Assembly: GCF_016428595.1 (NCBI RefSeq)
Contig: NZ_JAELVQ010000006.1
Location: 149,876-181,875 of the forward strand
DNA: 32,000 nucleotides
Direction: 5' to 3'
Source: Snuella sedimenti
GTDB taxonomy: Bacteria; Bacteroidota; Bacteroidia; Flavobacteriales; Flavobacteriaceae
Positions 1 to 32,000 of this stretch are shown piece after piece. The translations under genes and the position numbers were made by a program. Every line of letters starts with the position of its first letter. Position 1 is the first letter of the stretch. The notes beneath the pieces are model-generated. The model did no database searches. It saw only the letters and a program-made list of their open reading frames with translations, and was not told the DNA's origin.

Positions 1-1758
1 GATTATCTCATCAACATCAACAACTTCTCCTAAATCCAATCGGAGTGCTCCTTTTTTTATCCGAAGATCGATATCATATTTTTTGGAAGGCCAAAATCCG
101 GTTGCCATATCACCATCAAACAGGTTTTTGTCCCAAATGCCTCGATCCACAAAAGCGGATTGCTCAAAAAAGGCGTCCCGGGCTTTTCTAACTTCCGGAA
201 TGGAAGTGTTTCCCGAACGATAGAGCGAACGGACTTCCAACGCATTATTATCGGCCGCAAACAAAGTGGCTTCGTATAAGGCCTCAGCATCTTCGGGAAT
301 ACTAATTTCATTAAACCCAGCTAACTTTCTATTCGGATCTAATTTTAATTGTTCTCCACCGAACCTTAGTTTAATATTTTTCCCTTGGACTAACTTTTTA
401 TCTTCTTTTCCGTTTATTAAAGCTGATTTGTAATCATTATACTTGTCAAGATTAATTGTTGCCTCAGATCCAGGCTCACCCACTACATCAATTAAAACAG
501 ATTTACCATTTACATTTCTAAGCACATTAAATGCTGCTCCTTTTATTAGAGGGTCATCATAATCTTCTGATGTTACCAGGTACATGGCGGAACGGAAAGG
601 AGCCACTTCTACAGGAATGTTATCATTATAGTTATACGTTCCTAGGTATTTTTCGTTTGGATGTAATTGAATTAATTTAACATCCGACGTGTTGGTCAAC
701 CCTATTTCCTTATTCAATGTTAATTGATATTCTACAGGTGACCAGGTTAAATTTCTTAGGGTAATGATTCGCGTTTTTTCATCTCCACGGGCAACCGCAT
801 TGGGGCCGTATTGCGCTTCAGGCAAAACCATACCGTTTACAAGAATATCCTTGTATTTCCTATGTACATTATAAATTCTCGCCAATTTGGGAAATTCGTC
901 ATCCCTTAAAAACCATGGATTCCCATAAATTTCTGGTGCAAGAATCAAACTTCTGTTAAATGCTTGCAAAACCAGATCGTCATCCCAATAATCGAGACAT
1001 GACGACAAACATACCCCATGATCTTCTGTTAAGCGTTGCAAGCCAGGCACCAAACCTCTTGATATGGCTCCTGCTCTATGATGAGGTGCTGTTACATCGT
1101 TGGTCATAAAAACATCGACATAGGTTTCAGCGCCGCCAAACAAAAATGTCGTAGCATAAGGCTTTCCTTTGTTTAATCCTAAGCGGTGATTCAACAGGAT
1201 GAGATCGGGGCTATACTTTCTGCTTTCCTGCATCATATGTATAAACGCATCTTCTTTTTCCGGACGCAATGGTCCGCAAACGGCATCGAACTTGAACAAG
1301 GCAAAATTGTAATCGCGGCAAAGGTCTACCATTTGGTCCGTACGCTCTTTTTCTTCTTCGGAACTATCTCCAAAACCATCGGGGCCACCCCAAACACCAA
1401 GACGAATACCTATGTCTGTTGCTTTTTTGTAGATAGAATCCAACCCATAAGGAAACTGGTTCTTAAACCGATCGGACTTTACACTTCCATAAAAACGTTT
1501 ACCATCAATGGCTCCAGCATCAAAGGCATAAATATCTAGTTGCATGCCGTACTCCTGCTTCAACCAGTTAAAAAAGTCCAGATTTATTTGCGTCTGTGCT
1601 TCTGTAGGTCCCTCATTAGTGTTATTTATCCACGAAAAATACTGTGCTCTTGAAGGTGTTTTTTCATCGGCTCCGGGATAAATCTTTTCTTGAGAATGGA
1701 AAGTTTGTACACACACCAACAAGGTAAGCACCAGCACAAGGCTTCTTGTGTTTTTCAT
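1..1758 (-). CDS. Secreted putative glycoside hydrolase (TIM-barrel, alpha-galactosidase/clan GH-D-like motif) with C-terminal discoidin (F5/8 type C)-like domain; partial, C-terminus lies beyond the left window edge
   Basis: Hand translation of the minus strand gives an uninterrupted frame of 586 codons from ATG (1758-1756) to base 1. It starts MKNTRSLVLVLTLLVCVQTFHSQEK (signal peptide). Internal ...CRDYNFALFKFDAVCG... resembles the (G)xDYxKxD nucleophile region of GH27/GH36 TIM barrels. The C-terminal ...FDGDMATGFWPSKKYDIDLRIKKGALRLDLGE looks like a discoidin-type CBM. It is missing from the ORF track only because no stop lies inside the window. The CDS call is firm; the family assignment is tentative. 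Confidence 0.75.
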   Translation of the reverse strand, partial: MKNTRSLVLVLTLLVCVQTFHSQEKIYPGADEKTPSRAQYFSWINNTNEGPTEAQTQINLDFFNWLKQEYGMQLDIYAFDAGAIDGKRFYGSVKSDRFKNQFPYGLDSIYKKATDIGIRLGVWGGPDGFGDSSEEEKERTDQMVDLCRDYNFALFKFDAVCGPLRPEKEDAFIHMMQESRKYSPDLILLNHRLGLNKGKPYATTFLFGGAETYVDVFMTNDVTAPHHRAGAISRGLVPGLQRLTEDHGVCLSSCLDYWDDDLVLQAFNRSLILAPEIYGNPWFLRDDEFPKLARIYNVHRKYKDILVNGMVLPEAQYGPNAVARGDEKTRIITLRNLTWSPVEYQLTLNKEIGLTNTSDVKLIQLHPNEKYLGTYNYNDNIPVEVAPFRSAMYLVTSEDYDDPLIKGAAFNVLRNVNGKSVLIDVVGEPGSEATINLDKYNDYKSALINGKEDKKLVQGKNIKLRFGGEQLKLDPNRKLAGFNEISIPEDAEALYEATLFAADNNALEVRSLYRSGNTSIPEVRKARDAFFEQSAFVDRGIWDKNLFDGDMATGFWPSKKYDIDLRIKKGALRLDLGEVVDVDEII

Positions 1759-1869
1759 AATGAAAAGTATTGTTATATAGTTATAGGAAAACATGCCTTT
1801 TGAAACGCCCTTTCTTATTGGAAACATCTCAAAAAAATGCATACATACATTAATATGTTCAGAATGAAT

Positions 1870-1893
1870 CTCTACCCCTGAATTGGGGTAGAG
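1870..1893 (-). terminator. Perfect 9-bp stem-loop between susD-1 and the downstream GH-like gene (possible weak terminator or processing element)
   Basis: CTCTACCCC (1870-1878) and GGGGTAGAG (1885-1893) are perfect complements with a 6-nt loop. The hairpin lies 44 nt after the susD-1 stop. There is no clear U-tract on either strand, so function and orientation are uncertain. Confidence 0.3.
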
Positions 1894-1936
1894 TATTCAA
1901 CTTAAACTAATCAAACATAATTACGAACTCAATGTT

Positions 1937-3607
1937 TTACCAGCCTGGATTTTGTTCCATACCTGTTACATCAATTTCAGCTTGTGGAATGGGCCATAAA
2001 CCATGTTTACCGGGATCGAAAGTACGCTCTCCCCATGTTAAGGTAACATCGTTTCCATTTTCATCTTTATAGGTTAATCCCTTAGGCACGCCTGGCATAA
2101 CATCCTTAGCAATATCCCAGCGTCTTATATCAAATAAACGTTGTCCTTCGAATGCCAATTCTACCCGTCTTTCCCGTCTTACGATCTCTCTTAGCTCGGC
2201 CTGGGAAAGTCCTGTAGGTATTTCAGGCATCATAACATCTGGCCTTTGTCTCACTTGATTAATAGCATCATAAACAGAGGCATCAATAGCACCGGCTTCA
2301 ATTTTTGATTCGGCATACATCAATAAGGCATCGGCATATCTCATAAGAATGTAATGTACGCCTCCATCCCAAACATTTGATACATCGATATCTTCATTCG
2401 AAATATATTTTAACCAGTTGTATCCTGTTGATGTTTTATTCCATTGACCACCTGTTCCGTCGGTTAGATCATCACCAGGAATTATGGTTTTTCCCGGATA
2501 AGTTGCTCCCGGAATGGTGTTATAAACCCCTCCACGCCAATCGGCTCCGGGATATAGTATTGAATACCCTAATCTTGGATCTCTGTTGTCATATGGATTC
2601 TCAGAATCGTATAAAGGGGAGTCTTCAATGGTTTTACCATCGGTAAGTTCGTAAGTATCTACCAGCGATTGCAAGGGACACGATACACTCCAGCCACCTA
2701 CGGAGTTCGGACCAAAATTTAACCAATAGAACTCACCTTCATCAACATCCTGTTTTACCTGTACATCCAAAATAACTTCGTTATTACCAATACCTTCATA
2801 AGTAAACAGGTTTTCATAACTAGGGTATAAACTATAAACACCTAGATCCATAAGTTCTTTGGATGCTGCGGCCGACTCAGTCCATTTTTCCTGCATTAAC
2901 AACATCTTAGCTTTTAAAAATAGAGCTGTTCCCCTGGTAACACGCCCTTTATCACTACCTCCATAGGTTAATGGTAAATCCATTTTAATGGCATCAAGTT
3001 CTTCTACCAAGGCATCCAAAATAATATTTCTATCGGTTCTTGCTGCTCCAGCCGCTGGTGTTAAACTTCCATCATCGTTTACTGTTGGTGTAAGTTCTTC
3101 TGGTGATATACTCGATGTTAAAAAAGGAACATCACCAAATAAATAGGTTAAGTCAAAATAAAAGTAGGCTCTTAGTACCTTAGCTTCCGCTAAAAGTCGG
3201 TCTTTAAAATCGGGATTGATATCGGTAACCCCATCGGCACCTTCCAAAATTCTGTTAACCCGTTGAATGCCTTTATAGCGTTCTCTCCAACGCGCTGTAG
3301 AATACCCTTCGCTTGCTCCTGCTGTTCCATCTGCCAATCGGTATGCCGGGTCCCATGAATGATGATCAATAGCGTCATCGGTTACTATATCCAAACGTAG
3401 CATATCGGTTCCTCTTCCCCATTCTCCCCAATCGTTAAATCCAAGTACATTATAAGCTGCATTAACCGCAAATACCAAATCTTTTTCCTGTTTAAAAAAG
3501 GTTGCTGTTGAAATAGCATCACTCGGTGATTTTTCTAAAAAAGAATCATCACAACTTACTATAAAGACTATAGTAAGTAAGGTAAAAATATATCTATATT
3601 GTTTCAT
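1937..3607 (-). CDS. SusD/RagB-family nutrient-binding outer-membrane lipoprotein (module 1)
   Basis: 556 aa. Lipoprotein signal LLTIVFIVSC followed by an acidic DDSF surface-export-like segment. SusD-like conserved C-terminal block ...YADALLMYAESKIE...RRERRVELAFEGQRLFDIRRW... The gene lies directly downstream of a SusC gene. Confidence 0.93.
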   Translation of the reverse strand: MKQYRYIFTLLTIVFIVSCDDSFLEKSPSDAISTATFFKQEKDLVFAVNAAYNVLGFNDWGEWGRGTDMLRLDIVTDDAIDHHSWDPAYRLADGTAGASEGYSTARWRERYKGIQRVNRILEGADGVTDINPDFKDRLLAEAKVLRAYFYFDLTYLFGDVPFLTSSISPEELTPTVNDDGSLTPAAGAARTDRNIILDALVEELDAIKMDLPLTYGGSDKGRVTRGTALFLKAKMLLMQEKWTESAAASKELMDLGVYSLYPSYENLFTYEGIGNNEVILDVQVKQDVDEGEFYWLNFGPNSVGGWSVSCPLQSLVDTYELTDGKTIEDSPLYDSENPYDNRDPRLGYSILYPGADWRGGVYNTIPGATYPGKTIIPGDDLTDGTGGQWNKTSTGYNWLKYISNEDIDVSNVWDGGVHYILMRYADALLMYAESKIEAGAIDASVYDAINQVRQRPDVMMPEIPTGLSQAELREIVRRERRVELAFEGQRLFDIRRWDIAKDVMPGVPKGLTYKDENGNDVTLTWGERTFDPGKHGLWPIPQAEIDVTGMEQNPGW

Positions 3608-3721
3608 GTGTTTATATTTATTGTTTTCAAATTGTCACATGTAACATCCATATGATCATTCCGTTGTGTTTCGAAATTTAGCCATGGATGTTTCATTTTC
3701 TAAAATTTAAGTTTTGAATAA

Positions 3722-6700
3722 TTAAAATGCCAATTGCACGCCAATCGTATACGTTGATGTAGGTGGATAATAATTTACTCTACCACTATACGTTTCAGGA
3801 TCCAGGCCAGACTCTACATCTGTAATTGTAAACAGGTTTGTTGCTCCGGTATAAATTCTAGCCTTTGATAACTTTAACTTATCCAATATGTTTTTGTTGA
3901 ATGAATACCCAACTTGAATATTTTTAAGTCTTAAGTACGAGGCATCACGTATCCAAAAATCATTATATAAAAAGTTATTCTTATTTGAAGCTGCTTCCAA
4001 TCTTGGGAAGGATGCATTTGGATTGTCTGGTGTCCATCTGTCTAAAACCCTAGTGGTCGTAAATATTTCAAAAGCCGGTCCTTCATTGGTTGCTCCATAA
4101 AAATAGTTTTCGGCCTTAGCTACTCCTTGCAAAAAGAAATTAATATCGAATCCCTTATAATCTGCCGAAAAATTAAAACTGTACTCATATCTAGGATTTG
4201 GATTTCCTATAATGGTTCTATCATCATCATTAATTTCTCCGTCACCATTTAAGTCTACTAACTTAATATCTCCCGGTTTTAACTCGGATTGGTTAGGCTG
4301 AGGTGCATGGTTATCAATCTCTTCCTGAGTTTGAAACAGCCCGTCTGATTTATAACCGTAAAATGACCACATAGGCTCACCCTCTTTCAATACGCTCCAA
4401 GCACTTATTGAAGGAGGTAAACCTCCAAAATTTGTTAGTTCGTTCTTAATATCGGTAATATTAAAGCCCATTGCATATTTAAATTCATGATCCCTGTTTT
4501 TATAGTTCAATGATAGCTCCCATCCTTTATTACTCACACTACCTATGTTAATTTCGGAAGACCCAAGCCCTACTAAAGGCGATATAGGCAAGTTTAGCAA
4601 CATATCTTTTGTTTTTTTGTGGAACCAATCGGCTGTAATACCCAATTTCCCTCTAAACAACAAAAGGTCTATTCCTATATCGGTTTGCTCTGAGGTTTCC
4701 CAGGTAATATCCTCGTTAGCATAAGTGCTTTGAGAATAACCGTTAACCTGAACATCGTTAAAACTATAGCTATAGTTCGTATTTATATTTGATGCGAACC
4801 TGTACAATCCTATGTTTTGGTTACCTAGTTGTCCCCACGACCCTCTAAACTTTAAGTGTTGAATGGCAGAGATATTACTCATGAAATCTTCATTTGAAAT
4901 AACCCAACCTCCTGAAAAGGATGGGAAAGTACCCCACTTATGACCTTCTGCAAACCTTGAAGAGCCATCATGCCTAATATTGGCTTCAAATAGGTATTTG
5001 TCTTTAAAAGAATAATTAATACGTCCTAAATAAGAAAGTAAAGCCCAGTCTTCACTATAACCAGCATTATCTTTGGATACAATATCACCTGTATTTAGCT
5101 CAGGAGAATCTTCATTATAAATATTTTGTCGACTCGCCCATAAGTAATTGCCAGCATTTTCTATTCTTTCTATTCCTCCTAAGACATTAAATGCATGTTC
5201 ATCACCTATTGTAACTTCATAATTTAATATACTTTTTAATTTATGCCGCGTTTCTTCCCACCGGCTTTCGGACAACTCATTTGGCGTCCATCGGTGCACA
5301 ACATTCGTTAAATCGTTAGGGTCTTTAAAATCAAAGCTCGCCTTAAAATTCTTATTTCTTATGTGTGTTCTTAAATAAGTGTAGTCTGTAGATAGCTTCA
5401 AACCTTTAAGTAAGTCCCAATCCAATCCTAAGTTAAGGCTCAAAGCTTCCGACACTCTTAAGTTTGTACCACTCTCCTTTAAAGCTGCCAGGGCATTGGT
5501 ATTATCCTTATTTAAACCATAGGCTCCATTAGGATATTGTAGTACGTTAACCGGAGAACTCCCAACTATAGCACCTATAGCTTCATCAAACCTATTTGGT
5601 TTTCTGGCTTCTCTGCTGTTAAAATAAATGTTTCCTCTTAACCTAAAGGCATCACTTAATTTTAGATCGGTATTTAGCCTGGTTCCTATTCTTTCACTAC
5701 CGGTGTTATACAGCATACCATCCTGATCCAGATAATTCACCGATAGTGCGATCCTAGCTAATTCGGATCCGCCCCGAACACTAAGGGAGTGATTTTGAAC
5801 AGGTGCCGACTTAAATAACTCTTCAAACATATCAGTATATGGATAAGCTATAGGATCGGCCCCAGAAATGGTGTTTTGAATATATTCGTCTGAATATTTC
5901 TCAGGAAGTCCGGCATTAACCAAAGCTTCATTTACTAAATTTAAATAGTCCTCGGGTCCCACCAATTCTGGCAACGTGGCTGTTGTTTGCCACCCGGTAT
6001 AACTATCGAGGTTTATTCTAAGCTTTCCTTCTTTACCTCTTTTTGTGGTAATTAACACAACTCCATTGGCGGCTCTGGAACCATATATAGATGAAGATGC
6101 GGCATCTTTTAACACAGAGATACTTTCAATATCCTGCATATTAATCTCACTGATAGGCGATTCGATCCCGTCTATTAAAACCAAAGGATCGGTACCGGCA
6201 GACACAGAACCATTACCTCTAATCTTAAAGGATAGGGTCTCTCCTCCTGGCGACCCTCCACGGTCTATAATAGTTAAACCTGTTGCAACACCTTGCAACG
6301 CCTGACGCGCATCGGTTAATGGCTTTGTCGTTAGCTCATCTCCCTTGATAGAAGAAACAGCACCAGTTAAATTAGCCTTCTTTTGAGTCGCATATCCAAC
6401 CACTACAACTTCGTTTAAACCCTGAGCTTCTTCTTGTAATATTGCATTGATTTCAGTTTGGTTTCCAACCTCAATCTCTTTAGTTACAAAACCTAAAAAT
6501 CGATACACCAAAACTGATTGGGAGCTTGACACTGCAATAGAATAATGTCCATCAAAATCGACCTGAACCCCTTTAGTTTCATCGCCCTTAACTGTGACAG
6601 TCGCCCCAGGAAGGGGTTGTCCATCCTGATCTGTGACAGTTCCCTTTACTTCAATTTGCTGTTGGTTTTCACTGCTAACTTCTTCTTTTTCCTTCTCCTT

Positions 6701-7054
6701 AATTACAATTGTATTGTTTTGCGTTAACTCAAAGTTAAGAGCATTCTCATTCAAACAAAGGTTTAATAGTTTACTTAACTCTATAACGCCTTTCTTTAAT
6801 TGTACTTTTGGACTGTCCTTAAATAAACTCTTGGGGTAAATAAAACGATAATCTGTTTGTTTTTTAATGATTTTAAATACTTGATCAACCATAATGAGCT
6901 GATCTTTTTCTATTATTACCTTTTCCTGAGCAAAAGAACTTTTGGTTGTAAAGCTAAAAACTGTAGCACACAATAAAAAGATAAACGTTTTCATAATCAT
7001 GAGTAACAACCGTTTTCGGATTTGAAAACGGACATTAATTAATTTAATTTCCAT
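3722..7054 (-). CDS. SusC/RagA-type TonB-dependent transporter with N-terminal STN signalling domain (transducer type, module 1)
   Basis: 1110 aa with a long N-terminal signal region. An STN-like segment (about aa 50-120) is followed by a carboxypeptidase-regulatory-like domain (VTDQDGQPLPGATVTVKGD). Plug motifs are present (VVVVGYATQKK, SISVLKDAASSSIYGSRAANGVVLITTKRG). The barrel ends ...IGVQLAF. It is paired with FecR upstream and SusD downstream. Confidence 0.95.
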   Translation of the reverse strand: MEIKLINVRFQIRKRLLLMIMKTFIFLLCATVFSFTTKSSFAQEKVIIEKDQLIMVDQVFKIIKKQTDYRFIYPKSLFKDSPKVQLKKGVIELSKLLNLCLNENALNFELTQNNTIVIKEKEKEEVSSENQQQIEVKGTVTDQDGQPLPGATVTVKGDETKGVQVDFDGHYSIAVSSSQSVLVYRFLGFVTKEIEVGNQTEINAILQEEAQGLNEVVVVGYATQKKANLTGAVSSIKGDELTTKPLTDARQALQGVATGLTIIDRGGSPGGETLSFKIRGNGSVSAGTDPLVLIDGIESPISEINMQDIESISVLKDAASSSIYGSRAANGVVLITTKRGKEGKLRINLDSYTGWQTTATLPELVGPEDYLNLVNEALVNAGLPEKYSDEYIQNTISGADPIAYPYTDMFEELFKSAPVQNHSLSVRGGSELARIALSVNYLDQDGMLYNTGSERIGTRLNTDLKLSDAFRLRGNIYFNSREARKPNRFDEAIGAIVGSSPVNVLQYPNGAYGLNKDNTNALAALKESGTNLRVSEALSLNLGLDWDLLKGLKLSTDYTYLRTHIRNKNFKASFDFKDPNDLTNVVHRWTPNELSESRWEETRHKLKSILNYEVTIGDEHAFNVLGGIERIENAGNYLWASRQNIYNEDSPELNTGDIVSKDNAGYSEDWALLSYLGRINYSFKDKYLFEANIRHDGSSRFAEGHKWGTFPSFSGGWVISNEDFMSNISAIQHLKFRGSWGQLGNQNIGLYRFASNINTNYSYSFNDVQVNGYSQSTYANEDITWETSEQTDIGIDLLLFRGKLGITADWFHKKTKDMLLNLPISPLVGLGSSEINIGSVSNKGWELSLNYKNRDHEFKYAMGFNITDIKNELTNFGGLPPSISAWSVLKEGEPMWSFYGYKSDGLFQTQEEIDNHAPQPNQSELKPGDIKLVDLNGDGEINDDDRTIIGNPNPRYEYSFNFSADYKGFDINFFLQGVAKAENYFYGATNEGPAFEIFTTTRVLDRWTPDNPNASFPRLEAASNKNNFLYNDFWIRDASYLRLKNIQVGYSFNKNILDKLKLSKARIYTGATNLFTITDVESGLDPETYSGRVNYYPPTSTYTIGVQLAF

Positions 7055-7061
7055 AAATTTG
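7054..7061 (+). promoter_or_regulatory. Exact Bacteroidota -7 promoter consensus (TAnnTTTG) on the plus strand, overlapping the susC-1 start codon
   Basis: TAAATTTG at 7054-7061. Its first T is the complement of the A of the susC-1 ATG. An identical 8-mer occupies the identical position at susC-2 (20414-20421). I found no convincing -33 TTTG/TTG at the expected spacing. Confidence 0.3.
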
Positions 7062-7100
7062 TTGGGTGTTAGTTAAACATTTAATTAATACGACATAAAG

Positions 7101-7151
7101 GGAGAGAAAGTTAGATACCGCCAAATGTCTGTGCTTCTCTCCTCTTTTTTT
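7101..7151 (+). terminator. Intrinsic-terminator-like hairpin plus T7 run, canonical only for a plus-strand (antisense) transcript, in the fecR-1/susC-1 spacer
   Basis: GGAGAGAA (7101-7108) pairs with TTCTCTCC (7135-7142). An inner helix AGATA (7113-7117)/TGTCT (7126-7130) contains a T-G pair that is allowed only in plus-strand RNA. The hairpin is followed by TCTTTTTTT (7143-7151). On the minus strand the homopolymer precedes the hairpin as an A-tract. Confidence 0.45.
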
Positions 7152-8316
7152 ATTCTAATATTAGTTTTTTATCTTGAATCTCATAGGCTGTAATTTTTCC
7201 GAAATTTTTAATACTTGCTAATATCTCTTCTATTTTTTGGTCTTTTCCTAGCATTCCGTTAAACTCTTCTTTTTCCAATTCAGGGTTCTTAAATACCACC
7301 TCCATATCATACCATCGCGCCAAAACGCGCATTATATCCTTAAGCGACTTTTCATCAAAACTAAATACGCCTTCTTTCCACGAAATCTCATTGTACACAT
7401 CAACAGTTGCTACCGAAATATTTTTTGTTTCAAGGTCGAGATTTGATTGCTGATTAGGTATTAAGTTTTGTTTGTTTCCTTCAAAACTTACAGCTACCTT
7501 GCCTTCTACCAAGGTTGTATAAACATGGGACTCATCTTTATATGCCTTTACATTAAATTGAGTCCCAAGCACCTGAATTTCTTGTTTATTATTAAGCACC
7601 TTAAACCCTGCTCCTTTATGAGCTGAGCTTGGGGATACTTCAAAGTAAGCCTCTCCATAAACCAACTCTACTTCACGTAGCTTACCTTCTGTAAAACTTA
7701 CAGGGTATTTTAATTGGGATTCTGAATTTAACCATACTTTAGTTCCGTCGGATAGTGTCATGAAGAATTGACCGCCTCTGGGAATTGTTAAGTAATTGTA
7801 TTCAACAGCTTTATTTGCTTTCTTTTTTGACACATAAACAAGTGCCTCTCCATTACTGCTTACATTATCATCTTGGTAACTTGTTCCTTTTTCTAAGGCT
7901 ACATTGGCACCATTAGCCAGCGTAAGCGTCGCTTTATCGGTACCTATTTCAATATTATTAATATTAACAATGATTGGTTCAATACGCTCTGTCTCACTTT
8001 CTTTATTTAAGAATATGGTTAATGTTACCATAAGAGCAACGGAAGCTGCCGCTGCATACTTAAACCAAGGCTTCTTGAAGATTACAACACCGGTTTTTGT
8101 TTGCTTCTTTTGTGCCTTTAATAAAACCTCATCCCAAGCATTGTCTTTATCGATGGTATTGTATTCTGATATTTTATCTGCAAAACTTTCAAAATCAACA
8201 TCCTTTACAAAGGGATATGTTTTTCTAAATTGTTTTAATTGCTCTTTACCTGTTGCGCTTAAAACTTTTAGTTTTTTCTTAATTATTAGTCTTGATATCT
8301 GAAATATATCATTCAT
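7150..8316 (-). CDS. FecR-family anti-sigma factor / transmembrane sensor (module 1)
   Basis: 388 aa with a single TM helix (WFKYAAAASVALMVTLTIFL). FecR domain (TIPRGGQFFMTLSDGTKVWLNSESQLKYP...VELVYGEAYFEV). C-terminal DUF4974-like segment (SLKDIMRVLARWYDMEVVF). It sits between the ECF sigma and the STN-SusC genes. Confidence 0.93.
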   Translation of the reverse strand: MNDIFQISRLIIKKKLKVLSATGKEQLKQFRKTYPFVKDVDFESFADKISEYNTIDKDNAWDEVLLKAQKKQTKTGVVIFKKPWFKYAAAASVALMVTLTIFLNKESETERIEPIIVNINNIEIGTDKATLTLANGANVALEKGTSYQDDNVSSNGEALVYVSKKKANKAVEYNYLTIPRGGQFFMTLSDGTKVWLNSESQLKYPVSFTEGKLREVELVYGEAYFEVSPSSAHKGAGFKVLNNKQEIQVLGTQFNVKAYKDESHVYTTLVEGKVAVSFEGNKQNLIPNQQSNLDLETKNISVATVDVYNEISWKEGVFSFDEKSLKDIMRVLARWYDMEVVFKNPELEKEEFNGMLGKDQKIEEILASIKNFGKITAYEIQDKKLILE

Positions 8317-8523
8317 TCCATTAATGCATTTACATATAGAACAACCAATAATTAAAAAGGTACTATTAAAATTTAAACTTTTTTAAAAAAAAACTTAACC
8401 CTTGTGTGATTTTGAGGAACGAAAAATTCACTCAAAATGGCATATTCTTACTGTTTTGATTCAAAATGAACAACGGGTAAAATTCAATTTTTTGTTACCT
8501 CTGAAACAAATAAAGTCGTGCAA

Positions 8524-9045
8524 CTACGTCAATAAGAAGTAGATAATTGTTTCCATATCTTTAAACTGCTCTCGTAGTATTTTATAGGATTGCGACTTTA
8601 AAGTTTTAACCGTTTGTAATTTAATATCCAGGACTTCTGCTATTTCTGCATTTTTTAAACCTTTAAGGCTTAGTTGAATGATTTGCCGTTTTCTATCGGG
8701 AAGTACCTCAATAGCTTTATGCAACTGTCTAACAATCTCTTCTTCCAAGACTTGCTTTAAAAATAAATTATCATCTTCAACCGACAATAATGCACTTTCG
8801 GCATAACGTTCTTTTACTTTGTTATGTTTAATAATATTATAACATTTATTTCTGGTAACTTTATAGAGATATACTTTTAAGGACACCTCATCTGGAAAAC
8901 TTTGATCTTTCTCCCAAAGACTTACAAAAATATCTTGCACTAAATCTTCACACTCATCTTTAAAGATCAAAAAGCGATTTGCATATATTACGAGTGCCTC
9001 ATAATATGTGTAAAATATTTTTTTTAAATCACTTTTAGTAAGCAC
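8524..9045 (-). CDS. ECF (sigma-70 family) RNA polymerase sigma factor (module 1)
   Basis: 173 aa. The start is GTG, with no nearby in-frame ATG. Region 2 (EDLVQDIFVSLWEK) and a region 4 HTH (LKNAEIAEVLDIKLQTVKTLKSQSYKILR) are present. The gene is upstream of FecR. Confidence 0.9.
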   Translation of the reverse strand: MLTKSDLKKIFYTYYEALVIYANRFLIFKDECEDLVQDIFVSLWEKDQSFPDEVSLKVYLYKVTRNKCYNIIKHNKVKERYAESALLSVEDDNLFLKQVLEEEIVRQLHKAIEVLPDRKRQIIQLSLKGLKNAEIAEVLDIKLQTVKTLKSQSYKILREQFKDMETIIYFLLT

Positions 9046-9219
9046 CTTAGATTTATAGATTAAAAGTTTTATTAAGTCTGTTTATATCTTGGAGGCTGTA
9101 AATTAACTAAATAATAATGAATTAACATATTTTGATATACTCCTTTTGTTGCATACGTCCTGATTAATTATCTCCTTGTTAGATACAACAACCAAAATAT
9201 ACTATTTACACTATGCCCT

Positions 9220-9257
9220 AAAAAAAGAACCACCATAATTTATAATTAGGCGGTTCC
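9220..9257 (-). terminator. Rho-independent terminator of the saccharopine dehydrogenase / kinase / small-protein transcription unit
   Basis: The minus-strand RNA reads GGAACCGCC, a 14-nt loop, GGUGGUUCU, then U7. The stem has 9 pairs including two G-U pairs that would be A-C mismatches on the plus strand. It begins about 21 nt after the stop of the 9279-9599 CDS. Confidence 0.8.
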
Positions 9258-9278
9258 TTTAGATTAAAAAGTTTTCTT

Positions 9279-9599
9279 TTAATTCATCTGAACTCCATTC
9301 CACTTTTCGGCAAGCATAGTGAGGTTGGATTTCATTAAATCTTCTGTTGTCATTGCAATTCTAAACTCGCAAACGGCTTCAAAATTTAAAAACCAAGGTT
9401 CTGCTATAGAGGGAATAGCTGAAGGTTCAGCAACATCCACTATCATAACAGCTCCCCGATGGCCGTCTACTTCGGTAAAATAAATACTTTCTGGCTTGAT
9501 ATCTTCGACCACACGGCCAATGATCTCTCCTGCAGTACCATTTCTAACCATTGAATTGAAAGGTTCAATAGGGCAAGTTACATTAACTAACATTCTCAT
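9279..9599 (-). CDS. Small conserved protein of unknown function (about 106 aa, DUF3303-like / ferredoxin-fold-like by recollection)
   Basis: The ORF has no overlap with other genes and is followed by a strong terminator. The pattern ...PIEPFNSMVRNGTAGEIIGRVVEDIKPESIYFTEVDGHRGAVMIVDVAEPSAIPSIAEPWFLNFEA... matches a widespread small-protein family I recall only as uncharacterised. The family name is uncertain. Confidence 0.6.
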   Translation of the reverse strand: MRMLVNVTCPIEPFNSMVRNGTAGEIIGRVVEDIKPESIYFTEVDGHRGAVMIVDVAEPSAIPSIAEPWFLNFEAVCEFRIAMTTEDLMKSNLTMLAEKWNGVQMN

Positions 9600-9731
9600 G
9601 ACTATTGAATTAATTATTAATCTTCCTAAAATACGAAATAAAGAATGCTAAAACAATTATCAAGACCTTAACTTATTAACTTTAAACAACTTAAAAAACC
9701 ACTTACCATCCTACAAAACCACAACAACATC

Positions 9732-10616
9732 TTAATATGATTTTACAAATGCCATGATTTCTGAATCTGATATTTTAGGATTTGCCCCTTCTCTTTGTGC
9801 TACCAAAGCACCTACTGCACATGCGAAATCGATAGCTTTTTGAGGCGCTTTTTTATTTAGCAATTGGCTAATTAAGGCAGCTAAAAATGAGTCACCTGCC
9901 CCAACAGTGTCAATCACTTTTACAAGAAATCCTTTATTATAATATAGCTTATCATTGTATAATAATATAGCTCCATGTGCTCCTTTAGTAACACAAAGGT
10001 GCTTAGTATTTGTTTTATTAGCAATAAACCTTAGATTTTGTTCTAATGAATTAAATGTAGCCCCCATGTTCCTACTAACTTCATAAAGCTCGTCATCATT
10101 AAACTTTATAAAATCGGCTTTGTCCATTAAATAAGTTAAAATATCTTTTGTATAAAAAGGAGGTCTTAAATTAAGGTCAAAAATTTTATATTTCGCACGA
10201 TCTATAAGTTGGCACAATGTATTTCTGGAACTATCATCTCTAGCGGCAAGGCTTCCAAAGATAAAGGCATCGGCATTTTCAACAGCATTTTTGTTCATTT
10301 TGGTCAACCTTATTTTATCCCAAGCTCTTGGATATTTAATATCGTAAGATGCCACCCCTTCTTTGTTAAGCGTTACCTTTACCTTACCCGTTTTATACGC
10401 ATTATGTTCCTGAACACAACTGGTATCAATACCGCATTCTTTAAGGTACTGTAAAGTATCTGCTCCACTTTCATCTTGTCCGATAGCACTAATTATGGAC
10501 ACATCATGATTAAATGATTGTAGTCTACTTGCCACATTTAATGGTGCTCCTCCAATCTTTTTATAACTAGGGAATACATCCCATAAGACTTCACCGAAAC
10601 AGGTTATTTTTGACAT
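9732..10616 (-). CDS. PfkB-family carbohydrate kinase (fructokinase-like)
   Basis: 294 aa. N-terminal CFGEVLWDVF...GGAPLNVASRL and C-terminal VIDTVGAGDSFLAALISQLL (PfkB signature 2, catalytic GAGD). It lies 24 nt downstream of the saccharopine dehydrogenase gene on the same strand. Confidence 0.88.
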   Translation of the reverse strand: MSKITCFGEVLWDVFPSYKKIGGAPLNVASRLQSFNHDVSIISAIGQDESGADTLQYLKECGIDTSCVQEHNAYKTGKVKVTLNKEGVASYDIKYPRAWDKIRLTKMNKNAVENADAFIFGSLAARDDSSRNTLCQLIDRAKYKIFDLNLRPPFYTKDILTYLMDKADFIKFNDDELYEVSRNMGATFNSLEQNLRFIANKTNTKHLCVTKGAHGAILLYNDKLYYNKGFLVKVIDTVGAGDSFLAALISQLLNKKAPQKAIDFACAVGALVAQREGANPKISDSEIMAFVKSY

Positions 10617-10640
10617 GGTGATAAAAGTACAAAGAACAAA

Positions 10641-11960
10641 TTAGTTTACATAGGTCTCACTAATTTCCACCATGTTAATCCCAAGCTTTTCCAACGCGGT
10701 CAGAATGGGCTTATAAATCGTTTTCTTGATTGGTATATGGACACCGGTTTCTGCTATTTCGCCATCAAGAATCATTTTAACACCAATAGCTGCAGGCAAT
10801 GCAACGGTACGCGCAATGGAGGTATAGGTATCGTTTCCATAATCAAGCATTCTGGAAACAATGGTTTCTTGCTCTCCATCTGCTCTTGTTATATTAAACA
10901 TATGCTGCATAATAACCATATCCCTTTCGGTTGTATCCATCATCATTTTTTCTATCATAAGATCAGATACCAAATCGAAAGCTGAACCAGTTTCCAAGTG
11001 AACCGGTTTCTCGTCCAATACTCCTAACCACTTGATAGCTTGTAACCCTGCATGTTTCTCATCAACACCAAACTTCTTTTTTATATCAATTTCTAGAGTC
11101 GCTCTACTGAAACCGTTCAATTCTGAAGTTATCTGGGCAAAGGTTTTACCTTTTAAATCCAACATATCATAACTGGTTAACTTGAGTGCTTTTAGCAAAT
11201 CCATTGCTACACACCAATTCTTATAACGGAAGGTACCCCGATACATGGTTTTGGCTTCTGGAATACCATAAATATCAATATAAGGCAGGGAATCCCGATT
11301 AGGGTAAACATGCATTTCTTCAACTTCAGGAAAATCCACCACTAACGGATTTTTAAATAAATCGGAAGTATCTAAATTAATAATGTTTCCTTCCTTTAAA
11401 AATTGAGCACCATTATTACTTGCCATAACCACACCTTTTGGTGACCATGAAAACTTATATCGAAATGGATTATTGGCTACTTCTGGGGCGCAAAGGGCAC
11501 CACACAACGAATAAAAAGCATCTATTTTACCTCCTTCGGCATGTACCCTATCTATTATTTGCATTGCGGTCATGTGATCATAACCGGGGTCGACACCTAT
11601 TTCATTTAATATTAAAACACCAACTTCTTTTGCCTCTACATCCAATGCTTTCATCTCTGGTGAAACATAAGAGGTTGTCAACATATTCTTCTTATTAGCA
11701 ATGCATTTTTTCGCAATAGTTACATGATGGGTGTAAGGCAGCAGACTCACGATAATATCATGTGTTTTTATAAGTGTATCCAAAGCATCCAACTCATCTA
11801 TTGTCCAAGCAATGGCTTCACCATGGCTATAGCCTTCCAACACACTTTCGGCTTTAGCCTTGGTTCTACTTGCTATGGTGACTTTTATATTATTATCTAA
11901 CAAATAATGAGCTATTGGTTTTACAACCATACCTGCTCCTAATATTAAAACTTTCTTCAT
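10641..11960 (-). CDS. Saccharopine dehydrogenase, LYS9/AASS-SDH type (NADP+, L-glutamate-forming; acts on 2-aminoadipate 6-semialdehyde)
   Basis: 439 aa with a Rossmann N-terminus KKVLILGAGMVVKP. Long colinear similarity to my recollection of yeast Lys9. Shared blocks include LLPYTHH, TTSYVSPEMKALD, LNEIGVDPGYDHM, NPFRYKFSWSPKGV, YPNRDS, RGTFRYKNW and ERDMVIMQH. Confidence 0.85.
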   Translation of the reverse strand: MKKVLILGAGMVVKPIAHYLLDNNIKVTIASRTKAKAESVLEGYSHGEAIAWTIDELDALDTLIKTHDIIVSLLPYTHHVTIAKKCIANKKNMLTTSYVSPEMKALDVEAKEVGVLILNEIGVDPGYDHMTAMQIIDRVHAEGGKIDAFYSLCGALCAPEVANNPFRYKFSWSPKGVVMASNNGAQFLKEGNIINLDTSDLFKNPLVVDFPEVEEMHVYPNRDSLPYIDIYGIPEAKTMYRGTFRYKNWCVAMDLLKALKLTSYDMLDLKGKTFAQITSELNGFSRATLEIDIKKKFGVDEKHAGLQAIKWLGVLDEKPVHLETGSAFDLVSDLMIEKMMMDTTERDMVIMQHMFNITRADGEQETIVSRMLDYGNDTYTSIARTVALPAAIGVKMILDGEIAETGVHIPIKKTIYKPILTALEKLGINMVEISETYVN

Positions 11961-12093
11961 GTATTTATACTTACTTTACTTATTAATAAACTCATTTAAA
12001 ATGAGAATCATTTTGAATAATTTTTTGGAACTTTTAGGATATTCTATTCGTAGCTAAGAACAGATTTTTGAAGTGTTTCCTCGACTGGCTTTA

Positions 12094-15000
12094 TTAATCA
12101 TTAGTTTCTATAAGCAATAAGGAACCATTATTTCTGGCCAAGATTATTTTCTCTTTAGACCTACTCTGTATAGAATATATACTATTAATTTGACCATCTA
12201 ATAAAATTCCACTTTCCAAAGCCGGAATAGGAGTAAAACCGTTTTCCCCATCATTCTTTAATAACTGACCATAACTGGCATCATTTCTTGGTGTTTCAAC
12301 CTCCGACTGATACATATTCCCTGCTATTAGAATATCTTTTTTCTTGTCATTATCGAAATCTGTTATAATTATATCATTGACAGAAGAAATTTGAGCTTGG
12401 TTTGAAAGTGGGGCTACTTTAAATTGACTGTGCCCTTTATTTTCCAAAAGTACAGAAGCAAACATATAGGTCTTTAGATGCAAAGCTTTTTCTAATTTTT
12501 CTTTTCCATAAACGTCTATTAGTTTGGCACTACCAAAATCATTATAGGTTGGAAATTTTGCTTTTATAAAAGGCATTTGGTTAGATGAACATTCACGCCC
12601 ACGTAATGGGAACAAATCTCCTTGATTGTAATACCCCAGTACGATGTCGTTAGTACCATTATCATCAAAATCCATAGAATACACTTCAAAAGGCGCTTCT
12701 TGACTGGCTCTGTATTTATAGTTTAACCCTAGATTCCCTACTACATAATCCATATCGCCATCGTTATCTAAATCGGCTTCTTTAATACAATTCCACCAAC
12801 CATTCGTATTCTTAAATACATCGCTTTTGATTCTAAAGGTTTCGGAGTCTTTCTTAAAAACGGTTATGGGCATCCATTCTCCTACTACTATCAACTCGAT
12901 TTGGTTGTCATTATCCAAATCGGTCCAAATAGCATCGGTTACCAATCCTAAGTGTTCCAATTCGGGAGCAACGGTTTCTGTAACATCTTTAAAATGCCCT
13001 GCATTGTTTTGTAACAGATAACTCTTCCCTGGATACGGATACTTTTGAGGCAACAACCTACTACCAACAAACAAATCTAAATCCCCATCATTATCAAAAT
13101 CAAAAGGTTTAACACAGCTTCCACTTGACACTATTTTAGGCAACCTAAAATTTTCTTTATGATACCTTCCTTTATTATTAATGTATAAACGATCTTGATA
13201 CATTGTATGCTTATCAGGCCATTCATTACCCCCGCTTACTACATATAAATCTAAATCGCCATCATTATCAGCATCAAAAAAAACGGCTGCTACATCTTCA
13301 AAATCGCTATCTTGTTTCCAAAGTTTATCATTTGATTCGCTGAATGTACCATCCAGTTTTTGTAAATACAATGCTGCTGTATAGCCCTTAGCAGCTCCAA
13401 CGTAGAAATCTTCTAAGCCATCATTATTAACGTCTCCTACTGCTAATGCTGGTCCGAATTGTGACATTTTATGTGGAAGCAGACTCTCCTTTTCAAAATC
13501 ATCATGCTCGTTTTCAATATGAAGATAATCAACCTTAGAGACTTCTGTAATATCTTTAAAATAGGGCTTATTTACTTCATCATGATGTTGCCTTTCAGTT
13601 GCATCCTGATAGTTCAGTGTCATTACATGATTGGCTTTTACGTTTTCCAAAACTTGGGTTTTACCATCTGTCCAAGTAACAGTTACCTTTTCGACATGCT
13701 CGTTATTACCCAAACCAAAATGCACCAAAGGTTGTACAGCCGATTGATATCCCCGAGTGACATAATTCTCGACAACTTGTTTTCTACCTTTAGATTCTAT
13801 TTCTATTCTTGCTCCAATACCATATGGATTTTTAGCCGACCCTCTTAGCTTAAACTGGAGATAGTTTTTATCTGAATTATTTTTTAAAACTGTTGCAGCC
13901 TCATCAATATTATTAATTACCAAATCTAAATCGCCGTCATTGTCCAAATCGGCATATGCAGCTCCATTAGAAAAGGTTGTATTCGTAACTCCCCACGCTT
14001 GATTTGTTTTTGTAAATGTTAAATCACCTTTGTTTTTAAAAAAATAGTTTTGTGTTTTTCTTTGGGGTGTTTTTTGAACCAGCTCTTCGATAACAAGCTT
14101 CATTTTTTCTCCATTCTGCTTAGCTTGCTCTAAACGTTTGAGCTTATATTTTCTAAAATCGTTGTTTCTAAAATCACGTTTAAGACCATTACTAACAAAT
14201 AAATCCTTAAACCCATCATTATCAAAATCTGCAAAAAGAGGTGCCCAACTCCAATCGGTATTAGAAACACCTGCCATCTGGGCTATATCACTAAACTTAT
14301 GATCACCTATATTAAGTTGTAGGGTGTTGTACATATACTGATAATGAAAGCCATTATCGACTGCATGATTGAATGCTTTAGGATTCATACCACTCATACT
14401 GGTCTTTATGCCATAATTATCTTCGGCCACCATATCCAAAGTCATAATATCCAACAGTCCATCATTATTAACATCTGCAATGTCGGTTCCCATCGAGAAA
14501 TTAGAAGTGTGCTTTATCGCTAATTTTAAGGCTTCCCTAAACGTACCATTGCCTTTATTATAATATAGGTAATCTTGTTCAATATAGTCGTTTGCGACAT
14601 AGATATCTGGCCAACCGTCTTGATTCAAATCGCCTATGGAAACTCCCAAACCAAACCCTAATGTATTCCCTATAATACCTGCTTGTTTAGAAATATCGAC
14701 AAACTTCCCATTATCATTTCTATACAGTTTATCACCTACCATGGTATTCTCCTGCATTTTATAATCTTCGGGGTTATTAGTATTTACGGGTGTGACATTA
14801 TGATTTAACAGAAACATATCCAAGTCTCCATCTTTATCGAAATCAAAAAAAGCAGATTGGGTGCTATATCCCGAAAAATTTAAGCCATAATCTTTGGCTG
14901 CTTCCGTAAATGTTTCATTTTTGTTATTAATGTACAGTTCATTTTGTCTATTTGCTGCTTTTCCTTTTCCGGACTTTGACACATAAATATCCAGCCAACC

Positions 15001-15405
15001 ATCGGCATTTATATCTACCATGGTTACTCCTGTAGTCCAGCCAAAACTTCCTTTCACCTTAGCCTTTTCGGTTATATCCTTAAATCTAAAATCGCCTTTA
15101 TTTAAGTATAATTTATTTTCCTTTAGGTTAGAAGTAAAGTAAATATCTGGCAAACCATCGTTATTAATATCTCCAATAGCAACACCTCCTCCATTATAGA
15201 AATACTCATATACCATGCTATTCATAACACTACTTTCTGGTATTTCATTAATAAAATCGATGCCTGTTTGTGACACAGATAATTGCGTAAATAAAGTCTT
15301 TGATGGCAACTGTTTAACAGCTGGTTTAATATTACCGCTATCCTTACACGACATAATAATTGCAACAACCAGATAAACCTTAAGATATTGAATAAACTTG
15401 GCCAT
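12094..15405 (-). CDS. FG-GAP/VCBS-repeat + ASPIC/UnbV domain lipoprotein (CRTAC1-family), 1103 aa
   Basis: Start taken at ATG 15405 (MAKFIQYLKVYLVVAIIMSC|KDS lipobox). The track start at 15429 is a TTG extension. There are at least 14 Ca-binding FG-GAP-like repeats (DINNDGLPDIY, DINADGWLDIY, DFDKDGDLDMF, DLNQDGWPDIYVAN, DLDNDGDLDLV, ...). A central UnbV/ASPIC segment is present (NPYGIGARIEIESKGRKQV...GYQSAVQPLVHFGLG). The gene sits directly downstream of susD-2. Confidence 0.9.
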   Translation of the reverse strand: MAKFIQYLKVYLVVAIIMSCKDSGNIKPAVKQLPSKTLFTQLSVSQTGIDFINEIPESSVMNSMVYEYFYNGGGVAIGDINNDGLPDIYFTSNLKENKLYLNKGDFRFKDITEKAKVKGSFGWTTGVTMVDINADGWLDIYVSKSGKGKAANRQNELYINNKNETFTEAAKDYGLNFSGYSTQSAFFDFDKDGDLDMFLLNHNVTPVNTNNPEDYKMQENTMVGDKLYRNDNGKFVDISKQAGIIGNTLGFGLGVSIGDLNQDGWPDIYVANDYIEQDYLYYNKGNGTFREALKLAIKHTSNFSMGTDIADVNNDGLLDIMTLDMVAEDNYGIKTSMSGMNPKAFNHAVDNGFHYQYMYNTLQLNIGDHKFSDIAQMAGVSNTDWSWAPLFADFDNDGFKDLFVSNGLKRDFRNNDFRKYKLKRLEQAKQNGEKMKLVIEELVQKTPQRKTQNYFFKNKGDLTFTKTNQAWGVTNTTFSNGAAYADLDNDGDLDLVINNIDEAATVLKNNSDKNYLQFKLRGSAKNPYGIGARIEIESKGRKQVVENYVTRGYQSAVQPLVHFGLGNNEHVEKVTVTWTDGKTQVLENVKANHVMTLNYQDATERQHHDEVNKPYFKDITEVSKVDYLHIENEHDDFEKESLLPHKMSQFGPALAVGDVNNDGLEDFYVGAAKGYTAALYLQKLDGTFSESNDKLWKQDSDFEDVAAVFFDADNDGDLDLYVVSGGNEWPDKHTMYQDRLYINNKGRYHKENFRLPKIVSSGSCVKPFDFDNDGDLDLFVGSRLLPQKYPYPGKSYLLQNNAGHFKDVTETVAPELEHLGLVTDAIWTDLDNDNQIELIVVGEWMPITVFKKDSETFRIKSDVFKNTNGWWNCIKEADLDNDGDMDYVVGNLGLNYKYRASQEAPFEVYSMDFDDNGTNDIVLGYYNQGDLFPLRGRECSSNQMPFIKAKFPTYNDFGSAKLIDVYGKEKLEKALHLKTYMFASVLLENKGHSQFKVAPLSNQAQISSVNDIIITDFDNDKKKDILIAGNMYQSEVETPRNDASYGQLLKNDGENGFTPIPALESGILLDGQINSIYSIQSRSKEKIILARNNGSLLLIETND

Positions 15406-15433
15406 AATTAAACGCTCTAAAAATAGCAATAGA

Positions 15434-15467
15434 AATCACCTAAAGACGAAAAAATCTTTAGGTGATT
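15434..15467 (-). terminator. Perfect 13-bp stem-loop between susD-2 and the FG-GAP/ASPIC gene (attenuator or partial terminator)
   Basis: AATCACCTAAAGA (15434-15446) is the perfect complement of TCTTTAGGTGATT (15455-15467), with an 8-nt loop. On the minus strand it is followed by the T-rich TCTATTGCTATTTTT. It lies 36 nt after the susD-2 stop and 28 nt before the downstream ATG. Confidence 0.5.
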
Positions 15468-15503
15468 CACTTAAAAATAACTAATCAAATACTACTAAAT
15501 AAC

Positions 15504-17024
15504 TTACCAACCTGTATTTTGCTGCAGGTTAGCATTTATGTTTATTTCCTGTAATGGAATAGGGTACACAATATGTTTCTCCTGAAAGTTCTCTGCAAAG
15601 GGTTTATTGTGACTTTCTAAAGTTGTTTTTATAGATTCTGTTGCAGTGCTACCGCGTTGCCATCTATACAAATCAAACCAGCGTATACCAAACTCCATAG
15701 CCAATTCTACTGGTCGTTCATGATGCCTAATTTGAGCTCTTAAGGCCTCTTTTGTCATACTTCCTAAAGGAACCGCTCCGCCTCTTTCCCTAACGAGATT
15801 AACCTGATCGATAGCCAACGTCGTTTTATCATTCTCATTCAATGCTTCTGCATACATCAATAATACATCGGCATAACGAATCACAGAAATATTAGTCCCG
15901 TTATAAAAATTCTCATCGGCATTCCAAGAATATTTCTTGAAATATTTTGGATGGTTTAATGCGTCTGACACATCGCTATACAACTGATTTTCACCCGCAT
16001 CCATATTATACATTTCAGAATTGGGATCGTCGAAGAAAATGCTTTCATAAACACGCTCACTAGGATCTCCTGAAGCATCTAGATCTGTTTTCATTTCGTC
16101 TACCAACCATTGTGAGGGGTAAAATAGCTCCCAACCACCAAAGGCATATGGCGACACTTGAAAATTAAACACTTGTCGTTCGTCATTTCCATTAGATCGG
16201 TCTCCTGAAAATTGAATCTCAAAAATACTTTCTACGCCATTTTCTGCATTACCGTTAAAATTATCGCCATAGTTTGGCAGCAATGCATAGCCCATACCTG
16301 TCACTTCTTCCAGTTTAGATTCTGCTTGCCCCCATTTTTCTTGAAATAAATACACTTTACCCAATAGGGCTTTAGCAGCACCCTTAGTTGCTCTCCCCTT
16401 CCATTCTGAAGGATAATCTGTTGGCAAATCTGATTCTGACTCAGATAAGTCTGTTTCTATTTGTGCCCATACAGCTGATGGTTCTGCCTGATTTGGAAAC
16501 AAATTATCCAATTCTCCACTAAAAGTTGTAATTAAAGGAACATTTTCAAATCCGGTTACCAACCAAAAATAGTAGTAAGCCCTCAAGAATTTCGCTTCTG
16601 CAATTAAGCCTTTTTTAGTAGCATCTGAAAGCGCTTCCATATCTGGCACTTTCTGTAATATTTGATTGGCTCTACCAATACCTGCATAACTAGCCTTCCA
16701 GATATTAAAAGGGCCACTTTCTTCGGTTGTATTAGAGAAACTTGCTAAAGAACGTCCGTAAGTTTCTGCTGTATTATTGGCCACATCATCTGCTCGGTAC
16801 GCCATAGATGTATACATTTCCTCAAAAAAAGTCCATTTACTTCCATCAGCACCTTGTATAGCTGCATAGGCAGAGGTTAAGGCCTGCATTGCATGATCTT
16901 CGGTTTGCCAAAAGCTTTCTTCTGTTAGCACCTCTTTATTTTCAACTTCAATAAAATTGTCACTACATGAATTTGCAAACCCAAAAAATAGAATTGCAAT
17001 TATTATATAATTAATATTTTTCAT
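15504..17024 (-). CDS. SusD/RagB-family nutrient-binding outer-membrane lipoprotein (module 2)
   Basis: 506 aa. Lipobox FGFANSC followed by acidic SDNFIEVE. SusD-like blocks LRAYYYFWL, RYADVLLMYAEALNE and RHHERPVELAMEFGIRWFDLYRW. It lies 27 nt downstream of susC-2. Confidence 0.93.
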   Translation of the reverse strand: MKNINYIIIAILFFGFANSCSDNFIEVENKEVLTEESFWQTEDHAMQALTSAYAAIQGADGSKWTFFEEMYTSMAYRADDVANNTAETYGRSLASFSNTTEESGPFNIWKASYAGIGRANQILQKVPDMEALSDATKKGLIAEAKFLRAYYYFWLVTGFENVPLITTFSGELDNLFPNQAEPSAVWAQIETDLSESESDLPTDYPSEWKGRATKGAAKALLGKVYLFQEKWGQAESKLEEVTGMGYALLPNYGDNFNGNAENGVESIFEIQFSGDRSNGNDERQVFNFQVSPYAFGGWELFYPSQWLVDEMKTDLDASGDPSERVYESIFFDDPNSEMYNMDAGENQLYSDVSDALNHPKYFKKYSWNADENFYNGTNISVIRYADVLLMYAEALNENDKTTLAIDQVNLVRERGGAVPLGSMTKEALRAQIRHHERPVELAMEFGIRWFDLYRWQRGSTATESIKTTLESHNKPFAENFQEKHIVYPIPLQEININANLQQNTGW

Positions 17025-17051
17025 CGTTTTGTTTTTTTAATTAATGCCTAA

Positions 17052-20000
17052 TTACATGGATAGATTAACACCAAAAATGAAAGATTTTGTCAATGGGTAA
17101 AACCCTCTATCTACCCCTCTTGTAAACGTACCTCCATTACCAAGTCCTGGATCGAATCCTGAGTAATTCGTTATTGTAAACAAGTTATTGGCTGTAATGT
17201 AAACTCTGGCTCTTGAAAGTTTTACTTTAGATGTTACATCTTCTGGTAGTGTATACCCTATTTGGATGTTTTTTAACCTTAAATAAGAACCATCTTCTAA
17301 AAAGTAGCTTGATGGGCGAATATTGTTATTAGGATCTCCAAAAGCATTTCTAGGTATATTACTTCCTGAATTTTCAGGTGTCCAAGCATTTAATAAATCG
17401 GAAGACATGTTGTTTCTATCGGTTCTATATAACCACATCTTCACACCATTATAAATTTTATTCCCTTGAGTGCCTTGAAAAAACAAACTGGCATCAAAGT
17501 TTTTATACTTAGCATTAAATGTTATTCCGTATTCAAAATCTGGCAATCCACTACCCATATATTTTTTATCGTCATCTCCCAAAACACTATCACCGTTCAC
17601 ATCTGCAAATCTTAAATCACCAGGAGCAGCATCGGGTTGGATGCCATGTGCATCGACTTCTGCTTGACTTTGAAAAATACCATCGGCTTGAAATAAATAA
17701 AAACGACCTATTTCGCCTCCAACCTCTGTACGTGTTGTTGGAAAGTTATTAAATTCTATAAAACCATCAGTAAACGACTCGTTAGCCACTCCTAATTTTG
17801 TTACTTTGTTTTTTGAGGTACTTATGTTTGCGGAAACATCAAAAGTAAAATCTTTAGCTGAGTCACTACTATAATTAAGCGACAATCCCCATCCTTTATT
17901 TTCAAGATTACCGCCATTGGTTAACGGGAACGATGTTATTCCAGAACTCGCAGGTATTGGAACAGACACCAACATATCGGTTGTCTTGGACATAAAATAA
18001 TCGAAGGTTGCTTTAATGCGATTATTAAGCAGGGCTAAATCGACTCCTATATTGGTTGTCGCCGTTTCTTCCCATTGTATATCTGGTGTTGGCAATGAAT
18101 TGGCTATGGCTCCAACTAATACGTTTTGACTCACACCTTCTCCAAAGGGATAATTTAACTGTTGTCCCCCAGAACCAATTCGAGCTAAAAACAAATGCTC
18201 CCCTATAAGCTGATTACCTAAAGTACCATAACTAAATCTAGGTTTTAACTGACTTACTAATCCCGAATCAAAAAACGCTTCGTTATGCAAAGCCCAGCCC
18301 AATGATACAGAATAGAACGTTCCATACTTATTATCGGCTCCAAATCGCGAGGAACCATCTCTTCTTACACTTGTTTGAACGTAATACCTATTGTTATAAT
18401 CATAATTTAAACGTCCAAAATAAGACTGTAATGTGTTAGTTGAATTAAACCCAAAAGCAGATTCATCACCTATACCTGCACTTAACGCCAATAACTGATC
18501 TGATGCCAAAGTATTATTCGAACCTCCAACTGATCTAAATTCACTTTTTTCACGAGAAACTCCTAATAAAACATCCAAATCATGACTTCCAAATGCTTTA
18601 CGAAAATTTACGGTATTGTTTAGCGTCCAGTCATTTGTTCGTGTTCTTGTCTCACTTAAAAATGGATCTTCATTTGTTGATTGGGGTCCAAAATTATAAG
18701 TTGGTAAAAAGAATGAAAAATGTGTATTTTCTACATTGGCTCCATATTGAAACTGATAGGTTAACCCATCAACAATCTCTAAGGTAGCCGATAAATTAAA
18801 CTGTAAGTAATCATTTTGATTGGTACGATCGGTTAATTCGCCCACGCCAATTGGATTTTCAGATCCCAGTCCGTCTGCAGGCGTTGCAAACCCGTTAACC
18901 GAATTCGGATCATAAATGGCTTTATGCGGTAATTGTGAATAGATACTTAAAAATGGAGAGAAGCTGGCATTACCTCCTCCTATCGGCTCAAAAATATCAC
19001 GGGTATTTTCTCTAGTATAACCAATACCAGGGGATACTTTTAACTTATCTCCCAACAGTTTGAAATCCATGTTCAAACGCGTGTTAAGCCTATTAAAATC
19101 CGTATTGATTACGGTTCCTGTATTCTCAAAATAACCACTGGAGAAGTTATAAGCCATCTTTTCAGAGCCTCCAGATATACCAATATCATGTTTTTGCTCG
19201 AAAGCATTGTTTAAATAAGCTCCAACCCAATCAGAATCTGCATAATCCATCCCATTCGTTAAATAGGGAGCAGGTGTAACACCAGCATTATTATAGGCTT
19301 CTAATTTTATCTGATCATGCTGGTTCCTATTGGCTACAGAAATATTATTTGTAATCGCATGTGTACTTAAATAAGAGTTTACAGTTACTTTAGGCTCACC
19401 CTTTTTCCCCCGCTTTGTGGTTACAATAACAACACCATTTGAGGCCCTTGACCCATATATTGTTGCTGCCGAGGCATCTTTTAAAATACTGATGTTGGCA
19501 ATATCTGCCGGGTTTACATAAGATAAATCTCCCGGGATACCATCGATTACAAATAATGGATTGTTGTTCCCAATCGTCCCAAGACCTCTAACACGAATTA
19601 CAGGATCACTTCCCGGAGCTCCAGAAGCCACAGATACATTAACTCCAGCAACTTGACCTTGCAAGGATGTAGCAATATCTGCTGTTGGTATTTTTTGAAG
19701 CTCTGATACATCTACCGACGTAATGGCCGCTGTTACTTCTTCTCTTTTTTGAGTACCGTACCCTACTAATACAACTTCGGCTAAACTTTGTGCATCTTCC
19801 TCTAAAACAACATCTATTTTAGTTTGATTACCAACGCGTATTTCTTTAGTTACAAATCCTAAATACCTAAAGACCAAAACAACTTGAGCGTTAGAAACCT
19901 CAATAGAGTAGTTGCCGTCAAAATCTGTTTGAGCACCTTTTGTTTCGTCTCCCTTAATAGTTACTGTCGCCCCTGGTAATGGGTTTCCAAACGTATCGGA

Positions 20001-20414
20001 AACCAAACCGGTAATTACTTGTTGCGTTTGTTCGATAAGCTTAACTGCTTTTTTATTCAAAAGAATAGAACCGTCTTCAGAGAATTTGTATTCAAAATCA
20101 CCAAAAGACAAGCTTTTCCTCAATAAATCGCCTGCATTAATCTTACCTTTTTTTACACGGACTTTGGGCGCATTAATAAATAAATCTGATCTGTAGATAA
20201 AAGGATGGTCTGTTTGCTCCTTTATAAGATCAAAGACTTCTTCTACAGACAGCTCTGCATCGGCTTTAATAACAATTTTTGTGTTTTGGGAAAACCCATT
20301 GTTACCCCCCAGTCCAAAGGTCGCCATACAGCATAAAAAAATAAAAGCTCTCATAACCGTAATTAAAAGTTTTTTTCTATACCCTATAGGTACCTTAATA
20401 AATTTAGTTTTCAT
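17052..20414 (-). CDS. SusC/RagA-type TonB-dependent transporter with N-terminal STN signalling domain (module 2)
   Basis: 1120 aa with the same architecture as 3722-7054. The N-terminal third is very similar to SusC-1. For example, LPGATVTIKGDETKGAQTDFDGNYSIEVS...FRYLGFVTKEIRVGNQT corresponds to LPGATVTVKGDETKGVQVDFDGHYSIAVS...YRFLGFVTKEIEVGNQT. Confidence 0.95.
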   Translation of the reverse strand: MKTKFIKVPIGYRKKLLITVMRAFIFLCCMATFGLGGNNGFSQNTKIVIKADAELSVEEVFDLIKEQTDHPFIYRSDLFINAPKVRVKKGKINAGDLLRKSLSFGDFEYKFSEDGSILLNKKAVKLIEQTQQVITGLVSDTFGNPLPGATVTIKGDETKGAQTDFDGNYSIEVSNAQVVLVFRYLGFVTKEIRVGNQTKIDVVLEEDAQSLAEVVLVGYGTQKREEVTAAITSVDVSELQKIPTADIATSLQGQVAGVNVSVASGAPGSDPVIRVRGLGTIGNNNPLFVIDGIPGDLSYVNPADIANISILKDASAATIYGSRASNGVVIVTTKRGKKGEPKVTVNSYLSTHAITNNISVANRNQHDQIKLEAYNNAGVTPAPYLTNGMDYADSDWVGAYLNNAFEQKHDIGISGGSEKMAYNFSSGYFENTGTVINTDFNRLNTRLNMDFKLLGDKLKVSPGIGYTRENTRDIFEPIGGGNASFSPFLSIYSQLPHKAIYDPNSVNGFATPADGLGSENPIGVGELTDRTNQNDYLQFNLSATLEIVDGLTYQFQYGANVENTHFSFFLPTYNFGPQSTNEDPFLSETRTRTNDWTLNNTVNFRKAFGSHDLDVLLGVSREKSEFRSVGGSNNTLASDQLLALSAGIGDESAFGFNSTNTLQSYFGRLNYDYNNRYYVQTSVRRDGSSRFGADNKYGTFYSVSLGWALHNEAFFDSGLVSQLKPRFSYGTLGNQLIGEHLFLARIGSGGQQLNYPFGEGVSQNVLVGAIANSLPTPDIQWEETATTNIGVDLALLNNRIKATFDYFMSKTTDMLVSVPIPASSGITSFPLTNGGNLENKGWGLSLNYSSDSAKDFTFDVSANISTSKNKVTKLGVANESFTDGFIEFNNFPTTRTEVGGEIGRFYLFQADGIFQSQAEVDAHGIQPDAAPGDLRFADVNGDSVLGDDDKKYMGSGLPDFEYGITFNAKYKNFDASLFFQGTQGNKIYNGVKMWLYRTDRNNMSSDLLNAWTPENSGSNIPRNAFGDPNNNIRPSSYFLEDGSYLRLKNIQIGYTLPEDVTSKVKLSRARVYITANNLFTITNYSGFDPGLGNGGTFTRGVDRGFYPLTKSFIFGVNLSM

Positions 20415-20421
20415 AAATTTG
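20414..20421 (+). promoter_or_regulatory. Exact Bacteroidota -7 promoter consensus (TAnnTTTG) on the plus strand, overlapping the susC-2 start codon
   Basis: TAAATTTG at 20414-20421, with the same sequence and the same position relative to the susC ATG as in module 1. Confidence 0.3.
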
Positions 20422-20453
20422 TTTGTATTAGTTAGAAATAATTAATAATCCTT

Positions 20454-20501
20454 GGGGATGAAGTTCTAAATTGTCCAGATCTAAACTTCATTCCCTTTTT
20501 T
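20454..20501 (+). terminator. Intrinsic-terminator-like hairpin plus T6 run, canonical only for a plus-strand (antisense) transcript, in the fecR-2/susC-2 spacer
   Basis: GGGGATGAAGTT (20454-20465) pairs with AACTTCATTCCC (20484-20495) over 12 bp. Pair 4 is G-U in plus-strand RNA but would be an A-C mismatch in minus-strand RNA. The hairpin is followed by TTTTTT (20496-20501), which overlaps the fecR-2 stop. Confidence 0.5.
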
Positions 20502-21645
20502 ACTTGACTCTGACCGTTTTTCCTTTAGTTTCAAATTTTACTTCATTCGTATTTTCTATAATTTTTAAAATGTTCTCAATATGTTGTTTTTTATTAAATA
20601 CACCATTGAACTTAACCTCTCCAATAGTTTCATTTTCTATCTCAAATTCAATATCATACCAACGAGAAAGCACTAACATAATCTCTTTAAGTGGTTTATC
20701 CTTAAAGCTAAAAAAGCCATCTTTCCAAGAAATTATATCTGACACATTAACTTCTGAAATACTAACTTGATTTGACCCTATACTTAATTTTGCTTGTTGC
20801 CCTGGAGCCAAGTACTTTGAAACCTCATTCGCTTTCAACAGTATTTTCCCCTCAACCAAAGTGGTTGCTATGGCTGTATCTTCTTTATATGCCTTAACAT
20901 TAAACTCCGTTCCCAAAACATCAATGTTTTGTTCGCGTGTGTTAACCATAAAATGGGCATTATTATGTTCAGAACTTGGGGACACATCAAAATAAGCTTC
21001 TCCGTAAACAAGTTCAACTTGCCTTGGTTTGTTTTTTGCAAACACTACTGGGTATCTTAATTGTGAATCTGAATTTAGCCAAACCTTTGTACCATCAGAC
21101 AAGGTTATAAAAAACTGTCCGCCTCTGGGTATTGTCAGCACATTATAGGCAATGGGTTTGTTTTCCTTAGCTCTTTTAGGCGCTGCAGTATAAACTATAC
21201 GCTCACCATTACTGGTTAGGTTTTCACCTTCAAAAGATGCTCCTTTTTCCAACACTATATTAGAACCATCTTCTAAAGTTAGAGTAGCTTTATCGGTACC
21301 TATCTCTATAGAATTTGTTTCAACAACTTTAGGTATAACTACAGTAGGTTCCTCCTTTTTCTCTACAAAAACAAAAATTCCTAGTAACAAAACTGCCGCA
21401 ACTGCCACTGCATATTTCCAATCTCCTTTTGCTTTAGCCTTCGGATTGATTTTAGTGGAAACTTCACTCCAACCCTTTTGAACATCAACCTCATCAGGAG
21501 ACTTTAAATAGTACTCTTGCACCTTATAGAAATACGCTCTATGGGTTTCGTCCTCCGAAAACCAAGCGTTAAAAACCGTTTCCTCCTCTTTAGTAAGAGT
21601 GTTATTTATTTTCTTTAAAATGAGTTTAAACTCCATAGCATCCAT
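20500..21645 (-). CDS. FecR-family anti-sigma factor / transmembrane sensor (module 2)
   Basis: 381 aa with a TM helix (WKYAVAVAAVLLLGIFVFV). FecR domain TIPRGGQFFITLSDGTKVWLNSDSQLRYP...VELVYGEAYFDV. C-terminal PLKEIMLVLSRWYDIEFEI. Confidence 0.93.
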   Translation of the reverse strand: MDAMEFKLILKKINNTLTKEEETVFNAWFSEDETHRAYFYKVQEYYLKSPDEVDVQKGWSEVSTKINPKAKAKGDWKYAVAVAAVLLLGIFVFVEKKEEPTVVIPKVVETNSIEIGTDKATLTLEDGSNIVLEKGASFEGENLTSNGERIVYTAAPKRAKENKPIAYNVLTIPRGGQFFITLSDGTKVWLNSDSQLRYPVVFAKNKPRQVELVYGEAYFDVSPSSEHNNAHFMVNTREQNIDVLGTEFNVKAYKEDTAIATTLVEGKILLKANEVSKYLAPGQQAKLSIGSNQVSISEVNVSDIISWKDGFFSFKDKPLKEIMLVLSRWYDIEFEIENETIGEVKFNGVFNKKQHIENILKIIENTNEVKFETKGKTVRVK

Positions 21646-21765
21646 CCAATTTAATCGGCCATATACTAATACGACAACGAAAAATTAAAATGGGTGACAA
21701 AAAAAATTAAGAAAAATTTAATTTTACACATTTAAAAACGTCGATTCAGCAAAAAACAAGCACTG

Positions 21766-22329
21766 TTATTGATTAGTTAACAACAAAACGATAACAGCTC
21801 CCAAAGAATGTGTAATTTTTACCTTTGCCCTTTTAAGTTGTGTTTTCACTGTATTTACAGAAACGCCTATTTCATCTGCTATTTCAGCATACTTATAGTT
21901 ATCTATAAATCGCAACTTTACAATCTGCTTCATTTTACCAGGCAAGGTTTCTATTATTTTAAGAACCTGATTGTAGATTATCGATTTGTCTTCCGCAGAA
22001 AACACCTCCAGATCGTAGGCTTCATCCAGTATAGTATGCAAAGCCAGCACATTTGTATTATCGGTTATCTTAATCGATTTCAAATGGTTTAAACATCTAT
22101 TCCTAACCATTATAAAAAGATACCCCTTTAAAGAGGATTCTATATTAATAGTCTCTGATTTTTCCCATAGGTAAACAAAAATATCTTGTACAATGTCTTC
22201 GCTACTACCTTTATCAAACAAATACCCCATGGCATAACTTACCATATCTTGGTAGAGCTCATTAAAAAGTTTTTTAAAGACAAAACGATTTTTCTTTTGT
22301 ATTTCCTGTAAAACAGAATTAGAATCCAA
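21766..22329 (-). CDS. ECF (sigma-70 family) RNA polymerase sigma factor (module 2)
   Basis: 187 aa with a TTG start as given by the track; the exact start is uncertain. Region 2 (EDIVQDIFVYLWEK) and a region 4 HTH (YKYAEIADEIGVSVNTVKTQLKRAKVKI) are present. Confidence 0.88.
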   Translation of the reverse strand: MDSNSVLQEIQKKNRFVFKKLFNELYQDMVSYAMGYLFDKGSSEDIVQDIFVYLWEKSETINIESSLKGYLFIMVRNRCLNHLKSIKITDNTNVLALHTILDEAYDLEVFSAEDKSIIYNQVLKIIETLPGKMKQIVKLRFIDNYKYAEIADEIGVSVNTVKTQLKRAKVKITHSLGAVIVLLLTNQ

Positions 22330-22350
22330 AATATATCAAATAATATGCGC

Positions 22351-22358
22351 CAAAGTTA
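22351..22358 (-). promoter_or_regulatory. Candidate -7 promoter box (TAACTTTG) for sigma-2
   Basis: The minus-strand 8-mer TAACTTTG matches TAnnTTTG and lies 22 nt upstream of the proposed TTG start. I saw no clear -33 element. A single-motif match has a high chance expectation in AT-rich DNA. Confidence 0.25.
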
Positions 22359-22528
22359 GCTAAAAGTTAGGGATAATATTAATGATAAAAAATTAGAATT
22401 CCATAATATCGAATAGCTACTTTAAAAAAAAATTGTACATTGCACCCGTCCAAATACGAAGCAACAACGTTTTTCCTTTAGTTGCTACTTCATTTCGTTT
22501 TTAATTAAAAGAAGGTTATTTCTTTAAC

Positions 22529-22557
22529 AAATCTCTATAAATCTGTTATAGAGATTT
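22529..22557. promoter_or_regulatory. Perfect 12-bp inverted repeat with 5-bp spacer immediately upstream of the GH63 operon (operator or 5'-UTR hairpin)
   Basis: AAATCTCTATAA (22529-22540), spacer atctg, then TTATAGAGATTT (22546-22557), with 12/12 complementarity. The repeat ends 14 nt before the GH63 ATG at 22572. Confidence 0.45.
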
Positions 22558-22571
22558 AATATCTTTTGATC

Positions 22572-24601
22572 ATGGACAACAAATGCATACTTGTAATCAC
22601 AATTATTTTAAGCTTGTTTAGCTGTGCTAAATCCAATTCTAATTACCAAAAAACTAAACCTCCTACAAAGCACCTCAAGACATCAAACAATATTTTAAAT
22701 TATAAAATCACGCCTAAACAACCTCAAGATAAATCGGGTTTAATGTTTTCCGATCAAGGTACGTGGTTTGCATATGGTTTAAACAATAGTACACCTAATT
22801 ACGGTGGGTTCTCAGGCCCCTATTTAATGACACAGGACAATGGCACATGGCTAACCCCTTGTTTAACACAGCTCCACCTTGGCAATGGCTCGGACAACAA
22901 AAACCTTATCGATTGGAAAAACGATCTTGTGAGCCAAAACAGCTACGCAAGTCATTTGGAACAAACCTATAAAAACGAAACCATAAAGGTTAAACTCGTG
23001 TTGGTATTTCTATCGGGACATACTGCTTTACAACAATTTACAATTACCAATCTATCGAACACACCTATTACTATTAATTCGCATTTTACAGGACATTTAT
23101 TTGACACCGGTATTACCATCTCCGAAGAAGACAACTACATTAAGTTACAATCAAAAAAAAGCAATGCTATAGGATACACGCAATTTGTAAACGAATTAAA
23201 TGCCCTTTTTGTTAAAGATAGCAGTTCATATCAGGCCAATAACCAAACTTACATTTTAAAACCCAATGAACTCAAAAAAACAGTTGTATCCCATACATTC
23301 ATCTTTCCCGAATACAATTGGGAAAATGAAAAAAAGCGCATCGCAACTATCGATTTCGATTCGGTTTTAAACACCCGTAAAACTGAAAAAAACAGACAAC
23401 TAAAATTATTAATAGACAACAGAAAACCTCAATTTAATGATTCTGCTTACACTCAGGTTTTAGCGAAAGCACATCTCACATTACAAAACAACTGGCGTAT
23501 CCCTGCTGGCGAAATAAAACATGCTGGTCTTTTCCCTAGTTACCATTACAAATGGTTTAACGGTTTCTGGTCCTGGGATAGCTGGAAACACGCTGTTGGA
23601 CTCACGTATTATAATACCAATTTGGCTAAAGACCAAATACGCACTATGTTCGACTTTCAAAGCGACGATGGCTTTATTGTAGATTGTATTTATAGGGATA
23701 CCCTAATTGAAAAACACAACTATAGGGACACCAAGCCCCCGCTTGCTGCTTGGGCAGTAGCAAAGATTTATGAAAAAGATAAGGTCTTGGATTTTGTAAA
23801 AGAATTGTATCCCAAACTTAAAAAATACCATTATTGGTGGTACTCAAAACGGGATCACGACCAAGATGGTTTATGTGAATACGGTTCAACCGATGGCTCT
23901 CTAATTGCTGCCAAATGGGAAAGTGGCATGGACAATGCCATTCGTTTCGATGACTCAAAAATCCTAAGAAATGCCGAAGGCGCTTATTCGCTAAATCAAG
24001 AAAGTGTTGATTTAAACGCCTATTTGTATGCCGAAAAATTATTTCTTGTAACTTTAGCTAAAGCTCTTGGAAACAAAGATGATATACATCAATTTAAGGC
24101 TGAGGCTAAAATCTTAAAACTAAAAATTCAACAGCAATTTTACGACAGTAAAGATGGCTGGTTTTACGACACTAACCTTGAAGGCTCTAAATTTATAAAA
24201 GGTGAAGGGAGTGAAGGCTGGACAGCACTTTGGGCTCATGCCGCTACACAGGAACAGGCAGAAGCCGTAAAGAATAAAATGATGGACCCAACGAAGTTTT
24301 ACACTAAAGTCCCTTTTCAAACCATGAGCGCCGACCACCCGAAGTTCAACCCTTTAAAAGGCTATTGGCGCGGCCCAAATTGGTTGGACCAAGCTTATTT
24401 TGGTGTTAAAGGGCTTCGTAATTATGGCTTTAATGATGATGCCGACAAAGCTACGATTCAAATTTTAAAAGGCGCCAATGGCATTATGAAAAAAGGACCA
24501 TCCATTCGTGAAAATTACCACCCAATAACTGGAGAAGGTTTAAATGCTCAAAACTTTAGCTGGAGCGCCGCACATGTTATTATGTTATTAATGAACGACC
24601 A

Positions 24602-24605
<4 letters not shown>
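22572..24605 (+). CDS. GH63-family (E. coli YgjK-like) alpha-glucosidase, lipoprotein
   Basis: Start taken at ATG 22572 (MDNKCILVITIILSLFSC|AKSN lipobox); 677 aa. An N-terminal beta-rich domain is followed by an (alpha/alpha)6-type region. The latter is colinear with my recollection of YgjK: FNGFWSWDSWKHA, TKPPLAAWAV, YHYWWYSKRDHDQDGLCEYG, WESGMDNA, LNQESVDLNAYLY, YWRGPNWLDQAYFGVKGLRNYGF, IRENYHPITGEG..NFSWSAAH. The motifs holding the two YgjK catalytic carboxylates (GxD and xEN) appear retained. Confidence 0.85.
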
Positions 24606-30788
<6,183 letters not shown>

Positions 30789-30827
30789 ACTTGTCGTTAT
30801 ATGTTATCAGTATTATGTACTTCAAAC

Positions 30828-30863
30828 AAAAAAAAAGAGTTGCTCTGCTATGCAACTCTTTTT
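30828..30863. terminator. Bidirectional rho-independent terminator between convergent GH2 and yegP-like genes
   Basis: AAAAAGAGTTGC (30832-30843) pairs with GCAACTCTTTTT (30852-30863) around an 8-nt loop. The core stem AGAGTTGC is flanked by an A-run on the left and a T-run on the right, so it is canonical in both orientations. Confidence 0.8.
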
Positions 30864-30894
30864 CCATTGATAATAGCAAACTAAATTCAGGAGA

Positions 30895-31233
30895 TTATTT
30901 CTTTATGGTTATGTCTATTATAGTGGCTTCTGGAGCATTTTTTGCTACCGAAGCAATCCCATTTTCCATTGCGCTAACAGAATTATAGAGTTCACTTGTA
31001 CCTATAACCTGCCCATTATAGGCTTTTAAGTTAAAATAAGGATTCCTTCCTTTTGACGTTAACCGTTCAAATCTTCCATCAATTGCAGCATTCAATCGCA
31101 CCGATTCAATTCCTTTTTTACAACTGGCTTTTGAGCTATACCCTTCACTAGCCAAAATAACTTGCCCATTGTTGGCCTTAAGCCTAAATCTAAATGCTTC
31201 TTTTTTATCTGTGTAGATTTCAAATTTTGCCAT
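30895..31233 (-). CDS. YegP-family protein (two tandem DUF1508 repeats)
   Basis: Start taken at ATG 31233 (MAKFEIYTDKK...); 112 aa. Two repeats of the DUF1508 pattern are visible: FRFRLKANNGQVILASEGYSSKASCKKGIESV and YFNLKAYNGQVIGTSELYNSVSAMENGIASV. The track start at 31278 is a TTG extension. Confidence 0.85.
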   Translation of the reverse strand: MAKFEIYTDKKEAFRFRLKANNGQVILASEGYSSKASCKKGIESVRLNAAIDGRFERLTSKGRNPYFNLKAYNGQVIGTSELYNSVSAMENGIASVAKNAPEATIIDITIKK

Positions 31234-31370
31234 GCTACTATAAATTAATTTCTGGATCACTTTATTATTACGACACAACTATTTAAAAAAAGTCACAATA
31301 ACATTAATAAAAGACTCAATAAAAACCATAAAAAGGGAGGGGTCTCGCTACATTAACTTGAGAAATCCTA

Positions 31371-31820
31371 TTAGTAGCTAATGCAAAAATCAAGTGTCCT
31401 CGGAAAAAAACATTGTCTGTCATTACAGGTTTGATAATAGAGCCCTCCATTTAAATAGGAACTATCAGAAGGCATCCGTTTATCACATTTTAAAGTTACG
31501 GTCACCTCCAATATATGACTTAAAGCCTTATGTTCAACTTTATCTAAAACAACAGTGTCGTAATACTTTTTTGTAAACGTTTTTTGGAGGGTACAACCCT
31601 CGGGGACTTCAAAATTAATTTCAGTTGGAATAAGATTATCCTGCGTATTGGACAATGCTTGAATATGGTACCCATCAAGAATTTTAAAAGGAATCATTAT
31701 AGTAATAATGGTATTGTCCCTGTTAATCTTGATACGATCCTCTTCAATACTTACAAACTGCTTCTGTTGAAAATGGAATAGCCCCAAAAAGCAACACAAT
31801 AAAAAGTTATAAAAGCTCAT
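31371..31820 (-). CDS. DsbD N-terminal-domain-like (thiol:disulfide interchange) secreted protein
   Basis: 149 aa with a hydrophobic N-terminus. C-terminal GGLYYQTCNDRQCFFP matches the YQxCxxxxCxxP signature of DsbD-alpha-like domains. Its start overlaps the end of a TlpA-like gene by 14 nt. Confidence 0.65.
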   Translation of the reverse strand: MSFYNFLLCCFLGLFHFQQKQFVSIEEDRIKINRDNTIITIMIPFKILDGYHIQALSNTQDNLIPTEINFEVPEGCTLQKTFTKKYYDTVVLDKVEHKALSHILEVTVTLKCDKRMPSDSSYLNGGLYYQTCNDRQCFFPRTLDFCISY

Positions 31821-32000
31821 GGAGTGTTTTTTTGAGTTGCTTTAACTCTGCATCAAAATTTTTACTGTCCAAAAGTGACATAAATTGAATGTTACCATCT
31901 GGATCAATTAACAGATTAGAAGCTAGCATAACTTCATCTCTGGCCAGATCGGGAAGCACATCATCTGGAGCATAGCTTGCTGCAACCAGACCATCTTCAT
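31807..32000 (-). CDS. Thioredoxin-fold (TlpA/ResA/AhpC-TSA-like) protein, C-terminal fragment; N-terminus beyond right window edge
   Basis: Hand translation of the minus strand gives ...EDGLVAASYAPDDVLPDLARDEVMLASNLLIDPDGNIQFMSLLDSKNFDAELKQLKKTLHELL*. The LIDPDGNI block is typical of TlpA-like oxidoreductases. It is not in the ORF track because it is edge-truncated. Confidence 0.55.
   Translation of the reverse strand, partial: EDGLVAASYAPDDVLPDLARDEVMLASNLLIDPDGNIQFMSLLDSKNFDAELKQLKKTLHELL

What the first reader, a model, noticed from the sequence alone, without database searches (positions are those of the whole stretch)
7054..7151. Second candidate cis-antisense sRNA at the equivalent position of module 1 (fecR-1/susC-1 spacer)
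Seen in sequence: the same TAAATTTG box (7054-7061) overlaps the susC-1 ATG on the plus strand. It is followed by a two-part hairpin: an outer helix of 8 bp (7101-7108 / 7135-7142) and an inner helix of 5 bp (7113-7117 / 7126-7130). The inner helix has a T-G pair allowed only in plus-strand RNA. The hairpin is followed by TCTTTTTTT (7143-7151).

The stem sequences differ completely from module 2, while the geometry is preserved (box, about 35-40 nt, hairpin, U-run abutting the fecR stop). That is what a conserved RNA element would show, rather than simple sequence inheritance.
Basis: partly seen in the sequence, partly recalled or inferred. Interest (0 to 1): 0.62.

Follow-up and report, generated by a model that had tools for sequence, protein, structure and literature searches.

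The report
DonS-like antisense RNA gene facing susC
The 95-base gap between an anti-sigma gene (fecR) and a nutrient-uptake gene (susC) in this marine flavobacterium very probably holds a gene for an ~86-base RNA on the opposite strand, laid out like the DonS-type antisense RNAs that restrain sugar-utilisation loci in gut Bacteroides, and one of a conserved family not yet in Rfam.

Summary

It is far beyond chance:
- All 25 testable fecR-susC spacers of this genome carry an antisense-facing terminator, against 10% of other same-direction spacers.
- 20 of 28 fecR-linked susC genes have an antisense TAnnTTTG box overlapping the start codon, against 7 of 3841 other ORFs.
- A covariance model built on 30 members hits 12 places in the genome. 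All 12 are in fecR-susC spacers, on the strand opposite the genes. It also hits 20 of 120 other Flavobacteriaceae genera.
- The helices show compensatory changes and contain 97 G-U pairs against 2 A-C pairs, so they fold only as plus-strand RNA.

Best reading: a DonS-like cis-antisense sRNA spanning about 7066-7151 that damps susC-1.

Limits:
- No -33 promoter element is present.
- The susC sense promoter is unknown.

The kind is known in Bacteroides. Earlier notes of this scan report the same design on other genomes. What is new is a structured, Flavobacteriaceae-restricted family whose conserved 5' hairpin could also allow cross-talk between loci. Module 1 and module 2 are homologous members of it, not unrelated sequences.

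The parts
7054..7061 (+). TAAATTTG, a match to the Bacteroidota sigma-A -7 box TAnnTTTG. It overlaps the susC-1 start codon by one base.
   Evidence: The sense form CAAANNTATG is found at 20 of 28 fecR-linked susC genes, 0 of 21 other susC-like genes and 7 of 3841 other ORFs (Fisher p = 1e-41). It is also at the susC start in 45 of 63 relatives' spacers. No -33 TTG lies at the canonical spacing.
7066..7066 (+). Predicted transcription start (plus or minus 2 nt). Inferred, not observed.
   Evidence: In Flavobacterium psychrophilum the box occupies -12 to -5 (PMC9723704). Applied here, that places +1 at about 7066, the first base of the 5' hairpin.
7066..7091 (+). 5' hairpin GUGUUAGUUAA-ACAU-UUAAUUAAUAC (11 pairs in module 1; 10 in the family consensus, two of them conserved G-U pairs). 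It is the complement of the conserved block upstream of susC.
   Evidence: Folding. In alignment A1 it occupies columns 17-26 / 38-47 and is 97% paired. The G-U pairs at columns 19-45 and 23-41 occur in 22 and 27 of 30 sequences, and would be C-A mismatches on the susC strand. RNAalifold does not predict this helix on the sense strand.
7097..7147 (+). Composite terminator hairpin: outer stem 7101-7108 / 7135-7142, inner stem 7113-7117 / 7126-7130, with a conserved apical sequence ACCGCCAAAUGU.
   Evidence: -19.0 kcal/mol on the plus strand, -15.7 on the minus strand. All 9 terminator pairs (helices 2 and 3) have changes on both sides in A2.
7143..7151 (+). U-run TCTTTTTTT, the predicted 3' end. 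It overlaps the fecR-1 stop codon.
   Evidence: Across 80 spacers the mean T count in the 8 nt after the hairpin is 6.1 on the antisense strand and 3.2 on the sense strand. Antisense-facing terminators occur in 25 of 25 fecR-susC spacers against 79 of 783 controls.
7052..7054 (-). susC-1 start codon. It is in frame, and stop-free through to the second Met, in all family members.
   Evidence: Length differences between ATG1 and the second Met are multiples of three.
7150..7152 (-). fecR-1 stop codon TAA
20412..20503 (+). The paralogous copy in module 2 (fecR-2/susC-2 spacer)
   Evidence: R1 match of 61.8 bits, E = 3e-8. Sequence.

Best explanation
The fecR-1/susC-1 spacer is a gene for a small cis-antisense RNA of about 86 nt, plus strand about 7066-7151.

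How it is made (inferred from sequence signals):
- RNA polymerase with the housekeeping sigma factor starts at a -7 box that overlaps the susC start codon.
- The transcript begins with an A-U/G-U-rich stem-loop.
- It ends at an intrinsic terminator whose U-run overlaps the fecR stop codon.
- It is therefore perfectly complementary to the whole leader or intercistronic RNA upstream of susC-1, from about -12 to the fecR stop.

How it acts (inferred by analogy):
- Pairing with that leader occludes the A-rich region that Bacteroidota use for translation initiation, and/or triggers cleavage.
- This lowers SusC/SusD synthesis when the ECF sigma factor is not strongly activated.
- Strong sense transcription across the antisense promoter would in turn silence the RNA.

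What is shown here: the sequence signals, their strand, their covariation and their exclusive association with fecR-linked susC genes.

What is inferred: that the RNA is transcribed, where it starts, and that it represses.
For: 1. The signals are present and fold significantly only on the plus strand.
2. The -7 box at the ATG is found at 20 of 28 fecR-linked susC genes against 7 of 3841 other ORFs.
3. Antisense-facing terminators occur in 25 of 25 fecR-susC spacers (sense-facing in 1 of 25), against 10% of 783 other co-directional spacers.
4. Composition-controlled z-scores have a median of -4.3 on the antisense strand and -2.0 on the sense strand; the antisense value is lower in 70 of 80.
5. 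Covariation, alignment A1 (30 sequences): 97.9% of cells paired and 8 pairs with changes on both sides, with 0 of 500 shuffles as high; slid controls give 34-53% paired.
6. Covariation, alignment A2 (56 distinct sequences): 16 of 19 pairs have changes on both sides.
7. Strand test: G-U against A-C cells are 97:2 in A1 and 178:3 in A2.
8. Model R1 hits 12 places in the 4.37-Mb genome. All 12 are in fecR-susC spacers, opposite to the genes and starting at the susC ATG.
9. R1 gives 59 of 59 hits in that position across loci of about 45 other genomes.
10. In L001, where a gene is inserted after fecR, the element stays with susC.
11. The mapped B. thetaiotaomicron PUL-associated antisense RNAs have the same design: PM1 promoter (the canonical TAnnTTTG sigma-A motif of Ryan 2020), 81-140 nt, and for two of them 'TSS overlaps start codon' (PMC7366714 Supplementary Data 2).
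Against:
- No -33 TTG at the canonical distance in module 1 or in 61 of 63 family members, so promoter strength is uncertain.
- The sense promoter of susC was not located. If the induced susC mRNA starts downstream of most of the spacer, the overlap with the sRNA would be small.
- Sequence conservation of the 5' block cannot by itself tell an sRNA constraint from a constraint on the susC leader.
- The CM-fitted alignment A2 leans towards the modelled structure.
Confidence: 0.72

Rival explanations
1. Sense-strand element. The conserved block and hairpin belong to the susC mRNA or its promoter: an ECF-sigma-dependent promoter, a leader structure, or a processing or termination site between fecR and susC. 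The antisense signals would be by-products.
For: - An ECF-dependent susC promoter must lie somewhere near here and was not found.
- The sense strand of some relatives reads GGGAAC...N18...CGT across the hairpin, which is ECF-like (6 of 59, against 0.07 expected).
- The apical loop is conserved in sequence.
- Sense and antisense constraints are not mutually exclusive.
Against: - GGAAC-N15-19-CGT is absent from both window modules and from all own-genome copies.
- The stems change by compensation rather than keeping a motif.
- G-U against A-C cells are 97:2, so the helices do not form in minus-strand RNA.
- The U-run is on the antisense side.
- A -10-like role for CAAATTTATG would start transcription after the in-frame, conserved start codon.
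Confidence: 0.1
2. Antisense insulator only. The hairpin and T-run stop stray antisense transcription coming out of susC before it enters fecR and the sigma gene. The box at the ATG is not a working promoter, so no discrete sRNA exists.
For: - The terminator is the most universal feature: 25 of 25 spacers. It also occurs in Pedobacter and other orders where the box at the ATG is missing.
- No -33 element is present.
Against: - The box is enriched about 400-fold, exactly at the ATG.
- A conserved, covarying 5' hairpin begins at the predicted +1.
- In B. thetaiotaomicron, discrete RNAs with primary 5' ends were mapped at such sites.
Confidence: 0.1
3. Chance co-occurrence of a box and a hairpin in AT-rich DNA, or mere inheritance of duplicated spacers without function.
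For: TAnnTTTG occurs 0.7 times per kb per strand. The modules are paralogous.
Against: - p = 1e-41 for the box and 3e-24 for the terminator.
- The element is conserved across about 20 genera at only 50-60% FecR protein identity.
- Compensatory changes are present.
Confidence: 0.02

Closest known systems
DonS of Bacteroides fragilis and the DonS-like PUL-associated cis-antisense RNAs of B. thetaiotaomicron (BTnc009, -055, -077, -123, -249, -252). Sources: Cao et al. 2016 J Bacteriol 198:2410; Ryan et al. 2020, PMC7366714.
   Same: - It sits in an ECF-sigma/anti-sigma type SusC/D locus, on the strand opposite to susC and facing its 5' end.
- It has a canonical sigma-A (TAnnTTTG, 'PM1') promoter with the start at or near the susC start codon.
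- Its size is 78-140 nt (here about 86).
- It has a terminator hairpin.
- It occurs in many copies per genome, one per locus.
- DonS lowers expression of its locus.
   Different: - The organism belongs to a different order: Flavobacteriaceae, marine.
- No expression or repression data exist here.
- The members here form a sequence- and structure-conserved family (model R1). R1 was found in 20 of 120 other Flavobacteriaceae genera but in 0 of 136 genomes of other families of the class, so no sequence homology to the Bacteroides RNAs is shown.
- The loci here are not known to be host-glycan loci.
- The primary DonS paper was not available to me; its features are taken from papers that cite it.
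FopS family of paralogous sRNAs of B. thetaiotaomicron (Ruttiger et al. 2025, PMC11697453)
   Same: - It is a multicopy sRNA family of about 65-70 nt with a conserved 5' region.
- It is driven by sigma-A promoters.
- It pairs next to the start codon of susC mRNAs and blocks translation.
- Here the conserved 5' hairpin gives predicted trans-duplexes of about -17 kcal/mol with other class-B susC leaders, against about -10 for unrelated ones.
   Different: - FopS genes are mostly free-standing intergenic genes acting in trans (9 of 14). Here all 12 copies lie in their own fecR-susC spacer and are fully complementary to it.
- RbpB binding and bile induction are untested here.
Plasmid and type-I antisense RNAs that pair through stem-loops (CopA/CopT, RNAI/RNAII, Sok/hok)
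   Same: A short, highly structured antisense RNA with a 5' stem-loop and a terminator, fully complementary to the leader of the gene it controls. Complementary loops could start the pairing.
   Different: A chromosomal nutrient-uptake locus. There is no replication or toxin function, and no kissing-loop evidence.

Membership tests
DonS-type PUL-associated cis-antisense sRNA | Lies in a SusC/SusD locus governed by an ECF sigma / FecR-type anti-sigma pair, at the 5' end of susC | tested here: met
   Pfam shows Sigma70_r2/r4_2, FecR + FecR_C, Plug/CarboxypepD_reg SusC and SusD_RagB, all on the minus strand. The element lies in the fecR-susC gap.
DonS-type PUL-associated cis-antisense sRNA | Encoded on the strand opposite to susC | tested here: met
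   The promoter box, the T-run and the G-U pattern all point to the plus strand. This establishes the orientation of the signals, not an observed transcript.
DonS-type PUL-associated cis-antisense sRNA | Canonical sigma-A promoter (TAnnTTTG at -7, TTTG at -33) with the TSS at or near the susC start codon | tested here: inconclusive
   The -7 box is exact and strongly enriched at the ATG. The -33 element is absent at the canonical spacing in module 1 and in 61 of 63 members.
DonS-type PUL-associated cis-antisense sRNA | Discrete RNA of about 78-140 nt ending at a terminator | tested here: inconclusive
   The predicted length is about 86 nt from box to T-run, and the terminator is present.
DonS-type PUL-associated cis-antisense sRNA | Lowers expression of the cognate susC operon | not testable with these tools
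   Needs genetics or expression data.
DonS-type PUL-associated cis-antisense sRNA | Sequence or structure homology to the Bacteroides RNAs | tested here: inconclusive
   R1 finds nothing in 136 genomes of other families of the class. The Bacteroides sequences themselves were not available for direct comparison. Rfam has no family for either.
FopS-type trans-acting multicopy sRNA | Many paralogous copies with a conserved 5' region | tested here: met
   12 R1 copies in the genome. The 5' hairpin columns are nearly invariant.
FopS-type trans-acting multicopy sRNA | Acts in trans on susC translation-initiation regions of other loci | tested here: inconclusive
   Predicted duplexes average -16.6 kcal/mol with other class-B leaders against -9.9 for class-A leaders. 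This is a prediction only.
FopS-type trans-acting multicopy sRNA | Genes mostly free-standing, not tied to their target | tested here: not met
   All 12 copies lie in fecR-susC spacers, and 59 of 59 hits lie next to a susC start.
Intrinsic (Rho-independent) terminator | Stable G+C-containing stem directly followed by a U-run on the transcribed strand | tested here: met
   On the plus strand the hairpin is -19.0 kcal/mol and is followed by TCTTTTTTT. On the minus strand the hairpin is followed by CUUUAUGUCG.

The most novel reading that the evidence does not exclude
The RNAs are not only private cis-repressors. Their nearly invariant 5' stem-loop is complementary to the conserved leader block of every class-B susC gene. 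The roughly 12 copies in this genome could therefore form a cross-reacting pool, a Flavobacteriaceae counterpart of FopS. This pool would set a common brake on all ECF-sigma-controlled SusC loci. Each locus would escape it only when its own sigma factor drives sense transcription through its own antisense promoter.
Probability: 0.3. Interest if true: 0.6.

Novelty: new member of a known kind. Interest (0 to 1): 0.45.

Why it matters
Marine Flavobacteriaceae are major degraders of algal and animal polymers. How their many SusC/D loci are kept silent and prioritised is poorly known. In the papers I could search, RNA-level control of such loci has been described only in gut Bacteroides.

A covariation-supported RNA family of this kind would:
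- extend the DonS principle to another order;
- give a searchable model, a candidate Rfam family;
- mark ECF-type SusC loci in genomes;
- offer a compact, testable switch in which an antisense promoter sits on the start codon.

Because this window's loci were earlier read as collagen-glycopeptide uptake systems, the RNA would be part of their regulation.

Tried and rejected
- **Rfam:** no family at gathering scores in the window. Only noise appears at E up to 10 in 6950-7250.
- **Primary DonS paper (PMC4999932):** not held. Its features were taken from PMC7366714, PMC11697453, PMC9723704 and PMC13750123.
- **B. thetaiotaomicron DNA:** it is among the control genomes, but no handle was given. 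The design could therefore be compared only through the published table.
- **ECF-type promoter across the hairpin (GGAAC-N15-19-CGT and variants):** 6 of 59 relatives have it, none in this genome. Rejected as the general explanation.
- **CAAATTTATG as a sense -10 element:** rejected, because the ATG is an in-frame, length-conserved start codon.
- **-33 element:** searched for and not found.
- **Raw antisense-versus-sense energy difference** (87 of 89 better on the antisense strand): biased by composition, so it was replaced by z-scores and the G-U/A-C count.
- **Simple terminator scan:** does not report the site because its loop limit is 8 nt.
- **Literature search for such RNAs in Flavobacteriia:** nothing found.
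- **Hairpin inside susC codons 8-16:** tested for strand preference; none found.

Full report
**What is there.** The window is G000:C54:149876-181875 of a 4.37-Mb, 35.7% G+C genome. The closest FecR relatives are in Flavivirga, Flaviramulus, Jejuia and Algibacter, so the organism is a Flavobacteriaceae. On the minus strand lie an ECF sigma gene (8524-9045), a FecR anti-sigma gene (7150-8316), a SusC-type receptor (3722-7054) and SusD (1937-3607). The finding is the 95-nt gap between the fecR stop and the susC ATG.

- TAAATTTG at 7054-7061 overlaps the start codon.
- The 8-bp outer helix and the 5-bp inner helix are there, the inner one with a T-G pair.
- TCTTTTTTT runs into the fecR stop codon.

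As RNA, the plus strand 7062-7155 folds into two hairpins at -27.4 kcal/mol (z = -4.7, 0 of 200 shuffles as good). The minus strand gives -16.2 kcal/mol (z = -1.5).

**It recurs across the genome.** The genome has about 30 fecR-like genes, and 28 of them are followed by a susC-like gene.
- The sense motif CAAANNTATG is the antisense CAT plus TAnnTTTG, with the ATG as the start codon. It is found at 20 of 28 fecR-linked susC genes, at 0 of 21 other susC-like genes and at 7 of 3841 other ORFs of at least 100 aa. Fisher p = 1e-41.
- A uniform terminator test required a hairpin of -9 kcal/mol or better and at least 5 T in the next 8 nt. It finds an antisense-facing terminator in 25 of 25 fecR-susC spacers of 60-250 nt and a sense-facing one in 1 of 25. 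Among 783 other co-directional spacers the figures are 79 antisense and 184 sense; p = 3e-24.
- Two hairpin classes exist. Class A is a simple CGGRAAATG...CATTTYCCG stem. Class B is a long composite stem with GGGR...YCCC ends plus a conserved ATTAATTAA...TAACTAAC block. Modules 1 and 2 of the window are both class B.

**Which strand.** Four independent lines point to the plus strand, antisense to susC.
1. The T-run: a mean of 6.1 T in the 8 nt after the hairpin on the antisense strand, against 3.2 on the sense strand (80 spacers).
2. Composition-controlled z-scores: median -4.3 on the antisense strand against -2.0 on the sense strand, and lower on the antisense strand in 70 of 80. For module 1 the values are -4.5 and -1.7.
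3. In an alignment of 30 class-B members (A1, window first), the consensus has a 10-bp 5' hairpin and a 9-bp terminator stem. RNAalifold gives -15.3 kcal/mol on the antisense strand. On the sense strand it gives -7.2 and no 5' hairpin at all.
4. Within those helices there are 97 G-U cells, which pair only on the plus strand, against 2 A-C cells, which would be G-U on the minus strand. In the larger alignment A2 the counts are 178 against 3.

**Covariation.**
- On A1, 97.9% of cells pair and 8 of 19 pairs show changes on both sides. None of 500 shuffles reaches any of the five measures. Sliding the partners by 1-3 columns drops pairing to 34-53%.
- On A2 (59 matches, 56 distinct, aligned by the model and therefore leaning towards it), 96.6% of cells pair, 16 of 19 pairs have changes on both sides and 88 cells show a double change. 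The slid controls give 14-34 such cells.

**Distribution.** A covariance model (R1) finds 12 places in the whole genome. Every one is a fecR-susC spacer, on the strand opposite to the genes, starting at the susC ATG.
- Across 66 FecR loci from other genomes plus the own-genome loci, all 59 matches lie in that position and orientation.
- In Flavivirga L001 a 570-aa gene is inserted after fecR. There the element stays at the susC start. It is therefore tied to susC, not to the fecR stop.
- R1 matches 20 of 120 other Flavobacteriaceae genera, one genome each, under strict filters.
- R1 matches 0 of 136 genomes of other families of the class.
- The looser design, an antisense terminator with or without a box at the ATG, is seen outside the family. 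Examples are the Pedobacter loci L060 and L064, the Odoribacter locus L063 and several unnamed loci of other families. In a phylum sample of one top-scoring FecR locus per genome, 7 of 25 had an antisense terminator and 0 of 25 a sense one. None of the positives was in another class of the phylum.

**Promoter.** The -7 box is exact. In F. psychrophilum it occupies -12 to -5 (PMC9723704). That puts +1 near 7066, which is the first base of the 5' hairpin. There is no TTG at the canonical -33 position in module 1 (the nearest TTTG, 7021-7024, lies 29 nt upstream of the box) or in 61 of 63 members. The upstream DNA is merely A/T-rich. Promoter strength is thus the weakest link in the argument.

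**Mechanism (inferred).** An RNA of about 86 nt spanning 7066-7151 would be fully complementary to the RNA between the fecR stop and position -12 of susC-1. By analogy with DonS and FopS, pairing would hide the A-rich initiation region and/or cause cleavage, lowering SusC/D synthesis. For FopS-10, binding up to position -6 of a susC start codon blocks translation in vitro (PMC11697453). Convergent transcription over a promoter that sits on the start codon would make sense and antisense expression mutually exclusive.

The 5' 40 nt of class-B RNAs are predicted to pair with the leaders of other class-B susC genes at about -17 kcal/mol. For class-A leaders the figure is about -10. The module-1 RNA against the module-2 leader gives -17.4, and the cis pairing gives -49.8. 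Cross-talk is therefore possible, and strict cis-specificity should not be assumed.

**Rivals.**
- A sense-strand promoter, leader or processing site is disfavoured by the strand tests above. It is further disfavoured because an ECF-like GGAAC-N15-19-CGT is found in only 6 of 59 relatives and in no copy of this genome. The start codon inside the motif is real: it is always in frame with the downstream ORF, stop-free, and length differences come in multiples of three.
- A terminator-only 'insulator' cannot be excluded without 5' end data.
- Chance is excluded.

**Comparison with what is known.**
- F. psychrophilum authors cite such antisense RNAs for 15 PULs of B. fragilis and present their own list of antisense RNAs as a starting point for similar studies in flavobacteria (PMC9723704).
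- In B. thetaiotaomicron, BTnc009, -055, -077, -123, -249 and -252 are 81-140 nt. All have the canonical PM1 promoter, some have terminators, and two are annotated 'TSS overlaps start codon' (Supplementary Data 2 of PMC7366714).
- The present element matches this design point for point at the sequence level. I found no paper describing such RNAs in Flavobacteriia, and there is no Rfam family.
- Earlier notes of this scan report the same design in other genomes, including follow-ups in a Pedobacter genome and in another genome. These are leads, not evidence. I checked the Pedobacter-type spacers (L060, L064) and the B. thetaiotaomicron table myself.

**Verdict.** This is a new member of a known kind: more precisely, a new, structurally defined, Flavobacteriaceae-restricted family of that kind. 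Transcription and function remain to be shown.

Noticed in passing
window 7010-7031 (minus strand, susC-1 codons 8-15): There is a perfect 8-bp inverted repeat, CCGTTTTC-AAATCC-GAAAACGG, inside the susC N-terminal extension. A hairpin at the same place but with different sequence recurs in most class-B susC genes of other genera. It shows no strand preference (G-U 66 against A-C 48; z about -1.7 on both strands). It lies about 35-56 nt upstream of the predicted antisense start.
   Followed up: partly
window 7118-7128 (+) and the loops of related hairpins; window 22351-22358 (-): The apical part of the terminator hairpin is conserved in sequence. It reads CCGCCAAATG on the antisense strand in module-1-type members. 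In another subclass and in class A it reads CTTTGGCGAG or TTGCGAG on the antisense strand. A TTTGGCG-like motif therefore sits on opposite strands in different subclasses. TAACTTTGGCG also forms a TAnnTTTG box upstream of the sigma-2 gene. This is unexplained.
   Followed up: partly
own genome, e.g. G000:C34, C54 (rc 71534), C5, C7, C1, C23: A second family ('class A') of about 13 fecR-susC spacers has the same layout but a short, nearly invariant terminator, AUCGGGAAAUGUUGCGAGCAUUUUCCGAUUUUUU. Its boxes are TACTTTTG, TATTTTTG or TAATTTTG at the ATG. No model was built for it.
   Followed up: partly
L001 3257-4969 and 5054-5152: In a Flavivirga genome a 570-aa gene is inserted between fecR and susC. 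The antisense element stays directly at the susC start codon.
   Followed up: yes
L095, L097, L102, L103, L105, L106: FecR loci from another class of the phylum lack the terminator and box design. Instead they share AAAAGCGCTTCCAAAA in the gap before the downstream gene.
   Followed up: no
L013, L017, L021, L023-L025, L030, L031, L033 (Flavobacterium spp.): The Flavobacterium-genus variant has CATAATTTTTTGG at the start codon (TAATTTTT, with the last base not G) and GGTTGGTT repeats in place of the TTAGTTA hairpin. It still has an antisense terminator.
   Followed up: no
whole genome: Seven ORFs not linked to fecR also start with CAAANNTATG. I did not look at what they are.
   Followed up: no
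window 6994-7054 (minus): SusC-1 and its relatives have a two-Met N-terminus: M-E/K-I-K...RKRLL..IM-K/R-TFIFL. A roughly 20-residue extension precedes the signal peptide. It is conserved in frame and length class across genera.
   Followed up: partly

What the first reader, a model, noticed from the sequence alone, without database searches (positions are those of the whole stretch)
20414..20501. Candidate cis-antisense sRNA in the fecR-2/susC-2 spacer (plus strand)
Seen in sequence: an exact TAnnTTTG (TAAATTTG, 20414-20421) lies on the plus strand and overlaps the susC-2 start codon. It is followed 32 nt later by a 12-bp hairpin (20454-20465 / 20484-20495) and T6. The hairpin is strand-specific. 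Its fourth pair is G-U in the plus-strand RNA but A-C in the minus-strand RNA, and the U-run follows the stem only on the plus strand. This predicts a roughly 70-90 nt transcript fully complementary to the susC-2 5' leader.

Established knowledge: cis-encoded antisense sRNAs at the anti-sigma/susC junction of ECF-type PULs repress PUL expression in Bacteroides fragilis (DonS family; Cao, Forstner, Vogel and Smith 2016). I am not aware of this class being described in Flavobacteriia.

Caveats: the -7 motif is short and AT-rich, so chance matches are expected elsewhere in the window. I found no -33 element.
Basis: partly seen in the sequence, partly recalled or inferred. Interest (0 to 1): 0.68.

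Follow-up and report, generated by a model that had tools for sequence, protein, structure and literature searches.

The report
Antisense small RNA gene facing susC
The 85-base gap between an anti-sigma gene and a sugar-transporter gene (susC) in this marine flavobacterium almost certainly holds a gene for a ~76-base RNA read from the opposite strand. It belongs to a conserved, multi-copy family of the same kind as the DonS antisense RNAs that restrain glycan-utilisation loci in gut Bacteroides.

Summary
The short promoter box alone is no more frequent than chance (48 matches in the window, 46.6 expected). The composite is far from chance.

- **Own genome.** 23 of 27 fecR-linked SusC-like genes (28 fecR-susC junctions in all) carry the box on the antisense strand, in one fixed register with the ATG. 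None of 18 unlinked susC/TonB genes does.
- **Terminator.** 24 of 27 spacers have a hairpin plus T-run that works only on the antisense strand.
- **Strand test.** Stem mismatches are G-U on the antisense strand 32 times and on the sense strand 2 times.
- **Other genera.** In 69 junctions from about 60 other Flavobacteriaceae species: 48 exact boxes, 56 antisense against 6 sense terminators.
- **Covariation.** On a sequence-only alignment of 49 copies, three helices covary: 88.6% of cells pair on the antisense strand and 70.4% on the sense strand.
- **Model search.** A covariance model hits 19 of 101 genera of the family. It hits none of the 117 genomes outside the family in a class-level sample. 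All 20 hits I fetched lie between fecR and susC.

No Rfam family matches, and I found no paper describing this class in flavobacteria. Earlier notes of this scan report the same design on other genomes. Verdict: real, and a new member of a known kind.

The parts
20414..20421 (+). Sigma-A type -7 promoter box TAAATTTG. Its first T pairs with the A of the susC-2 start codon.
   Evidence: The same register is found in 23 of 28 own-genome junctions. Across 96 junctions, 71 boxes are exact and 92 have at most one mismatch. None of 18 unlinked SusC-like genes has it.
20426..20501 (+). Predicted antisense small RNA of about 76 nt. The start is inferred from the box lying at -12 to -5; the end is in the T-run.
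   Evidence: The box position relative to transcription start sites in Flavobacterium is taken from PMC9723704. Covariance model R1 matches window 20414-20502 at 75.5 bits. No expression data could be obtained.
20426..20447 (+). 5' A/U-rich hairpin: 9 pairs with a GAAA loop, including one G-U pair. It begins at the predicted start site.
   Evidence: Fold. This is helix 1 of alignment A2: 88.9% paired on the antisense strand against 69.3% on the sense strand.
20454..20495 (+). Terminator hairpin: a 12-pair outer stem (20454-20465 with 20484-20495) and a small inner helix in the 18-nt loop.
   Evidence: These are helices 2 and 3 of A2. 10 of 11 predicted pairs show compensatory changes. Antisense pairing is 90.5% and 83.0%; sense pairing is 78.9% and 51.0%.
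20496..20501 (+). T6 tract ending the RNA. It overlaps the fecR-2 stop codon (TAA on the minus strand, 20500-20502).
   Evidence: An A-run precedes the stem on the sense strand in nearly all paralogues. In other genera there are 56 antisense and 6 sense terminators among 69 junctions.
17052..20414 (-). susC-2, a TonB-dependent SusC-type transporter and the presumed target. Its leader is complementary to the RNA.
   Evidence: Pfam Plug, CarboxypepD_reg and TonB_dep_Rec_b-barrel.
20500..21645 (-). fecR-2, the anti-sigma factor gene upstream of the spacer.
   Evidence: Pfam FecR and FecR_C.
21766..22329 (-). ECF sigma factor gene of module 2.
   Evidence: Pfam Sigma70_r2, Sigma70_r4_2 and Sigma70_ECF.
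7054..7151 (+). Second copy of the same element in the fecR-1/susC-1 spacer: box 7054-7061, predicted start about 7066, 5' hairpin 7066-7091, terminator 7097-7147, T7 at 7145-7151.
   Evidence: + strand z = -4.2, minus strand z = -1.4. R1 scores it at 70.6 bits.

Best explanation
The fecR-2/susC-2 spacer encodes a cis-antisense small RNA of about 76 nt.

**How it is probably made (inferred).** The housekeeping sigma-A polymerase binds the -7 box that overlaps the susC ATG. It starts at about 20426, transcribes toward fecR, and stops at the intrinsic terminator (20454-20501). The RNA has a 5' A/U-rich hairpin and a terminator hairpin. It is perfectly complementary to positions -12 to about -87 of the susC leader.

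**What it probably does (inferred by analogy with DonS).** It keeps the susCD operon off or damped while the ECF sigma is inactive. It could do this in two ways:
- by pairing with leader-containing transcripts, giving translation block or duplex cleavage;
- by head-on transcriptional interference, because the antisense promoter sits on the susC translation start and antisense transcription runs across the whole spacer.

Strong ECF-driven sense transcription would in turn run over and occlude the antisense promoter, which would give a sharp on/off response.

**Shown here.** The sequence anatomy. Its strict association with fecR-linked susC genes. Its strand-specific structure, covariation and conservation in at least 19 genera.

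**Inferred only.** That the RNA is transcribed, where its ends lie, and that it represses.
For: **Anatomy and folding.**

**A second copy in the window** has the same layout.

**Own genome.**
- 23 of 28 fecR-linked susC starts carry CAAANNTATG, against 27 of 2,328 ATG ORF starts overall.
- 23 of 27 linked and 0 of 18 unlinked SusC-like ORFs carry it.
- A strand-neutral stem search gives 32 A.C against 2 G.T on the sense strand, which is G-U on the antisense strand.
- 24 of 27 spacers have an antisense terminator. Predicted RNA lengths are 65-104 nt.
- Box-plus-terminator composites: 19 of 62 genome-wide lie at junctions.

**Same-genus orthologue.** Spacer 84/86 identical; fecR 78% and susC 82% identical.

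**Other Flavobacteriaceae, 69 junctions.** 48 exact boxes, 56 antisense against 6 sense terminators, A.C 61 against G.T 13.

**Covariation.**
- RNAalifold on a MAFFT alignment: 10 of 11 pairs have compensatory changes.
- Pair counts: 88.6% paired against 81.8 +/- 0.6 in shuffles (0 of 500 reach the observed value). 73 double-change cells against 25.7 expected. Slid controls 41-62%.
- G-U 180 against A-C 22.

**Covariance model R1.** Hits in 19 of 101 genera. 20 of 20 fetched hits are antisense between fecR and susC, with the first base on the ATG. In the own genome every hit is at a junction.

**Literature.** DonS-type antisense RNAs of 78-128 nt at this position have been detected in Bacteroides. 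DonS represses its locus in B. fragilis, and some B. thetaiotaomicron antisense RNAs anticorrelate with their susC (PMC7366714; PMC11697453).
Against: - There is no direct evidence of transcription.
- No -33 element lies upstream of the box.
- The box alone is at chance frequency in the window.
- The between-species conservation island is wider than the RNA, running from about -100 in fecR to about +190 in susC. Other overlapping elements, such as the undetermined ECF promoter or signals in the early coding region, therefore also contribute to the conservation.
- The sense-strand transcription start is unknown, so the extent of sense/antisense overlap is uncertain.
- The paralogues and related genera used in the counts are not phylogenetically independent, so the p-values overstate the support.
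Confidence: 0.78

Rival explanations
1. The conserved features serve the sense strand only. They would be the ECF-sigma promoter, the susC 5' leader, or a target site near the start codon for a trans-acting RNA or protein. On this view the match to the -7 box and the hairpin are by-products, and no antisense RNA is made.
For: - The sense ECF promoter must lie somewhere in or just upstream of the spacer, and I did not locate it.
- Leader sequences such as ATTAATTAA and TTTAACTAA are conserved as sequence, not only as structure.
- The conservation island extends beyond the RNA.
- In B. thetaiotaomicron the region around susC start codons is a target of trans-acting FopS RNAs (PMC11697453).
Against: - A sense-strand role does not explain a hairpin whose wobble pairs are G-U on the antisense strand 180 times against 22.
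- It does not explain the T-run that follows the stem on the antisense strand only (56 against 6).
- It does not explain why the start-codon motif equals the exact sigma-A -7 consensus in 71 of 96 junctions.
- Only 6 of 69 junctions have any sense-strand terminator.
Confidence: 0.1
2. The antisense-oriented terminator is an insulator. It would stop pervasive antisense transcription arising anywhere inside the A/T-rich susC gene from running into the sigma and anti-sigma genes. The box would not be a dedicated promoter.
For: - A/T-rich genomes generate spurious antisense promoters, a point noted in PMC7366714. Boxes occur about every 700 nt per strand.
- No -33 element is present.
Against: - The box is fixed in register at the ATG in 92 of 96 junctions, allowing at most one mismatch.
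- The box-to-terminator distance is constrained: predicted RNAs of 65-104 nt in the own genome and 73-125 nt, median 83.5, in other genera.
- A conserved 5' hairpin begins exactly at the predicted start site in both window copies and covaries.
Confidence: 0.07
3. The inverted repeats act as DNA, as palindromic binding sites for a regulatory protein and not as RNA.
For: - The elements are inverted repeats near a regulated promoter.
- A further palindrome lies in the early susC coding region.
Against: - The stem sequences differ widely between copies while pairing is kept: 73 double-change cells. This is not expected of a protein-binding site.
- A DNA palindrome would show no preference for G.T over A.C between strands.
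- The stem is followed by a T-run.
Confidence: 0.03

Closest known systems
DonS and the DonS-like PUL-associated cis-antisense RNAs of Bacteroides (B. fragilis, Cao et al. 2016, J Bacteriol 198:2410; ten further examples mapped in B. thetaiotaomicron, Ryan et al. 2020, PMC7366714)
   Same: - They lie at the same position, in the spacer between the anti-sigma gene and susC of ECF-sigma-type glycan-utilisation loci.
- They face susC in the same divergent, antisense orientation.
- They are multi-copy within one genome (reported for 15 loci in B. fragilis; 23-27 predicted here).
- The size range is similar: 78-128 nt reported, about 76 nt predicted here and 65-104 nt among the own-genome paralogues.
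- Sigma-A type promoters are reported for about half of the Bacteroides cis-antisense RNAs.
   Different: - Expression and repression are shown for DonS; nothing is shown here.
- The host is a marine member of the Flavobacteriaceae, not gut Bacteroidales.
- I could not test sequence homology. The Cao paper is not held and no DonS sequence was available.
- Model R1 finds nothing outside the family among 117 genomes of the class, so this is a separate sequence family.
- I do not know whether two features described here apply to DonS: the -7 box fixed on the ATG, and the 5' hairpin at the start site.
FopS, the family of 14 paralogous small RNAs of B. thetaiotaomicron (PMC11697453)
   Same: - It is a multi-copy small-RNA family of about 65-70 nt, with sigma-A promoters and intrinsic terminators.
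- It acts on the 5' region of susC mRNAs and represses glycan-utilisation loci.
- The predicted RNAs here have some complementarity in trans to leaders of other paralogous susC genes (mean duplex energy -12.8 against -10.1 kcal/mol for control leaders).
   Different: - FopS RNAs are mostly encoded elsewhere and act in trans through a single-stranded 5' seed. The elements here lie only at their own junction, and their 5' end is predicted to be a hairpin.
- FopS is said to be in Rfam, but no Rfam family matches here.
- FopS works with the RRM protein RbpB. No RRM_1 protein was found in this 99.7%-complete genome, while the B. thetaiotaomicron control was positive.

Membership tests
DonS-like PUL-associated cis-antisense RNAs | Encoded in the spacer between the anti-sigma (FecR-type) gene and the susC homologue of an ECF-sigma-regulated glycan-utilisation locus | tested here: met
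   Pfam confirms sigma, FecR, SusC and SusD in this order on the minus strand. The element lies at 20414-20501, between fecR-2 and susC-2.
DonS-like PUL-associated cis-antisense RNAs | Transcribed divergently (antisense) to susC | tested here: inconclusive
   Promoter box, terminator, G-U pairs and covariation all point to the antisense strand.
DonS-like PUL-associated cis-antisense RNAs | Length about 78-128 nt (PMC7366714) | tested here: inconclusive
   The predicted length is about 76 nt here, 65-104 nt in own-genome paralogues, and a median of 83.5 nt in other genera. The ends are inferred, not mapped.
DonS-like PUL-associated cis-antisense RNAs | Negatively affects expression of the cognate susC or locus | not testable with these tools
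   This needs genetics and expression measurements.
DonS-like PUL-associated cis-antisense RNAs | Sequence or structure homology to the Bacteroides RNAs | not tested
   No DonS sequence was at hand, since Cao et al. 2016 is not held. No Rfam hit. R1 has no hit outside the family in the class sample.
FopS (Rfam-deposited family of B. thetaiotaomicron) | Match to the deposited covariance model, with a single-stranded 5' seed followed by a terminator | tested here: not met
   No Rfam family reaches its gathering score in the window, and none is close at E <= 10 on the spacer. The 5' end is predicted to be a hairpin.
FopS (Rfam-deposited family of B. thetaiotaomicron) | Partner RRM-1 protein RbpB present | tested here: not met
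   PF00076 has no match in G000 (99.7% complete). The B. thetaiotaomicron control is positive.
Intrinsic (Rho-independent) terminator | Stable stem-loop directly followed by a U-run on the transcribed strand | tested here: met
   A 12-pair stem plus T6 on the + strand. The built-in scan missed it because it only allows loops of 3-8 nt.

The most novel reading that the evidence does not exclude
The 23-27 junction RNAs of this genome do more than act as private cis-repressors. Through their conserved 5' hairpin sequence they would also pair in trans with the leaders of other ECF-type susC genes. Through head-on promoter occlusion each would form a toggle with its own ECF promoter. Together this would set a hierarchy among glycan-utilisation loci in marine Flavobacteriaceae, without the RRM protein that Bacteroides uses.
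Probability: 0.2. Interest if true: 0.7.

Novelty: new member of a known kind. Interest (0 to 1): 0.5.

Why it matters
Marine Flavobacteriaceae are major degraders of algal and animal polysaccharides, and their utilisation loci are mostly studied at the protein level.

This work points to a conserved, multi-copy antisense RNA at every ECF-type locus: 23-27 copies in this genome, and at least 19 of 101 genera sampled. If real, RNA-level control of these loci, known so far from gut Bacteroides, would also be a built-in part of the sigma/anti-sigma/SusC module in a second order of the phylum.

The work also yields a concrete, searchable RNA family that is not in Rfam: a defined promoter register, two covarying hairpins and a working covariance model. 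The family can be tested directly by Northern blot or differential RNA-seq in any cultured carrier. The kind of element is already known, so the gain is in breadth and definition and not in a new principle.

Tried and rejected
- **Rfam.** No hit at gathering thresholds over the whole window. A permissive scan of the spacer gave only chance-level matches, such as SNORD63 and P31.
- **Built-in terminator scan.** It did not list the hairpin, because its loop limit is 8 nt.
- **Cao et al. 2016.** The paper (PMC4999932) is not held, so I made no direct comparison with the DonS sequence.
- **Sense-strand ECF promoter.** A search for AAC-N15-18-CGT, and for positional k-mers, found no consistent site. 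I dropped earlier ideas that GGAAC in the 5' arm, or AAC at the loop boundary, form a -35 element, because they are unsupported.
- **Plus-strand 99-aa ORF (20471-20770).** I rejected it as a gene. It contains several stop codons in the same-genus orthologue.
- **Loop inversion.** My scoring of the inverted loop motif was too noisy to count reliably.
- **Distribution outside the family.** With anonymous genomes this stayed qualitative. Antisense terminators were seen in 6 of 12 loci from other families of the class and in 1 of 13 loci of family f39.
- **dCas12f-sigmaE RNA-guided transcription (PMC13472631).** I considered it and set it aside, because those systems lack FecR.

Full report
**Observation**

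The window carries two tandem modules on the minus strand, each with an ECF sigma, FecR, SusC and SusD gene (Pfam). Module 2 consists of sigma 21766..22329, fecR-2 20500..21645, susC-2 17052..20414 and susD 15504..17024.

- TAAATTTG at 20414-20421, whose first T pairs with the A of the susC ATG;
- 32 nt later, a 12-pair stem (20454-20465 with 20484-20495) whose fourth pair is G-U on the plus strand only;
- T6 at 20496-20501, overlapping the fecR stop codon.

The box by itself means nothing: 48 matches in the window against 46.6 expected. The plus-strand RNA folds much better than shuffles (z = -3.5). The minus-strand RNA does not (z = -1.7).

**A second copy**

The fecR-1/susC-1 spacer (7054-7151) has the same layout: the same box on the ATG, a 5' A/U-rich hairpin, a long terminator hairpin and T7 on the fecR stop codon (z = -4.2 against -1.4). 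In both copies the 5' hairpin begins exactly 12 nt after the first base of the box. That is where transcription should start if the box lies at -12 to -5, as mapped in Flavobacterium psychrophilum (PMC9723704).

**The whole genome**

The assembly is 4.37 Mb with 35.7% G+C. Its closest named relatives are marine Flavobacteriaceae such as Arenibacter and Flagellimonas. It has 31 FecR genes, 28 of them followed by a SusC-size gene.

- 23 of the 28 susC starts read CAAANNTATG. This is the -7 consensus on the antisense strand, in one fixed register. Among all 2,328 ATG ORF starts, 27 read so.
- Of 45 SusC-like ORFs, 23 of 27 fecR-linked ones have the box, and none of the 18 unlinked ones does.
- A stem search that treats G.T and A.C alike found 32 A.C and 2 G.T mismatches on the sense strand. 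These are G-U pairs on the antisense strand.
- An A-run precedes the stem on the sense strand in almost every copy. 24 of 27 spacers score as antisense terminators, predicting RNAs of 65-104 nt.
- Only 62 of 6,255 boxes in the genome are followed by a strict terminator. 19 of these 62 are at the junctions.
- Sequence profiles built from the elements hit nothing outside the junctions.

There are two sequence classes: A, with a short-loop terminator, and B, which includes both window copies.

**Other genomes**

The same-genus orthologue has a FecR 79% identical in protein, yet a spacer identical at 84 of 86 aligned positions. Three further orthologous pairs show 91-98% identity in the spacer, against 78-90% in fecR and 82-85% in susC.

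The conserved island is wider than the RNA. It runs from about -100 in fecR to about +190 in susC, so other signals overlap it.

80 loci from about 60 Flavobacteriaceae species gave 69 usable junctions:
- 48 exact boxes;
- 56 antisense and 6 sense terminators;
- 61 A.C and 13 G.T on the sense strand.

Over all 96 junctions, 71 boxes are exact and 92 have at most one mismatch.

**Covariation**

I aligned 49 class-B copies with MAFFT, which ignores structure.
- RNAalifold recovered the terminator stem and an inner helix. 10 of 11 pairs show compensatory changes.
- With the 5' hairpin added, 88.6% of cells pair, against 81.8 +/- 0.6 in shuffles (0 of 500 reach it). There are 73 double-change cells against 25.7 expected. 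Slid controls give 41-62%.
- Read on the sense strand, the same pairs are 70.4% standard. G-U outnumbers A-C by 180 to 22, in the same direction in all three helices.

These sequences are related to one another, so the exact p-values overstate the case. The direction is nevertheless uniform.

**Distribution**

Covariance model R1 finds full-length matches in 19 of 101 genomes of the family, one genome per genus, with 1-10 copies each. It finds none in the 117 genomes outside the family in a class-level sample.

I fetched 20 hits from 13 other genera. All 20 lie between a fecR and a susC homologue, on the opposite strand. In 16 of the 20 the protein alignment to SusC-2 begins at residue 1, at the first base of the hit.

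Outside the family, antisense terminators with other sequences occur at about half of the junctions sampled in other families of the class. They are rare in one family of the wider phylum sample. Those genomes are anonymous, so I draw no taxonomic conclusion from this.

**What it is and how it probably works**

The best reading is a gene for a cis-antisense RNA of about 76 nt (20426-20501). It would be transcribed by the sigma-A polymerase from a promoter that sits on the susC start codon, and it would end at an intrinsic terminator on the fecR stop codon.

It is complementary to the susC leader from -12 to about -87. By analogy with DonS it would hold the susCD operon down when the ECF sigma is inactive, either by pairing with the leader or by head-on transcriptional interference. 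Induced sense transcription would in turn occlude the antisense promoter.

Transcription, the RNA ends and repression are all inferred. I could not locate the sense ECF promoter, so the extent of RNA-RNA overlap is unknown. Some trans complementarity to other susC leaders exists but is modest.

**Comparison with what is known**

DonS is the representative of a family of 78-128 nt cis-antisense RNAs divergent to susC in Bacteroides. The family is reported for 15 loci in B. fragilis, with ten more mapped in B. thetaiotaomicron (PMC7366714; PMC9723704). Its mechanism is still unknown (PMC11697453).

The element here shares position, orientation, size range and multiplicity with that family. Expression, function and homology could not be tested.

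It is not FopS. No Rfam family matches, it is encoded only in cis, its 5' end is predicted to be paired, and no RRM_1 protein was found in the genome.

My searches found no paper describing this class in flavobacteria. The F. psychrophilum transcriptome paper mentions DonS only as a lead for future work.

Earlier notes of this scan report the same design on other genomes, including two follow-ups that reached the same verdict.

**Verdict**

The element is a real, strongly conserved, multi-copy RNA family that is not in Rfam. It is a new member of a known kind, pending proof of transcription.

Noticed in passing
window 7010-7031 (susC-1 codons 8-15); similar in many paralogues: A palindrome lies inside the first 45 nt of fecR-linked susC genes (CCGTTTTCAAATCCGAAAACGG in susC-1). 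It sits 22-45 nt upstream of the antisense -7 box. The first 60 nt of susC are 93-100% identical between the two species of the genus. It could be a regulator site for the antisense promoter, or a structure in the sense RNA.
   Followed up: partly
G000 junctions with long spacers (e.g. C18, C9, C34, C54:70220); also fecR-1 3' end, window about 7165-7175: The motif GCCTATG, followed within 0-3 codons by a stop codon, occurs 20-60 nt upstream (sense) of the terminator hairpin in 11 long spacers. In short-spacer loci it falls within the fecR 3' coding end (codons A-Y-E). Its function is unknown.
   Followed up: partly
window 7113-7130 compared with L094:3481-3579 and others: The apical part of the class-B terminator loop carries a motif that seems to occur in either orientation: ACCGCCAAATGT in window copy 1, and ACTTTGGACGGT in other copies. 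It looks as if the loop had been inverted between the stem arms. My scoring was too noisy to count this reliably.
   Followed up: partly
G000, whole genome: There are two sequence classes of junction element. Class A has a short-loop terminator (CGGGAAATG...CATTTTCCG) and the 5' hairpin TGGTTAATTAATTTTAATCA. Class B includes both window copies. Together they occupy 23-27 of the 28 fecR-susC junctions.
   Followed up: yes
G000, whole genome: No RRM_1 (RbpB-type) RNA-binding protein was found in this 99.7%-complete genome, although the B. thetaiotaomicron control was positive.
   Followed up: yes
window 20471-20770 (+): A 99-aa ORF with a TTG start lies antisense to fecR-2. It is interrupted by several stop codons in the same-genus orthologue and is not a gene.
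   Followed up: yes
L131, L133, L134, L136, L138 (anonymous family f39): FecR-susC spacers of another family in the phylum sample share a different conserved motif, TGGAAGCGCTTTT, which contains the palindrome AAGCGCTT. Most of them lack an antisense terminator.
   Followed up: no
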